Below, piece by piece: positions 1 to 64,000 of a stretch of DNA of 64,000 nucleotides (position 1 is the first letter of the stretch; every line of letters begins with the position of its first letter). Both the position numbers and the translations under genes were made by a program. The stretch is from the sequence record JX128259, one strand, 5' to 3'. The DNA comes from Escherichia phage ECML-134. The notes under the pieces are model-generated. The model searched no databases. It saw only the letters and a program-made list of their open reading frames with translations, and was not told the DNA's origin.

Positions 1-11
1 AATTTTCCTTA

Positions 12-2189
12 TTAGGCCGCAAGGGCCTTCATAGTTTTAGCGATTTGAGAAACTTCATCATCACTTAAAGAGTTGCGATAATCGATGAAGTCGGAAACAA
101 TACGGAATTTCTTGGTAAACTCAGCAACCATTTTATCACTGTTTTTTGAAGCATTATGTGATAATACATCAAAAAGATTAGTTACTGTCCAGATGTCATG
201 ACCGATGGTATCTTTTCCACCATTAAAATATACACCCTGTAATGAACTAACCATATTAGCGAGTCGTGTATATTCTTCAGAAACTTCATCTACACTGAAG
301 TACTTCATCATAAAATCTAACTCAGGATACTTGATAATTTTATCAATATATCGTTTAGCTGAACTTGAATAACCTACATACTTATCATAATCTACATCAT
401 CAAAAGCATCTACATATAAATCACGCAAAGCTTCAAAAATACACTGGCATTGACCAAGCTCTTTTACCTTTTTCTGTAAAAGCGGACGAATAACATAAAA
501 TTCATTAATGCCAATAAGATTAGCCATACGAATCAAAATATTCATAGATGGATGACAAAGAGATGTAGTACCATCCATAGAGAAAATATCAGAACGATGC
601 ATATACGCTACATAACCAGTAATTTCATCTGCTTCTGATGTGAGCGTAAATAATTCCTCTTTTTCCCAGCGCCCGTCTTTAATTTCAAACTTAAATGCTG
701 TAGCAGCTTTAGGACGAGGAGCTTTACTTTTAACTACCTTTGGAATATAGCTTTTAACTAAAGCTTCAATTTCTGACAAATAATGAATGTTAACTTCATC
801 ACTTTCAAACATCGCCATAATGTCAGGAAGTAAATCTATCTGCGATTCTACTTCTGGGTTAATAAACAGAAGGCGTTCGTTATAATGAATATTCAAAGTG
901 TTATTAAATTCACTATCATCTAACGCATGTGCTAATCCACGAACAATATTAACACGATTTTTAATATTATCAATAACAATATTAATTTTTGTTGCATTAA
1001 TACCAAACAGACGATAACTTGATGCAACGGCTGAAGTTTCATGACTTTGCTTAATGCGCTTCAGTCGAGGGTCAAGATTTACTTCATACACAACTCCTGC
1101 ATTGCATAACTTACTGTCAGGTTCAAACATGCTTTGCATCTTTTTATATGACAGATTTTTAGTCGTGAATTTGACTGAATTACTAATCATATAATCTCGA
1201 GCAGAATACCCCATCTTCATCAATTCACGATATGTGTGACGAGGAGATGTAGATTCTTTAAATCGTTTTACATCTTCATTAAATGCTTTCTCACTGAGTT
1301 CTTTAACTCGTTCAATGATATTTTTACGAGTGCGATCATCTAGTGAAAGAGCCTCACGAGATGGAGCAATATCAAGTGAACCCATTGGAAACTTAATGTA
1401 ATTCACTTCATTGCGAATGTTTAGCCAGTTACGGTCTCTAATAACACCATCGATAGGATAAACAATACCGCCGTAGATAGCATATAATCCACCACGATCA
1501 GGCCAGTATCTTTCGGGATTTACACCATAATAATCATCAAAATCCGGAAAATAATCAATTTCGCGGTCAAGACCATTAATGATAGCCAAATCTTTGAACG
1601 GTCGCATGATATAAGAAACTTCATAAGCAAAGTTTCTAAAGTCTTTTTCTTCAACTGGAACTACGATTTCAATACCAGTTTTATCATCTGGACCCATTTC
1701 TTTTACGAATGTAGGTTTAATCTGTGGGCCATCACCATCCATGTAAGCTACATAACCACGAATTTCACCTTTATGGTATGAAGTAATACTAAACGTATCA
1801 GTATAACTAAACGGAGATTTAGAACCTAAACCAAATCCGCCAATGAAATCGTTAGATTCGGCTTTAGATGAACTGAAGTATGAATTATACAGACCAGGAG
1901 AATTATCATCACCCTGAATATCAAAATCACTCATACCCGGACCAAAATCTCGACAAACAAATCGTGGGTCTAAACGTCCTGGAACTTGTATGATAAATTT
2001 TTCAGGATTTCCATTGAGAGCATGGGCATCAATCATGTTAGTAATCAATTCACGAACTACTGCGCGAATCTTGTTTGTATACAAATCAGATGACAGAATT
2101 TTAAATACTTTAGGAGATGCTGTGATGCTAAATGCTTTTGATTTAGAACCATTACCAAGAATTGTTTCTTTTTCAGTGGTGATAATCAT
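12..2189 (-). CDS. rIIA: rIIA rapid-lysis / membrane-associated protein
   Basis: 725-aa ORF at the conventional T4 genome start; size and position match T4 rIIA; stop codon at 12-14. Confidence 0.9.
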
Positions 2190-2199
2190 AATTTCCTCA

Positions 2200-2403
2200 T
2201 TAATTCATATTACGTTTAATAACTTCGGCAACTTCTAGTAGTTCATCTTTAGTTGCGGTGTCAGATTGAATTTTATCTCTAATATCTTTAAAGCGGTTTT
2301 TAAATTCTTCGGCTTCTCCCATATCGAAAAAGCGTTGAATGATTCTATATTCTCGATGAACTGCTTTATCAAAAAGTTCTAAATTTACTTTATATGATTT
2401 CAT
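2200..2403 (-). CDS. small hypothetical protein between topoisomerase and rIIA
   Basis: 67-aa ORF; GAGGA Shine-Dalgarno upstream; lies downstream of the early promoter at 2429-2458. Confidence 0.6.
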
Positions 2404-2428
2404 TTCAATATCCTCATTTGCCCAATTA

Positions 2429-2458
2429 ATTATACCACATCCTTGTGGTAAAGTAAAC
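2429..2458 (-). promoter_or_regulatory. early sigma70-type promoter (-35 GTTTAC, 18 bp spacer, -10 TATAAT)
   Basis: plus-strand gtaaac at 2453-2458 and attata at 2429-2434, read on minus strand; overlaps the gene 39 stop codon. Confidence 0.6.
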
Positions 2459-4278
2459 TACTGGCTCATCCATTCTTTACGAAGGTCAGCATTATCTCCC
2501 ATGAGCATTTCAAAAAGCTCTTTCCAATTCTCAGGAAGTTTAACAACATCATATACTGGATTTTGAATCATCTCACGATATTCAGATTTTTCCAAAGAGC
2601 CAAGTCCCTTAATATAACGGATGCTATGTTTAGGTAGAGCATCTTTAGCACTCTCATATTCGGCGACTGTATAAAACCATTCTTGTTTTTTACCAATCTG
2701 AGCGATGATTACAGGAGTTTTGACAAAGCGAATTCGTCCTTGCTCAAACAATTCTGGCCAATTACTAAAAAATCCAAGCAGAGAAGGATAAATGCTTCCT
2801 AGACCATCATGGTCAGCATCAGTCATAATAGCAATATTATGATAATTCAAGTTTTCAGCTTTTTCACCAAGAACTAATCCAGTGATTGCGCAAATATCAA
2901 ATAGTTCTTTGTTTTTAAGCATATCTGCATAAGACATACCCCAACTGTTGAGAACTTTACCACGCAATGGATAACCACCATGAAGTTCTTTATCGCGAAC
3001 ATCAATAAGATATCCAATAGCAGAATCACCCTCAGTCAAGAAAAGAGTAGTGTCAGCATCTTTACCACAAAGATTCGCTTTGATATGTTTATGAACCTTA
3101 GCTTTAGAAGCCTTTTTAGCTGCTTTAGTTTCTGCTGCTTTTTCTGCCGCCAATTTACGAGCCAAAGCAGCTTCAATAATCGGCATTAGAATAGCTTCAT
3201 TATTTAGAATAGCGCGTGAAATCTTTTTAGCATCAAGCTGAATATGACTACGGATTTCACCAAATGGAGAAGTCAAACGCTCTTTAGTTTGAGAATCAAA
3301 TCGCATGTTTTTCATATCACGAACAAACATAACGATTGTCAAACATTCTTTAACGCGTGCTTTAGTCACATCAATTTTGAACTTACGTTTGATTTGTGGA
3401 ATAAGGTCTTCACAAATATCATCCATAACACAGTCAATGTGATGGCCACCATTCTTAGTGTGAATGTTATTGACGTATGTTAATTGACGAAAACCATCCG
3501 GTGAACGACCAACTGCAATAGAACAATTTTCTTGTTCTTGAACGATAGCATGCTCATCATATTGGCGCGCATATTTCTTAAAATTGCCCTGAACCTTTTT
3601 ACCATTAAAGGTAAATTGAATATCAGGATTAACTACTGCAAGTGTCTGGAGACGATCTAGTGTAATGTCAAGATAAACTTGAGACAGCTCATTAGTTTCA
3701 AATGACATAAAATCAGGAATGAAAGTAACACGAGTTCCTTTCCATTTTCCAGGAATATCTTCCCACGATTTATTTTCCATGCCGTTTGAACAACGAACTA
3801 CAATATTATTTTGACCATCACCAGTTTCACCGACAAACATCACAGAAAAAATGTTTGTCAAACTAGAACCAACGCCATTCATACCGCCGGTGACACGTTC
3901 TTTATCATCACCAAAGTTACCACCTGCTTTTGGAATAGTCCAAGCAGCAACTGGACCAGGAATTTCTTCACCGGTAGGTGTTTTAACCATTGCCTGCGGA
4001 ATACCACGACCGTTATCTTCAACTGTTACTTGATTGTTTTTAATAGTAACATTAATTTTATTTGCGAATTTAAATTTAGTACGAATACCTTCATCTACTG
4101 AGTTATCGATAATTTCATCAATAAGCTTAACAAGACCAGGTACATACTGAACACTTTCCCATTTACCAAACAGAAAGCGCTCATGCATTTCATTAGCTGA
4201 AGAGCCAATGTACATGCCGCTACGCTTTTTGATATGTTCAATATCGCTCAGAATTTTAATTTCATTCTTAATCATCAC
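2458..4278 (-). CDS. 39: DNA topoisomerase II large subunit, gene 39 and gene 60 fused in one frame
   Basis: 606-aa ORF; GyrB-like N-terminus MMIKNEIKILSDIEHIKKRSGMYIGS and GHKL motif VEDNGRGIP; C-terminal 120 aa match recalled T4 gp60. Confidence 0.9.
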   Translation of the reverse strand: MMIKNEIKILSDIEHIKKRSGMYIGSSANEMHERFLFGKWESVQYVPGLVKLIDEIIDNSVDEGIRTKFKFANKINVTIKNNQVTVEDNGRGIPQAMVKTPTGEEIPGPVAAWTIPKAGGNFGDDKERVTGGMNGVGSSLTNIFSVMFVGETGDGQNNIVVRCSNGMENKSWEDIPGKWKGTRVTFIPDFMSFETNELSQVYLDITLDRLQTLAVVNPDIQFTFNGKKVQGNFKKYARQYDEHAIVQEQENCSIAVGRSPDGFRQLTYVNNIHTKNGGHHIDCVMDDICEDLIPQIKRKFKIDVTKARVKECLTIVMFVRDMKNMRFDSQTKERLTSPFGEIRSHIQLDAKKISRAILNNEAILMPIIEAALARKLAAEKAAETKAAKKASKAKVHKHIKANLCGKDADTTLFLTEGDSAIGYLIDVRDKELHGGYPLRGKVLNSWGMSYADMLKNKELFDICAITGLVLGEKAENLNYHNIAIMTDADHDGLGSIYPSLLGFFSNWPELFEQGRIRFVKTPVIIAQIGKKQEWFYTVAEYESAKDALPKHSIRYIKGLGSLEKSEYREMIQNPVYDVVKLPENWKELFEMLMGDNADLRKEWMSQ

Positions 4279-4327
4279 TTATCCTCGTTTGGTTTCGGGA
4301 ATATTATACTCCGGTAGTCATAAAGCT

Positions 4328-4345
4328 AAAGGCCCGAAGGCCTTT
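4328..4345 (-). terminator. intergenic stem-loop, UUCG tetraloop on transcript
   Basis: aaaggcc-cgaa-ggccttt; 7 bp stem; overlaps stop of lipoprotein ORF, upstream of gene 39. Confidence 0.5.
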
Positions 4346-4605
4346 TATTTAAAACGAATAGTTGAATCCTTAAAGAACAGCCCAGAACATACTGTTCCTT
4401 CTACTTTCTGCCCGGTAGGTCCAACAGCACGAAATCCAGTATGCTGGAAATCATTTTCAGAGCAACCGAACCAATTATATCCAGTGATTTCAATATTAGT
4501 AAAACCACTTGAAGACAAAACTTTAGTTGCATTATCAGCATCAGTACATCCTACTAAAGACACTACTAATACTAATGCTGCAATAGAACGATTAATATAT
4601 TTCAT
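4345..4605 (-). CDS. putative lipoprotein
   Basis: 86-aa ORF; signal peptide with lipobox LVGC (MKYINRSIAALVLVVSLVGC). Confidence 0.6.
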   Translation of the reverse strand: MKYINRSIAALVLVVSLVGCTDADNATKVLSSSGFTNIEITGYNWFGCSENDFQHTGFRAVGPTGQKVEGTVCSGLFFKDSTIRFK

Positions 4606-4610
4606 AATTA

Positions 4611-4784
4611 CCCTTTAAGCAAGTCGTAAAATCCACCATTCACATGCTTAGGAGCGGAAACTAACCGAATAGCAATCCGATGACAATCAGGACATACATC
4701 AGTATCCCTTTCAGAAATTTTCTTGATTTTTTCGTATTCTTTTGCACAGTCTTTGGATTGACATTTATAATCATAAAGAGGCAT
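4611..4784 (-). CDS. small zinc-ribbon protein, FmdB-like
   Basis: 58-aa ORF below the ORF-track cutoff, translated by hand: MPLYDYKCQSKDC...CPDCH; two CxxC-type pairs; stop 4608-4610; start 2 nt after upstream stop. Confidence 0.5.
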
Positions 4785-4786
4785 AA

Positions 4787-5185
4787 TTATTCCTTAAAGT
4801 GAGCTTTCAACATCTGATACAAGGACCATGCCTGTTCATTATTTTCAATAGTAACTTTCATGGCTGGGAATTCTGTGAAATCTTCTATTTGTTCTTGCTC
4901 TTTCTCTTCCTGCTCTTGCTCTTCAACTGCCTGATATGGATTTTCCACTTCATCAAAGAACCCAGCTTCGTTAGTAGAAAGCCAGATAAAGTTTTCGTCA
5001 AGGATATCACCATGTGTTGCATATCCAACTGTGCCGGTAGATGTCACAATTTTAGTAGGACGACCAAGATGGTCAACATCTAAAATTTTAAAAGGATGCA
5101 TACCTAAACGGCGTGCATAGATTCCGTTATCAGTATGGTCTTTAATAAAATTTTCTTGAGCTTGTTTATTTTTAATTGATACCAT
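4787..5185 (-). CDS. hypothetical protein with acidic low-complexity stretch
   Basis: 132-aa ORF; [15 protein letters not shown] run; position resembles T4 goF region but identity not established. Confidence 0.5.
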
Positions 5186-5210
5186 TTATTAACTTCAAAT
5201 TTAATAGCCA

Positions 5211-5426
5211 TTAATAAATTTCCTTCCAGTAAGTTGTGCCATCTTCAGTAATTTCACGAAATACACCATAAATTGGCTGTTTATCGCCGACTTTCTCATA
5301 CACATAAACCGAAGTCAAGTGAGTAAACTTGATGGTGTGTTCCTTTTGAACTACTACCAAATCTGGATCAAATAATACATCTTCAAATTCATCATTAGTG
5401 CAGTTCTGAACAATTTTACGTTTCAT
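5211..5426 (-). CDS. small hypothetical protein
   Basis: 71-aa ORF with GAGGA Shine-Dalgarno; size and position resemble T4 cef but not verified. Confidence 0.5.
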   Translation of the reverse strand: MKRKIVQNCTNDEFEDVLFDPDLVVVQKEHTIKFTHLTSVYVYEKVGDKQPIYGVFREITEDGTTYWKEIY

Positions 5427-5524
5427 TATAATTTCCTCATTAATTGAACAGTGGAACGATGCGTTTCAGAAGAGTAGCAGCACCTTTAGCGAATTTTCAT
5501 TTTATTCTCCAAGTTGTTTTCTGT

Positions 5525-5567
5525 ATCAGTAGTTGATATTGATATAGTACCATAATCAACTACTGAT
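5525..5567. repeat. 13 bp perfect inverted repeat with 17 nt spacer in a non-coding gap
   Basis: atcagtagttgat (5525-5537) and atcaactactgat (5555-5567); no ORF longer than 25 codons in the 170 bp gap. Confidence 0.6.
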
Positions 5568-5597
5568 GTATATAGTTTTATGAAAAAATTTTAAACT

Positions 5598-6086
5598 TTA
5601 TGCATAGAGAGCATTGCTATAGTGTTTAATCCAACTTTCAGGAATGACTTTGTATGTTCCTAAAAATACCACGTTGTACAACTTAACGCCATCTTCTACC
5701 CATTGATCGGTAATGTATCCACACATAGCGCGAGTATAAACAGCCTTTCCATCATCTTTGATAAATTTAAATTCACAAGGAGCAATGAACTTGATAGCTT
5801 GACCGAGTTTCCACTTAAAGTCTACACCTACATGCGAAGTATCAATCGTTTCAATTCCTTTAGCAGGAACAGCTTTCAAAAACGCAGGCTCAAGAAATTT
5901 CCATCGAACATAACCAAACTGAGGTTTAGACTTTCCATCTTTAGGAATGATACGCACTTTTACTTCAGAATCTTCATCTTTAACACCATGTTTAAGCTGA
6001 ATGCTTACAATTTCAACCAATTTTCCTGCTGCCTTAGAACGGGATTTATCAGATACACGAGCTAATTCACCAATATTAATAATCAT
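5598..6086 (-). CDS. motB: MotB-like early protein
   Basis: 162-aa ORF, same length as T4 MotB as recalled; shares C-terminal motif with the next ORF. Confidence 0.5.
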   Translation of the reverse strand: MIINIGELARVSDKSRSKAAGKLVEIVSIQLKHGVKDEDSEVKVRIIPKDGKSKPQFGYVRWKFLEPAFLKAVPAKGIETIDTSHVGVDFKWKLGQAIKFIAPCEFKFIKDDGKAVYTRAMCGYITDQWVEDGVKLYNVVFLGTYKVIPESWIKHYSNALYA

Positions 6087-6130
6087 AATTATCTCTCACT
6101 TGTTAAAAAGATTTTATACTCCACGGGACC

Positions 6131-6160
6131 ATTATACTCTGGTCCCAAGAGTTTGTAAAC
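6131..6160 (-). promoter_or_regulatory. early sigma70-type promoter
   Basis: gtaaac at 6155-6160, attata at 6131-6136, 18 bp spacer; 6 bp inverted repeat gggacc/ggtccc flanks the -10. Confidence 0.55.
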
Positions 6161-6162
6161 TA

Positions 6163-6705
6163 TTAATTCAAAATAGCTACCACTGCACTACGAGGTACTA
6201 CGCTAAAATCACCTGCATGAACAACGTTCAGAAGTTCAACACCATCTTCAATCCACTGGTCTGTTACCCAACCACAGACCGAAACAAATGGTGTCTTGAT
6301 AGCTACAGCACGAGTTAGAAGGTCAGTAGGGTCTTGTTCTTCAACTTCTTGGAACAGGATGAACTCATCTTCATAAACCAGGTTTTTCTTTATTTTGTTA
6401 TTATCTAACCGGCGACCGTGGATGACGTAAGATTTGTCAAACCACTCACTTTTGGCAAATTCTTCAACAATAAATTCGCCTTCGCCAAAAACATCAGTCA
6501 GAGTTTTATGACCGGAAATCAAGGCATTAGTTTTAATTTTAGGTTCAACCAGTTTGTAGGTTTTGCCGATTTCAATAGCGGTAGTCATAGTAGGTTCCTT
6601 AATTTCCAGTGGTTTAACAGGGCATACATAAGTGCTTACAACATCAAAATCAATCAGTTTAGCTACCGGATTCGATATGTATTCAGGATTATAATTAAAT
6701 TTCAT
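6163..6705 (-). CDS. hypothetical protein, paralog of motB-like ORF
   Basis: 180-aa ORF; C-terminal CGWVTDQWIEDGVELLNVV matches CGYITDQWVEDGVKLYNVV of 5598-6086. Confidence 0.6.
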   Translation of the reverse strand: MKFNYNPEYISNPVAKLIDFDVVSTYVCPVKPLEIKEPTMTTAIEIGKTYKLVEPKIKTNALISGHKTLTDVFGEGEFIVEEFAKSEWFDKSYVIHGRRLDNNKIKKNLVYEDEFILFQEVEEQDPTDLLTRAVAIKTPFVSVCGWVTDQWIEDGVELLNVVHAGDFSVVPRSAVVAILN

Positions 6706-6707
6706 AA

Positions 6708-7208
6708 TTATCTCATTTCAATAAAATCTACAAGTTCAGCATGGGATTTACGGAACATTACCTGGCGTCCGCCAATGATAACTTCATCTTCAGGAACTTC
6801 ATATACGGCGAGATAAAATCCTTTAGAAGATAATTCTTCCCGCTCTTCTCGTGTGAACCATCTCATCATATCATATTCACTAGCGAAAGCAAAATGATAA
6901 AGAGCTATAAACCATCCTGGAATATGATATTCTACTCCAACATAATCTTTCTTGAACTTAGTATTAATTACTATATTAGCGTTTTTAACTAATAGTTTAT
7001 CTTCGTGTGGTAAAGGAATTCTTTTATTATCATCGCTATGATGCATAAAATTAGGTCTGTCATAACCTACGTGTAATAGCCACTCTTCGCTCCATGAATC
7101 TATTATACTCCTGTACGGCGTTATTTGAACACAAAGATTTCGACGTATTGTTATAGCATCTTCATAATCAAGAATACTAAACGATGATTCAACACGATAA
7201 ATTTTCAT
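6708..7208 (-). CDS. hypothetical protein
   Basis: ORF track gives 6708-7247; start moved to internal Met (MKIYRVESS) because promoter 7236-7265 lies inside the longer ORF and GAGGA precedes the ATG at 7208. Confidence 0.55.
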   Translation of the reverse strand: MKIYRVESSFSILDYEDAITIRRNLCVQITPYRSIIDSWSEEWLLHVGYDRPNFMHHSDDNKRIPLPHEDKLLVKNANIVINTKFKKDYVGVEYHIPGWFIALYHFAFASEYDMMRWFTREEREELSSKGFYLAVYEVPEDEVIIGGRQVMFRKSHAELVDFIEMR

Positions 7209-7235
7209 TTTATTATCCTCAGTAGCTATGGTGTT

Positions 7236-7265
7236 ATAATACCACAACTAACCGAGGAAGTAAAC
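7236..7265 (-). promoter_or_regulatory. early sigma70-type promoter
   Basis: gtaaac at 7260-7265; -10 TATTAT as reverse complement of 7236-7241. Confidence 0.5.
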
Positions 7266-7271
7266 AACTTT

Positions 7272-7955
7272 TTATCGTTTTGTTGGAAGAGACAGAGGAT
7301 CGCATTCTTCCTCTGATGGAGCATCTTCAAGACCCATAGCATATCGCAAAGCATACTTCATCATCAGGATGTCTTTCGCACAGTCATGAATAGAATCATG
7401 TGCAACGAATCCATCTAAAGTTCCCTTTGGAAGAGGACACGTGGTCATATCACGAACAAGCAGAAGTGCTTCAATTCTGGTACGAATATCACGCTGATTC
7501 CAGAATTTACAAGGTTCTAACTTAAACGTATCAAGCTCATTCTCGGAAACGCCGTTAAGACGTTGAATATCGCGAATGAGATCAACTAAAATTGGAAAAT
7601 CAAACGACATTCCACGGCACCAGCCTTGAGATTTCCAAGGATCGATATTATGCGCATTGATGTAATCATTAAATTTTGCAATACCATCGATAGTGCTTAC
7701 ATCTTCATCTGATGGTGCAATATTTTTTCGAGCTTCAGGAGATTGATTTTTCCACCATTCGATAGTGCTTTTAGTAAAAAGACGATGTCCTTTTTGGCTT
7801 TTTAAATCAAATTTGATTTTAATGCCACGTGAAACTAATTCATCAAATGTTTCAACGACTTCTGGATTAGGGTCAAAAGCAATTACAGCCAAATCAATAA
7901 CAGCTGCTTTTTCACCACTTCCCATTGTTTCAAAATCTATAATAAAATCAAACAT
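7272..7955 (-). CDS. dexA: exonuclease A
   Basis: 227-aa ORF, T4 DexA length; DnaQ-like N-terminus FDFIIDFETMG. Confidence 0.85.
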   Translation of the reverse strand: MFDFIIDFETMGSGEKAAVIDLAVIAFDPNPEVVETFDELVSRGIKIKFDLKSQKGHRLFTKSTIEWWKNQSPEARKNIAPSDEDVSTIDGIAKFNDYINAHNIDPWKSQGWCRGMSFDFPILVDLIRDIQRLNGVSENELDTFKLEPCKFWNQRDIRTRIEALLLVRDMTTCPLPKGTLDGFVAHDSIHDCAKDILMMKYALRYAMGLEDAPSEEECDPLSLPTKR

Positions 7956-8212
7956 TAAACTTTCCTCGCTAAATCGCGAATTTGACCTACAGTATAATCT
8001 TGGATATAAACTTTATTAATGGGCTCATCAATAAATTTTGCCATAGATTCAATATCTTTTTGCATCTCTTCAAGACTGTATATTATCTTTAAAGCTTTTT
8101 CGCGAATAGTAATATTTTCAGGACCCTGATTTTCTTCAATGACAGCTTTAACATTTGTCATAAGAGATTTAAATTGGTACCAACTTAATTCAATCATTAA
8201 TAATCGCCTCAT
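7955..8212 (-). CDS. small hypothetical protein, tandem paralog 1
   Basis: 85-aa ORF; LEEMQKDIESMAKF region similar to next ORF; overlaps neighbour by 23 nt. Confidence 0.55.
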   Translation of the reverse strand: MRRLLMIELSWYQFKSLMTNVKAVIEENQGPENITIREKALKIIYSLEEMQKDIESMAKFIDEPINKVYIQDYTVGQIRDLARKV

Positions 8213-8450
8213 AAAGATAGCTAATTTCGCCTAAAACATAATCATTAATTGTAACAGTTTTCACTTCACCGCAAAAGAATTCTAACGCAATTAAATCTCG
8301 TTCAATTTCTTCTAATTGAAGCATCAACTTATTAGATTCAATTTTTACAGTTTCACGATTTTTACCATGAGCAATTTCATAAATTTCGCTAACTTTATCC
8401 TGAAGAAGATAAAACTGATCTTTAGTTATTTCCACGAATAGCTTCCTCAA
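8190..8450 (-). CDS. small hypothetical protein, tandem paralog 2
   Basis: 86-aa ORF; MRKL start and LEEIERDLIALEFF similar to previous ORF. Confidence 0.55.
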   Translation of the reverse strand: MRKLFVEITKDQFYLLQDKVSEIYEIAHGKNRETVKIESNKLMLQLEEIERDLIALEFFCGEVKTVTINDYVLGEISYLYEAIIND

Positions 8451-8682
8451 ATTTAATTAGTAATTTACAGACACTTTCATCTAGTGTAATTACTGTATCT
8501 GTATTACTGTGATATGATTGTTTTTCAATTCGTTTAATTGCTAATATAGTATCACTTATAAGATAAAGCTTATGAAGGAGCTCAGCTCCTGTTACCATAA
8601 CATTAAGATTGTCTTGCTTATTAGTATGCTTCCTTATACTATCTATTAGACGATTTAAATATTTTGAATTGATGTTAATCAT
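8422..8682 (-). CDS. small hypothetical protein
   Basis: 86-aa ORF overlapping neighbour by 29 nt; weaker similarity to the two preceding ORFs. Confidence 0.5.
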   Translation of the reverse strand: MININSKYLNRLIDSIRKHTNKQDNLNVMVTGAELLHKLYLISDTILAIKRIEKQSYHSNTDTVITLDESVCKLLIKFEEAIRGNN

Positions 8683-8688
8683 ATAGCC

Positions 8689-10008
8689 TCACACATAAAA
8701 CACATCATAGCGACCACGGGTGACACCAACATAAAGAAGTTGTTGAGCCAATTCAGCATCTGCATAATGAATACAAGGCGTATAAATGAAAGCACGGTCT
8801 ACAGACATACCCTGAGCTTTATGGAATGTTGATGCAGGAAGTGCTTTCACTTTACTAAACTGTGATTTAGCATCCCAAAAATCACTCCATGGAGCTTTTC
8901 CGCCTTTATTCCAATTTTTATAAGTTTCTGCCGTTTTACCTAAAAATAGGTTAAACTTATACAATTCTTCGTCAGATGAAATTATTTTAATCTTTTCACG
9001 ATAATATTCATCATCGCCATAAGTTTCTACTGTTAAATCCCAATGACGAATTAAGTATTCTCCAGAAACACCACGAGCTTTAACAAAGGTTGATGTATAC
9101 TCTGCTTCTATAATACGAACTAACTGTCCGTTATTAAAAATAATTTCTGACACAGGCTTTCCATCAATTTTATATGTTTTAATTAATGGTTCCTGCATTA
9201 CAATAATTTCACCGACAATAAAATCTTTATCAGTTTCAAAAATCTTTTTACGAATAATGCTATTTAACTTATCAACAGATTTATTCGTAAATGCCATTAC
9301 ACGATTTTCAAACAAATCATCTAGAGATTTGACGATTGAAAAATAATTTACCATAAAATCACGTAAAGCGGTATCACCAGTAAATCCACGTACTCCATGC
9401 CCGTCAACAACTTTATCATAAATCCACTTACCGTTACGAACGTCAGTAGCTACATCAATAATAGGAGCATTACTGCGTTTAACTTCAGTGAGTTCACACT
9501 GATAAAAATCTTTGTGTGTAAAGAATGGACTGATATAAGCAGTATTTTCTCCTGGGTCAACAGGTCTAATTTGCTTATTATCACCTATTCCAATTATAGT
9601 ACACCAAGGTGGGATAGTTGAAAGCAGAATTTTAAATAGCTTTCTATCATACATTGACACTTCATCGCAGATTAATACCCTGCATTTAGCTAAATCTGGT
9701 ACTTCCTTCTGCTCAAAGAGGACATTTTCTTCATATGTTACTGGGTTAATTTTAAGAATACTATGAATAGTACTCGCTTCTTTCCCTGATAGTTTTGAAA
9801 GAATCTTTTTAGCTGCATGAGTAGGAGCTGCTAAAATAATACCAGTTTCACCCGTAGATATTAAAGCTTCAATGATGAACTTAGTAAGAGTAGTCTTACC
9901 GGTACCGGCAGGTCCATTAATAGTTACATGGTGTTTCTTTTCTTTAATAGCCTTCATAACAATGTTAAAGGCATTTTTCTGGCCTTCGGTCAAATCATCA
10001 AATGTCAT
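8689..10008 (-). CDS. dda: Dda DNA helicase
   Basis: 439-aa ORF, T4 Dda length; Walker A GPAGTGKTT. Confidence 0.9.
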   Translation of the reverse strand: MTFDDLTEGQKNAFNIVMKAIKEKKHHVTINGPAGTGKTTLTKFIIEALISTGETGIILAAPTHAAKKILSKLSGKEASTIHSILKINPVTYEENVLFEQKEVPDLAKCRVLICDEVSMYDRKLFKILLSTIPPWCTIIGIGDNKQIRPVDPGENTAYISPFFTHKDFYQCELTEVKRSNAPIIDVATDVRNGKWIYDKVVDGHGVRGFTGDTALRDFMVNYFSIVKSLDDLFENRVMAFTNKSVDKLNSIIRKKIFETDKDFIVGEIIVMQEPLIKTYKIDGKPVSEIIFNNGQLVRIIEAEYTSTFVKARGVSGEYLIRHWDLTVETYGDDEYYREKIKIISSDEELYKFNLFLGKTAETYKNWNKGGKAPWSDFWDAKSQFSKVKALPASTFHKAQGMSVDRAFIYTPCIHYADAELAQQLLYVGVTRGRYDVFYV

Positions 10009-10316
10009 CGTAAATTCCCTGCAATTGGTATACTAACAATACGCCCAGTATCTAAAATTCGCTGATATAATCTTTGCGTGTCTACGTCAGGCTTAACATG
10101 TTTAACTTCTATTTTATTAAACCAAAATTTACGTGGAGTCTCAACTAATCTTGGAATTCCCTTACCTAAAGCTAGTCGATACTGCTCTTTAAGAGTGGTA
10201 AATACTTTATCAGCAATCTTCCATTCAAAAAATACAGCAGGACGATGTTCATCAAGCGGAACTGGCGCCGTAAATCCGTCTTTGTCTCGGTAAACTATCG
10301 CGTATACATAAACCAT
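10005..10316 (-). CDS. hypothetical protein
   Basis: 103-aa ORF overlapping dda start by 4 nt. Confidence 0.6.
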   Translation of the reverse strand: MVYVYAIVYRDKDGFTAPVPLDEHRPAVFFEWKIADKVFTTLKEQYRLALGKGIPRLVETPRKFWFNKIEVKHVKPDVDTQRLYQRILDTGRIVSIPIAGNLR

Positions 10317-10317
10317 A

Positions 10318-11064
10318 TTATCCTCGGATAAGTTTAAAAATTGAACAATTTAGCGGGTATCCTCTTTTCAGTTTAAGTTTATCAATAAAAGACAAATTTT
10401 GATACCGCTCTACACCTTGAATAATTTTATCACACATATCATATTGCATTTCTGCTTCTGACAACTTTTTCACAATTTTCCAATCCGAGCCTTTAAGAAG
10501 AACGTTCAATTTAACAACTTCAGCGCCTTCTGCTATGCGAGAACCATCAATACGAGCTTTAAGTGCTATAATCCTTAGCTTAATGTCAGATGTCTGTTTT
10601 GATTTAGAAAGCTGAGAAATGTGTTCAATTCGGTTTTCACGTTTTTTCTGTATAGCTTTAATTTGATTATAAGTCTTTTTGATTTTAGCCCATTTCTTTT
10701 CATCTAAATTTAGTTTATGAACTTTTTTCGCAGATGAACGACCAATTCGCAAAGCAAACAAATCACGTTTTTCAATTAACTCCTCTAAAGTATAATCAGA
10801 ACGAAATGTATTATACTTTTTCTTTACTGCAATAACATTCCCTTTAATGTATCCAACGTTATTATCAAAACGTTCTAATGATAATTTCTCTCCTTCAATA
10901 CGATTATCAAAAGGTTCTCCCGAGTAAGCGCAAACTTTCTGATCTAAAATGTTCTTAATGTAATTGAAGTCTAAGTTAAAATCTTTAGAACGTCTTTTTG
11001 CAGATGCCTGAGTATGCTCTAGACGACGTTTAATTTTACGAATTTGATTATTAGACAGTTTCAT
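10318..11064 (-). CDS. srd: Srd-like protein
   Basis: 248-aa basic ORF between dda and modA, as in T4; identity by position and size only. Confidence 0.5.
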   Translation of the reverse strand: MKLSNNQIRKIKRRLEHTQASAKRRSKDFNLDFNYIKNILDQKVCAYSGEPFDNRIEGEKLSLERFDNNVGYIKGNVIAVKKKYNTFRSDYTLEELIEKRDLFALRIGRSSAKKVHKLNLDEKKWAKIKKTYNQIKAIQKKRENRIEHISQLSKSKQTSDIKLRIIALKARIDGSRIAEGAEVVKLNVLLKGSDWKIVKKLSEAEMQYDMCDKIIQGVERYQNLSFIDKLKLKRGYPLNCSIFKLIRG

Positions 11065-11098
11065 ATTTTTCTCACATCTTACGGACGGTTGACTACTA

Positions 11099-11129
11099 TA
11101 CTATAACATTTTTACTTTAACTTGTAAAC
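11099..11129 (-). promoter_or_regulatory. early sigma70-type promoter
   Basis: gtaaac at 11124-11129; -10 TATAGT-like 18-19 bp away. Confidence 0.5.
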
Positions 11130-11186
11130 AACTTTATGTAAAAATGCTTTAAAACTTTCATGGTATAATGAATCTAAGTCCTTCCA

Positions 11187-11789
11187 TTATAGATTAAATC
11201 CTTCAAAATCAAGAGTATAGATAGTGTATGTTGAATACTTTTTGTACTCATATCTATCTGCAATTCTAAATACACTTCCAGCTGGTATCATTACTTCTTG
11301 TTCATCTGAAACTAATTCCATATTACGATAACGATGGCTATCCGAAAACTTAAAGTTTGGATTGTATTCTTTACAGCGTAGAGCTTTTATAGCATACTCC
11401 TGGAAATTGAATACCATAGGAGCTTTGAATTCAAAAATAACTTGTGTGTTATACTCTAAACCGGAAGCAAAATGCAGAGCTATATTTTTATCATATGAAG
11501 CTGATACTACTTTATCAAATGTAATAACATCAATTCCTTGATTTAATACTTGCTTAGTCTCAGCTGGAACACCTCTCCAAAGAGGTTTATCGTTTGGAAC
11601 CAAACGAGATTTGATTATTTCATTTAACCAAGTATGGTCATCTGGCTTATTAGTAATACAATGAATTAAAAGTTCAATTTCAGATAAATTAAACCCTTCA
11701 GAAAGTAATTCTTCACGAATAGAAGCACGCACCGATGCATCCATTGATTTTATTTTAAAATCTTTTAGTTGCATTACTGAGTATTTCAT
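11187..11789 (-). CDS. modA: ADP-ribosyltransferase ModA
   Basis: 200-aa ORF, T4 ModA length; R, S-x-S and E elements of an ART fold visible (LWRGV, VVSASY, EQEVMIP). Confidence 0.7.
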   Translation of the reverse strand: MKYSVMQLKDFKIKSMDASVRASIREELLSEGFNLSEIELLIHCITNKPDDHTWLNEIIKSRLVPNDKPLWRGVPAETKQVLNQGIDVITFDKVVSASYDKNIALHFASGLEYNTQVIFEFKAPMVFNFQEYAIKALRCKEYNPNFKFSDSHRYRNMELVSDEQEVMIPAGSVFRIADRYEYKKYSTYTIYTLDFEGFNL

Positions 11790-12364
11790 TCAACTACCTC
11801 AATATCATAAACTTTAAATGTTCCAAATGAATCGTGTAATTTTTCTTTTGAAATAGAAGTTATTCTATACTTTCCAATTGGAATCATCCATTCTTGTTCA
11901 CGCACGATCATCATTAAGTTATCAGTACGCTCTGAATCTAGCCCATCAGTATCTTCATACGTGTACTTAAACTCAGTATTAGGAGAAGAAAGTATAATAT
12001 CGCTGATATGGTCAGAATAATTAAAAGCTTTATCAGTTTTTAAGCGAAATATTATTTCAGTGAAATACTCAACATAAGAAAAACCACATGCTGTGTGCAA
12101 ACTAGTAGTAAATGAATCTACTCTGTTCGTTGAAAACACTTCTCCAACTTGTAAATCTTTAATAAGTTCTTTTGTCGATTTTGATATACCACGATATAAC
12201 TGATATGGTGATTTAGTTAAATGCTTTTTAACGATTTTATTCAACTGCCGACTGCCGATGAAGAGCTTCATTCTTTTTGGCTTCCATACATTGCCAAAGA
12301 ATTGACTGCTCAAAGTCAGTAAATTTTTCACAGACCTTTTTATACATATCATATTGAAAATCAA
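11786..12364 (-). CDS. modB: ADP-ribosyltransferase ModB
   Basis: 192-aa ORF adjacent to modA; LYRGIS and STT motifs; 4 nt overlap with modA start. Confidence 0.65.
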   Translation of the reverse strand: MIFNMICIKRSVKNLLTLSSQFFGNVWKPKRMKLFIGSRQLNKIVKKHLTKSPYQLYRGISKSTKELIKDLQVGEVFSTNRVDSFTTSLHTACGFSYVEYFTEIIFRLKTDKAFNYSDHISDIILSSPNTEFKYTYEDTDGLDSERTDNLMMIVREQEWMIPIGKYRITSISKEKLHDSFGTFKVYDIEVVE

Positions 12365-12442
12365 CGCTTTCAGCTTTTATAGATAACTGTTCAACATCTG
12401 CAAGATTAATAATCATGATAGCCTCCGTATACTTCAGAAGCT

Positions 12443-12472
12443 ATCATATCATCATTAGAAAGGAAAGTAAAC
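12443..12472 (-). promoter_or_regulatory. early sigma70-type promoter
   Basis: gtaaac at 12467-12472; -10 TATGAT from 12443-12448; 18 bp spacer. Confidence 0.5.
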
Positions 12473-12483
12473 AACTTTTTGAA

Positions 12484-12666
12484 TTATTTTGCCCAGGGAG
12501 CCCAAGGCGGAGGGTCAAGATGGTATGAAGCTAGTTCTTCTAGAAGAGCATCTGGGGCTTCAATTCCATAATTCTGTAATACTATACGGTATTCTTTCTT
12601 ATAATCACTAGAATCATTCTGGTTATTCGTAGAATGATTATCTTCTAACATCTCAAATAAATCCAT
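12484..12666 (-). CDS. small hypothetical protein
   Basis: 60-aa ORF in operon context. Confidence 0.5.
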   Translation of the reverse strand: MDLFEMLEDNHSTNNQNDSSDYKKEYRIVLQNYGIEAPDALLEELASYHLDPPPWAPWAK

Positions 12667-12674
12667 ATTAATTC

Positions 12675-13145
12675 CTAGCGATAAAAACCAAAGTGACGAT
12701 TAGCTTCAGCAATCTTTCTTTCTTCTTCGGACATTCTCCAGCGTAGTCCAACATCAAAATGAGCCCAGACCATCCTAACAAATGCATTTATATCCTTAAT
12801 ATCTTCAATAATGAATGTTTTACTTTTAGAAGGTTGACTCGCTAATTTAACTTTATCGTCTTCAAACAGGTCAAAAAGACCATATTCATGAGCTCTTTTA
12901 TAGCCTTTAATAGTTAAAGCTTCAGAAGAAGAAAACGGTGAATCAGTATTCTGCAAAATATCTTCAGTATGCTTTATAATTAGAATAACATTTTCTGGAT
13001 ATTTTCTTTCTTTTATATCTTTAATTAAAATATCCGGATTTTCTGCTAAAGGAATAATTAATGAGCAATTTTTATCAAGCGTATTTACTGATTTACCTTC
13101 TTTAGACATAAATTCTATTGAATAATGTTTTGCTACTTCAATCAT
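12675..13145 (-). CDS. hypothetical protein
   Basis: 156-aa ORF; start overlaps stop of upstream small ORF. Confidence 0.6.
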
Positions 13146-13302
13146 GTGATTTCCTTTTGCCTACTAATGGACCATCGGGAATTTTGTTTTCCTGGATATA
13201 TTTCTCATTTTCTTCCATCATTTTACTACCGATTTTAAGAAGCAAATCCAATGCTTCATTTGCTTTAGCTTTAGCCTCTTCTAACGTCATATCTTTGTTC
13301 AT
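13141..13302 (-). CDS. small hypothetical protein
   Basis: 54-aa ORF translated by hand ([23 protein letters not shown]...); ATGA start/stop overlaps at both ends. Confidence 0.4.
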
Positions 13303-13502
13303 GATTTATCACCATAGATGTCTCTCATTAATTTAAGCGCTGAGCGTTCTAATTTCTTTTCTTTCTCGGAATTAATCATTGATTTCATCCATTCTTCTGA
13401 TTCGTTCTGCATTTCTTTATTTGCCTGTTCAACCCAACCATCATCAATATACATTGAGTTTGGTCTATTGAACCATTCAAGAATCTTCTTCAGAACTTTC
13501 AT
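13299..13502 (-). CDS. small hypothetical protein
   Basis: 67-aa ORF in operon context. Confidence 0.55.
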
Positions 13503-13974
13503 TTGTTTTACCTAAAACAATAGTAGGAGCATCGTCAAATTCATGAATTTTTAGCAATTTTGGATTTAAATTATTCCATACATAATAAATGAAGTATGAT
13601 AAAGCATCTTCACTCGCAATTATAAATTTATTTCCTTTATCTATTTTCCAGTCATATACTGAATCGTACGAATAAAAAGATAAAGGATTACCATTATATT
13701 GTTCTGCGCTAACATTAATGTATTCAGATTTAGTAAATGCTTCAATTGCTCTAAACGGACTATTTGGCACAGTTTCAATAATTCCGATCTTTTTAAGTTT
13801 TATTTCAACATCTTCTGGAACTGGCATTGAAACGAAATTTTCTACGAGATACATAGGGTTACAATAACCCTTATCAATCACTACGGCTACAGTAATTGGA
13901 ACATCTTTAGCAAACGACATGCTATTACTGCTAATATACATTTCAAACAAAATTGCTTCCATAATTTTCCTCAA
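13477..13974 (-). CDS. hypothetical protein
   Basis: 165-aa ORF starting immediately after the stop of the upstream ORF. Confidence 0.6.
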
Positions 13975-14312
13975 TCACAAGATGTAGATGAACAGCTAGA
14001 ATCACAAGAACTTCCGCATGAATCGCCCGTCCATACATGAACAGGAACATTAGTATCATATGAATCAGAACTAGACTGTGTATTCTGCGTATTAGATGAT
14101 GTAGTAGGTACTGACCAGCGCCAAGGATTTTTATAATATTCTTGGGCTTCTTCATAAGTCATAGTAACTGCTTCTACTGTTCCATCTCCTATATAAACAT
14201 ATTCAACTACAGTTAAAGGGAGATAGTCATTTGAAATAGGAACTACACCTTCCCCAGGAGTCGTAGAGAAAAAATCCGTAAAGAAACTTTTAAACCAATT
14301 AAAGATAAACAT
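13971..14312 (-). CDS. hypothetical protein with Cys/Ser-rich C-terminal tail
   Basis: 113-aa ORF ending [18 protein letters not shown]. Confidence 0.55.
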
Positions 14313-14518
14313 TACAAAAAGCCTCTTTTGAATTCAACTTGCTTTTCACCATAATCATATCGAATCTCTGCATTAAATTCAACAGAACCATCTGCGTACA
14401 TCATAAATGAATGCACAACAACTTCTGTAGACCATGGTTGCAATTCATATTTCTTCATTACATGCCGTGAAATGATAATATCTAAATCTTCATTTGGTTT
14501 AATCCAGCGATTTAACAT
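14312..14518 (-). CDS. small hypothetical protein
   Basis: 68-aa ORF downstream of promoter 14545-14574. Confidence 0.55.
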   Translation of the reverse strand: MLNRWIKPNEDLDIIISRHVMKKYELQPWSTEVVVHSFMMYADGSVEFNAEIRYDYGEKQVEFKRGFL

Positions 14519-14544
14519 AGTGCTCTCCTCTATAAGATAATTCT

Positions 14545-14574
14545 ATTATACCATACTCATTTTGGAAAGTAAAC
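14545..14574 (-). promoter_or_regulatory. early sigma70-type promoter
   Basis: gtaaac at 14569-14574; -10 TATAAT from 14545-14550; 15 nt from the stem-loop at 14589-14610. Confidence 0.55.
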
Positions 14575-14588
14575 TGCAAAAACGAAAA

Positions 14589-14610
14589 AAGGAACCCCGA
14601 AGGATTCCTT
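14589..14610 (-). terminator. stem-loop downstream of soc, UUCG tetraloop on transcript
   Basis: aaggaaccc-cgaa-gggattcctt with one mismatch; 6 nt after soc stop. Confidence 0.5.
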
Positions 14611-14615
14611 AAATT

Positions 14616-14873
14616 TTAACCACCAATACCTGGAGTTGGCGTAACAGTCCAAAGACCTTCATTTGCAGTAATCCAATCAGCACGCTGATTTTCTTCATAT
14701 ACTGTTGAATATGCTGCTTTTTCTGAAGGAAATGTCTGATAATGAGCCCCAGAAATTTTGTGAACATCAGAATAAAGAGGGAAAGCTACAGAAATTTCTT
14801 TACCCTGAATTGTACCACCGTCAACTGCTTGGTCAAATGTTTTAATATTAACATAACCGCGAGTACTAGCCAT
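14616..14873 (-). CDS. soc: small outer capsid protein Soc
   Basis: 85-aa ORF MASTRGYVNIKTF...EISVAFPLYSDVHKISGAHYQTFPSEKAAYSTVYEENQR, near-identical to recalled T4 Soc. Confidence 0.9.
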   Translation of the reverse strand: MASTRGYVNIKTFDQAVDGGTIQGKEISVAFPLYSDVHKISGAHYQTFPSEKAAYSTVYEENQRADWITANEGLWTVTPTPGIGG

Positions 14874-14889
14874 GTAATTCTCCTTTTAT

Positions 14890-15099
14890 TTAAATTACAT
14901 GACTATTTATAATAAATTCTCGCGGAACGTTAAAATACCCAATTTTAGTTAATATAACAACATCACCATTAATAATTACCGGAGAATAATCTTCTGGAGC
15001 ATTAAATTTCCAATGGGCTCTAATATTATATCCATCAGAACCAAATGCTCGACTAGCCGGTCTCCCGGCTTTTTGCCATGCATAAAAATCAAATTTCAT
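14890..15099 (-). CDS. small hypothetical protein
   Basis: 69-aa ORF between 56 and soc. Confidence 0.55.
   Translation of the reverse strand: MKFDFYAWQKAGRPASRAFGSDGYNIRAHWKFNAPEDYSPVIINGDVVILTKIGYFNVPREFIINSHVI
14904..14911 (-). promoter_or_regulatory. late promoter core TATAAATA upstream of soc
   Basis: plus-strand tatttata, about 30 nt upstream of soc ATG; AAGGAG Shine-Dalgarno follows. Confidence 0.55.
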
Positions 15100-15290
15100 T
15101 TTGAATGCTCTATAATTAATTTTAAAGCTTCTTCACTGACAAAAATTTCGTCAGGACCTTCTATAATTTCAACCATACGAAGTTGATTAGTTAAGAGCTC
15201 ACACACGAGCTCTTTGTTATAATCTTTAAATAGCTGGTCAATACGTTTCTTATGGGCTTTCTTGAGCTGACGCTTATTTAAACGAGCCAT
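15096..15290 (-). CDS. small hypothetical protein
   Basis: 64-aa ORF; 4 nt overlap with downstream ORF. Confidence 0.55.
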   Translation of the reverse strand: MARLNKRQLKKAHKKRIDQLFKDYNKELVCELLTNQLRMVEIIEGPDEIFVSEEALKLIIEHSK

Positions 15291-15808
15291 TAATAACCTC
15301 GGTCTTGACGAGCGAAGTTTTCAGCATTTTTCAGGTAATAAAGTTTAAAGATTTCTTCAGCTGACATTCCAAGAGCAATAAATTTATTCATGAAAAAGTG
15401 AAATTGGTCAATCAGTTCAAATTTAATTTCAAGCTGATCTTCAGGAGATAAATCTTGAATTTTCTTGGATTGCATTTCAGAATAACGTTTCTTCCAAGGT
15501 TTCCATACAGCAGAAGCTTCTTTTTCACCATTACTCATACCACCAAGAGAAGTATATAGCTCGCGAGTTTCATCTGCGATATAATCGTCTTGGTTTCGCA
15601 ACCAAGCAAGAACTTCTCCTGCAGTTTCAAGTGAATCAGGATGACGATTTGTTTCTGGTTTATCATTAGCCAAACGAATCTGTAAATGCCGCTGCATGTC
15701 AAGCATAACCTGCAGTGGGTCAATATTGTGCATAATATTCTCAGCATATGCACGATTTGCTTTATCAACACCTTCGATCAAATGAGCGCATTCATTAAAG
15801 TAAGCCAT
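15290..15808 (-). CDS. 56: dCTP pyrophosphatase
   Basis: 172-aa ORF, T4 gp56 length; MazG-like; AAGGA Shine-Dalgarno. Confidence 0.85.
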   Translation of the reverse strand: MAYFNECAHLIEGVDKANRAYAENIMHNIDPLQVMLDMQRHLQIRLANDKPETNRHPDSLETAGEVLAWLRNQDDYIADETRELYTSLGGMSNGEKEASAVWKPWKKRYSEMQSKKIQDLSPEDQLEIKFELIDQFHFFMNKFIALGMSAEEIFKLYYLKNAENFARQDRGY

Positions 15809-15881
15809 TATTTTTTTCCTTTCAATTCATGGGTTAGTAGATTAATTATACAATAAATATATAAAGCAATAAGGAGGACAT

Positions 15882-16082
15882 ATGGTACAAAAATTAATGG
15901 CACTTGTTAATGCCATAAAAGGTAATAAAAAACGTATAGCTTTTACTATTTCTGCTATGGTAGGAATTTTACTCTGGAACTTTATTTTATCACCAATTGC
16001 AATTGCGCATGGTGTTAATATTCCAGTAGTTACTCTTGATGCATTCGTAGATCTAGCATTTGCTTTAGTTGGGTTAATTTAA
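15882..16082 (+). CDS. small hydrophobic protein on plus strand
   Basis: 66-aa ORF, two hydrophobic segments; aaggagg 5 nt before ATG; only plus-strand candidate gene in the window; convergent with gene 61. Confidence 0.45.
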   Translation: MVQKLMALVNAIKGNKKRIAFTISAMVGILLWNFILSPIAIAHGVNIPVVTLDAFVDLAFALVGLI

Positions 16083-17107
16083 ATCTTGGCATATTTAGAT
16101 AGCCGCATTTTAGCCATCAACCCCTGGGCAATATTATTTTTCATATATTCCATAATTTGTTCAGGGGTTGCACCTTCCTTTCTAATCATATCATTAACAT
16201 CTTTTGATTTCCAGGGAGATTTATCCCAAAACATAACCCTTTCTCCTGCATCAACTAATTTAGTCATTCGCTTAATAGTGTCAGGATGACGAGGTTCATT
16301 ATCTAAAACCCACACTCGTCTATCTTTAAATGGAACAATTTCTAGGTCTAATTGACCACCCGTAATAGCTATACCATTTTCAATAAAAAGTGAATCTATA
16401 GGTCCTTCTAGAACATATACATCACCATCTTTAACTCGTTCGACTCCATAGATTTTTGTTGCCTCAGGATAAGCTTTGATGGTGATATATTTTTGAGGAG
16501 CATCTTTCTTTAATGCACGTCCTTGAAAAGACTCAGCTTTTCCATTAGCATTATAAATTGGAATAACAAGACGAGGCTCAGGTATTTCCTTTTTATATGT
16601 TCCTGGTGCTATGCTATTAACTAATTTAGGCCATTCAGTTGTAAACCAAAGATATTTCCATTTATCCTTTGGAATACAACGAGCTTTTACGTATTTTATA
16701 ATTGGATGGTCTTCCGTCAGTTTATCTAATCTAACACATGACGGAAGAGATTTAATTATTTTCTTCTCAGGTTGTTTAGGAAGTTCTTTAGGTTTTTCTA
16801 CTGGACGACTTTTACCTTTTTCTTTTCTTATTTCAAAGATATACTCACGATATAAATCAGGTTCAAACTCCTTTAAATATATTCCGATTGGTGCATGATA
16901 GTTACAGTTATAACAATGAATATTTCCTTCATTATTATCACCATAATACCATCCACGGGCTTTATTTTGGTCGGTTTTTGAATCTCCACACACTGGGCAT
17001 CTAAACCGCAATTTAAAAGTTGAACTATTATTTACTTGTGTGAATTTAGGTAAATGAGCTAATGCACGGTATGCAAACTCATTATCAATCCAAGGTATTG
17101 ATGACAT
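16079..17107 (-). CDS. 61: DNA primase
   Basis: 342-aa ORF, T4 gp61 length; zinc-ribbon CPVCGDS...CYNC. Confidence 0.9.
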   Translation of the reverse strand: MSSIPWIDNEFAYRALAHLPKFTQVNNSSTFKLRFRCPVCGDSKTDQNKARGWYYGDNNEGNIHCYNCNYHAPIGIYLKEFEPDLYREYIFEIRKEKGKSRPVEKPKELPKQPEKKIIKSLPSCVRLDKLTEDHPIIKYVKARCIPKDKWKYLWFTTEWPKLVNSIAPGTYKKEIPEPRLVIPIYNANGKAESFQGRALKKDAPQKYITIKAYPEATKIYGVERVKDGDVYVLEGPIDSLFIENGIAITGGQLDLEIVPFKDRRVWVLDNEPRHPDTIKRMTKLVDAGERVMFWDKSPWKSKDVNDMIRKEGATPEQIMEYMKNNIAQGLMAKMRLSKYAKI

Positions 17108-17111
17108 TTTT

Positions 17112-17273
17112 ACTCTTCTTTTTCTTTAGATTCCTCTTTTTTCTTTTTAGGAATCTGTTCAGGACCTTTATTTACTACAGCGCCTGATGTTGTTCCAGTA
17201 GAGATATTTTCAGGATTACCACCTGAATCTCCAGCGACCATATCTTCTTTAATAAATTCTTTATATGTTTTCA
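17112..17273 (-). CDS. small protein with internal-protein-like N-terminus
   Basis: 54-aa ORF translated by hand: MKTYKEFIKEDMVAGDSGGNPENISTGTTSGAVVNKGPEQIPKKKKEESKEKEE; stop 1 nt before gene 61 ATG. Confidence 0.5.
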
Positions 17274-17275
17274 TA

Positions 17276-17902
17276 TTAACCTCTATTCATAAAAGCATTA
17301 AAAATTTGGTCATCAATAGAAACATTTACTTTAGACTGTTTTTCAGATGGCAATTCATATCCACATATTACAATTTTATGATCAATATCAAAATACACAG
17401 AAGCAATATGATTAATGATATTTTCAGTGAAGTCTAAATCAACATCAATATCTTTTTGACCAAAGCCCAAAGGATAAATAATGCGAGTAATTCGATTATC
17501 TTTAACAAAGATTCCACCGACATACTCTGTGCTGCGTTTAAAGTCTACACGCCGATGAAATGAAAAATATTCAGGCTCTTTATGAGCTCGGCTCATAGGG
17601 CACAACGAATAACTAGAATAAGAGATGTCAAATCCTACACCTTCAATATGAACTAAATTGTCATGATTAAACCAATTATAATCATATGCCAAGTCCATTA
17701 GATTGTCATATGTGAAAGGCACCGGATTAACATCATTGGTCACAAGCATATAATTAGCAACTGCTATAATTTCATTATTTTTAACGAATACAAACCGTGA
17801 TTGATGCGAATGACCTGGACCTGCGTTTTCACGATTAATGATATAACACTGGGCACCTTTATATTTGTACGTGTCTTTACACTTGTGCATTTGATAAAGC
17901 AT
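17276..17902 (-). CDS. hypothetical protein
   Basis: 208-aa ORF between primase and sp. Confidence 0.65.
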   Translation of the reverse strand: MLYQMHKCKDTYKYKGAQCYIINRENAGPGHSHQSRFVFVKNNEIIAVANYMLVTNDVNPVPFTYDNLMDLAYDYNWFNHDNLVHIEGVGFDISYSSYSLCPMSRAHKEPEYFSFHRRVDFKRSTEYVGGIFVKDNRITRIIYPLGFGQKDIDVDLDFTENIINHIASVYFDIDHKIVICGYELPSEKQSKVNVSIDDQIFNAFMNRG

Positions 17903-18195
17903 TATTCACCTACTACTTCAGCGATGATATTTTTATTATTGAAGTTTTTATCGCAATACAGAACATAATTATACTGCATTACACCACCAGACTTAAGTTG
18001 TTTTTGCACTTCAGCTTTCATTTCAGGACGATCACGCTCAACTATATTCATAATATCTGCTTCAATTTGAGTTTCAACCTCAGTCTGATCCGCAGTCATA
18101 GACCATTCGCATAAATCTTTATCATAACCTGCCATAGCAGGCTGAGCAGCACAAGAAGCTAAAGCAAAAACTGTAGCAAAGATAAATTTTTTCAT
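17902..18195 (-). CDS. sp: spackle periplasmic protein
   Basis: 97-aa ORF with cleavable signal peptide MKKFIFATVFALASCAAQPAMA; size and position match T4 sp. Confidence 0.7.
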   Translation of the reverse strand: MKKFIFATVFALASCAAQPAMAGYDKDLCEWSMTADQTEVETQIEADIMNIVERDRPEMKAEVQKQLKSGGVMQYNYVLYCDKNFNNKNIIAEVVGE

Positions 18196-18223
18196 GATAA
18201 TCTCCTCAGTAGTTTATGTTTAT

Positions 18224-18254
18224 ATAGTATCTCAATTTCCAATAAAAGTAAACA
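18224..18254 (-). promoter_or_regulatory. early sigma70-type promoter
   Basis: gtaaac at 18249-18254; -10 TACTAT-like. Confidence 0.5.
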
Positions 18255-18255
18255 G

Positions 18256-18555
18256 TTATTTTAAAACTTTTGCATAATCACATGTTACAAACTGTTTCTC
18301 TAACTTGACGATCTTACGAAAATACCTTTTACACTGACGAATCTGCCTCTTCGTAGGACGTACAGCAAACTTAATAAATTCCACTCGACCAAATGGAGGA
18401 CTTTCTTCTGCTGGAATATCTAACACCAATTCCCACGTATCTGCAATAAGTGCTTTGAATTGCGTATTTTTCCTGACGTTATACGGAGTAGGTTTAAATA
18501 AAACAATATGCATATTATCCTCGGCAATCCACTTCACATACTTTCTTGTCATCAA
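18256..18555 (-). CDS. hypothetical protein
   Basis: 99-aa basic ORF; overlaps dmd 3' end by 41 nt, so start may be internal. Confidence 0.55.
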   Translation of the reverse strand: MMTRKYVKWIAEDNMHIVLFKPTPYNVRKNTQFKALIADTWELVLDIPAEESPPFGRVEFIKFAVRPTKRQIRQCKRYFRKIVKLEKQFVTCDYAKVLK

Positions 18556-18697
18556 TGAAAGCTTTAACTAATGCTTTATTAACTTCAGCATATTGAGTAG
18601 TAGCCCATTGAACGTCATCTTTCATCATTGTGATTTCTTTAGTAAACATGCTTTCATTCTTAAACCACCCCATAAAAACTACCTTTACCAATTCCAT
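18515..18697 (-). CDS. dmd: Dmd antitoxin
   Basis: 60-aa ORF MELVKVVFMGWFKNESMFTKEI... matching recalled T4 Dmd; sits next to gene 41. Confidence 0.75.
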   Translation of the reverse strand: MELVKVVFMGWFKNESMFTKEITMMKDDVQWATTQYAEVNKALVKAFIDDKKVCEVDCRG

Positions 18698-18726
18698 AAC
18701 AATCTCCTCATTTAACCAACAAGACT

Positions 18727-18756
18727 ACTATACCATAGTCTTGTCAGCTTGTAAAC
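18727..18756 (-). promoter_or_regulatory. early sigma70-type promoter
   Basis: gtaaac at 18751-18756; -10 TATAGT from 18727-18732; 18 bp spacer. Confidence 0.55.
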
Positions 18757-20183
18757 TAAAATTTTAATTCATTCGCCAAAGCATCTAACTGAGCTCGAGT
18801 GGATTCATTTCTTTGATAGCGATTCTGCTCAGCCTGAATCTGTTGTGAACCTGCTACTTCGTTCACTTCAGTTGGAGTAGAATCTTGTTCAATTTCTACC
18901 CATTTCTGATTTCCTTTTTGAACACCCATCAAAAACTTATTCCACTTATTCTTATCACCATATCGTGATTTGATTTGCTTAATGAGTTGTTGTTCAGCAG
19001 CTGCTAGCTCCTCGGTTTCAATGACCGCAAGCATAAAATCGGCTGTTGCTGGAAGACCGGCAGATTCTGCAATATCGCTCATGTTAACATCGGAAGAGTC
19101 CCAAGCTTGTTTACCAACCTGTGCTGCAGTCCAAAGAACAGTTTCGGTTTCAACAGCCAAAGCACGCAATTCCTCTGCAATAGCTTTAACAGTTGTGTAA
19201 CTATTTTCTGAATAAACTCTGATGCGGCAAGATTTACAAATACCTAGATAGTCGACAATAATGATTGTTGGAACAAAATTCTTTTTGAGCTTCAATTCGT
19301 TTAAAAGTGATCGAAATGTATTAGCATCTGCTCCGCCAGTAGGATACTGTTTAACGATTAAACGACCGAGAGTAGATTTCTCACGCCATTTTTCCATTTT
19401 TCCTTTATACTCAGCGTAAGAAATATGCCCATCATCAATGTCATCAAGAGAAACATCAAGCATATTAGCATCAATACGTTTAGCACAGACTTCTTCTGCC
19501 ATTTCCATGGAAATGTAAAGAACATTATGTCCGAGCTGCAAATAATCTGCTGCCAATGAACACAATCCTAATGACTTACCAACGTTAACGCCAGCCATTA
19601 AAACGTTCAGTGTTCCAGTCTCAGCTCCGCCTTTAGTAATTTTGTTTAGAATTCTGAGTTTAAATGGAACCTTACGAGCTTTATTCATATAAGATAGCCA
19701 ACGTGCTTCGTAGTCATCCATCCAATCATGACCAACGTAGCTATCAAATGAAATAGATAATGCTTGGCGCATGATGTCAGGAATAGCACCAACGTCCGGC
19801 ATTTTCTTATTTCGTTTTTCCGGAGGAAGCTCAGCATTAGTTTGAATTTCGATTATTTTAGACGTAGCATTAAACATCGCCCTTTGCTGAACATATTTTT
19901 CTGTTTCTTTTATTAACCAACTGTGGTCTTCTGGAGAATCAGCTAGTTTTGAAATAAGTGTTTTTACACCAGAATATTCTGTTTCAGTAAATGAACTATT
20001 TTCTAATGCAACATTTAACGCATTAATAGATGGAACGCTATGATACTCATTAACATGAGATTTAATTAATTTGAATGTATTTTTAGCTGGACCACTTTCA
20101 AAATATTCTGAATCCATATATGGCCAAACTTTTGAAAAATAAGCTTGATCAAATATGAGATGAGAAAGAATAATTTCTACCAC
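18756..20183 (-). CDS. 41: replicative DNA helicase
   Basis: 475-aa ORF, T4 gp41 length; DnaB-family P-loop GVNVGKS. Confidence 0.9.
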   Translation of the reverse strand: MVEIILSHLIFDQAYFSKVWPYMDSEYFESGPAKNTFKLIKSHVNEYHSVPSINALNVALENSSFTETEYSGVKTLISKLADSPEDHSWLIKETEKYVQQRAMFNATSKIIEIQTNAELPPEKRNKKMPDVGAIPDIMRQALSISFDSYVGHDWMDDYEARWLSYMNKARKVPFKLRILNKITKGGAETGTLNVLMAGVNVGKSLGLCSLAADYLQLGHNVLYISMEMAEEVCAKRIDANMLDVSLDDIDDGHISYAEYKGKMEKWREKSTLGRLIVKQYPTGGADANTFRSLLNELKLKKNFVPTIIIVDYLGICKSCRIRVYSENSYTTVKAIAEELRALAVETETVLWTAAQVGKQAWDSSDVNMSDIAESAGLPATADFMLAVIETEELAAAEQQLIKQIKSRYGDKNKWNKFLMGVQKGNQKWVEIEQDSTPTEVNEVAGSQQIQAEQNRYQRNESTRAQLDALANELKF

Positions 20184-20192
20184 ACTTACTCC

Positions 20193-20555
20193 TTAAAAGA
20201 ATTTAAATTTTTTCTTTGACCTTTTATTAAATGCATCTTGTAGTTGCATTGTAATACATTTTTCTACATGAGGAGCTAACTCAGCTTTTCTTTCTTGGTC
20301 AAGAACAGCAAAGTCCATTACGACTTTTCCATCAACCCAATCTAATTTTGTCACATACACAATGTGTGTAGAACCATCTTCTAGTTTAATGACAATCTCC
20401 TGGATAACATTTTCCATGGCAGATTTAATTATCTTAAGAGACTCATTAAAAAGACGTTCTTTTCTTTCTTCTTCCCCCTCCGAAGAGGGGGATTCATCGA
20501 TAATTTCTAGATCTAAATCTAAATCATCTTTATTCATTAAATTCTTCCATATCAC
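20193..20555 (-). CDS. 40: gp40-like head assembly protein
   Basis: 120-aa ORF between uvsX and 41, as in T4. Confidence 0.6.
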   Translation of the reverse strand: MIWKNLMNKDDLDLDLEIIDESPSSEGEEERKERLFNESLKIIKSAMENVIQEIVIKLEDGSTHIVYVTKLDWVDGKVVMDFAVLDQERKAELAPHVEKCITMQLQDAFNKRSKKKFKFF

Positions 20556-21711
20556 TTAACTGTTCGAGGTCAGTTTCTAAATCAGCAGCTGATTTACTTT
20601 TACTTTCTGGAGATTTAAATTTTTCAACCTTTGAGTTAATCAATTCATCGACTTCAGCCTCAACAATTTCATTACTATCAATAGCACCTAACTGATAAGC
20701 ACGTTTAATAGCATCTCGGAATGGTTGATGCTTAAATAAAGGACCCCAGAATGTAGTGCAGTTTGTATCTTTTGCACGCCAAGATTTTTCTTCGCGAATC
20801 ATCTCGCCGGTTTCTTCGTCAAGAAATTCACGAGCATACCAACCATTCTTAGGTTTTACTACAAATCCTAATTCTAGAGCCATATCTAACAATCCAGAAT
20901 AAGGATCGATACCACCGTCAAATTTAACATCAATAAAGAATTTACTTTTTTCTTTAACGGTACGAGATTTTTCTACATTTAGAACAAATTGATACCCCTG
21001 AAGATCAGAACCATCTTTAATCTGACGCTTACCGATAATGAATACTGTATCAGCCGAATACATTACGCCTGTACCACCTGTCATCACGGTTTTACTAAAC
21101 ATTTCAATGGTTTCAATTGTATGGTTAACCGCAACACATGGAATATTTTTAATGCTAAAATAAGGAGTAACAATACGGAATAATGACTTCAGTGATTTAG
21201 CACGAGTCATATCTGCCACAGATTTTTCATTCAAGGCATCTTCCGTTTCTTTCTTGGAAGCCATATTACCAATTGAGTCGATGAATACAATAACCTTTTC
21301 ACCACGCTCAATAGCTTCAAGCTGATTCACCATATCAATTTTCAGCTGTTCAACTGACTGGATTGGCGTATGAATTACTCGTTCCGGGTCAACTCCCATG
21401 GATCGCAAATAAGCTGGAGTAATACCAAATTCGCTATCATAGAATAGACAAACTGCGTCAGGATATTTGTTCAAATATGCCGCAACCATAGTCAAAGACA
21501 TATTTGATTTAAAGTGTTTAGAAGGCCCTGCGAAAATAGTTAAACCAGACTGCATACCGCCATCAATCGCACCAGAAATAGCAATATTAAGCATTGGGAT
21601 TTTTGTACGGATTACATCCTTTTCATTAAAGAATTTAGATGTAGTCAGTTCAGCAGTCATTTTAGAAGTGGAAGCTTTAATCAAACGGGATTTTAAATCT
21701 GCAATAGACAT
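20530..21711 (-). CDS. uvsX: UvsX recombinase
   Basis: 393-aa RecA-like ORF. Confidence 0.9.
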   Translation of the reverse strand: MSIADLKSRLIKASTSKMTAELTTSKFFNEKDVIRTKIPMLNIAISGAIDGGMQSGLTIFAGPSKHFKSNMSLTMVAAYLNKYPDAVCLFYDSEFGITPAYLRSMGVDPERVIHTPIQSVEQLKIDMVNQLEAIERGEKVIVFIDSIGNMASKKETEDALNEKSVADMTRAKSLKSLFRIVTPYFSIKNIPCVAVNHTIETIEMFSKTVMTGGTGVMYSADTVFIIGKRQIKDGSDLQGYQFVLNVEKSRTVKEKSKFFIDVKFDGGIDPYSGLLDMALELGFVVKPKNGWYAREFLDEETGEMIREEKSWRAKDTNCTTFWGPLFKHQPFRDAIKRAYQLGAIDSNEIVEAEVDELINSKVEKFKSPESKSKSAADLETDLEQLSDMEEFNE

Positions 21712-21788
21712 TCATTTTTTCCATAGGCATCATTATATTTTCCTCACTGGTTAAAGATAGAGTAATTATAACACAATAAATTTAGGCA

Positions 21789-22637
21789 TTAATCAACTGC
21801 TATTGGATGAATAGCATTAAACTTATGAAATGCTTCTGATTTTTCTTTACGCGAAACACACATGCGAAGAACCTTTAATGGTTCATCTTCTTCACCCAAC
21901 GATTTTCGTTTTTCAATATTCGATGTTTTCCAACGAGCTTGCTCTGGAAACTCTCTATTGATTTGCTCAAGCGCTCTATTATGTTTAGAATTACTGCGAA
22001 TTGAACTACATCCGCCAGGAGCTTGTGCTTTTCCAGATACAACCAGATATTTGAACAAGGCCAAATGCGGATAACCTTGATTAATTAAATTGAGAAATGC
22101 ATACATATCTTCGCATAAATCAATTTTTCCATACCCAATTTGTTCTGTCGTAAGTTTTCCGAGGTCATACCATGTATTCGTGAATCCATATGAATTTTCA
22201 CGATAATTACCCCAAGATGAAGTAATTTTAAAAATAGGTAGACGAGCATGGCCATGATAATACCCGCAATCCATGGCATCCTCAACATATTGAATCAATT
22301 CATAGAACTGTTCACGGGTCAATTGATTGACTTTATCCACACAACGGCGATCATCTCTTTTTCGCATTGAACTCATACGAATAGTAGTATCATCGTCAAT
22401 CATCCAGATTCGTTGACCTGCATACATATCAGTAATTGCTTTACGAGTACCGGCAATTCCGTTTACATCATCAGGAATAGTTATAATTTTAGCTCTAGAC
22501 CCATAGGCATCATAATAAGCTTTTTCTTCATGTTCACGCACTACAATATGCGGTTCATAATCAGTCGGAAACATATCAAGGGCAGAAACTGCCCCGACAC
22601 GCTGATAACTTGGAATTACGAATTGAATCATTTCCAC
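21789..22637 (-). CDS. glycosyltransferase, GT-A-like, at the beta-gt position
   Basis: 282-aa ORF; N-terminal VIPSYQR and IWMIDDD (DxD-like) motifs; does not resemble recalled 351-aa T4 beta-gt. Confidence 0.6.
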   Translation of the reverse strand: MEMIQFVIPSYQRVGAVSALDMFPTDYEPHIVVREHEEKAYYDAYGSRAKIITIPDDVNGIAGTRKAITDMYAGQRIWMIDDDTTIRMSSMRKRDDRRCVDKVNQLTREQFYELIQYVEDAMDCGYYHGHARLPIFKITSSWGNYRENSYGFTNTWYDLGKLTTEQIGYGKIDLCEDMYAFLNLINQGYPHLALFKYLVVSGKAQAPGGCSSIRSNSKHNRALEQINREFPEQARWKTSNIEKRKSLGEEDEPLKVLRMCVSRKEKSEAFHKFNAIHPIAVD

Positions 22638-23368
22638 TCACCGTTATAATCTTTTTTCACAATATGAGTTTCGCCAGTATTCCACCAATGATCAACCAAG
22701 TAAAAATGACGAGAATATACATGAAGACTTCCAACATTCCATATAATAGAACCTGCTTTATACTGACGAGTTGAATCACCTGCATTCAAATCAGATACTA
22801 ATTTATCTAATACGTATTTTTGCCATGCATAATCATTACGGAATCCGAAGACCACGTCATTTGAGCGCATGCTTACTACTGCATTGACTTTCTTATCACG
22901 AATCAGGTACTGTACTGTATTAGTACACATGAAATCTGACATACCATCTTTATTGTAGTCAAATTGCATGGATGGACGAGTATAAATCATGATACCACGT
23001 CGAGAATCAGGATTTTGACCAAGTTCAGCTAAACACATATCATACTGAGCATAGTTATCTTCTGACCAGATAGCCCAACCATAATTCGAGTTAATTTCGC
23101 CTTTAGAAGATGCTACTTGTTGCCAAATCTTTGGTGTTTCACCTGGAATATCTTTAACAAACAAGCTTTTAGATTTATACCATTCAAGTTCACGCTGAAT
23201 GTATTCATCATTAAGAGCGCCAAAAATAAACGGTTCATCTGCTACAAATGATGCGCCAATAATTTCAATAGTTTTAACACCAGTTTTATCAACTACGAAA
23301 TCTTTTTCTTTTAATGCAAGCCCCAAACGAAGACGGATTTCTTCAACTGTCATAGAGTCACTAATCAT
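22628..23368 (-). CDS. 42: dCMP hydroxymethylase
   Basis: 246-aa ORF, T4 gp42 length; thymidylate-synthase-like. Confidence 0.9.
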   Translation of the reverse strand: MISDSMTVEEIRLRLGLALKEKDFVVDKTGVKTIEIIGASFVADEPFIFGALNDEYIQRELEWYKSKSLFVKDIPGETPKIWQQVASSKGEINSNYGWAIWSEDNYAQYDMCLAELGQNPDSRRGIMIYTRPSMQFDYNKDGMSDFMCTNTVQYLIRDKKVNAVVSMRSNDVVFGFRNDYAWQKYVLDKLVSDLNAGDSTRQYKAGSIIWNVGSLHVYSRHFYLVDHWWNTGETHIVKKDYNGEWK

Positions 23369-23521
23369 TTAAACCTCAATTGATACATTCATATTTAACT
23401 TGTAACAGTAATAAACTCCAACCTAAAATAATAGTTGGAATCATAAGAGGAACCGTTACACTATAGTATATACTTATTATAATCATCAAGATTAAAAGCA
23501 ATGCTGCTATAATTTTGCTTT

Positions 23522-23773
23522 TCATTCCTTCTCTCTGATGATAATTACTTGATTTGGTTGTGCAGACTTTTTAGTTTCACCCGCAATTGACCAAATAAAT
23601 GTAATAAACCAACCAATAATTGACCAGTTAAACAGTAAAGATGTGAAAAAGATTCCTACTGTCGATTTTGACCCACGCATCAAGGCGATAAACCATGGAA
23701 GCATGTATATAATAATAGCCAACACACCTGAAACTAAAACCATAAAAATTGAACCTGCTACTAAAGTTTCCAT
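23522..23773 (-). CDS. imm: Imm superinfection immunity membrane protein
   Basis: 83-aa ORF, T4 Imm length; two hydrophobic segments. Confidence 0.8.
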   Translation of the reverse strand: METLVAGSIFMVLVSGVLAIIIYMLPWFIALMRGSKSTVGIFFTSLLFNWSIIGWFITFIWSIAGETKKSAQPNQVIIIREKE

Positions 23774-23780
23774 CTTTTCC

Positions 23781-24173
23781 TCACTTAGTCAAATTTTTTA
23801 CGCATGAATTATAAGAATTCACTACATACTCCATTGGAGCATTTTTACCAGTACGCAACTGGTAATTATTAGCCCAATTTGCCCAAAGCACGGCGCAGTA
23901 ATTTTCAATTTTTTCTTCGCGTGTAATTACATCCGAATTACGATATGCTTGAGCAGATTCATTTGGACGAATAGCTTCGTCAAAATTCGCCTGCATTTGT
24001 TCTACTGTTTGCTTTGGAGCTTCTTTATAACACTTGATATTAGGATTATAAAATTTGCTTGAACAGTTTACAATTTTTCCTGCATCAGACTGATTTACTA
24101 CCGGTCCTTGAGCTACACAACCAGTAAGACCTAATGCAATAACCAAAATAGCGATTTTCATTTGATTCTCCAA
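23781..24173 (-). CDS. putative lipoprotein
   Basis: 130-aa ORF; signal peptide with lipobox LTGC; GGAG Shine-Dalgarno. Confidence 0.6.
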   Translation of the reverse strand: MENQMKIAILVIALGLTGCVAQGPVVNQSDAGKIVNCSSKFYNPNIKCYKEAPKQTVEQMQANFDEAIRPNESAQAYRNSDVITREEKIENYCAVLWANWANNYQLRTGKNAPMEYVVNSYNSCVKNLTK

Positions 24174-24195
24174 ATCCGTATTAGTTGATAGTTGT

Positions 24196-24225
24196 ATAGT
24201 ACCATGGAAGAACAGAGATGTAAAC
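24196..24225 (-). promoter_or_regulatory. early sigma70-type promoter
   Basis: gtaaac at 24220-24225; -10 TACTAT; member of the near-identical promoter family with 49702, 51624, 55213. Confidence 0.55.
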
Positions 24226-24311
24226 AGTTTTGTGAAAAATTTTTAGGGAATTCTAAAGGTCCAGAATCATCTATTTTTCCTAAGAATTGATTTATATTAC
24301 TTGTATGAAAA

Positions 24312-24329
24312 AGGGACCCGGAGGTCCCT
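24312..24329 (-). terminator. stem-loop downstream of gene 43
   Basis: agggacc-cgga-ggtccct; 7 bp stem. Confidence 0.5.
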
Positions 24330-24341
24330 AGATTTATTCTA

Positions 24342-27038
24342 TCAGCCAAACAGGAAGTCTAACGAAGCTTTTTCTTCATAGTCCATACCAGCCGATTCAC
24401 ACATACCCGCAAGCGGTTTAACAAACGATTTTTGGAACAAAGTTGAGTAGTCAATCCAAGACAGTACATCAGAACGAATTTCTTTTGGAAGTTCTGTGCC
24501 CGACGGCCAAGCAATACACTTGTCACCAAATGGATTTCCCTCACGTAATGGAAGAACCATTACCTTATTTCCATCCAAAATTGGAGCTACACCCAGACCA
24601 CTAACAGCTCGACGATAAGTTAGCACCCCACGAATGTGGAACGGGCATTTAAATCCTGGCCAACCTTTATCGTCATATTTCGCTATATCGTTCGCGGTTT
24701 TTACTTCAGCAATAACTTTATAGTCAAGTTGACGATATTCTTTCTCAAAGTTCTTATAGTATTCTTGGACAGACTCTTCGCCTTCCTGAAGAATACGACG
24801 AATACTTTCTTCGAGAGCTTCTTGCACTGCTTTTGGTGTTGAACTCTGTTGAGTTTCCATACCCATGATTTTTAAATGCGGTTCAGCAAATCGCTTATCT
24901 TCCATATCATAAACGTTCAGAGCATAACGTTTTTTCGCTTTCCAAAATCCACCAACACCCTTTGAACCGAGCGGAGGGCAAGAAATAGCTTCACGGTCCA
25001 TATGCATCAGATGCTCGCGGTTATTCATATAATCACATAACTCACGATATGCAACATCAATCATAGGTTCCATCTTTTTCTTACCGAACTGATTCATAAA
25101 TTCAACCAAATCGTTCTGCTCTTTGAATCGGTCAAGACCTACTTTTTCAATAACTTTATCTACGCAAACATATACCGAATCAGTATCACCTGCTGCGATG
25201 AAATCTTCACCATTAGTTCCGCATACTTTATTCAGATATTCATTAATTTTACGAGCAATCCACTGAATACCAACTTGGCCGAAAATTGTGATAGCAGTAG
25301 CATTTCGCAAATCATAGTAACGGAAATGAATATTACCAAGAGCACCATAAAGACTGTTAATGAGAATTTTACGGTTCAGCTGATTTGTATTAGCAAGTGT
25401 AGCCGCTTTTTCACATTCCTCAATCAGACTATTGAGAACAGATTCAGTATAATTCGATAGTTCATTTAAGAAATCATCACTGAACTTAACATATCGTTCA
25501 ACTTCAGGTTTAGTTGAACAAGACCCTGCGCCTTTCATAATAATCTTTTTAATAGCTTCGGCATTCATTTCTTCAGCGAACATTTTCTTTTTCCAATCTT
25601 TACGCTGGAAAAATACTTTAGCGATTTCCTTTGGAATGATACCTTCTTGATGCTTATCATACATCCATCCATTCGGAGAACAAGAATATTCATCACTCGG
25701 TTTAGGAGCTGTTCCTGCAATATATTCATGAATTGGATGAACTTTAAACTGCCCACGAATAGTCTCAGGACTAATGTTAACCTGACGAATAATGCTCGGA
25801 TACAGAGACGTCAAGTCAAAACTCATAATATATCGACGAGCAATTGGTTTAGGTTCAAATACAAATGCACCCGGAAAACTTTGTTTAACGTGCGAACCTT
25901 GTTGAGGAATAACCTTATGTTCACCTTTCAATGAGTTAAAAATAATAGCATCCCAAGTTTTAATAGGACTCATTACACCGGAAAAAGGCATTTTAGCGTA
26001 ATAAGACATACTTAAAACTAGATCGATAAACCCGCGAATTTTATCAATTGCTTGAACTGATTCTACGTCAATGATGTTATAACTAATGTATCGTTGATGA
26101 TTAGTCTCACGAAGTTTATTAATAGGGCCATCATATGGTAATTTACCTTTTTTGGTTTCATGTTGAGCAACTGATTCCAAAGAGAATGACGGCAAATTAG
26201 TAAAAGCGAATTTCTTGTACAAATCTAAATAATCAAGAATAGATACGCCATCAATAGAATAAATTTCTTTGCTACCGTACATATTTTGAATTAGTTTAGA
26301 TTTTACTCGACCGATTGGAGAGAAACGTTTCATACTGCGTTCACCTAGAATCATTTTAACACGATTCATGATATACGGAACGTCAAACCCCTCAATATTC
26401 CAACCAGTAAAAATAGCAGGTCGTTTCTGTTCCCAGAGATTGATATATTCCATGAGCATATCACGCTCATTATCGAATGGCATATAAATTACTCGGTCAA
26501 GAATTTCTTGAGGAACTTCATCACCACCTTCACAGTCAAGCTTAGCAGCTAACTTTGCATCCCATTTTGATACTGAACCGTACATTGAATTCAAAAGGTC
26601 GAAAACATAAAAACGATCATCAATTGAATCGTAATGAGTGATAGCATCAATTTCATATTCAGCTTTCATTGGGTCAGGAAATTTATCACCAGTAACCTCA
26701 ATGTCACAGTTAGCTACACGAACAAATTTTCGGTCATAAACAATTTCTGAACCGTATGTATCACTGATATAAGCGAGTTTAAAATCGTTCATACCGAGAG
26801 CTTCGAGACCGATGTCTTCCATTCGCTTCATCCAATCTCGAGCATCTTTCATTGATGGAAATTTTTGAGGAGCGCAGTTTTTACCATAGATGTCTTTGTA
26901 TTTTGACTCTTCCTTACAATGCCTAAACATAGTTGGAAGATATTCTACTTCACGAGTACGTTCCTTTCCATTTTCATCAATATAACGTTCAACAATGTTA
27001 TTTCCGACTGTTTCAATAGAGATATAAAATTCTTTCAT
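24342..27038 (-). CDS. 43: DNA polymerase
   Basis: 898-aa family B polymerase, T4 gp43 length; exonuclease FDIE and polymerase DTDS motifs. Confidence 0.95.
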   Translation of the reverse strand: MKEFYISIETVGNNIVERYIDENGKERTREVEYLPTMFRHCKEESKYKDIYGKNCAPQKFPSMKDARDWMKRMEDIGLEALGMNDFKLAYISDTYGSEIVYDRKFVRVANCDIEVTGDKFPDPMKAEYEIDAITHYDSIDDRFYVFDLLNSMYGSVSKWDAKLAAKLDCEGGDEVPQEILDRVIYMPFDNERDMLMEYINLWEQKRPAIFTGWNIEGFDVPYIMNRVKMILGERSMKRFSPIGRVKSKLIQNMYGSKEIYSIDGVSILDYLDLYKKFAFTNLPSFSLESVAQHETKKGKLPYDGPINKLRETNHQRYISYNIIDVESVQAIDKIRGFIDLVLSMSYYAKMPFSGVMSPIKTWDAIIFNSLKGEHKVIPQQGSHVKQSFPGAFVFEPKPIARRYIMSFDLTSLYPSIIRQVNISPETIRGQFKVHPIHEYIAGTAPKPSDEYSCSPNGWMYDKHQEGIIPKEIAKVFFQRKDWKKKMFAEEMNAEAIKKIIMKGAGSCSTKPEVERYVKFSDDFLNELSNYTESVLNSLIEECEKAATLANTNQLNRKILINSLYGALGNIHFRYYDLRNATAITIFGQVGIQWIARKINEYLNKVCGTNGEDFIAAGDTDSVYVCVDKVIEKVGLDRFKEQNDLVEFMNQFGKKKMEPMIDVAYRELCDYMNNREHLMHMDREAISCPPLGSKGVGGFWKAKKRYALNVYDMEDKRFAEPHLKIMGMETQQSSTPKAVQEALEESIRRILQEGEESVQEYYKNFEKEYRQLDYKVIAEVKTANDIAKYDDKGWPGFKCPFHIRGVLTYRRAVSGLGVAPILDGNKVMVLPLREGNPFGDKCIAWPSGTELPKEIRSDVLSWIDYSTLFQKSFVKPLAGMCESAGMDYEEKASLDFLFG

Positions 27039-27096
27039 AGATATTCCTTAGTTTATAGCCCGAGTTATTAGGCTCTTGATATATTATACTCCAAAT

Positions 27097-27114
27097 AAGG
27101 GGCCGAAGCCCCTT
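27097..27114 (-). promoter_or_regulatory. stem-loop in gene 43 leader, UUCG tetraloop on transcript
   Basis: aaggggc-cgaa-gcccctt, about 60 nt upstream of gene 43 ATG. Confidence 0.5.
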
Positions 27115-27118
27115 TGCT

Positions 27119-27376
27119 TTAAATTTCTATTGTACGACGCGATATAACGGACTTGCCATCTTTATTTGTGGTTTTGATAATCGCATGAAATGCGAGCTGG
27201 TGCGGGTAAACTAATCGTTGGAATTCTTTTTGGAATTCTATTTGTTTATCTTCCGGGAGGTCAAAAACCAGTTGGGTAGAAGACAGACCATATGTTTGTT
27301 TTAGATTTTCGAATATTAGAAAAGCTTCGGTAAACTGAATCTCTGATTGTGTCATATAATTTGCCTTAATTACCAA
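27119..27376 (-). CDS. hypothetical ORF between regA and 43
   Basis: 85-aa ORF overlapping regA 3' end by 11 nt; no motif recognised. Confidence 0.4.
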   Translation of the reverse strand: MVIKANYMTQSEIQFTEAFLIFENLKQTYGLSSTQLVFDLPEDKQIEFQKEFQRLVYPHQLAFHAIIKTTNKDGKSVISRRTIEI

Positions 27377-27734
27377 TCGTATATTTAGGAACGAGTTTCC
27401 ATTCGTGTTTTTGTTTAAAAGAAATAACTCGGAAGTTATTAGTTAAATCTTTCATAAAAGTTCTTTGGCCAGGAACGATTTCAATCAATCCCCAATCTTC
27501 TAATAGCCATGCAATCGAATCACGACGAACTTCATCTTCTTCTGTCATTTCAACCTGACGGCCATCCATACGAAGCATTTCTTTAAAATGAACGATATAG
27601 TATAGTCCTTTTTTCTGAAGAATGTGGCAGGACTGATATAGAACTTTATCTTTATTATTAGCAATTCCCATACGAGTCAAAGTTTCTTTTACTTTCAGAA
27701 AATCTTCAGGTTTTTTAAGAGTAATTTCAATCAT
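27366..27734 (-). CDS. regA: RegA translational repressor
   Basis: 122-aa ORF, T4 RegA length. Confidence 0.8.
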   Translation of the reverse strand: MIEITLKKPEDFLKVKETLTRMGIANNKDKVLYQSCHILQKKGLYYIVHFKEMLRMDGRQVEMTEEDEVRRDSIAWLLEDWGLIEIVPGQRTFMKDLTNNFRVISFKQKHEWKLVPKYTIGN

Positions 27735-27735
27735 T

Positions 27736-28320
27736 TTACCATTCCAATGCTAGTTTTTTGAGTTGTTTCTGTTCTTTTACGTTCTTAGTCACTTCTTTCA
27801 AAAAATCATCCGTGACTAAACCTTTTAGTTCTTTTAATACTAAAGGAAGTTTTCCATTTTTAGTAAGAATTGATTTATAGTTAATTGCATCATTTGTATT
27901 AACTTGATACCGCTTAGCAAGTAACTTAATAATCAATACTTCGGTGGAATCTTCGACCAGTTTTGCCCATTTACCATATCTTTTACCACGAGGAACTGCA
28001 GCCATTAGATAATTAAAATGAGCTTCATCGCTTAAGCCTGATCCAATTAAATTCATAGCATATACAGCTGGCATGCACTCTGGAAATTGTGATAATGCAT
28101 TTTCGACCATGAATTTTGAATAATCTTTTTGAGCAATAGAGCATTTAGTTTTATTATTAATAGCTCCAATTATTTCAAAAAATTCATTTTCGGCTTTTTC
28201 TTTAAAAGAATCAGCAGCGGATTGGACAGCTGTCCAATCCTTTGAATACCAAGCAACTTGATGCTCGTTTAATTGAATATCATCTTCAAATAAGCTCATA
28301 TCACTTCCACTGCATTTCAC
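27736..28320 (-). CDS. 62: clamp loader small subunit
   Basis: 194-aa ORF immediately downstream of gene 44. Confidence 0.8.
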
Positions 28321-29275
28321 ATGCTAATTGAATGAAAAGATAAGCTAGATGCAATTCAGTGTTAGCTGCAATTCCATGATACTGATTATTTTCACCAACA
28401 ATTTCGTACATACGAATAATACTTTGTGGAGTTACGCGTGAATAGATTTCTTCGGCAAGTTTACCCACGAACCACGAATAATCAGCCGCATATTTTGGTG
28501 CTAAAGCTCTGAGTTGTTTAACATCTTTATTTTTGAGAGACTCAAGAACATCATCAATAGCACCACGATCGTTAGTAACCAGTGATAAAATACCAGCATC
28601 CAAAACACCTTTAGATGAATAACTATCGAGCTCGCCAATAGTTTTACGAAAATCAGGAAAATTCTTTTTAACCAAAGCTGCTACAACTTTCATATCAGCT
28701 ATAGCAATTCCTTCATACTTACAGATTTCAGTCAATCGACGAATCATCTGCTTCATCATTTCAATTTTATCTTCATCGGTCGGTTGACCGAATGTAATAA
28801 CTCGACAGCGTGACTGAAGTGGTTTAATAATACCATCAATATTGTTAGCAGTAATAATAATACTACAGTTTGAACTATAAGCTTCCATAAAGGAACGAAG
28901 ATGTCGCTGAGACTCTGCTAGCCCTGAACGGTCAAATTCATCAATAACAATTACTTTTTGACGACCATCAAATGAAGCGGCGCTGGCAAAATTAGTCAAA
29001 GGACCACGAACGAAATCAATTTTACAATCTGATCCATTCACAAACATCATATCAGCATTTACATCATGACACAATGCTTTTGCTACAGTTGTTTTACCTG
29101 TTCCTGGAGAAGGAGAATGAAGAATAATATGTGGAATCTTACCTTTACTTGTAATAGATTTAAAGGTTTCTTTATCAAAGGCGGGAAGAATACATTCATC
29201 GATAGTAGATGGACGATATTTCTGTTCAAGAATGTGTTCTTTTTCATTTACGGTAATCATAATTTCCTCATTCAA
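28301..29275 (-). CDS. 44: clamp loader ATPase subunit
   Basis: 324-aa ORF; Walker [11 protein letters not shown]. Confidence 0.9.
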
Positions 29276-29294
29276 GTTTTAGTGTAAATTATAA

Positions 29295-29308
29295 AGGGCC
29301 GAAGCCCT
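29295..29308 (-). terminator. stem-loop between 45 and 44, UUCG tetraloop on transcript
   Basis: agggc-cgaa-gccct. Confidence 0.45.
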
Positions 29309-29311
29309 CTA

Positions 29312-29998
29312 TTAAAAATCGTGGGTAGAATCAGCTTCAAGAGCTACTACATAATTTGCGTGTTCACCTTCAAATTTAGCAGCACCTTGTTTACCTTTTG
29401 CCCAGAGCAGAAGTTTATAATTTCCTGGTTGCATTTTCATATTTGCCATATTGATAATGAAATTAAATGTATTTTCACCATCATAATCACCAAGAGTCAA
29501 AGAATATTTAACACGAGTCAAAGCAGAATCTTCTACTTTATTAAAACCGTTAATTACGATTTTACCTTCTTTTACCGTGATAGCAATTGTATCAATCTGC
29601 AGACCACGAGATACACGCAACAGTTGTTGAAGGTCTTCAGCTTTAATTTCAGTAACAACAGATGCTACCGGGAATGGAATTGGTTTATTAGGAGCAACTA
29701 CTGTACTCGGATCGGCTGCTGGCCAAAAAATTGTTGAGCGGGCATCAGCAATTTTAATATTTCCATCTTCTGACTGGGAAATTTCTGCATCATCATTAAC
29801 TAAAGACAGAATACCGAGAAAACCGTTCAAATCGTAAATTGCTACATCAAAATCAATAACGTCAGAAATATTTGCTTCCGCATAAGTTGTACCATTAACT
29901 GCGCGAGTCATAATAAATTGACCAGATTTAAGCATAATACCGGAGTTAATAGTAGCGAAATTTTTAAGCAGAGCAGTAGTATCTTTAGACAGTTTCAT
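29312..29998 (-). CDS. 45: sliding clamp
   Basis: 228-aa ORF, T4 gp45 length. Confidence 0.85.
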   Translation of the reverse strand: MKLSKDTTALLKNFATINSGIMLKSGQFIMTRAVNGTTYAEANISDVIDFDVAIYDLNGFLGILSLVNDDAEISQSEDGNIKIADARSTIFWPAADPSTVVAPNKPIPFPVASVVTEIKAEDLQQLLRVSRGLQIDTIAITVKEGKIVINGFNKVEDSALTRVKYSLTLGDYDGENTFNFIINMANMKMQPGNYKLLLWAKGKQGAAKFEGEHANYVVALEADSTHDF

Positions 29999-30053
29999 GT
30001 AATTTCCTTCAATTCAAATGAGATTTAATTTTATAACTAATTTAATAAAGCAA

Positions 30054-30443
30054 TTAACGATTAAAATCAGCAGCAATTGTTTCCGCAACAATTTGAGCAG
30101 CAACAATTAGACGTTCATCTGCATTACCGCAATAATCATCTTCAAGTCGTTCACCACATGAAGTCATAATAAATTTAGCACCAGCGTTTAGGGATTCTGT
30201 AGTATGTTTGCGCATTAGTTCAATCCATTTATTACTTACTTCACGATCGATAGCTTCATAATACGCATGACGAGCAGGTGCAGATTTAATTTTGTTCTGA
30301 ATAACTTCCATTGCGTTATCAGAAAGAGACAAAACCCATGCTCGACGAATTTTATTTTGGTTTTGTGGATTTGATTCAGAACGCACGTGTTTTGGCTGAA
30401 TATCTTTTACATCAACAGTATAATTCACAGTAATTTTAGTCAT
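30054..30443 (-). CDS. rpbA: RNA polymerase binding protein RpbA-like
   Basis: 129-aa ORF between 46 and 45, T4 RpbA length. Confidence 0.6.
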
Positions 30444-30452
30444 AATACACCT

Positions 30453-30641
30453 TTAGTCATAATAATCAGTAACAGTCCAAGCTTCATTTCTATTGGACAT
30501 TATTTTTGTATATTCTGCTTTAAATGCATTCCTAAGCATAGATTCAGTAACTATATGCTCTTCATTAGAAAAATTATTTCTCAGAATATATCGTTTTATT
30601 TCAGGAATAGTTAATAGATGCTGTCCAGTTGAATATTCCAT
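30453..30641 (-). CDS. small hypothetical protein
   Basis: 62-aa ORF. Confidence 0.5.
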   Translation of the reverse strand: MEYSTGQHLLTIPEIKRYILRNNFSNEEHIVTESMLRNAFKAEYTKIMSNRNEAWTVTDYYD

Positions 30642-30696
30642 GTTTTTCCTCCATAGAGATTATACTCTAATAAATTAAAGCATAATCTCTTATAAA

Positions 30697-32379
30697 TTAA
30701 ACCATTACAGTAAATCGACCAACTTTCTTCATTTGAAGATGCTGACCATATTCTTGCGGGTCATGGTCTTTATGCGAAATTATAAAGACATTAGTGTTTT
30801 TCATTGAATTTATAATATTAGCTACACCTTTAATACCTTCGGCATCAAATGACCCATCAAACACTTCATCGAGTATTAATGTACTAATACTAACACCAGA
30901 TACAATAGAAGCAATATCACGCCAAGTAAATAAAAGAGCAATATCAATTCTTGCTTTTTCACCTTCACTAAATGAAGCATAACTAAAATCTTCACGACCA
31001 CGGGATTTAATTGTCTCATTAAATTCTTCATCTAATGTAAACACATAATCCGCTTCCATTATTTTAAGATAATGGTTAATCTGCTTATTAAATAATGGAA
31101 TGTACTTTTTAATAATAGCACCTTTAATACCAGAATCTTTGAGCATATCAGTCAAAATTCCTCGGTGGTATTTTTCCATTACTAAATTAGTTTTTGTCTT
31201 AACAATTTTATCAAGTTCTTCTTGAAGCAGTGCTATTTCATCAGCATGGTCAATAAACTCAGAAGATGCTTTTTCTATAGCCGCTTTAACTTTTTTAGCT
31301 TTATCTACCGTTGTGATTAGAGATTGCTTTTTATTGCGAATATCATTTGCCAACGACTGTTGGGTTTTAATATTATCTCGGTATTCATCAACAAGAACTT
31401 TTAAATTATCACGATGTGTTGAAAGCTGTTCAAACGAATGCGTGCATTCAGAAACTTTATCTTTAATTTTAGAAACAACTTTATCACCGGAACTTAATTG
31501 TGACAAGCAGGTTGGGCATAATCCACCTTCGTGATACATATTAATGACTTTATTATACGAGTCAATTTTTGATTTAATTAAAACTGCTTCTTGACCGATT
31601 TTATTAAATGCATCAGTCGGGTCTTCATCTAAAACAATATTAACTAATCTTTCGTTAGCTTCTTCTATTTCCGATTTTAGCGTTCTAGCTTCTTTTGCCA
31701 AATCATCATACATATTTTGTAGACGAGTAAGGTTGTCACCTGTTAATTTTTTCTGGCGTTCAACGTTATCATTATATATTTTAATTTGTTGGATAATACT
31801 ATCTTTTTTAACATCAAGCACTTGGTTCTGCGAATTTAATTCACGTATTAGTGCTTTATTAAGCTTATCCATTTCAGCTAATGTTCCTACCTCAAGCAGG
31901 TCTTCCACAAGCTTTCTTCGCGCAGGGGTCGACAAACCCATGAAAGGGGTATACCCTGCTGTACCAAGGACAACAATCTGCTTGAAACTGGCATATGACA
32001 TTCCGATAAGCTGTTCAAATTCTGCTTGGAAATCTTTACTGCTGGCAGATTCATTAAGACGTGTACCGTTAACGGTGATTTCAAAAACGTTCGGTTTTTG
32101 TCCTCTTTTGATATAGTACTTTTTCTCATCATATTCCATCCACAGTTCAACTAAAAGTTCTTTCTTATTTGTGCTGTTTATTAATTGGCCTTTCTTTACA
32201 TCACGAAATGGCTTGCCAAAAAGCCCAAATGTGATGGCTTCTAACATAGTAGACTTACCACCGCCATTTCGTCCAGTAATAAGAGTTTTTTGAACCTTAT
32301 CTAATTGAATGTCAACTCCATTTTGACCAACTGACATTATATTTTTATATTTTACTCTATTAAGTTTAAATGATTTCAT
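30697..32379 (-). CDS. 46: recombination nuclease subunit, Rad50/SbcC-like
   Basis: 560-aa ORF, T4 gp46 length; Walker A GRNGGGKST. Confidence 0.9.
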   Translation of the reverse strand: MKSFKLNRVKYKNIMSVGQNGVDIQLDKVQKTLITGRNGGGKSTMLEAITFGLFGKPFRDVKKGQLINSTNKKELLVELWMEYDEKKYYIKRGQKPNVFEITVNGTRLNESASSKDFQAEFEQLIGMSYASFKQIVVLGTAGYTPFMGLSTPARRKLVEDLLEVGTLAEMDKLNKALIRELNSQNQVLDVKKDSIIQQIKIYNDNVERQKKLTGDNLTRLQNMYDDLAKEARTLKSEIEEANERLVNIVLDEDPTDAFNKIGQEAVLIKSKIDSYNKVINMYHEGGLCPTCLSQLSSGDKVVSKIKDKVSECTHSFEQLSTHRDNLKVLVDEYRDNIKTQQSLANDIRNKKQSLITTVDKAKKVKAAIEKASSEFIDHADEIALLQEELDKIVKTKTNLVMEKYHRGILTDMLKDSGIKGAIIKKYIPLFNKQINHYLKIMEADYVFTLDEEFNETIKSRGREDFSYASFSEGEKARIDIALLFTWRDIASIVSGVSISTLILDEVFDGSFDAEGIKGVANIINSMKNTNVFIISHKDHDPQEYGQHLQMKKVGRFTVMV

Positions 32380-32394
32380 TTTGTATCCAATTGT

Positions 32395-33249
32395 TCACAA
32401 TGAAGAAAATTCTTTAACTAAAGCCTGTAATGAAGCCTCTATTGGATATCCATTCTTAACTAACATTTTCCTAAACATCACATGTTTAGGACGATTATAT
32501 GATATCCACAATTCATACAATTTATCTTTATTATCCCAATGATAGCCTTTTCGTCTAGATGCTATATGAGCTTTTCTAATCTCCGGATTTTTCCAACTAG
32601 CAGCTACTGAATTTGATATAGCTATTTTATATTCAGGTTTTGATAAAGCAGCACGAACAGCCTTTTGGTGTTTAATTTTATTTTCTTCGTTATTAAACCA
32701 TTCCCTTGAAGCCATTGAAATTTTTTGTTTTGTTTTAAAATTATTTAATCTTTCTTTGTTATCTTTCCTATTTTTTGCTACTGAAAAATATTTTAATGCC
32801 CTTTCTCTAGCAGCATTTCTATTTTGCGGATTTGAATAATACTGTTGAAGCCTTTTTGATATTGTGTCACTTACATCTCGTTTTATAAAACTATATTCAG
32901 CAGCTATTAAATCAACTTCGGCTAAAGATAAATTTTTATATGTTTTTCCTGACATCATTCTATTTAAAGCATTTAGCATTTTTCCATTTTTACCTTTTGC
33001 TAATAAGAAGTGTGCTTTAAAATGATTAAAATGACTTAAATTAACTAAATTCCATGTAGATTTTAAATATTCAGGAAATATTGATTTAGGAAGCACGTGG
33101 TGTGCTTCCGTTTTACCTGGAGTTTTAACAGTTGAATTCATAGAAATAAAATTAATGTAAGACTTGGCGTCTTCTTCACTCAACGCTAATTTTTCAACTA
33201 ATTCCTTTATTAAAAATTCATCATTAATGTCAAGTTTAAAATTCTTCAC
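32395..33249 (-). CDS. free-standing HNH homing endonuclease
   Basis: 284-aa ORF; HNH motif EAHHVLPKS...NLVNLSH...H; begins with GTG; first ~12 codons copy the start of the preceding ORF. Confidence 0.7.
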   Translation of the reverse strand: MKNFKLDINDEFLIKELVEKLALSEEDAKSYINFISMNSTVKTPGKTEAHHVLPKSIFPEYLKSTWNLVNLSHFNHFKAHFLLAKGKNGKMLNALNRMMSGKTYKNLSLAEVDLIAAEYSFIKRDVSDTISKRLQQYYSNPQNRNAARERALKYFSVAKNRKDNKERLNNFKTKQKISMASREWFNNEENKIKHQKAVRAALSKPEYKIAISNSVAASWKNPEIRKAHIASRRKGYHWDNKDKLYELWISYNRPKHVMFRKMLVKNGYPIEASLQALVKEFSSL

Positions 33250-33461
33250 AAAAGATTCCTTTTAATGTATCTTTTAGACCATTCTATCATATCATCATAA
33301 TCTAAAAAGTATTCATCAAATTCAGCCATGCAAACAACACCTTGTGCTGTTTTTGATGTAATATAAATTATTCCAACATATCTAGAATCTTCTTCGGTAT
33401 AATCAATGTTTGCTATGAATTCATCATTAATGTCAAATGTCGAAAACTTCACAGTATGCAT
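33246..33461 (-). CDS. small hypothetical protein
   Basis: ORF track gives 33246-33509; start set to internal Met, a GTG start at 33452 is also possible; stop overlaps HNH GTG start (GTGA). Confidence 0.5.
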   Translation of the reverse strand: MHTVKFSTFDINDEFIANIDYTEEDSRYVGIIYITSKTAQGVVCMAEFDEYFLDYDDMIEWSKRYIKRNLL

Positions 33462-33696
33462 CCTTAATACAAGATACAGCCATATCTCGTAATGATTTAG
33501 GTGTGTCATTATCTAAAATGTTGAAGTTAAAAGATATAGCCCAGTCAGTGCAAACTGTAACCTTTTTAATATAATTATCTTCAACTTCTAGTGGTTCAAA
33601 CCAGTATTCAATAATTTCTTTATGACCAATATCATCTTTTACTTCGCATTCAAAATGCTGACTCATCATAACATTTTTAAATTCATCAAAAGTCAT
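33433..33696 (-). CDS. small hypothetical protein
   Basis: 87-aa ORF; 4 nt overlap with gene 47 stop. Confidence 0.55.
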   Translation of the reverse strand: MTFDEFKNVMMSQHFECEVKDDIGHKEIIEYWFEPLEVEDNYIKKVTVCTDWAISFNFNILDNDTPKSLRDMAVSCIKDAYCEVFDI

Positions 33697-34712
33697 TGTG
33701 TTGCCTCTACATATAGCTGATTTGCATATTGAATAAGTGCTTCACGGTCAGAATCAGTGATGTCTGGAATTGCATTAATGTATTCTTCCATCAATGTCTG
33801 AAGCGATTGAACTTCAACCTCTTCGCTGTCATCTGACTCGACAGAGTTATCAATCTTTGACACAACTCGTAATGAATGCACAACTTTCTCTAGTTCAGAT
33901 TCGAACTTCGTCAGATTTTTGTCTACTTCAGTTACTATAACACGTACTGATAGATTTGTAAAATCTTTATAGTCAATTTTTCCTTTAAATGGATAATGAA
34001 TTCTACGATGCCAGGTAGTGTTGTTTGGAATAAATTCCATTCGTTCTGTTTCTGTATCAAACATCCAGAACCCACGAGGGTCATTCTCGTCACCTGCAGT
34101 TAGTGTCCATGGTGTCCCAATATATCTGACGTTAGCAGCCTCAGAGATAGTATGGAAGTGACCAGACCACACCTCTTTATAAGTCTTAAGGAAATCAGGT
34201 TCAAGACCGTGAGATTTCATTCCTTTATAAAAATAAAATCCATTCAGTTCCCAGTGACCAACACAAAAAGAAGCAGATGAAGTTTTGATGTGCTCAAGAA
34301 TTTCACCAGTATTTTCTTCACACATCCAAGGAATTAAATCAATCAAACATCCGTCAAAATCTACTGTAGTAGGCTTATCATATACTTTAACATTAGGATA
34401 TTTAGCCAAAAGCTCAGTAGAAGCATTTGGAGTTAAAGTATTTTTAAAGTGCATATCATGGTTTCCTACAACAGTATGCAGGGTAATACCAGCATCATCA
34501 AGCATTTGAACTATTTCACGAGCAAACTCCATAGTTTTATGCGTGATTGCTTTTCGCACATCAAAAATATCGCCGTATTGAATCCAGGTAGTAATTCCAT
34601 TTTTCTTAGAATATTCTATCGCTTGCTTAATTCCATCCAACTGAATGGATTGAACCCACTCATCATCGGCTTTAACGCCTAGATGCCAATCACCTAAATT
34701 TAAAATTTTCAT
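33693..34712 (-). CDS. 47: recombination nuclease subunit, Mre11/SbcD-like
   Basis: 339-aa ORF, T4 gp47 length; phosphoesterase motifs GDWH and GNHD. Confidence 0.9.
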   Translation of the reverse strand: MKILNLGDWHLGVKADDEWVQSIQLDGIKQAIEYSKKNGITTWIQYGDIFDVRKAITHKTMEFAREIVQMLDDAGITLHTVVGNHDMHFKNTLTPNASTELLAKYPNVKVYDKPTTVDFDGCLIDLIPWMCEENTGEILEHIKTSSASFCVGHWELNGFYFYKGMKSHGLEPDFLKTYKEVWSGHFHTISEAANVRYIGTPWTLTAGDENDPRGFWMFDTETERMEFIPNNTTWHRRIHYPFKGKIDYKDFTNLSVRVIVTEVDKNLTKFESELEKVVHSLRVVSKIDNSVESDDSEEVEVQSLQTLMEEYINAIPDITDSDREALIQYANQLYVEATQ

Positions 34713-34849
34713 ATATCAAGAACCGTCATTGAAATGCAAAATAAAATTATTGAAATAAATCCATCTGGAGTGCTAAAGAACCCAATCCAACATGCTCTAG
34801 TGAATAGATAAAATGCAAGAAAAAGTATCACATATCCAAGAAATATCAT
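34712..34849 (-). CDS. small hydrophobic peptide
   Basis: 46-aa ORF translated by hand (MIFLGYVILFLAFYLFTRACWIGFF...); stop overlaps gene 47 ATG (ATATGA); GGAG Shine-Dalgarno. Confidence 0.45.
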
Positions 34850-34872
34850 TATATCAAACTCCGTATAAAGCT

Positions 34873-34890
34873 AAAGGGCCGAAGCCCTTT
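34873..34890 (-). terminator. stem-loop at alpha-gt 3' end, UUCG tetraloop on transcript
   Basis: aaagggc-cgaa-gcccttt; overlaps alpha-gt stop codon. Confidence 0.5.
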
Positions 34891-36091
34891 ATTTTGTAAT
34901 AATGTCAAACTGTTCTTTAAAGCAGAAGCTTGAATCTTGATGCTGATACAAAAATTCATATGCTTTTTCTCGCTCACGGTCATAAAGAGCTCGGTCAGAT
35001 GACAGTTCTTTAATACGCTCGAATGTTGATTCCATGTCATTTTCATCAAACCAAATGATACCGCTATCATGCGAGGTCAAAGGAGTATTATCAACACGGA
35101 ATTTTAAATTTTCGCCAGTAGATTTCCAAAATACCGGAATTGTTCCACAAGCACCAAGCTCGAGATGAGTATATTCTAAAGAACGTTGTAGATATTTTTT
35201 GTCCAACTTACTCAACTGATAACCAAATCCGGATTTACTCATGCGTTCAAGCATTTCGCTATTTACATAACGGTCAAGAATTTGCGTTGGCAAATTAGGA
35301 GCAATTTTAATTTGGTCTACTTGATGAAGACGATAATACTCATATGGAATTCCTTTTTCTTTAATAGGAATGAACGCTGGAGAACGTTCCAGACCTTCCA
35401 TAATAGTACTTAGTCCTGCAGGTTTAAGATGTTTTTCGTGAAAATCAAACATCTGATAAAAGCCTTTCCATGTAGTAGTACGACCAATCCAACGGTTGAT
35501 ATTCATGTTAATTTCAGAAACATCTTTCCAGTAGGTTGATCTAACCTTCGCAATATCCATAGGAGGCTGAAAGTTATATACTGTCGGCGCTTCTTCAATA
35601 TCATCAAACAAAGAAACTGTTTCAGGATACCATTCTTTCATCAGAACTTTATTAAAATCGCCATTATCAGAATGACTAAAAATAACATCAGCTCGACGAA
35701 CAGTTTCTTCTAATCCCAAATTTCGACGCAAAGAAAGAGAAGAATGGTCATGTTGATAAACTACAACACGAACCGAAGGTTTAATGTTATCAATAATTTT
35801 TTTATAGTTATTAATAGTGTCTTCTTCAACTGAAGTAGCAGGAACTGAATTGATAATTAGAATATCACAATCATTTACCAGCTTAAGTGTTTTATCGTAT
35901 TCTTTTGCCAATAAAACCGGAATTGAAAATGATTTATAATCATGCGCACAGTTACGAGTAAATGATTTATCTTTAGCATAAACCAAAGTTACTTCATGAC
36001 CATTTTTAATAAACCAATCACGCTGCTCAAGAGAAAATTTAGTTACACCGCAACCTTCAAGACCTCGAGCCATAAAAATACATACTTTCAT
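34889..36091 (-). CDS. a-gt: DNA alpha-glucosyltransferase
   Basis: 400-aa ORF MKVCIFMARGLEGCGVTKFSLEQRDWFIKNGHEV..., closely matching recalled T4 alpha-gt. Confidence 0.85.
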   Translation of the reverse strand: MKVCIFMARGLEGCGVTKFSLEQRDWFIKNGHEVTLVYAKDKSFTRNCAHDYKSFSIPVLLAKEYDKTLKLVNDCDILIINSVPATSVEEDTINNYKKIIDNIKPSVRVVVYQHDHSSLSLRRNLGLEETVRRADVIFSHSDNGDFNKVLMKEWYPETVSLFDDIEEAPTVYNFQPPMDIAKVRSTYWKDVSEINMNINRWIGRTTTWKGFYQMFDFHEKHLKPAGLSTIMEGLERSPAFIPIKEKGIPYEYYRLHQVDQIKIAPNLPTQILDRYVNSEMLERMSKSGFGYQLSKLDKKYLQRSLEYTHLELGACGTIPVFWKSTGENLKFRVDNTPLTSHDSGIIWFDENDMESTFERIKELSSDRALYDREREKAYEFLYQHQDSSFCFKEQFDIITK

Positions 36092-36142
36092 TTAATATCC
36101 TCATTGTTTTGGTTTATTTTACCAAAAATTTATAAAGCAATA

Positions 36143-36160
36143 TAGGAGCCGAAGCTCCTA
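36143..36160 (-). terminator. stem-loop, UUCG tetraloop on transcript
   Basis: taggagc-cgaa-gctccta; 7 bp stem. Confidence 0.5.
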
Positions 36161-36331
36161 TCCGCATAATACGCCATACAAAGGCTCGTTAGAGCTTCTA
36201 AATTTTATACACTTATATGTTATAGTTCCTTCTGCTTTAGCTTTATCATGAGACTCTTTAAAGCGTCTCATCATTTCCTCTTTAGAGGAACGAATTTTAT
36301 TATAATCTATTTCAGAAGTCTGGGTGTTCAT
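36161..36331 (-). CDS. small hypothetical protein
   Basis: 57-aa ORF translated by hand (MNTQTSEIDYNKIRSSKEEMMRRFKESHDK...); ends at the stem-loop. Confidence 0.4.
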
Positions 36332-36334
36332 CTT

Positions 36335-36541
36335 TCACAGTTGCCACCATTTTTTGACTTGGTAAGAATCAACCCACACTTTCATATTAGGGTCTGCTCT
36401 TACAATAGGAGGATTAACTTCTTTAATTGAACTATCGTGGTATTCTTTTTCAGAAATTTTCACACAAAGATGACCATTCAAAGATTCAGTAAATCCTGCA
36501 TTAATTTTAAGACGCTTGAATTTTACGTGTGTAAGCATCAA
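36335..36541 (-). CDS. small hypothetical protein
   Basis: 68-aa ORF. Confidence 0.5.
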   Translation of the reverse strand: MMLTHVKFKRLKINAGFTESLNGHLCVKISEKEYHDSSIKEVNPPIVRADPNMKVWVDSYQVKKWWQL

Positions 36542-36824
36542 TCATATCCTCAATCTGCGATCTAGTAGTCTTCCAAAGAATACTGATGAGTTCATCGTTA
36601 TATGGCTGTTTTAGAATATCCCGACTTTTCTTGATAGCATATTCGTATTGAGCAAAATTATTGTTTTCAGCTGCAATCTGAGCGTGCTTATAAAGACGAT
36701 TCAGTTCGCGTTTGTTTTTAGACAATAACTTATTTGCTTTTCTTTCTGCTTCAAGACGGTTCTTTTCTTCAATAGAAGAAATAAGCTTTTCCACTTCATC
36801 ATTAATTTCGGGTTTATCAGTCAT
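36507..36824 (-). CDS. hypothetical protein
   Basis: 105-aa ORF. Confidence 0.55.
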   Translation of the reverse strand: MTDKPEINDEVEKLISSIEEKNRLEAERKANKLLSKNKRELNRLYKHAQIAAENNNFAQYEYAIKKSRDILKQPYNDELISILWKTTRSQIEDMIDAYTRKIQAS

Positions 36825-36825
36825 A

Positions 36826-37044
36826 TTATTTCTCTAATATAAAATAAAAATCATCATCTGTTAAATGATACCGATAGTTTAATTCTACACCATTAGATTT
36901 AAAAGCGGTATCATACGGATTTTCTGGATCAATATCAATGTCAAGAGCTAAAACTTCCCTGAGATACATTTTAAGTAAATAGGGAATAGCTTCAACTTCA
37001 GGTATTTCTTCCAAGAATCCGGAGAGGTTAATCGTTAGCCTCAT
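36826..37044 (-). CDS. small hypothetical protein
   Basis: 72-aa ORF overlapping gene 55 3' end. Confidence 0.5.
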
Positions 37045-37591
37045 ATAAAAAATCCAAACTAGGAGAATCGTCTACAACACTTTTCTTTTCAGCCCCCGGT
37101 GTTCTATAGGTTGATTCTTCGTAATGCGTCATTTTATCGTAGATGTCTTGAATAAAAGTTTCATCTACTAACGCAACCATATCGTCGTCACGGCTGTCAT
37201 AGACATTGTGAACGAAGTAACTATATTTCTTTGCAACTTCCTTACGTTCTTTTTTAATACGTTGGACGAATGCATTAAAACAAGCTTGAGTTATATACGC
37301 ATGTGGGTTTTTATATTTCGTTTCATCAAAATTGTGAAGCCCCTTAATAGAAGCTTCTATACCATCTGCAATCATTTCTTGTTTCCAAGACTGGGTGTAT
37401 CCTGAAAAGTTGAAACGTTTAGATAAGCCTTCTGCAATAAGCATAATGGCTAATCCGATAGTATCATTCTGACGAACTACTTTATTTGGGTCTTTATTAT
37501 TTGCTAATTCTGTTTTCCAATCAATAATAGCTTGTAAAAGCTCTTTATTGTTTACGTAATTATATTTAGGCTTAGTTTCTGACATTTTCAC
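37028..37591 (-). CDS. 55: late sigma factor gp55
   Basis: 187-aa ORF upstream of alpha-gt; size and position match T4 gp55. Confidence 0.8.
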
Positions 37592-37663
37592 CTCTTAGCT
37601 CAATTCATAGATCTATTATATCATAATATTTGAAGATCTATCTTAAAGCATAGAGGATATCAG

Positions 37664-37933
37664 TTATCTAAGTAAGCAGTATGCTTGGAATACTTTCTCC
37701 ATCATCTTTTTAAATTCATGAATATCTATATAATGACTAGTTAGATCAGCATGATATAAAAAGTCTAAAAACTTTTCATGTGTGCTAACATATTCGCTTT
37801 CATTTAATTCAGAAACATGACTTTCCCAATATCCAACACCAGTCTTATTTGGGAAAAATGAAATTTTCATGCATTGATCAACATAGAAAATGCCATAATT
37901 TTCAATAGTAATAGAAATATTAATAAATTTCAT
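37664..37933 (-). CDS. small hypothetical protein
   Basis: 89-aa ORF. Confidence 0.55.
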   Translation of the reverse strand: MKFINISITIENYGIFYVDQCMKISFFPNKTGVGYWESHVSELNESEYVSTHEKFLDFLYHADLTSHYIDIHEFKKMMEKVFQAYCLLR

Positions 37934-38145
37934 ACATTCATCAACTTAGCCGCTTCAAGAGCTGCATCTAGTGAATCAAATTGGTCAACATATTCAATCA
38001 ATTCGCCGTAATTGGCATATAACCACCATTGGCTAAATTCATACTCAAGGATGAATCCATTTCCTTCAATTTGAGTTAAACCAATGCCATTTGTATTTAC
38101 TTCATATCCAGCAAGACGCAAATCGTTAATAAGAGCTTCGTTCAT
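37930..38145 (-). CDS. small hypothetical protein
   Basis: 71-aa ORF; 4 nt overlap. Confidence 0.55.
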   Translation of the reverse strand: MNEALINDLRLAGYEVNTNGIGLTQIEGNGFILEYEFSQWWLYANYGELIEYVDQFDSLDAALEAAKLMNV

Positions 38146-38147
38146 AA

Positions 38148-38474
38148 TTATACCTTAGCAATTTTCAGGTCTGCAAATTTTTTCTTGCGTTGATTTTTCA
38201 TGCGACGAATAGTCTTATCGGAAATTTCATGCTTTTGATAAGCTTTAGATTCTACACCAAAAGCTTTAACATCAAATTCTGACAAGATATATTGAACCAG
38301 CAATTCACGGACAGTATTGCGTCCAATCTTCTGATCATTCTGTTTCATCGTCTGATGAAGCTCTTTTTCCCATTTATCCAAAATTTGAGGAGTTACAATA
38401 TCGCCTTTTTCTAGCAAAGAAACTACTTTATCATATGCGTAAGAATTAATGACGTTTTTAATTTGAATAGTCAT
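38148..38474 (-). CDS. hypothetical protein
   Basis: 108-aa ORF. Confidence 0.55.
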   Translation of the reverse strand: MTIQIKNVINSYAYDKVVSLLEKGDIVTPQILDKWEKELHQTMKQNDQKIGRNTVRELLVQYILSEFDVKAFGVESKAYQKHEISDKTIRRMKNQRKKKFADLKIAKV

Positions 38475-38512
38475 ACATTATCCTCAATTACGTTAAAATT
38501 TTATTATCCAAA

Positions 38513-38528
38513 AAGGGCCGAAGCCCTT
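38513..38528 (-). terminator. stem-loop with U-tract, UUCG tetraloop on transcript
   Basis: aagggc-cgaa-gccctt followed on the transcript by UUUU. Confidence 0.55.
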
Positions 38529-38727
38529 AGCTAAACTTTTTGGCACCCTTCCAGCCTTCGTACATCATTGCGACTGACAATGACAAAGCTCCTTCACATG
38601 CTGCATACTTATTATTCCAGAACCAATTTAGAAAAACTTCATCCTCAATACCATTGTGTTTCATGTTCTGGAAAAATTTGGCGCGTTCTTCAGCAATTCG
38701 CTGCGATAATTTAGATTCAGGATTCAT
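38527..38727 (-). CDS. small hypothetical protein
   Basis: 66-aa ORF. Confidence 0.5.
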   Translation of the reverse strand: MNPESKLSQRIAEERAKFFQNMKHNGIEDEVFLNWFWNNKYAACEGALSLSVAMMYEGWKGAKKFS

Positions 38728-38943
38728 TTAAATTTCCCAATTACCATTTTCATCAATAAATTTAATCCAGTCATTTACTGACCACTTGGTCGTATCACCT
38801 TTTGGAGTAACATTTAAAGTGTATAGCCCTTGCTTAAAAAGCATTCGTTTGATATTCATATTTTCCTCAGCTGTAACGATAACACTCGTTTGATTTACGT
38901 TTAGCAACTCGTTGAGAAGTATTATAATCAAAATCATCATCAA
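38728..38943 (-). CDS. small hypothetical protein, start uncertain
   Basis: 71-aa ORF overlapping next ORF by 77 nt; true start probably internal. Confidence 0.4.
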   Translation of the reverse strand: MMMILIIILLNELLNVNQTSVIVTAEENMNIKRMLFKQGLYTLNVTPKGDTTKWSVNDWIKFIDENGNWEI

Positions 38944-39205
38944 TGTAAACTGATTTTTTCAACTTTCTTACTTCACTGCGTAATTGGCGATTTAGCTCAT
39001 CTTTAACTTCTGAATCAATGCCTTTCATTCTACGCCATTTATCTGAGCGAAAAATGTTTTCAACCATATCTTTATGACTTACACCATCAGGAGCTTTACG
39101 CTTTCCGAAATAGTCATAATCACGCACTTTCAAGTCTTTACGACGATACGTTTTACCCATGGAGTTTAATTTCCTTAGCAACTGAACTAAATACAGCACG
39201 GTCAC
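38867..39205 (-). CDS. hypothetical basic protein
   Basis: 112-aa ORF. Confidence 0.5.
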   Translation of the reverse strand: MTVLYLVQLLRKLNSMGKTYRRKDLKVRDYDYFGKRKAPDGVSHKDMVENIFRSDKWRRMKGIDSEVKDELNRQLRSEVRKLKKSVYIDDDFDYNTSQRVAKRKSNECYRYS

Positions 39206-39335
39206 AAATCATGTGTTTATGTAACTTAAGTATAAGATAATAAACATCATAACCATTTACGTAAGTAACGCGAACAGCATTACCATTAATAAGATAATAC
39301 TGTCCCTTTTTAATTTCTTTATCAATCATAACCAT
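39153..39335 (-). CDS. small hypothetical protein
   Basis: 60-aa ORF downstream of promoter 39366-39395. Confidence 0.5.
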   Translation of the reverse strand: MVMIDKEIKKGQYYLINGNAVRVTYVNGYDVYYLILKLHKHMICDRAVFSSVAKEIKLHG

Positions 39336-39365
39336 ATCAATTCCTCAAAGGCAATTCATGTGTTA

Positions 39366-39395
39366 ATAATACCACAGTTTGAGCTCGCTGTAAAC
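39366..39395 (-). promoter_or_regulatory. early sigma70-type promoter
   Basis: gtaaac at 39390-39395; -10 TATTAT; 18 bp spacer. Confidence 0.5.
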
Positions 39396-39476
39396 AACTT
39401 TGTGAAAATTATTTTAGGGAATGATAAGAAGGGAACGATAGCTTAGAATGGTAATATACAGAATGTAAGAAAGAAA

Positions 39477-39489
39477 GGCCCAGAGGGCC
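39477..39489 (-). terminator. GC-rich stem-loop downstream of nrdH
   Basis: ggccc-aga-gggcc. Confidence 0.4.
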
Positions 39490-39493
39490 CGTC

Positions 39494-39802
39494 TTAGTCT
39501 TCTATGATATCCCTATCATATCCAAGTGAAATGAGAGTTTCTTTGAAGTGTTTAATGTTCTTTTGTCTAGAATCATTAATGAAAATGACTGGATAACGAA
39601 TGTTAAGAGATGTGAATCCAGCGCGTTTAGCAAGAGATACAATCAGTGGACGATCATACTCAATCTTACCGTTATTTGTAAGAACTTTATAGAAAGTAAA
39701 AGGAGCATTAAGCTCCTTTAGAAGTTTTGTAACTGATTGACATCCAGGACAACGACCTACTTCATCTGGAATTCCATAGACTTCAATCTTATTTTGTTTC
39801 AC
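39494..39802 (-). CDS. nrdH: glutaredoxin-like protein
   Basis: 102-aa ORF with CPGC redox motif. Confidence 0.6.
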   Translation of the reverse strand: MKQNKIEVYGIPDEVGRCPGCQSVTKLLKELNAPFTFYKVLTNNGKIEYDRPLIVSLAKRAGFTSLNIRYPVIFINDSRQKNIKHFKETLISLGYDRDIIED

Positions 39803-39804
39803 AA

Positions 39805-40017
39805 CTATTCCTTACTAAGAGCAGCATTCAGCTTGTTAGTAATTTTATCCAGACGCTCATTAAACTCACTAGAAGATAAGCCCTTTTCTGGAGAAATCAA
39901 ACTAATCACGAAAAATATAGCAATAAAAGGAATAAGGAAAATAGCTCCAACTGCCATAAACAGAAAGAATGTTACAGTTGTAAGAAAATCAGCTAAACCT
40001 TTACGAAATTTATACAT
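39805..40017 (-). CDS. small membrane protein
   Basis: 70-aa ORF with one long hydrophobic segment. Confidence 0.55.
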   Translation of the reverse strand: MYKFRKGLADFLTTVTFFLFMAVGAIFLIPFIAIFFVISLISPEKGLSSSEFNERLDKITNKLNAALSKE

Positions 40018-40135
40018 TTACATTTACCTTTAATTGATTAACCAAGCATTGATAAGCACTAAACTATATTGGGAATAAAATTCTGGACCAAAATGAAAAA
40101 TCATATCATTTATAGTATCCATAATGTAATTCAAT

Positions 40136-40606
40136 TTAATCATGTTTCCACACCCCATCGGTATTTGACCAAAGCCGCTGATTATCTGATCCTCGCCACA
40201 GCTTTTTGGTCGGAAGATTTTTCTCATACTTCCCATCAATAATAACATCAACATATTTAAGCATTTCTAGTTGTTTAATATCTTCAAACTTATATCCTGT
40301 CCACAACCAAATGCTTTTATTGGGATAAAGATTTTTTACTGTTTGAACAATGCAATGAATAACATCTCGGTTATCAGGATAGAGAGGGTCACCTCCAGTT
40401 ATAGTCAATCCTTCTATATAATCATTATTCAAACATTCAATTAATTGTTCTAGTGTTTCACCAGTGAATGGAATACCATTTCTAGCATTCCATGTTGATT
40501 TATTATAACACCCTTCACATTTATGCAAACAACCTGTAACGAAAAGAACGGTCCTGCAGCCAGGACCATTAATAAAATCGCAAGGATAAAATCTATCATA
40601 ATTCAT
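40136..40606 (-). CDS. nrdG: anaerobic ribonucleotide reductase activating protein
   Basis: 156-aa ORF; radical-SAM cysteine cluster CLHKCEGC. Confidence 0.8.
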   Translation of the reverse strand: MNYDRFYPCDFINGPGCRTVLFVTGCLHKCEGCYNKSTWNARNGIPFTGETLEQLIECLNNDYIEGLTITGGDPLYPDNRDVIHCIVQTVKNLYPNKSIWLWTGYKFEDIKQLEMLKYVDVIIDGKYEKNLPTKKLWRGSDNQRLWSNTDGVWKHD

Positions 40607-42420
40607 TGGTGTTTAACCCTATGCATGATTTCTTTATTTTTGCCGAGATTAAATCCGCGTTCGTTCGGATTTCCCAAATAACCACACGTTCTTCTTATTG
40701 TGTTCATCTTTTTAGGATCAGTTTCTCCACAGATAGAACAAACAAATCCGTTTTCAGTAGGAGTCATTTCATGGGTGCTTCCGCATGTAAAACATTTATC
40801 TACTGGCATATTAACACCAAAATAATCTAAATGTTGTGCAGCATAATCCCATACAGCCTCAAGGCCTTTTAGGTTATTTTTCATATCAGGAAGTTCAACA
40901 TAAGAAATGTGACCACCTGTCGCAATGAAATGATATGGCGCTTCACGAGAAATCTTTTCAAACGGAGTAACATTTTCTTCTACTGAAACGTGGAAACTGT
41001 TAGTGTACCAGCCTTTATCGGTAACATCTTTTACGCTTCCATATTTTTCTGTATCAAGTTTACAGAAGCGATAACAAAGGTTTTCAGCAGGAGTCGAATA
41101 TAAACTAAAAGCAAATCCAGTTCTTTCAGTCCACTGTTTAAGATGAGCATTCATTTTAGTTAAAATTTCTCGTCCAATATCACGACCGACAAGAATATTC
41201 AATTCGTGAATACCAATGTATCCTAGGGACACTGAACTTCTACCGTTTTTAAATAACTCAATTATGTCGTCATCAGGTTTAAGACGAACCCCGAATGCAC
41301 CTTCTTGGTAAAGAATAGGAGCAACAGTAGCTTTAACTCCTTTTAAGGAACTAATTCTACACATCAAAGCTTCAAAACACAAATCCATACGTTCATTGAA
41401 TAATTCAACAAATTTCTGTTCGTTAAATTGTGTTCCAATATAAGAATCTAATGCAATGCGAGGAAGATTCAGTGTTACAACACCAAGATTATTACGTCCA
41501 TCAAGAATTTCATTACCAGTCGAATCTTTCCATACGCTCAAGAAACTACGGCAACCCATTGGAGAAACAGGAATAGATGAACCGGTGATAGCTTTATTAT
41601 TCTTAACTGAAATAATATCAGGATACATCCTTTTGCTTGCACACTCTAGAGCAAGCTGCTTAATATCATAGTTCGGATCGTCTTTATAAAGATTAACGCC
41701 TTCTTCAACGAACATAACAAGTTTAGGAAAAATAGGAGTTATCCCATCACGACCAAGACCTTTAATACGATTTTTCAGAATTGCTTTCTGAATCATTCGT
41801 TCAGTCCAGTCAGTTCCCGTACCAAATGTAATTGTTACAAAAGGAGTCTGTCCGTTTGAACTAAAGAGAGTATTTACTTCATATTCATAAGCTTGGAATG
41901 CATCGTATACGTCTTTTTCTGTTTTAGATTGAGCATAATTCAACGCATCAGCGATTTGCCATTTTTCTGCATCCTCAATATGTTTTGCATAGGTGCGTTT
42001 AACATAAGGAGAAAGTACTTTATCTACATTCGCAAAAGTCGTTCCGCCATATTGATGGGAAGCAACCTGTGCAGTAATTTGTGCCATAATTGCAGTAGCA
42101 ACACCGATTGATTTAGGAGTTTCAATCTGTGCATTACCGAGCTTAAATCCGTTCTCAAGCATTCCTTTTAAATCTACTAAACAGCAATTAGTAAATGGAA
42201 GAGCAGGGGAATAATCAATATCGTGCACGTGAATAATTCCGCTTTCATGCGCTTTCATAATAAAAGACGGGACCATATTTTTGGCAATGTGTTTAGACAC
42301 AATACCAGCCATAAGGTCCCGTTGAGTTGGAAAAACACGAGAATCTTTATTAGCATTCTCGTTTAAAAGGTCTTTATTAGTTTTATGAATCAATCCTTCA
42401 ATTTCTTTTTCAATTGTCAT
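40603..42420 (-). CDS. nrdD: anaerobic ribonucleotide reductase, uninterrupted
   Basis: 605-aa continuous ORF; C-terminal glycyl radical motif RTCGY and zinc-ribbon cysteines. Confidence 0.85.
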   Translation of the reverse strand: MTIEKEIEGLIHKTNKDLLNENANKDSRVFPTQRDLMAGIVSKHIAKNMVPSFIMKAHESGIIHVHDIDYSPALPFTNCCLVDLKGMLENGFKLGNAQIETPKSIGVATAIMAQITAQVASHQYGGTTFANVDKVLSPYVKRTYAKHIEDAEKWQIADALNYAQSKTEKDVYDAFQAYEYEVNTLFSSNGQTPFVTITFGTGTDWTERMIQKAILKNRIKGLGRDGITPIFPKLVMFVEEGVNLYKDDPNYDIKQLALECASKRMYPDIISVKNNKAITGSSIPVSPMGCRSFLSVWKDSTGNEILDGRNNLGVVTLNLPRIALDSYIGTQFNEQKFVELFNERMDLCFEALMCRISSLKGVKATVAPILYQEGAFGVRLKPDDDIIELFKNGRSSVSLGYIGIHELNILVGRDIGREILTKMNAHLKQWTERTGFAFSLYSTPAENLCYRFCKLDTEKYGSVKDVTDKGWYTNSFHVSVEENVTPFEKISREAPYHFIATGGHISYVELPDMKNNLKGLEAVWDYAAQHLDYFGVNMPVDKCFTCGSTHEMTPTENGFVCSICGETDPKKMNTIRRTCGYLGNPNERGFNLGKNKEIMHRVKHQ

Positions 42421-42890
42421 TTTAAACTCTTTCTAAGCTGCTTCTTAAATGAAGCTATTAATTGTGTTTTGGTGTCAGATTCATTATATTCAAATCCTCT
42501 TTGAAGCATCTCGGCCATCATTTCCTCTTTTCCTAAACGAGAAAATTCCTTTGATTTATCTCCAACAAAGTTAGGGTGAATATTATTTTGGGTGTAATCG
42601 GATTTTAAATAAGTAAGTAAATTTTCTAACCATTCAAGATAATCAACCCCTTGTCCCTTTAAGCCAGAACGATTAAATTTGTGCTTCATTTGACCTTCTG
42701 CGGCATTGCAAAGATTACAAAGCAATCCACGCACCTTTCCTGCTTTTGGTCCATTTAATTCATGGTCATGGTCGAGGTGATTAGCTTGAACATCAGGATT
42801 TAGTTCTCGTTGGCAAATTAAGCATTTACCATTTTGTGCATCATAAAATTTCTGTTTTTCTTCTTTATATAATTTGCCAGTCAATAACAT
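42417..42890 (-). CDS. 49: endonuclease VII
   Basis: 157-aa ORF; CLICQ...HLDHDH...CNLCN zinc-binding pattern. Confidence 0.8.
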   Translation of the reverse strand: MLLTGKLYKEEKQKFYDAQNGKCLICQRELNPDVQANHLDHDHELNGPKAGKVRGLLCNLCNAAEGQMKHKFNRSGLKGQGVDYLEWLENLLTYLKSDYTQNNIHPNFVGDKSKEFSRLGKEEMMAEMLQRGFEYNESDTKTQLIASFKKQLRKSLK

Positions 42891-42931
42891 AATAAACCCT
42901 TACCTTAAATAGATAAGGGTATTTATTATTT

Positions 42932-43417
42932 TCAAGTATTATAAAACATTTGATGCAATCGCTTATATTGCCGAATCATTTGGTCAGAAAAAGAAATTTG
43001 AGTTTCAAGCCATTCAATGTATTCTGCGGCAGCTTGCATCAGGTTACCTTCATAGCCATCGTTATTTTCTTGTGCAGCTAATTTAGCTAATGCGTATGAA
43101 ATACGTTCACCTTGAAAAGCGGCTTTAGGCTTCTGAACAACTTGATTAGTTCTCTCTACAACTTCTTCAATTTCGCCGTTTTCGACTGATTCAGTATTCC
43201 ACAAACACCAATACGTAATTGGCTTATCATAGATATTAATAATCTTTCCGTCGGAAAGTTCAATTTCAATAATTCCAGTATCAGGTTCTATATCATCTTC
43301 ACATTCTTTTGCAAGTTCACGAACTTTAAAGACAGTACCTGCACTAAGTTCCGGCCAGTAATTACATAGCCCTGTATCAACACGATTAATTCTAAACCAC
43401 TTATCTACTGTAATCAT
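42932..43417 (-). CDS. pin: Pin-like protein
   Basis: ORF track gives 42932-43435; start moved to Met 7 because promoter 43458-43487 would start transcription inside the longer ORF. Confidence 0.5.
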   Translation of the reverse strand: MITVDKWFRINRVDTGLCNYWPELSAGTVFKVRELAKECEDDIEPDTGIIEIELSDGKIINIYDKPITYWCLWNTESVENGEIEEVVERTNQVVQKPKAAFQGERISYALAKLAAQENNDGYEGNLMQAAAEYIEWLETQISFSDQMIRQYKRLHQMFYNT

Positions 43418-43457
43418 GTCCCATCTCCATATCAATTAAGTCATTTATTGTAGGTTC

Positions 43458-43487
43458 ATTATATACTGTTTCTTCATCAGTGTAAAC
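43458..43487 (-). promoter_or_regulatory. early sigma70-type promoter
   Basis: gtaaac at 43482-43487; -10 TATAAT from 43458-43463; 18 bp spacer. Confidence 0.5.
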
Positions 43488-43539
43488 CGGTTCTTCCGGC
43501 TCTGGCTCTACAGTTTCCCATCTAACCGCCCACCAGGGT

Positions 43540-43749
43540 TTAACCCCGAAGCTTATTAAGTTCTTCATAATCAATCCAGGATTCTAATCCTGATGGCAAA
43601 TCAGATTCAATTTCCCAAAGAAGTTCTTCAATTTTATGAAGACGATCTAGTTCTTTAGCAGGAATAGTAACCATTGACGGAGCTCTTGCTACATTAATAT
43701 CGTAAATCATATTTACCCCAGTTTGACCATACAATCGCCGTATTTCCAC
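43540..43749 (-). CDS. small hypothetical protein
   Basis: 69-aa ORF. Confidence 0.5.
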   Translation of the reverse strand: MEIRRLYGQTGVNMIYDINVARAPSMVTIPAKELDRLHKIEELLWEIESDLPSGLESWIDYEELNKLRG

Positions 43750-43928
43750 TTAGAAATAGACTTTTCACCATTAGAATAATAAACTTCAAGTTTAGCACGA
43801 TTATTTTTAATTTGAATAACCTTTGCTGTCATCAAAGTTCCATACCCATAGTAAACTGCAACTTCATCACCTACATATACCGCGCTTCCACGATAATCAT
43901 GGATATAATCAGTTCCTTCGAGCGTCAT
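43713..43928 (-). CDS. small hypothetical protein
   Basis: 71-aa ORF. Confidence 0.5.
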   Translation of the reverse strand: MTLEGTDYIHDYRGSAVYVGDEVAVYYGYGTLMTAKVIQIKNNRAKLEVYYSNGEKSISKWKYGDCMVKLG

Positions 43929-44188
43929 TTAAAGTATTCCCGCAATTGGTCAAATCCACCAATATGACTTCCATCAGGAGCAAATACCTGAGGCATTGTT
44001 AAGCCGATTTGAGTATCACGACCTAGTTTCGTCAGAAGCTCAGCAATTTTCTCATCATCAAAAACACCTTTTTCCGGCATAATGTTGATAAATTCAAACG
44101 GCTGTTTCTTCACGGTCAAAAGACGTTTTGCATTATCGCAGTACACACATTTGTGGATGTTGCTATCATAACCATATACTTTAAACAT
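43925..44188 (-). CDS. nrdC: thioredoxin/glutaredoxin NrdC
   Basis: 87-aa ORF with CVYC active site. Confidence 0.8.
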   Translation of the reverse strand: MFKVYGYDSNIHKCVYCDNAKRLLTVKKQPFEFINIMPEKGVFDDEKIAELLTKLGRDTQIGLTMPQVFAPDGSHIGGFDQLREYFK

Positions 44189-44189
44189 A

Positions 44190-44432
44190 TTATTCCTTAA
44201 TTCCTAGTACTTGTTTAAAAGTCTCGTCGTAATCAAGACTTTGGCCCGTTTGTTCTTTATGTTTGTACATAATATCACTTACTTCTGATAGCATATTTTT
44301 ATATGAACGAGTTAAAGCAGATTTAAGCACGCTGTATCTATCAGGAAATTTACCATGTTCATTATAATAAGCTATTACTAATTCACGGACTGCCTTTTCA
44401 GCAGTCTCCATATATTCTTTACGCTTGGTCAT
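44190..44432 (-). CDS. hypothetical protein
   Basis: ORF track gives 44190-44591; start moved to internal Met to avoid a long overlap with the zinc-ribbon ORF. Confidence 0.45.
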
Positions 44433-44736
44433 TTTCTTCTCGGTCAAATCGGTGTTTACAATGACGACATTTATAACGAAGATTACTAGTCTGCCAATGG
44501 ACCAATTGCACCTGTTCAGTTCCACATTCAGGGCAATTAGGAACGTTTTTAGAAGCCCTTTCACGACGTTCAACCATAACCATAATGGCATCCCAAGCAG
44601 GAGGTTTAAAGTCTAAATCGTCACAACCATGAATCTTTCCACGCATTTCCAAATCGTCTTCTTCACCAGCCATAATAATTTTAATTAGACTAGAATTACT
44701 TGAAGCTGCAATGTCTTCTAATAGACGCTTTTTCAT
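44419..44736 (-). CDS. zinc-ribbon protein
   Basis: 105-aa ORF; CPECG...CRHCKH. Confidence 0.55.
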
Positions 44737-45662
44737 TTCAATACCTCAATAGCATTACGTAAACCATTTGCTTTTGCATTAAGAGCTTTTAACAATTTGG
44801 TGTGTTCTGCAATTTGGGCTTCAACTTCAATCAAACGAGCATTGAGATATTCGCGTTCTTCACTCAGATTATCAACCTTTTCTACTTTAGGCTCTTTTAC
44901 AACTGTCTTATATGTATTAGGGTTCTTCAGTTTAATTAGAATGCGTGAACTGTATAACATTGAACCATTATTTTCGGTTTCGTCATACATTTCTACTACA
45001 TCCATAATTTTTAACATCATGCGGAGTTTATAAGACAACGAACGAATAGTTTTGTTGTGCTTATTAATTTCTTTAGCTGTCATGGTGCCGAGATTACGTG
45101 AGTAATAATAAGGAACCTGGATATTAATTAATACTGATGAACCACCTGGCTTGTGTGTTACTTCATCAGCAATAACCCAGTCCTTAACATGAACTGTATT
45201 TGTACGGTCATCACCCGCGGTAAACAGTTTGCGAGCATGCTTAAAAAGCATATTCACTTGGTCATTGAATTGACAAGCAAATTTATCAGCAAATTTAGTT
45301 TCAGGAATGGTAGATAACCAATCAGCCAAATGAGTCTTTTTAACATCGTTAACAATAGTAAATTCAACCAAATCGGTTATAGATGTCTCAGATTTAATAA
45401 AGCTCGGCTTCATAAAGTTTTTAATGTTATCGTGAGCTACAGTAGAAGATAACATACGAGAACGTTTAAACCATTCAAGCAAATTACCTAACGAATGAGA
45501 ATAAGCGTTTTGAGTATCTTTACAGATATGATTTTCCTGGCCAACATATTGAAGGAAATCACGAAGAATATTATTGATTACTGCTCTGTGTCCGATCTGA
45601 TAATTACGGTGTTTAGTAATAAGACTGTCAAAATAATCAATATAATGTTTACGAGTTTTCAT
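44733..45662 (-). CDS. accessory protein with C-terminal coiled coil, family member 1
   Basis: 309-aa ORF; last ~40 aa heptad-like EEREYLNARLIEVEAQIAEHTKLLKALNAK. Confidence 0.65.
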   Translation of the reverse strand: MKTRKHYIDYFDSLITKHRNYQIGHRAVINNILRDFLQYVGQENHICKDTQNAYSHSLGNLLEWFKRSRMLSSTVAHDNIKNFMKPSFIKSETSITDLVEFTIVNDVKKTHLADWLSTIPETKFADKFACQFNDQVNMLFKHARKLFTAGDDRTNTVHVKDWVIADEVTHKPGGSSVLINIQVPYYYSRNLGTMTAKEINKHNKTIRSLSYKLRMMLKIMDVVEMYDETENNGSMLYSSRILIKLKNPNTYKTVVKEPKVEKVDNLSEEREYLNARLIEVEAQIAEHTKLLKALNAKANGLRNAIEVLK

Positions 45663-45716
45663 GTTCTTCTCACTTGGTTAATGATTTATACTCCGAGCCA
45701 TCCTTGGCTTTAAATT

Positions 45717-46718
45717 TTACTTAATTAACTGTAAAGCTTGTTCAAGACGATCAAGACGATTAACAGATTCTTCCCAAATCTTTTTAGCCTGCTCATATTC
45801 TTTCTGCGCTTTATTAGAAATTTCTAGAACTTCCTTATAAGCTTTTTCTAATGCAATAACTTCTGGACGAATTTCTACCGGTTCAGGTGAATCATCAAGA
45901 TTATCCATTAGTTCCTCAAGGGTAGTTTCTTCTTTAGGAGTATTCACAATTTCATCACATTTTTGTTGGTAAATTTCTTTATCAGTAGGTGAATAAGCAC
46001 ATTTCACTTCACGAAGGCTAATTACGAGTTTATATCCTTCCCAACCGCATATATTCTTAAAAGGATATGTATGAATATTTTCTACTGTTTCCATACAAAG
46101 TAATGCGGTCTCTAATTGACGAGTTATAGTGCTAGCAATTGAGAAAAATTTATTAATATTCTTTTGGTTAGTTTCTGGTGTAAAAAATCCATAATTCACA
46201 AAAATAGATACTTTATTTTTATCAAGTTCATATTCTTTTATGATAATCATATCAGAAGCCAAAGGATGAATTTGACGATAATCGCCATAACATAATTTAG
46301 AAGCTGATTTTAGAATCTGTCCTTTGAAAAGTCTGAAATTACTAATCCAACGACGAGTAAAAATATTCTCAGGGTCTTCTTTGACATTAAGATGATAAGA
46401 ATTAACATCACCGAACCAATTATATCCTACTACATCTTTGGTTCGTTTAATTTCTTTCCCAAAATTACCAAGAATATCCCGATTAACCAAATATGAAAGA
46501 AGACGAGACTCTTTAAAGGTTTTCTTGATAACATCTTTATCTACACGGCTAGAAATTTTACGAATTTCATGAATAAATTTAGTAGAAGAAACAATACTTG
46601 CATCAACACTATTGAGCCATTGATTGATAATAGAAAGAACTATATTTTGGCCAAACATCGGTATAGCTTTATCATCAATAACGCTATTGAATGATTTGAT
46701 ATATTCGTTACGAGTCAT
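45717..46718 (-). CDS. accessory protein with C-terminal coiled coil, family member 2
   Basis: ORF track gives 45717-46748; start moved to Met 11 (GAGGAG Shine-Dalgarno; promoter lies inside the longer ORF). Confidence 0.65.
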   Translation of the reverse strand: MTRNEYIKSFNSVIDDKAIPMFGQNIVLSIINQWLNSVDASIVSSTKFIHEIRKISSRVDKDVIKKTFKESRLLSYLVNRDILGNFGKEIKRTKDVVGYNWFGDVNSYHLNVKEDPENIFTRRWISNFRLFKGQILKSASKLCYGDYRQIHPLASDMIIIKEYELDKNKVSIFVNYGFFTPETNQKNINKFFSIASTITRQLETALLCMETVENIHTYPFKNICGWEGYKLVISLREVKCAYSPTDKEIYQQKCDEIVNTPKEETTLEELMDNLDDSPEPVEIRPEVIALEKAYKEVLEISNKAQKEYEQAKKIWEESVNRLDRLEQALQLIK

Positions 46719-46746
46719 ATTAATCTCCTCAGTAGAAAGTAAGAAC

Positions 46747-46776
46747 ATTATACCACATCCTTGTGGAAAAGTAAAC
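46747..46776 (-). promoter_or_regulatory. early sigma70-type promoter
   Basis: gtaaac at 46771-46776; -10 TATAAT; spacer contains ccacatccttgtgg inverted repeat as at 2436-2449. Confidence 0.55.
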
Positions 46777-47798
46777 TAGTTCAGTGCATTTAGTGCATTG
46801 TTCAGTTTAGAACGTTGCTTCGTAAGATTTTTGACTTTTTCTTGAGCTTTTTCCAGCATCTTTTCAGCTTCTAACACTTCATTAGTTGCTTTAACAAGTT
46901 CATCATCTACTGCCTTGATAGACTTCTCAATCGCATCCGCGTGCCATTTTTCAACAGGTTTAAGACTCGGATTTTCAATAGGAAGAAAATTCACTTTATT
47001 GAATTTCCATGCATCTTTATTACCTGAGCTATACATCCAAAATTTAGGATCGTTTGATGAGCAATTAGATAAATTTAAGTTATCTTGCACTTCCTGCTTT
47101 TTCTCTTGCGGGACTTCATCCTTTCTCAAAAAATCATATTTAAATGAAACGATCATATCAAGTTCATACGTTGTTGTATGTTCCCAATTTCGCTCAAAAT
47201 GAGGTAAAATCTTAGACTGAACTGCAGCAACAACATCCATATACTTAAATGCTTCTGTCAACTGCGATTTAAGGCATTCGCAAATTGAAAGAGAATTTTT
47301 TGTATTAGGTTTAAAGCTAATTCGTGCAGTTCTATTATTTTCTTTTAACGGTCTTACTTCCATCTGAAGAGTATAACCATCAAATTTCAGGTTCTTTAAG
47401 TTAATGTCAGAACCTTTTAATCGACTAGCCGTCGACAAAATTTGCTTTAATTGTTTACGGAATAGAGCAATAAATCTCCATTCAATACGATAATGATTTG
47501 GATTGAAAAATCCAGATGATAAATCGACCTTACTCTGACCAACACCTTGAACAAATAGAGGATTTTTATAATCAATAGTTTTACAGAAATCGGTGAGCTG
47601 CTCACGAGCAGTCATTTGTGTAATATATCCTGCTTCGCTAAAATTACGCACCCATTCGCTGCTGTTCAAATGTTTAAAGGCATGAATTGAACAATTAACT
47701 TTACCAAGGTCTAAATTATTTTCACACAAAAATGTCATAGCATCACGAGTATAGCTGGCATTACGAACCATATCTTCAATTTGAGAACGAGTTTTCAT
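46776..47798 (-). CDS. accessory protein with C-terminal coiled coil, family member 3
   Basis: 340-aa ORF; MKTR start as in member 1; coiled-coil tail. Confidence 0.65.
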   Translation of the reverse strand: MKTRSQIEDMVRNASYTRDAMTFLCENNLDLGKVNCSIHAFKHLNSSEWVRNFSEAGYITQMTAREQLTDFCKTIDYKNPLFVQGVGQSKVDLSSGFFNPNHYRIEWRFIALFRKQLKQILSTASRLKGSDINLKNLKFDGYTLQMEVRPLKENNRTARISFKPNTKNSLSICECLKSQLTEAFKYMDVVAAVQSKILPHFERNWEHTTTYELDMIVSFKYDFLRKDEVPQEKKQEVQDNLNLSNCSSNDPKFWMYSSGNKDAWKFNKVNFLPIENPSLKPVEKWHADAIEKSIKAVDDELVKATNEVLEAEKMLEKAQEKVKNLTKQRSKLNNALNALN

Positions 47799-47806
47799 GG
47801 TGTTCC

Positions 47807-48718
47807 TTAAGATTTAAGTAAATCAACAATTTTAATTAACTTTTCACGCTCAGATTTAGCTTTACTACTCAGTCCAGATAGTCTGAAAATTTCATCGTCA
47901 TATTGTTGAATAGAAATATTCAGCTCTTCAATCTGTTTATTAAAATAATCAATTTGTTCAGAATGTTTTTCGTTACTACGAACTGGTGCAGGTTTTGTAG
48001 GCAATTTAGTTGAACTGGATTTATCCGGGCGATAAATTAAAATGCAATTTGAACCAATCGGGCATTTAGCACCAGATGAATATTCTAACGTTCCAGCTTC
48101 TTTTAAAACTTCAAAAGCTAAACAGAGATGATGCCCCATATTAACATAATCCGTAGAGCGAGCTCTGACGTAATAATCATCTCCACGAGTACTAAATTTA
48201 AAGCATTTAAGGTCTTCTGTATTATTAGTTTTAAAAATCATTTGTTTATCTAGACCTTTAGCTAATCGAGCGCCTAATGCTAATAATCGTCGTTGATTTT
48301 CCCACAAATCCGCAATCATTTGGTCGAATGATAATTTTGGCATTAGTCGGCCATAAAGGTCATATCCTTTATTATAATTACGAAGGATTTCACTCGCGTT
48401 AATACGAGACAACGCTCCAATTTTATTAAGGGCTTTCATGATGCGATTAGATAAACCCATTCCAGACCCGTTTGTTCGTTGTAAATGTTTTTCTAATCCA
48501 AACCCAATATCAACTTTAAACTTATCTAAAATTTCTGCATGAACATCTCTGTCAATAACATTCAAATCCAAAGTTGGGTTAAATCTATGAAAAAATTTAT
48601 CCGGCTCTCCACGACGAAGTACAGTCCATTCATTCAATTTTTTATTAACTAAAGATTTAATTACTGCATTGACATTATTAATTACTACTGACATATTTTC
48701 CTCACTCAATTTTACCAA
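47807..48718 (-). CDS. accessory protein with C-terminal coiled coil, family member 4
   Basis: 303-aa ORF; coiled-coil tail QIDYFNKQIEELNISIQQYDDEIFRL. Confidence 0.65.
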   Translation of the reverse strand: MVKLSEENMSVVINNVNAVIKSLVNKKLNEWTVLRRGEPDKFFHRFNPTLDLNVIDRDVHAEILDKFKVDIGFGLEKHLQRTNGSGMGLSNRIMKALNKIGALSRINASEILRNYNKGYDLYGRLMPKLSFDQMIADLWENQRRLLALGARLAKGLDKQMIFKTNNTEDLKCFKFSTRGDDYYVRARSTDYVNMGHHLCLAFEVLKEAGTLEYSSGAKCPIGSNCILIYRPDKSSSTKLPTKPAPVRSNEKHSEQIDYFNKQIEELNISIQQYDDEIFRLSGLSSKAKSEREKLIKIVDLLKS

Positions 48719-49103
48719 TTACGCGGAATAAGATTGAACAAACTATATAAGTACCACATATAGATTGAACTAATGCCATTCCAAAGAACCAAACAATATT
48801 ATCAAACCATGTCTGTTTTACGTCGAAAGGACGTAAACTTACAGTAATATTATCACCTTTTTCTATTGAAGAATACATCTCTGGTGAAATATATTCGCTA
48901 AATCTATAACCGTCTTTGAGTTCATATACGGCAATAAACGATAAACTAGATCCCTTTCCTTGAGTTCCTGTAAAGGTATTAACTACAGTAACATCATAAT
49001 CTTTATAATGCATATAATCATTAATTGCGTAATAACCATATGCAATTACTATACATAAACAACATATCAATAAATTCAATCTTTTAATTATCAACTGTTT
49101 CAT
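48702..49103 (-). CDS. membrane protein
   Basis: 133-aa ORF; N-terminal and C-terminal hydrophobic segments. Confidence 0.55.
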   Translation of the reverse strand: MKQLIIKRLNLLICCLCIVIAYGYYAINDYMHYKDYDVTVVNTFTGTQGKGSSLSFIAVYELKDGYRFSEYISPEMYSSIEKGDNITVSLRPFDVKQTWFDNIVWFFGMALVQSICGTYIVCSILFRVIGKIE

Positions 49104-49158
49104 AATAATCTCAATTAAAAGGGCTTAGAACCATTATACCATCCTTGGTATAAAGCGG

Positions 49159-49686
49159 TTATGCGAGTACCGTCTTTAACCGTTCTTCAAATTTCCGAAG
49201 AGTATTCTGGCGTTCAGCTCTTTGCTTTTTGTAAGTTTCAATACGCTCTGAAATGAGAGTGTATCGTTCATTTACTGATTCTTTCATAAAATCAGGAATT
49301 TCACGAGAAGCTTTAATCTCATCAAATTTATCAATAACAGCTTGCTCTTCAGCAATTAAGTTATCATACATCAAAATATCTTTCTTGATGAACTCAATAT
49401 CTTCTTGAGTTACACGAGATAACTTAGATGCTTTATCCTTTTTGTACTGTTCGTTAGTATCACGAGACCAGTGTAATGTACGATTTTTATTCGTATTTTT
49501 GTAAATTTCTACAATACCAATCTCATCGATAATAACGATCCAATTCCAACGAGATTTGTAAATTTGCCCTCCGTCAACCGTGATTTCACCTCCGATTGAG
49601 ATGTCATTAAAGAACTTGCTTTGTGCTTCAGATTTAAATTTACCATCGTTGTAATTTACCAGGTTGAAAATATCTTTAGCGTTCAT
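49159..49686 (-). CDS. accessory protein with C-terminal coiled coil, family member 5
   Basis: ORF track gives 49159-49746; start moved to internal Met after GGAGG; N-terminal GTIQLS of the track ORF is translated promoter. Confidence 0.55.
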   Translation of the reverse strand: MNAKDIFNLVNYNDGKFKSEAQSKFFNDISIGGEITVDGGQIYKSRWNWIVIIDEIGIVEIYKNTNKNRTLHWSRDTNEQYKKDKASKLSRVTQEDIEFIKKDILMYDNLIAEEQAVIDKFDEIKASREIPDFMKESVNERYTLISERIETYKKQRAERQNTLRKFEERLKTVLA

Positions 49687-49714
49687 TTTGTGTTCCTCCG
49701 TAGTTGATAGTTGT

Positions 49715-49744
49715 ATAGTACCACAGAGGAACGGTCTTGTAAAC
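49715..49744 (-). promoter_or_regulatory. early sigma70-type promoter
   Basis: gtaaac at 49739-49744; -10 TACTAT; conserved transcribed start ACAACTATCAAC. Confidence 0.55.
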
Positions 49745-49746
49745 AA

Positions 49747-50061
49747 CTAAAAGAAACTTCTTTCACAATTTTTTCCACTGAACCAAGCGCTCACTGCTTT
49801 CTTAGTCTCAGGAGCGGTGTTATCCATAAACCATTCAAAGGCAGCCTTTTTATGATTCTGGAGGGCTTCTCGGGCTTTAATCTGCTCACGGTCTATTAAC
49901 ACTAACATATGAGCCTTTCTTGTCACCATGGGCTTCTTATGATTTTTTGAATATTCCCAATCATTTGTCCAGCGCATCGTTGTTGCGAATTGAAGTACAG
50001 CTTCTTTAATCTTAGTTTCGTAAATTTCACGAGCCTTTGAGTATAACATCATTACCTCCAT
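49747..50061 (-). CDS. hypothetical protein
   Basis: 104-aa ORF. Confidence 0.55.
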   Translation of the reverse strand: MEVMMLYSKAREIYETKIKEAVLQFATTMRWTNDWEYSKNHKKPMVTRKAHMLVLIDREQIKAREALQNHKKAAFEWFMDNTAPETKKAVSAWFSGKNCERSFF

Positions 50062-50150
50062 TTACCAGTTTAATTCTAGTCATCTTTTTAATGGCAGTCC
50101 ATATAATCTATTTCTGAACTGCCTTTTGTCTTAGAAGTCCTCTTATGAAT

Positions 50151-51137
50151 TTATTTCAGAAGAGTAACCGTAGCAATTTCTTCCCAATGATTTTTGTCGG
50201 TCATAATAAAGTCAGCAAGATAAAGAGCAGTACGCAGTGAAACATTGCGTAAACGGTTAACATTGACTTTCATCCATGATAATGCTTTATAAGTTTCTTC
50301 ATCAGAAAGACCGCGCTTTTGCATCATGTCGGTTGAAAGAATAACATCTTCAACCCTGACCATAATTTCTTCATTAGTGTGAACACCCAAATCCAAATAA
50401 ACTGAGCGGGACACTAATGCTTGTAAATGTGGAGCAAGTTTAGTACCACGGTCTAATTCGCGGTCAATATCAACGTTTGTGATAAAAACAATCGTTCCTT
50501 TAAATTCAAACTCACGCTCAATGCCTTTTTCTTCTAAGTAAGAAGATGCGGTGCTCCAGCAGACTTTACGGGTCTCTCCAGTGTCCAGAGCAGCTTTCAG
50601 AAGATTAAGAATGTCCATATCAGAGAAAACATCCACATCATCAATCAAAAGGACAGAATTCTCTTCACGATTATTCCAAAGCTGTTCATAAAGACCGATA
50701 CCAGAGATTTTACCATTAATGCTTTTATACTCAATGTATCCAATATCATTTGCTTTATTTAAAGCTTTATCTAAAGAATACGTTTTACCAATACCCGCCG
50801 CACCAGAGATAATTAATGAACGAATGTTTCCGTTAATAATACCATTCGTCATCATTCCCATAACATTAAATCTTTTATTAATGCGGGTTTTCATATCTTC
50901 ATATGATTCTTTAACTTCTTCAACTTTTACACCATCATATGAAATGTCTGATTTGTAAACCCAAACACCGCGACGCTTACCGTCAATTTCAACAAAAACT
51001 TTACCATCTCCTTGTGCATCTACCGGAGCATTATCTGGGAACCATTCACCTAAGAGCTCAAAAGTTCCAGAGATTTCTTTACCGAAGTAGATACCCTTAT
51101 TGATAGTTACAGTTTTCATTTTATTCTCCAATCTCAC
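50151..51137 (-). CDS. P-loop NTPase
   Basis: 328-aa ORF; Walker A GAAGIGKT and Walker B VLLIDDVD. Confidence 0.65.
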   Translation of the reverse strand: MRLENKMKTVTINKGIYFGKEISGTFELLGEWFPDNAPVDAQGDGKVFVEIDGKRRGVWVYKSDISYDGVKVEEVKESYEDMKTRINKRFNVMGMMTNGIINGNIRSLIISGAAGIGKTYSLDKALNKANDIGYIEYKSINGKISGIGLYEQLWNNREENSVLLIDDVDVFSDMDILNLLKAALDTGETRKVCWSTASSYLEEKGIEREFEFKGTIVFITNVDIDRELDRGTKLAPHLQALVSRSVYLDLGVHTNEEIMVRVEDVILSTDMMQKRGLSDEETYKALSWMKVNVNRLRNVSLRTALYLADFIMTDKNHWEEIATVTLLK

Positions 51138-51155
51138 ATTTGTTTTGATAGGGTA

Positions 51156-51185
51156 ATAGTATCACACTACTACCCTTCTGTAAAC
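51156..51185 (-). promoter_or_regulatory. early sigma70-type promoter
   Basis: gtaaac at 51180-51185; -10 TACTAT. Confidence 0.5.
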
Positions 51186-51188
51186 AAT

Positions 51189-51452
51189 TTATTTTAACGT
51201 TCGCCAAATTTTTACTGCTTCACGGCGAGATACTTCTACAGCTCCAAGTTCTACAGCTTTTTGGCGTCGGCGAGCGTGTAAGTCATAATGTTTAATGCGT
51301 TTATCTTGAAACCAAGAACGTTTCATTCCTATTGCTTCTGCCATTTCATGAAGCTCTTCAATATCTCCATCAGTGAACATATGACAATTTTTAGTTGGAT
51401 GACCGCGAAGTTTCCATCCATGATTCATTAAAACATCTACGTAAACTGTCAT
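51189..51452 (-). CDS. small hypothetical protein
   Basis: 87-aa ORF. Confidence 0.55.
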   Translation of the reverse strand: MTVYVDVLMNHGWKLRGHPTKNCHMFTDGDIEELHEMAEAIGMKRSWFQDKRIKHYDLHARRRQKAVELGAVEVSRREAVKIWRTLK

Positions 51453-51598
51453 TGATTCTTCTCCAAATAAGTTTCGATAATTTTCTGAGCGAGATAAACT
51501 GCATTATCTTCAGTTGCATCTTCTAAGAAACTTTCAAAACACTCTGAAATTTCTTCTGTGTCAATCAACTTTTTTACTTCAATTGGTGTAATTTTCAT
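51449..51598 (-). CDS. small acidic protein
   Basis: ORF track gives 51449-51667; start moved to internal Met because promoter 51636-51665 lies inside the longer ORF. Confidence 0.45.
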   Translation of the reverse strand: MKITPIEVKKLIDTEEISECFESFLEDATEDNAVYLAQKIIETYLEKNQ

Positions 51599-51635
51599 TT
51601 TGTTTTTCCGTTTAAGTGTTTGTTTTGATAGTTGT

Positions 51636-51665
51636 ATAGTACCATAAAGCTTTATGCTTGTAAAC
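51636..51665 (-). promoter_or_regulatory. early sigma70-type promoter
   Basis: gtaaac at 51660-51665; -10 TACTAT; 30 nt from stem-loop 51696-51713. Confidence 0.55.
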
Positions 51666-51695
51666 AATTTTGTGAAAAATTTTTGAAATAAAAAA

Positions 51696-51713
51696 GGGAG
51701 CCCGAAGGCTCCC
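51696..51713 (-). terminator. stem-loop, UUCG tetraloop on transcript
   Basis: gggagcc-cgaa-ggctccc; 7 bp stem; 3 nt after stop of the nucleotidyltransferase-fold ORF. Confidence 0.55.
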
Positions 51714-51715
51714 TA

Positions 51716-52729
51716 TCATTTATAATAACTTCGGTGGTTTTCAAGATAAACCCTCTCAAGGAAGTCATCCCAGAAACCCATGTCTACTTTTTGCTGCATA
51801 CCGTTCTTAGAAGCTTCAGTAGATGCTGCTTCTACTTGATCGACCACATCTTCCAAAAACTCTTGAACTGTTTTAAATGGATGTTTACCCAACTTCACGT
51901 CGAGAATAAATGGAGCATCTTGAAGTGGATAAACCAAGTCACCAGTTTTGTAAATTTCCAATAGTTGGAGTCCACCACGGCAAGCATGACTCAAAGCTTT
52001 CCAGTCAATACCTTCATTGGCTTCGGCCTTACGAGCGCGTTCACCATATTCAGCATCTAATTTGTTCAGTGACTGCTTAAGCTCAATAAGAGAAAGAGTT
52101 GTCTGATATTTACGACCCAACACAGTGTAGAACGTTTGTGGGCCTGTTTTCTCATGATTATGGAACACCCATTCACAGAATTCGTTTTCTGGAAGACGAT
52201 GCTTAATATCTTCAACTTTAGTACGACGCTGCTTAATGGAACCGTCTTCTTGGTAATCAACCCATTGCTCAGGGATTTGATTAACTACTTTCAATACATC
52301 ACGTAATGCAGCCAAACGAGAACCCTTGACGCCGTATTTAGAAGCTTGCTTGCGGACATATCCTAAATATGATTTCATGTTAGTCGTATAAAAACGAGAA
52401 CGGTTGTCTTGAATAAACTTCCACACATCAGGCAAATCAGATTTAACCACCAGTTCAGGTGGAGTGTGAAGCATATCCAATGCTACAGTTTCACCATCTG
52501 CTGCTAATTTAAAGAAATACTTAAGACTATACAATTCGTGGTCAATATCATCTTTAGTGTTTTTAGATGATGTGTTGTTGGTGTTTTTACTCATGTGCTC
52601 TTTGACATTTCCGATAAGAATATCGCGAGCAGGAGGAACAAAAATTTCTTTAAAATCTACATCAGATTCTGGAGTAGAAGTTCCATAAAGATGACTACCA
52701 AAATAGCTTTTCATTACTGTTTTCATCAT
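51716..52729 (-). CDS. nucleotidyltransferase-fold protein (pol-beta-like signature)
   Basis: 337-aa ORF; N-terminal FGSHLYGTSTPESDVDF fits the G-S-x(10)-D-x-D nucleotidyltransferase pattern. Confidence 0.6.
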   Translation of the reverse strand: MMKTVMKSYFGSHLYGTSTPESDVDFKEIFVPPARDILIGNVKEHMSKNTNNTSSKNTKDDIDHELYSLKYFFKLAADGETVALDMLHTPPELVVKSDLPDVWKFIQDNRSRFYTTNMKSYLGYVRKQASKYGVKGSRLAALRDVLKVVNQIPEQWVDYQEDGSIKQRRTKVEDIKHRLPENEFCEWVFHNHEKTGPQTFYTVLGRKYQTTLSLIELKQSLNKLDAEYGERARKAEANEGIDWKALSHACRGGLQLLEIYKTGDLVYPLQDAPFILDVKLGKHPFKTVQEFLEDVVDQVEAASTEASKNGMQQKVDMGFWDDFLERVYLENHRSYYK

Positions 52730-53187
52730 TCAGCCTTATATTCAATAACAGGACATACTTTAGCTTTACGGGCTTTTAAAAATTCGACGATAATAGATTT
52801 CTTGGGTTGAATAGGAGGTAAACCTTTATACGCCCTATCAATATTTTCTACATGTAAAGCATAATCCTTTTTCCATTTATAATCTTTATATTTTTCATGC
52901 AGTTGTGCAGGAATAACAAATGAACCAATAATAAGTAAAACAAGCAAAATGGCAAATATAAATGCTGATGGAATAAGAGTCCATAAACTACCAAAAATAA
53001 TCCATTTCTGTATGATTTCTGCGCAGATGATAGTTAGACCTGTGAGTATAGTACATCCGAAAAAAGAAACGAAAAATGTAGGGATAACAATAGACCAAAA
53101 GTATGCACACAGTGTCTTAGGTCGTTTCCATTCATCATTAAACAGTTTGAATAATTTATAGTGCCAAGAGTTTTCATTAATAATCAT
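52726..53187 (-). CDS. multi-pass membrane protein
   Basis: 153-aa ORF; three to four hydrophobic segments; 4 nt overlap with the nucleotidyltransferase-fold ORF start. Confidence 0.6.
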   Translation of the reverse strand: MIINENSWHYKLFKLFNDEWKRPKTLCAYFWSIVIPTFFVSFFGCTILTGLTIICAEIIQKWIIFGSLWTLIPSAFIFAILLVLLIIGSFVIPAQLHEKYKDYKWKKDYALHVENIDRAYKGLPPIQPKKSIIVEFLKARKAKVCPVIEYKAE

Positions 53188-53189
53188 AA

Positions 53190-53711
53190 TTATCCTTTCA
53201 TTGAAGGTGTAACAGTTGTTAAATACTTAATCATAGCTTCAGCTTCTGATTTTGATAATGAAATTTCTCCATTGTTTTGACGAATAGAAATAAAATCCGG
53301 ATGACGGTCACCACCAGCTTTTAAAACACACATATAAGTATCAGTTTCATCTTCAATATCTGAAATGATTGAAGCAGTTCCACATGAATGTGGTTTTTGA
53401 TAAATCAATACAGCTTTTCTTCCACCGTTTGACTGTTCATAAACTTTTAACACATCAAACAAATCGCTTCTTTTATCAATAGCTAAGATGTTGTTTTCAT
53501 CTTCAATATTAAATCCTTCGGATACTTCATAAAGTGTCACCCATAAATCACCTATATCGATAGTAGCATTTCCTTTTCCACGACTTTCAAGAATATGACA
53601 AATTTTCTTGATTTCGTCATAACTCATTTTAATAATATCATCTCCTTGAATAAGGAAGATGTCATTTTTAAATTCAACATGAATTAAACCACTTCCACTT
53701 GAAATAAACAT
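53190..53711 (-). CDS. hypothetical protein, paralog pair member
   Basis: 173-aa ORF; C-terminus SKSEAEAMIKYLTTVTPSM similar to next ORF. Confidence 0.6.
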   Translation of the reverse strand: MFISSGSGLIHVEFKNDIFLIQGDDIIKMSYDEIKKICHILESRGKGNATIDIGDLWVTLYEVSEGFNIEDENNILAIDKRSDLFDVLKVYEQSNGGRKAVLIYQKPHSCGTASIISDIEDETDTYMCVLKAGGDRHPDFISIRQNNGEISLSKSEAEAMIKYLTTVTPSMKG

Positions 53712-53717
53712 ATTTCC

Positions 53718-54275
53718 TCACTTTGAAATCATAGTTGGAATGACAGAATCAAGATAAGTCTTTAGCGCAATAGCTTCGTCTTTGGTAAATGTGACAATAT
53801 GCGATCGAAAATCATCAATTTGACGAATAGTTAAGACATCACCATCTTCATAGCATTTTGATACGTTTAAAACAGTTTCATCATTTTGATTGCAAGCGTT
53901 AGTAATAATAGCATTGCAATTTTTGAGCCATTTTAAACTATGTTTTCTTTCATTAGAATAATAAAAATATTTAATCTTATCTATAAAACTATCCCAATGG
54001 ATAACTGATAAACACATTGACTCACTTTTAATATTAAATCCTGGGCATGAAGAATAAAAATGAATTTTGTGCTCATCATTGATGCTTACTATTTTATCAG
54101 TATAAGGATATTCAATTTGGGTTAAATGAATGATTTCGCTAGGAGTAAAATATAGCATATCGTCTTCTTGTGTCAAACGATACATATTATTTACTTTTTC
54201 TATAGCTAATTCACCAAAAAGCGGACTAACTTCTAATACTAATCGTTTCATATTGATTCTCTTCGACTCACTCAC
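53718..54275 (-). CDS. hypothetical protein, paralog pair member
   Basis: 185-aa ORF; C-terminus TKDEAIALKTYLDSVIPTM. Confidence 0.6.
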   Translation of the reverse strand: MSESKRINMKRLVLEVSPLFGELAIEKVNNMYRLTQEDDMLYFTPSEIIHLTQIEYPYTDKIVSINDEHKIHFYSSCPGFNIKSESMCLSVIHWDSFIDKIKYFYYSNERKHSLKWLKNCNAIITNACNQNDETVLNVSKCYEDGDVLTIRQIDDFRSHIVTFTKDEAIALKTYLDSVIPTMISK

Positions 54276-54410
54276 AATTACATACTCCTTTGAATAATAT
54301 CAATAATGTTGTTCACCAGATTATAAGTAAACATTGGATAATTATATTGAATCATCACATACACAACAAACAAAACTTTCATTCTCTTCTCCTTGGCAGT
54401 TGACAAGATT

Positions 54411-54440
54411 ACTATATCATAACCTTGCCAACTTGTAAAC
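54411..54440 (-). promoter_or_regulatory. early sigma70-type promoter
   Basis: gtaaac at 54435-54440; -10 TATAGT. Confidence 0.5.
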
Positions 54441-54445
54441 CATTA

Positions 54446-54616
54446 AATGACGTTTTCAATAAAATTCTGAAGCTTTGGGTGAGCATCAACCATGATTTTC
54501 ATTTCTTCCTTTGCGAAAGCTGTACCTCTTTCCCTAGCAGAATACTCATAGTCAGAAACTGCATTAGCATATTCTTCAATTAGCTTCATTAAAAACATCT
54601 GCTTTTCAGTTTTCAT
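54446..54616 (-). CDS. small hypothetical protein
   Basis: 57-aa ORF translated by hand (MKTEKQMFLMKLIEEYANAVSDYEYSARERG...); start overlaps upstream stop. Confidence 0.4.
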
Positions 54617-54800
54617 TATTCCACCTAATCATTTCAAGATATTGAACTAACTTAGCTTTGGATTTATCCAAATCCTTTTTAGCTGCTTCTATACCATCGT
54701 ATGAGTATCCTTCACAATGCTCAACTGCTAATTGGTATGAATCTATTTCAATATCACGTGCTAATTTAATGATTTTTTCAAACTGTTCACTTGTCAGCAT
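54606..54800 (-). CDS. small hypothetical protein
   Basis: 64-aa ORF. Confidence 0.5.
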   Translation of the reverse strand: MLTSEQFEKIIKLARDIEIDSYQLAVEHCEGYSYDGIEAAKKDLDKSKAKLVQYLEMIRWNNEN

Positions 54801-54802
54801 AC

Positions 54803-55042
54803 TTAAACTCTCGTATTATGATCGATAATTTCATCAAGAAACATATCTAAAGCTTCTACAGCATTATCAACTTTAGCTTCAAGTTCTTCAGCGCCTTTAT
54901 TTGCAATGCCTGCCGAAAACCAAGCAAAGTCACTAAGTTCCTCATCTGCTTTGCGAATTAAAGCTACCAATTCTTTAATTTTATCTGCTTGTTCAATGCT
55001 AGTCATTATTCCACCACATATGAAAGAGAGAATATTGCACAC
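54803..55042 (-). CDS. small acidic protein
   Basis: 79-aa ORF. Confidence 0.5.
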
Positions 55043-55194
55043 GCCATATGAGTTGCAGCTTCATCACACATATCATAACTTTCCTTAAGAAGTTCTACAA
55101 GTTCTTCACTAGTAACTTCATCCATGTCGACGAAAAAATCACCATTAATGATGACGTAGATATTTCCTTCTTGATTAAGTGCTTCAATTTTCAT
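55006..55194 (-). CDS. small acidic protein
   Basis: ORF track gives 55006-55239; start moved to Met 16 after AGGAG; promoter lies inside the longer ORF. Confidence 0.45.
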
Positions 55195-55222
55195 GATGTT
55201 CTCCTCTTTATCCGATAGTTGT

Positions 55223-55252
55223 ATAGTATCACAGCTCAAATGGAAAGTAAAC
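55223..55252 (-). promoter_or_regulatory. early sigma70-type promoter
   Basis: gtaaac at 55247-55252; -10 TACTAT; 15 nt from stem-loop 55268-55285. Confidence 0.55.
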
Positions 55253-55267
55253 CGGTAAAATGAAAAA

Positions 55268-55285
55268 AGTCTCCCGAAGGAGACT
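55268..55285 (-). terminator. stem-loop, UUCG tetraloop on transcript
   Basis: agtctcc-cgaa-ggagact; 7 bp stem. Confidence 0.55.
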
Positions 55286-55289
55286 AATG

Positions 55290-55676
55290 TTATTCGAGGG
55301 AAAGAAGATATTTACTCTGGTAAAACATCCCAGTAATATCATCTATCGTGCTTTGAATGGCTGGAGGCATTTCTTTATAAATGCTGTTAGATTGGTCTAG
55401 TATGCGATCAATCATTTTAATTGTGTCGGTAGGAAGTTTACTGGCATCTGGAATAGAAGGCGTGTATTTTCTACCAGAATACCCCAAATATTGCTCACCA
55501 AATTTATCAATCAAATCTGGCAACTCAGAGAAAATAAAATCGTATGCTTTGTGTCTAGCATAACTTTTAGTTTCAAAATGCGCAGAATGAAAATAAGCTT
55601 GTGCAGCCATTAATAAACCTAAGTATTCATCTGCCTTTGAAGGTTTTCCACTTTGTGAAAAGTCGCTGAATTTCAT
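55290..55676 (-). CDS. hypothetical protein upstream of rI
   Basis: 128-aa ORF; 4 nt overlap with rI. Confidence 0.55.
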
Positions 55677-55966
55677 TCAGTCTCCAATTTAATGTTCATA
55701 ATTCTAGCGTATGATTGTGCCATCTCCGCGCCTCGCTCTATACATTCAAAATCGGAAGAGCACGGGTCATTTTTATAAGTCGTTCGCATAAAACTATAGA
55801 ACTGTTCAGATGATTCTACGCTTTTATTTTCAAAAAGCATATAAACGTGTCTAATACCAGATTCCATAAATTTATCAAAATGAGGATCGACATTCGCTTC
55901 AATTGGTGGAGATAAAGCAAACGCTAATCCTAGCATGGCAAATAGTGCCGTTGCTTTTAAGGCCAT
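55673..55966 (-). CDS. rI: lysis inhibition regulator RI
   Basis: 97-aa ORF MALKATALFAMLGLAFALSPPIEANVDPHF..., near-identical to recalled T4 RI. Confidence 0.8.
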   Translation of the reverse strand: MALKATALFAMLGLAFALSPPIEANVDPHFDKFMESGIRHVYMLFENKSVESSEQFYSFMRTTYKNDPCSSDFECIERGAEMAQSYARIMNIKLETE

Positions 55967-55978
55967 AAAGGCCTCCTA

Positions 55979-56191
55979 TCATTTTTGTCCTGTATTTACT
56001 TTATGCCGATGCACGGCCTTAACTTTATCAAGGTATTTTTCAAAATTTCGCAATCTAGTATAGTCTGCCGGAGATTGGTTGAGTGATACTTCTCGACGCA
56101 AAGCTGAAATGATATTTCCAACTTCCCTACGAATTTCATCTAATTGAAGAACAGTAAGATTGCGAAGTTGCTTTTCAGTTAATTGTAGCAT
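55979..56191 (-). CDS. small hypothetical protein
   Basis: 70-aa basic ORF. Confidence 0.5.
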
Positions 56192-56233
56192 ATATACCCC
56201 TTTAGTTAGATAAACCTATTTATAACTTTTGCA

Positions 56234-56815
56234 CTAACCGAGCTTTTTAGTTAATTCATTCCAATGTTTTCTACACAAAGAAACATAAATTTCATCACCA
56301 ATACAGATTTGATTACCTTCTTTAACTGGTGTTCCATCTTCCATTAATCGAGCTGTCATAATCGCTTTTTTGCCACAATGACAAACTGCTTTTAGTTCAA
56401 TAAGTTTATCTGCAATCGCCAAAAGTTCTTTAGAACCTTCAAATAATTTTCCAGCGAAATCAGTCCTTAGTCCATAAGCCATAACAGGAACATTATATGT
56501 ATCAACAATTCGGCTTAATTGATGCACCTGTTTAGTTTTTAAAAACTGGGCTTCATCTACAAATACACAATGAATATCTTTTTGTGCTTCAGCCCATTTA
56601 TAGAACTCAAAAATATCCATATCATCCGTAATAATATTCGCTTCCTGCTTAATTCCAATGCGAGAAACGACTTCACAGACAGAATCACGAGTATCAATAG
56701 CAGGCTTAAGAACTAATACACCCATTCCGCGTTCTTTATAATTATGTGCAGCAGTCAAAAGAGAAGCAGATTTTCCAGCATTCATTGCTGCGTAAGTAAA
56801 AATTAAACTCGCCAT
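56234..56815 (-). CDS. tk: thymidine kinase
   Basis: 193-aa ORF; P-loop AAMNAGKS; C-terminal zinc cysteines. Confidence 0.85.
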   Translation of the reverse strand: MASLIFTYAAMNAGKSASLLTAAHNYKERGMGVLVLKPAIDTRDSVCEVVSRIGIKQEANIITDDMDIFEFYKWAEAQKDIHCVFVDEAQFLKTKQVHQLSRIVDTYNVPVMAYGLRTDFAGKLFEGSKELLAIADKLIELKAVCHCGKKAIMTARLMEDGTPVKEGNQICIGDEIYVSLCRKHWNELTKKLG

Positions 56816-56824
56816 ATCACCTTC

Positions 56825-57010
56825 TTAAAGCGTATTCACATAAGCTATTAATTCGTTTTCTTTCTTATCAAACCGATCAGCAAATTCTTCTTGCTGATCG
56901 GGAGATAGCGGGCCATATTCATCATAAAAGGTGTTTGCTTCTGTATGCTCATCTAGAAGTTCATGGATAAGCTCAAACAATTTATCTTTTTGTTCTTTAC
57001 TCAGACTCAT
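56825..57010 (-). CDS. small acidic protein
   Basis: 61-aa ORF; start overlaps upstream stop. Confidence 0.5.
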   Translation of the reverse strand: MSLSKEQKDKLFELIHELLDEHTEANTFYDEYGPLSPDQQEEFADRFDKKENELIAYVNTL

Positions 57011-57180
57011 ATATTAATTTCCAGGAGTTTTAAAATAATTCTCTTTTGCTTAAATATTTCCATAGTTAAATGATCAGTATCTTTTTGACCAATTCCAATA
57101 GCAAAACCTTTATTAGCAGCGAGTTCAATTAAATTATCAAGTTCACGTGACACTTCATATTGTAACTCAGAACTATTCAT
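57010..57180 (-). CDS. small hypothetical protein
   Basis: 57-aa ORF translated by hand (MNSSELQYEVSRELDNLIELAANKGF...); ATGA overlap at both ends. Confidence 0.4.
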
Positions 57181-57404
57181 TTCGGTTTACCTTCTTTAAC
57201 GAAATCTGGATAAGGATAAAATCCCGAATAAAATCCTTCACCTTTATGATTGATGCATCCTTTATTAGAACAATAGCACCAATAATCGAAATCACAAGCC
57301 ATTTCATCATTACATAAAGCAAAAACAACCGGCCATTTACACTTTTCACAATGGGCATTTTTAAGAATACTAGTTTGGCTCATAACCATGTAACCTTTAA
57401 ACAA
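57177..57404 (-). CDS. small Cys-rich protein
   Basis: 75-aa ORF with 9 cysteines. Confidence 0.5.
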   Translation of the reverse strand: MFKGYMVMSQTSILKNAHCEKCKWPVVFALCNDEMACDFDYWCYCSNKGCINHKGEGFYSGFYPYPDFVKEGKPK

Positions 57405-57607
57405 TATTCTTCTACATGTTGTTTACGACCTTTCTTATCAATAAAGGTATATTCAACGAATGTTCCAATATAGTCTTTATCTACATCATGTGGACTATTA
57501 ATTGGACATTTAGTACGGCAAATGCGTTCCCATTGACGAATAATTTCCACTTTGTTTTTAGGATCAAACGGATGCGGGTAATGTATATTCATAATAACGG
57601 TTCCCAA
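57380..57607 (-). CDS. small hypothetical protein
   Basis: 75-aa ORF. Confidence 0.5.
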   Translation of the reverse strand: MGTVIMNIHYPHPFDPKNKVEIIRQWERICRTKCPINSPHDVDKDYIGTFVEYTFIDKKGRKQHVEEYCLKVTWL

Positions 57608-58056
57608 TCAACAATCACAATTTCTAATTTAGAGGAATATGTATCTAAAATATCTTTAATAATATCCCAGTTCCCTTTACCTATGCCTGCACCAATCCTA
57701 GGCATATAGATTGTAGGTTTAATCAGTTTATTTTCGCCAAACTCATTTAATTCTAACATACAATTCATTAAAGCGGAATACTCAAAATTTGGCCCTGGTT
57801 GAAATTGAGTATAAAGATTAAAGCAGTAAGCTTTATGAGTCCTAAAGTACTTTTCATAGACTGAGTAAGAACCGAGTTTAGTTACATCACCCCATTCAGT
57901 CTGTAATTTATCAACTTCTAGAATTTTAGGGAAAGCTTTAGTTAATTGACCTGCGACTCCAGCTTTCATCGCGTGAAAACAATTGCATCCATGCGCAATA
58001 TTTTTACCTTCAGCGAAAAGGGCGACAATATCGCCCTTGATATATTTTACAATCAT
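57589..58056 (-). CDS. macro-like domain protein (putative ADP-ribose binding/processing)
   Basis: 155-aa ORF; IAHGCNCFHAMKAGVAGQL and PRIGAGIGKG resemble macro-domain nucleotide and phosphate loops; by eye only. Confidence 0.5.
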   Translation of the reverse strand: MIVKYIKGDIVALFAEGKNIAHGCNCFHAMKAGVAGQLTKAFPKILEVDKLQTEWGDVTKLGSYSVYEKYFRTHKAYCFNLYTQFQPGPNFEYSALMNCMLELNEFGENKLIKPTIYMPRIGAGIGKGNWDIIKDILDTYSSKLEIVIVDWEPLL

Positions 58057-58400
58057 CTAGTACTCAATCCTCGATTATAAGAATCTACCAAACGGTCAAC
58101 CATTGAATGACAAGCGGCTTTATCTTTCTCCTCCGCAACTGAACATTCTAAGGTATTCCACTTTTTAGCATATCGTTTTAATAATGTATCGTTTTTGTAT
58201 CTGCTTGATTTATCTCTTTCTCCGTCTTTATATGCATATATTAATTTCTGTGCAAATTCAGCTTGGCATGCTTTATTTTTCCCACAATAATCTGCCGCAG
58301 TGCGGTTTACATATTCTCTAATTTCAGTATATGATGTATCTGCTGACGCAGAAGCAGAAAATGAAATTAATCCTATACATAAAACCAAAATTTTAGTCAT
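58053..58400 (-). CDS. vs: Vs-like periplasmic protein
   Basis: 115-aa ORF with signal peptide; T4 vs length; position after tk. Confidence 0.55.
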   Translation of the reverse strand: MTKILVLCIGLISFSASASADTSYTEIREYVNRTAADYCGKNKACQAEFAQKLIYAYKDGERDKSSRYKNDTLLKRYAKKWNTLECSVAEEKDKAACHSMVDRLVDSYNRGLSTR

Positions 58401-58938
58401 TTACTATTTCCAAAAGTTTATTATTTTTAAGGTAATTAGCCTTTTCTAGGACTTCAGAAGCATATTTAGAACCAGCTTTAACATTCCATCCCGAATTATA
58501 AGAGGATATTGCTTTTCTTATATCGCCCTTATGTATATTTAACCAATAAGAAAGTTCAATGTACGCCCAGGAAGCTGAATTGGATCGTTTATTCAACATT
58601 CTTTTTATTTCAGCATCGGTCATATTATAACCAAGTTCCTTAACTCTTGCTCGCATAGTAGGCAAATAATTTTGGAACATTCCGTAGGCGTGATGCTTTG
58701 GTTTAGATTTTAAATTAACTCCGCCAGAGCTTTCTTGCCATAAAATAGCAGCCATTATATGACCTAATCCGCTCTTGTGGATATTTTTGTGTGTTTTATA
58801 TTTTCCATCCTTAGAAAATTGTTCCCCGAATTGATACGCGTAACGCATGTTATCGAGTTGGACATTACTGAAAGTATGCTCGGAGCTATGTGCCATCATT
58901 GAAATGGCCAATAGACCAGCGAGTAGTGCTTTTCTCAT
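58393..58938 (-). CDS. periplasmic lytic transglycosylase-like protein
   Basis: 181-aa ORF; signal peptide; AILWQESSGGVN resembles the catalytic ES motif of lytic transglycosylases. Confidence 0.55.
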   Translation of the reverse strand: MRKALLAGLLAISMMAHSSEHTFSNVQLDNMRYAYQFGEQFSKDGKYKTHKNIHKSGLGHIMAAILWQESSGGVNLKSKPKHHAYGMFQNYLPTMRARVKELGYNMTDAEIKRMLNKRSNSASWAYIELSYWLNIHKGDIRKAISSYNSGWNVKAGSKYASEVLEKANYLKNNKLLEIVND

Positions 58939-58945
58939 GCTTACC

Positions 58946-59407
58946 TCATTGAGTTTTAATTACTGCTTTAGAAGCCTTTCCTGGTAAACGACGACTGTTA
59001 ATAATTGCCATCCTACATTGGAGTGACGGGTCTTTGAACTTCTCATTAGGTTTACAAACTGTAAATCCAAGCCAAAGATTTCCATCTGTGATTTCTAAAC
59101 GTCCAGGACGATATTCAATCCCATCAATAAAATCCTCATCGATATCAGGACGCGGAGGCATACTCAGGAATTCATTAACTTCTAAAACATGGTCTTTTAT
59201 TTTATGGAATAATTCAAAAACATATGTCTCATCAATCTCCCGTTGAATTGCGCGATCAAGAAGATGCTGAGAATATTTTAGATGAAACGATGAGACTCCT
59301 GCTGCTTTTGATGCCTCACGAATCTCATTGTTAATTTGACGAAACTCCGACTCAAAGTGACGACGAAGCTTATTTCGACGGATAAAAACTTCTGTATTGA
59401 TAGTCAT
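58946..59407 (-). CDS. regB: RegB site-specific RNA endonuclease
   Basis: 153-aa ORF, T4 RegB length; sequence recalled as similar. Confidence 0.75.
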   Translation of the reverse strand: MTINTEVFIRRNKLRRHFESEFRQINNEIREASKAAGVSSFHLKYSQHLLDRAIQREIDETYVFELFHKIKDHVLEVNEFLSMPPRPDIDEDFIDGIEYRPGRLEITDGNLWLGFTVCKPNEKFKDPSLQCRMAIINSRRLPGKASKAVIKTQ

Positions 59408-59434
59408 GTTATTCTCCTCTTAACTGATAGAAAA

Positions 59435-59464
59435 ATTATACCACAGTTAAGAGGAAAAGTAAAC
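59435..59464 (-). promoter_or_regulatory. early sigma70-type promoter
   Basis: gtaaac at 59459-59464; -10 TATAAT; 18 bp spacer. Confidence 0.55.
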
Positions 59465-59466
59465 AG

Positions 59467-59787
59467 TTATTCTTTAAATCTAATCAATTTATTCATAGAC
59501 TTTGAAACTTCTGCACGAACCTCATGTAGATTTTTGAGCTGTTCAAGACGCTGCGTATAGTAAGCAATTTCATCTTCTTCGAGACAGTCCTGTGAATCTT
59601 CTTTAAGATAACGTGCATAGTCCTGGAAAGCGTTACGGACTACTTCCTGGAAGTCATCAAGACTTTGAATTTTCTTAGGAGCAACAGATACACGACGAGG
59701 GGCAGTATAATACTCATAACCAAACCCTGCGCTTAATTGAGCCATTAGTATTTTTCCTCTGGTTGGAACACTGCACGACAAGCCCAC
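59467..59787 (-). CDS. hypothetical protein
   Basis: 106-aa ORF. Confidence 0.55.
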
Positions 59788-60047
59788 ATACTGGCTTCTT
59801 TGAGTTTCGTTTTAGCAATAGTTAACTGATCGAGGCTTTCAGCATAATTCTTCGCGAATTCACAGTCTTCACAATTATCTAGTGCTTCCCAGAATTCATC
59901 GTATAAAGCGTCAAAGATAAGTCCTAAACGAATTTCAGCGTCTTTGATAGCATTCACTTTACCGATTTTCTCTTCAGTATGCGGCTTATAACCTTTAATG
60001 TCTTCAATCATATTTGACTTCCTCACCAGTACATAAATCATATTCAA
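59745..60047 (-). CDS. hypothetical protein
   Basis: 100-aa ORF. Confidence 0.55.
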
Positions 60048-60225
60048 CTAAACGAATAGGTTCATGAATGCCATATCCCTGAACAGAAATTTCTGTCGTA
60101 GGATAAATTCCATCAATATCGCCCATATTCCACGCTTCATTAAATTGCTGTTCGCCTGAATTACTAAACCACTCGGCGAAAGCATTTAGCACATCTTCAG
60201 AACCTTCAATAATTATCTTTGCCAT
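60004..60225 (-). CDS. small acidic protein
   Basis: 73-aa ORF. Confidence 0.5.
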   Translation of the reverse strand: MAKIIIEGSEDVLNAFAEWFSNSGEQQFNEAWNMGDIDGIYPTTEISVQGYGIHEPIRLVEYDLCTGEEVKYD

Positions 60226-60587
60226 TACAAACTCTCGGTAAAGGTACGAGCGATAACGTCGCGCTGCTGTTCCGGAGTCAGAGAGTTAAAGCGAACTGCA
60301 TAACCGGATACACGGATGGTCAGCTGCGGATATTTTTCCGGATGCTTAACTGCATCTTCCAGAGTTTCACGACGCAGAACGTTAACGTTCAGGTGTTGAC
60401 CACCTTCAATTTTAACTGTAGGCTGTGGCTCAATTTCAATTTCACGGGCATGCAAACCATAGAAAATTTCTGGGTCTACAAAAGAGTCCTCTTTAAAGGT
60501 TTTAGAGACAATAATTCGTGCTTGAATACCATCTTCAAAATAAATAGTACCTTTATGTGTGCCTTCAAGAATTTGATATGCTTTCAT
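60225..60587 (-). CDS. autonomous glycyl radical cofactor, GrcA/YfiD-like
   Basis: 120-aa ORF ending [32 protein letters not shown]; glycyl radical motif RVSGY; 3' half visibly more GC-rich than surroundings. Confidence 0.8.
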
Positions 60588-60594
60588 ATAAACC

Positions 60595-60921
60595 TCAATT
60601 AGAAAATAAATTTATCCAAGATTGTTCTTTAATTAAAAACGGCTCAGAATCATATGCCATTAAACTTTGCGTAATTAATCCTTTAAAAGGTCCATCAATA
60701 AATTCCATGGTAAAATATGGAATTTTATTCATTAGCCGTGCATTAGGAGCAGTGCACAAAACTCTGCATCCTTTGAATACGCCTTTTTGTAATTTGTATT
60801 GCTTAGGATAAAATTCGCTCAAAATGTTATTGTTTGCTAAAATTTCAAAATGATTCACCAATTTATTTTTAATAGTTTTTGGCGAAAAATAAAGATATTC
60901 GAAAAGCTGAGTGTCTGTCAT
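60595..60921 (-). CDS. hypothetical protein
   Basis: ORF track gives 60595-60972; start set to Met-Met pair overlapping the upstream stop (TGATG). Confidence 0.5.
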
Positions 60922-61460
60922 CATTGCATTCCGATTACGAAAAACTGCGGACGAGTAATACCACCAATGCAACAGTTAATATTACAGCAGTGGTGTACAG
61001 TGTCAATATGGACACTATAAATCTTATCCATATCAGGAGATTTGACAGGCTCATCAATTATATACAAAATTCGCGAAAGCGATAAACCTCTGAACTTGCT
61101 TCCTTTATTACCAATAAAACTGCGTACAGAATCAGTAAATAAACGAAAACGTATATCATCATTAGAATAACGCGAAAATTCCTTTTTAATGTTATTTGCA
61201 GAAATTTTAGCGTAAGCTGAAGTATTAGAAAGAACAATAACTGTTCCACCGTCATACAACCAATTAGCGGCAAAATTAGTTACTGCAGTTGATTTACCGG
61301 ATTGACGTCCACCATCTAGTCGAAGTGTGCAATACTGCTTAAGTAAGTCTTCAAATGGCGGGATATATTCGTTTTTACAAATTTCTTCTACTCTAGCGTC
61401 AGAATGGTGTGTAAAAGCATTCATCAGGGATAGATAAGGACCAGTTAAAAATGTTCTCAT
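60921..61460 (-). CDS. P-loop ATPase at the position where T4 carries denV
   Basis: ORF track gives 60921-61508; start moved to Met 17 because the first 16 codons overlap the 34 nt intergenic repeat; Walker A GGRQSGKST, Walker B ILYIIDEP. Confidence 0.55.
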   Translation of the reverse strand: MRTFLTGPYLSLMNAFTHHSDARVEEICKNEYIPPFEDLLKQYCTLRLDGGRQSGKSTAVTNFAANWLYDGGTVIVLSNTSAYAKISANNIKKEFSRYSNDDIRFRLFTDSVRSFIGNKGSKFRGLSLSRILYIIDEPVKSPDMDKIYSVHIDTVHHCCNINCCIGGITRPQFFVIGMQ

Positions 61461-61494
61461 TTTATTCTCTCTAAATTTGGGCCATTCCATGGCG

Positions 61495-61528
61495 CATGAA
61501 TTGTCCATTTCTGTATTTACCCATTACC
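61495..61528. repeat. 34 nt intergenic repeat, copy A
   Basis: catgaattgtccatttctgtatttacccattacc; one mismatch to copy at 62143-62176. Confidence 0.7.
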
Positions 61529-61613
61529 GCACTTGGGCTCGACCTTATTACAGGTTGGCGGGAATCCCTCACAGAATCATGAGGTCCAGCTTGTTCCCAT
61601 ATTTCTTATTTGC

Positions 61614-62087
61614 TTATTTGAATGATTTAACGTACTGAATAGAGCCTTTACTATTCACGAAAGCGATTTTACCATTTTTATTATACATGGTAGCAGTACG
61701 CTGATAGCCATAAGTTTGCTTACCAGATTGATAACCAACTAATGCAAAATTATCTTCACCCATTTTATTCTGTTTAGCACGAATACGTTCATGACCATGT
61801 GCCATAAGAACTTTAGCATCACCAGTTGCAATGGATCTACGAGTTTTTTCATCTTCAACTGTATTAACAAAATCGTCAAATGAATCAAATTTAGCATGTG
61901 ATTTATTATACAGTTTTCCATCTACTGCATAATTATATCCTTGTACATCCATCTCAACTTCTGTACCATCATCTAATACAGCAGTAATTTTCTGTCCTTT
62001 TTTAAATTTCAAAAGATCAGTAAAAGATTCAGCAATAATTTGAGAATTAATAGCTGCTTCAGTAATAAATTCTTGATATGTTTTCAT
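61614..62087 (-). CDS. internal head protein, IPII-like
   Basis: 157-aa ORF beginning MKTYQEFITEA, the capsid targeting sequence of T4 internal proteins; body differs in length from recalled T4 IPII. Confidence 0.6.
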   Translation of the reverse strand: MKTYQEFITEAAINSQIIAESFTDLLKFKKGQKITAVLDDGTEVEMDVQGYNYAVDGKLYNKSHAKFDSFDDFVNTVEDEKTRRSIATGDAKVLMAHGHERIRAKQNKMGEDNFALVGYQSGKQTYGYQRTATMYNKNGKIAFVNSKGSIQYVKSFK

Positions 62088-62128
62088 GTATATCCTTTAA
62101 ATGTAAATAGTGTTATTATTTAAGTTTT

Positions 62129-62176
62129 GGACAATTCACACACATGAATTGTCCATTTCTATATTTACCCATTACC
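62129..62176. repeat. 34 nt intergenic repeat copy B with 10 bp perfect inverted repeat
   Basis: ggacaattca-cacaca-tgaattgtcc (62129-62154) overlapping repeat 62143-62176. Confidence 0.7.
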
Positions 62177-62195
62177 AGGTTCGAACTCGGCTTTA

Positions 62196-62777
62196 TTAAG
62201 AATTACCGCGGGCTGCATTAGCAACAGCGTAAGCGTACTGAACATTAGCGTCTTTAAACGTACCTTTAGAGGTATCTAGTTCTGCCTTAAAGCCGCCTTT
62301 AGTCATAACCTCGGCGAATTCTTTACGGAAAGCCATTGCATCAAGGCTTCTCCATGACGATTTGTGCTTGGCGAATTCAAGACCAGCGTAGTTGACAGCC
62401 TTAGCTAATTTATTATCAATAACCCATTTACCAGCTTTAGGCACAAACACCGGGCCTTTCTGTTTAGAGAATAGTTTTAAATTCCAGCGACGAAGGTCAC
62501 CGTCAGCTTTAACAAAAGCTGCGTCCAAGTTACTAGCAACAACATCTTGAATATGGCCAAATTTAAGCCCATCAACTTCAATATTTAAATCTGTACGCCA
62601 GCGAAGTCCTTCCCAAGCGAAAGCTTTAAAGTCAGAAGCTTTTGTAGCTAAGTATCGTTCAATAGGGGCTGTTTTAGGGTCAAAGCCGTTTCCCGATCGG
62701 TAGGTCCACTCATCTTTATTAATGCCTTTGGCCTTTTCCACAGAAGCTTCAGCGATAAATTCTTTATACGTTTTCAT
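62196..62777 (-). CDS. ipIII: internal head protein IPIII
   Basis: 193-aa ORF beginning MKTYKEFIAEA; T4 IPIII length. Confidence 0.7.
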   Translation of the reverse strand: MKTYKEFIAEASVEKAKGINKDEWTYRSGNGFDPKTAPIERYLATKASDFKAFAWEGLRWRTDLNIEVDGLKFGHIQDVVASNLDAAFVKADGDLRRWNLKLFSKQKGPVFVPKAGKWVIDNKLAKAVNYAGLEFAKHKSSWRSLDAMAFRKEFAEVMTKGGFKAELDTSKGTFKDANVQYAYAVANAARGNS

Positions 62778-62814
62778 GTGTTTCCTTTAAATATTTTAAT
62801 TAGTAACTGTGAAT

Positions 62815-62844
62815 ATACTATCACAGTTTTAGGAGAAAGTAAAC
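62815..62844 (-). promoter_or_regulatory. early sigma70-type promoter
   Basis: gtaaac at 62839-62844; -10 TAGTAT. Confidence 0.5.
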
Positions 62845-62848
62845 AACT

Positions 62849-63379
<531 letters not shown>

Positions 63380-63835
63380 TTAAAAGAGGCTGTTCATTAT
63401 TCGGTAAAGTGAAGGACCCATCACATATTGCCACTGAGTACGAGGAATAAGAGCAAAAGCGTCCATCTCTGGAATCATAACGCCATCTTTATTTTCAAAA
63501 TAAGACTTGCAGCGGCAATTTCTAAACATCTCATGCTCTACTGGAATCGTATAATAAAATAACTGTAGGTCTTTATTACTAGAATATTTAAATACACCTA
63601 GGTCTTCTAGAAGGTCTGGATTATAATTGCTAAAACCAGTCTCTTCTAAACATTCTCTTCGTGCTGCATCTAATGCGCTTAAATCAGAATTTTCTACACG
63701 ACCTTTTGGAATATCCCAACGATGTGCCATCGTTCCAGGCTTACGAGAACCAGTAACCCGACCCATAAATAAATCTTTATCTTCTGTCATAAAGATAATA
63801 CCAGCTGATAGTGTTTTCATTTTAATTTCCTGCAT
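63380..63835 (-). CDS. nudE: Nudix hydrolase
   Basis: 151-aa ORF; Nudix box GRVENSDLSALDAARRECLEETG; true start may be Met 6 at 63820 (ATGA overlap with upstream stop). Confidence 0.75.
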   Translation of the reverse strand: MQEIKMKTLSAGIIFMTEDKDLFMGRVTGSRKPGTMAHRWDIPKGRVENSDLSALDAARRECLEETGFSNYNPDLLEDLGVFKYSSNKDLQLFYYTIPVEHEMFRNCRCKSYFENKDGVMIPEMDAFALIPRTQWQYVMGPSLYRIMNSLF

Positions 63836-64000
63836 TCAGTGATAAAGTTATTTAAATTTTGAGCATATTTCTTTTCATCAAAAATCTTTTGCTGTCTGCG
63901 TAAACGCCATGGCATTTCAATGAACATGCGCCATATTCCTGATAATACTGCTGCTGTAAAAATATTAACAAGTATAGTTAAAAGAACCCAATCTCCTATT
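63820..64000 (-). CDS. partial ORF, C-terminal end of a hydrophobic protein continuing past the window
   Basis: open frame read by hand from 64000 down to stop at 63817-63819. Confidence 0.45.

Follow-up and report, generated by a model that had tools for sequence, protein, structure and literature searches.

Which internal protein does Escherichia phage ECML-134 encode beside IPIII, and against which host defence might it act? Internal proteins are first responders that enter the cell with the phage DNA, and for four of them a single type IV restriction enzyme is known as the target. The targets are GmrSD-CT596 for IPI, GmrSD-ECOR21 (BrxU) for IPII and the two-gene GmrSD-ECOR17 for IPIII, with strict specificity in each case (PMC12373910, PMC9391042); Bas37_0260, encoded at the ipI locus, inhibits McrBC (10.1101/2025.11.20.689424). 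We analyzed 64,000 nucleotides of ECML-134 (record JX128259; hereafter the window), in which two adjacent ORFs had been described as an internal protein pair. The original prediction took the first of them for a lengthened, IPII-like gene and saw in it a candidate for a different host-defence target. The two ORFs are:

61614..62087, minus strand: ip4 coding sequence, 157 aa, product starting MKTYQEFITEA; assigned to Ip4, DUF7412 and phrog_3155
62196..62777, minus strand: ipIII coding sequence, 193 aa, product starting MKTYKEFIAEA; targeting sequence at 62748-62777

As had been predicted, both ORFs begin with the capsid targeting sequence, and their products share the start MKTY[QK]EFI[TA]EA. 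They are found directly downstream of the lysozyme gene e (62849..63343) and nudE, in the order e, ipIII, ip4 and vs.8, with ip4 immediately after ipIII. An AAGGA ribosome-binding site stands 5 nt before each ATG, at 62093-62097 for ip4 and at 62783-62787 for ipIII. In a six-frame translation of the whole 64-kb window, the leader pattern M[KN][TSQ][YF].[ED][FI] occurred only three times, always at the start of an ORF, and its presence here is therefore not due to chance. The window is collinear with the genome of Escherichia phage vB_EcoM_SCS4 (Tequatrovirus), with 98.5% identity.

Assignment of the two ORFs to Ip4 and IPIII

The 157-aa product matched the Pfam family DUF7412 (PF24183) with an E-value of 5.7e-96 and 319.4 bits (cut-off 27), residues 1-157 aligning with profile positions 1-158, and PHROG 3155 ("internal virion protein") with an E-value of 6e-102. 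The protein is 100% identical to that of T2, RB33, RB18 and many others, and is annotated as "Ip4" or "ipIV" in Shfl2, RB14, ime09, PST, Kha5h and K3. By these matches it is identified as Ip4, a catalogued T-even internal protein whose gene was already known. Set beside the "ipIV" products (internal head protein 4) of T2, K3, RB14, RB32, RB33, RB51, Shfl2, ime09 and PST, it shows 98-100% identity over the full 157 aa and occupies the same locus next to e/ipIII, with no difference of substance; at the DNA level, the ECML-134 copy differs from the other alleles by 7-20 synonymous changes.

A tblastn search of 50,697 phage records returned matches to Ip4 in 469, to IPIII in 259 and to IPII in 198. 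The Ip4 family was found in phages of Escherichia, Shigella, Salmonella, Klebsiella, Serratia, Erwinia, Proteus and Yersinia. In sequenced phages, no other member of the class is as widespread as Ip4, which makes the hunt for its target worthwhile; this has already been recognised, and the hunt has begun. In the literature searched, Ip4 is not named together with IpIII or internal head protein in any paper, and DUF7412 is not mentioned; virion proteomics mentioning Ip4 were not found in the searchable literature.

The second ORF had been taken, by implication, for IPIII, the neighbour of IPII, and this was borne out. The 193-aa protein shares 178 of its 193 residues (92%) with T4 IPIII (E-value 1e-135) and matches phrog_5341 at 1.6e-117, and it can be assigned to the IPIII orthologues on this basis.

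Ip4 and IPII share a leader and differ in their bodies

The 157-aa ORF is longer than T4 IPII (100 aa), as the original prediction had noted, and several features could suggest a lengthened or diverged IPII orthologue. T4 IPII is likewise a small basic protein encoded in the slot downstream of ipIII, with the same promoter-proximal, ribosome-binding and leader DNA, and a full-length BLASTP comparison of the two proteins gave an E-value of 7e-07. This score, however, comes from the leader. When the mature parts were compared, BLASTP E-values were 0.46-0.61, and hhalign gave a probability of 0.4% without the leader; with the leader, only columns 1-18 matched. The resemblance behind the "IPII-like" label is thus limited to the first ~11-18 residues, and the rest of the protein is an unrelated body behind a common leader. 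Unlike ip4, T4 ipII is also linked to denV. In Klebsiella phage vB_Kpl_K65_evo5, ip4 and ipII are present side by side, so they are separate cassettes and not alleles. T2, which carries an identical Ip4 and lacks IPIII and IPII, behaves as a phage without IPII function, being rescued from GmrSD-ECOR21 by IpII. We consider the idea of an IPII orthologue refuted, with a negligible chance of being right. The alignment proposed with T4 IPI, IPII and IPIII hence did not turn up an ordinary IPII orthologue, and what it left standing is an ordinary orthologue of Ip4.

Similarity to the other internal proteins does not extend further. In BLASTP comparisons, no similarity of Ip4 to IPI or IPIII was detected beyond the leader, and without the leader the E-values were worse than against IPII. 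T4 IPIII (Ip3) shares only the leader with Ip4, its body being unrelated. T4 IPI* (Ip1), for which an NMR structure has been solved, is packaged by way of its leader, as is predicted for Ip4. Bas37_0260 shares only the leader with IPI-III and is encoded at a different locus from Ip4; it shows that the class reaches past GmrSD to other type IV enzymes.

Predicted processing and conservation of Ip4

Two sites in the N-terminal part of Ip4 are of interest for processing:

62058..62087, minus strand: ip4 codons 1-10, capsid targeting sequence MKTYQEFITE; predicted gp21 cut after Glu10
62028..62036, minus strand: ip4 codons 18-20 (I-A-E), candidate second gp21 site; mature start at Ser21

The determinants of the leader were defined experimentally for IPIII, positions 4 and 7 serving targeting and positions 8 and 10 processing (Mullaney & Black, in PMC9026906). 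All four are present in Ip4 as Y4, F7, I8 and E10, where IPIII reads MKTYKEFIAE, and E10 is invariant in the Ip4 family. E20 is also invariant and preceded by I/L/M-x (14 family members); of three distant homologues, two retain this site as LNES. Residues 10-18 of Ip4 are predicted by a model to be disordered. In T4 IPI, a single [LI]xE motif is present, at residues 17-19, as compared with 18-20 for the conserved site of Ip4. Given the two [LI]xE sites and the fact that internal protein propeptides span 10-19 residues (PMC9026906), mature Ip4 likely comprises residues 21-157 (15.5 kDa, predicted pI 9.3) or 11-157 (16.5 kDa, predicted pI 9.1), and would be small and basic. We are confident that Ip4 is a packaged internal protein.

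An exhaustive HMM search of 1.84 billion representatives returned only eight hits, which were family members or fragments. Three of the eight are distant Ip4 homologues with 34-37% identity; two of these start with MNFxxFLNES, and the third has FKEIYNS after a longer N-terminus. For the distant homologues P0015 and P0016, no close match was found among isolated phages. The residues invariant across the distant homologues are G, V, A, L, two N-K pairs, Q, Y and T.

We considered whether Ip4, once injected, could act as an enzyme and modify host components covalently, as Alt does. H64, H99, R101, E111 and D112 are invariant in the close family, which would suit such an activity. These residues are not kept in the homologues at 34-37% identity, so that Ip4 is more plausibly a binding protein than an enzyme. 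Comparisons of Ip4 with PDB profiles, PADLOC and NCBIfam gave nothing meaningful, and no enzyme family and no fold was matched that would hint at an activity. An enzymatic Ip4 is therefore highly improbable.

Organization of the ip cassettes

Comparison of the DNA with that of T4 by blastn, together with a search for repeats and a terminator-like scan, gave the following features:

61603..62055, minus strand: ip4-specific DNA without T4 counterpart, comprising the gene body from codon ~11 and 11 nt of 3' flank
62056..62102, minus strand: repeat D2 copy 1, with the ribosome-binding site, ATG and targeting codons of ip4; right boundary of T4 homology
62746..62792, minus strand: repeat D2 copy 2, the same module before ipIII
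61495..61550, minus strand: repeat D1 copy 1, 3'-flank module downstream of ip4, starting with a TAATAA relic
62143..62198, minus strand: repeat D1 copy 2, 3'-flank module starting at the TAATAA stop of ipIII
62128..62155, unstranded: hairpin with an 11-bp stem between ipIII and ip4

Homology to T4 by blastn covers only 59001-61602 and 62056-64000, with 92-97% identity. The right boundary coincides with the end of the leader codons and the left one with the base after the T4 denV stop codon, so 744 bp of ipII body plus denV in T4 occupy the place of 453 bp of ip4 body in ECML-134. By tblastn, neither denV nor the bodies of IPII and IPI were found in the 64-kb window.

D2 is a 47-nt direct repeat with 87% identity between its copies, and D1 a 56-nt direct repeat with 82% identity. 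The 5' and 3' modules around the ip genes look like a built-in architecture for cassette exchange, and the D1 and D2 repeats framing each gene are plausible substrates for such exchange by homologous recombination. The sequence upstream of D1 (61551-61613) was also considered as a relic of an ipIII-like 3' coding region; this was rejected, since 528 of 1,000 shuffles scored just as well and the match was not significant.

D1 copy 1 falls inside the N-terminus of vs.8 as annotated in T4 and is conserved in T4 and Shfl2. The N-terminal extension of T4 vs.8 thus runs into the 3' repeat, and this extension is perhaps not truly coding. In ECML-134, vs.8 (60921-61602, minus strand) is split relative to T4: the ATG start of T4 is a GTG, and a 7-nt deletion together with a TAT-to-TAG change ends a 33-aa ORF (61471..61572), the main ORF restarting at 61508 in another frame. 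The vs.8 gene of Shfl2 carries the same 7-nt deletion.

As regards transcription signals, neither ip4 nor ipIII has an exact copy of the late-promoter consensus TATAAATA immediately before it. The nearest exact copies are at 63357 and 63370, before the co-oriented gene e, and a site with one mismatch is at 62856. The stem of the hairpin at 62128-62155 is perfect (TGGACAATTCA...TGAATTGTCCA), and its T-run is on the plus strand only, antisense to the genes.

Plasticity and evolution of the e/ip locus

The gene order at the locus was compared among phages:

T4: e-ipIII-ipII-denV
ECML-134 window, Shfl2 and SA21RB: e-ipIII-ip4
T2 and Bas43: e-ip4
Bas37: e-denV, followed by vs.8, without ip4
T6: e adjoins regB
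Klebsiella K65: e-ip4-ipII
Yersinia fHe-Yen9-01: e-ipII-denV

The e/ip locus is highly plastic. The ipII-denV tandem is present in T4 and in Yersinia phage fHe-Yen9-01. The ECML-134 window lacks this module, as do T2-type phages. In classical genetics, T2 is described as more UV-sensitive than T4 through its lack of the v gene.

The two cassettes have different patterns of divergence. Between ECML-134 and the Klebsiella phage, identity is 70.7% for Ip4, 64.6% for e and 57.5% for nudE. The IPII of T4 has 92% identity with that of this Klebsiella phage and about 95% with that of Mosigvirus. Overall, comparison of Tequatrovirus, Mosigvirus and Klebsiella phages gave 92-97% identity for IPII and only ~63% for the flanking lysozyme, and this sequence pattern points to a recent spread of the ipII cassette by horizontal transfer. 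Since Ip4 diverges with the genome and IPII seems to have spread recently, Ip4 appears to have occupied the locus for longer, which would make T4 the unusual genome. The 157-aa gene had been presented as the unusual one; the identity of its product with the T2 protein and its greater frequency than ipII in sequenced phages suggest the reverse, with T4, not ECML-134, as the atypical phage at the ip4/ipII locus.

Among five Tequatrovirus alleles of ip4, we counted 7-20 synonymous and 0-1 nonsynonymous differences (dN/dS 0-0.035). The ipIII gene is looser, with a dN/dS of 0.06-0.20; both genes are under purifying selection, which is very strong for ip4. One interpretation is that Ip4 is the ancestral internal protein of the e locus, passed on vertically in several genera of enterobacterial T4-like phages and frozen (dN/dS ~0) by the binding of a conserved target, T4 having swapped in a horizontally acquired ipII-denV cassette. 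The target would then be a defence other than GmrSD, or a DNA-surveillance factor, that is widely conserved in Enterobacterales; otherwise the constraint would be a dual one, from a role inside the capsid and from a host target. We regard this interpretation, taken as a whole, as rather unlikely.

Published phenotypes and possible role of Ip4

Published phenotypes restrict the range of targets that Ip4 could have. T2 is restricted by GmrSD-ECOR17 (PMC12373910), GmrSD-CT596 and GmrSD-ECOR21, and both T2 and Bas43 are restricted by the glycosylase Brig1. When ip4-10 were assayed against additional active GmrSD variants, no reproducible inhibition was obtained (PMC12373910). By such phenotypes, eight GmrSD types and Brig1 are excluded as targets of Ip4. 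A screen of ~200 accessory genes in wild E. coli included the RB51 allele of Ip4, which differs by one residue; this allele is not listed with the genes for which a phenotype was reported. The HIDEN-SEQ transposon data are uninformative on ip4, as Bas37 and T4 both lack the gene.

On balance, we lean towards the view that Ip4 is packaged and injected and that it inhibits a type IV restriction system without acting as an enzyme. By analogy with its class, Ip4 would be made late and would enter the scaffolding core of the prohead by means of its leader. The prohead protease gp21 would trim it after Glu10 and probably after Glu20, the basic product having a mass of 15.5-16.5 kDa. It would be packed alongside the DNA in a copy number of tens to hundreds and would be injected together with the genome. 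In the cell, Ip4 would bind stoichiometrically, without catalysis, and inhibit a host defence that acts immediately. Its most likely target would be a modification-dependent (type IV) restriction system attacking glucosyl-hmC DNA, one that would differ from GmrSD-CT596 (target of IPI), GmrSD-ECOR21 (IPII), GmrSD-ECOR17 (IPIII) and McrBC (Bas37_0260). The earlier proposal of an injected protein directed at a different host-defence target agrees with the present working hypothesis of the field for such genes (PMC12373910).

Ip4 could act instead mainly as a structural or charge-neutralising part of the head, binding DNA or scaffold and aiding assembly or packaging, as T4 IPIII partly does, with no specific host target. 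Yet T4, T6 and Bas37 are fully viable without ip4, and T4 mutants without all three internal proteins grow on standard hosts (PMC9026906). The gene is also subject to a presence/absence polymorphism of cassettes that is typical of accessory genes, and all leader-bearing proteins of known function are anti-restriction factors. A mainly structural Ip4 thus seems unlikely to us.

The strong constraint on ip4 bears on the inhibitor hypothesis itself. A near-zero dN/dS and divergence in step with the neighbouring genes are usually atypical of a fast arms-race gene, and speak against an anti-restriction function. Such constraint would fit a conserved target, and Ip4 could be injected and act on something besides type IV restriction, either another first-response defence or a conserved host function. 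The exclusion of the GmrSD types and Brig1 and the conservation of the family in phages of eight enterobacterial genera, from Escherichia to Yersinia, are in line with this. It has no positive support, however, and the precedent of the class leads to type IV enzymes; moreover, seven of the 15 enterobacterial GmrSD groups had no anti-phage activity in the published assay (PMC12373910) and could still include the target. A target outside type IV restriction is, in our view, quite improbable, and a type IV system is the target that we favour for Ip4.

For the window, the practical gain is a correct annotation as Ip4 and IPIII, with no denV, and a prediction of host range. As ipIII is present and ipII absent, ECML-134 is predicted to resist ECOR17-type GmrSD and to be unprotected against ECOR21-type GmrSD.

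DNA glucosylation genes and other leader-bearing proteins

The type of DNA modification in ECML-134 was considered from its glycosyltransferase genes. A canonical alpha-gt gene is located at 34889-36091 on the minus strand (PF11440, 1.8e-237). The slot of T4 beta-gt holds a gene for a 282-aa glycosyltransferase of the TAGT family (21789-22637, minus strand). RB33 and PST carry a collinear gene of ~280 aa in the beta-gt slot, annotated as beta-glucosyl-HMC-alpha-glucosyltransferase. With alpha-gt and this transferase, DNA of the T2/T6 type, containing alpha-glucosyl and gentiobiosyl hmC, is therefore expected. A connection of Ip4 with the type of glucosyltransferase was considered: the beta-alpha-gt gene is present in the Ip4 carriers ECML-134 (window), RB33 and PST and also in T6 and Bas37, which lack ip4, in a sample that is small and confounded by lineage.

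A third leader-like ORF of the window lies at 17110-17274 on the minus strand and encodes 54 aa, starting with MKTYKEFIKED and having a Lys/Glu-rich tail. The ORF is orthologous to T4 gene 61.1 and immediately precedes the primase gene 61; its setting is an early operon and not a late ip locus. Its product has no match in Pfam or NCBIfam; in T6 it is labelled "putative head morphogenesis protein".

Beyond the region corresponding to the window, SCS4 (ON506924.1, 64000-75000) encodes four more leader-bearing proteins, at 2863-3426, 3552-4025, 6839-7072 and 7158-7448 of that segment, all on the minus strand. They comprise an IPI orthologue (96 aa) and a 77-aa protein at the ipI locus, as well as proteins of 187 aa and 157 aa near e.8 and the tRNA genes, the latter being unrelated to Ip4. 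Given these additional proteins, the lineage probably injects at least six internal proteins.
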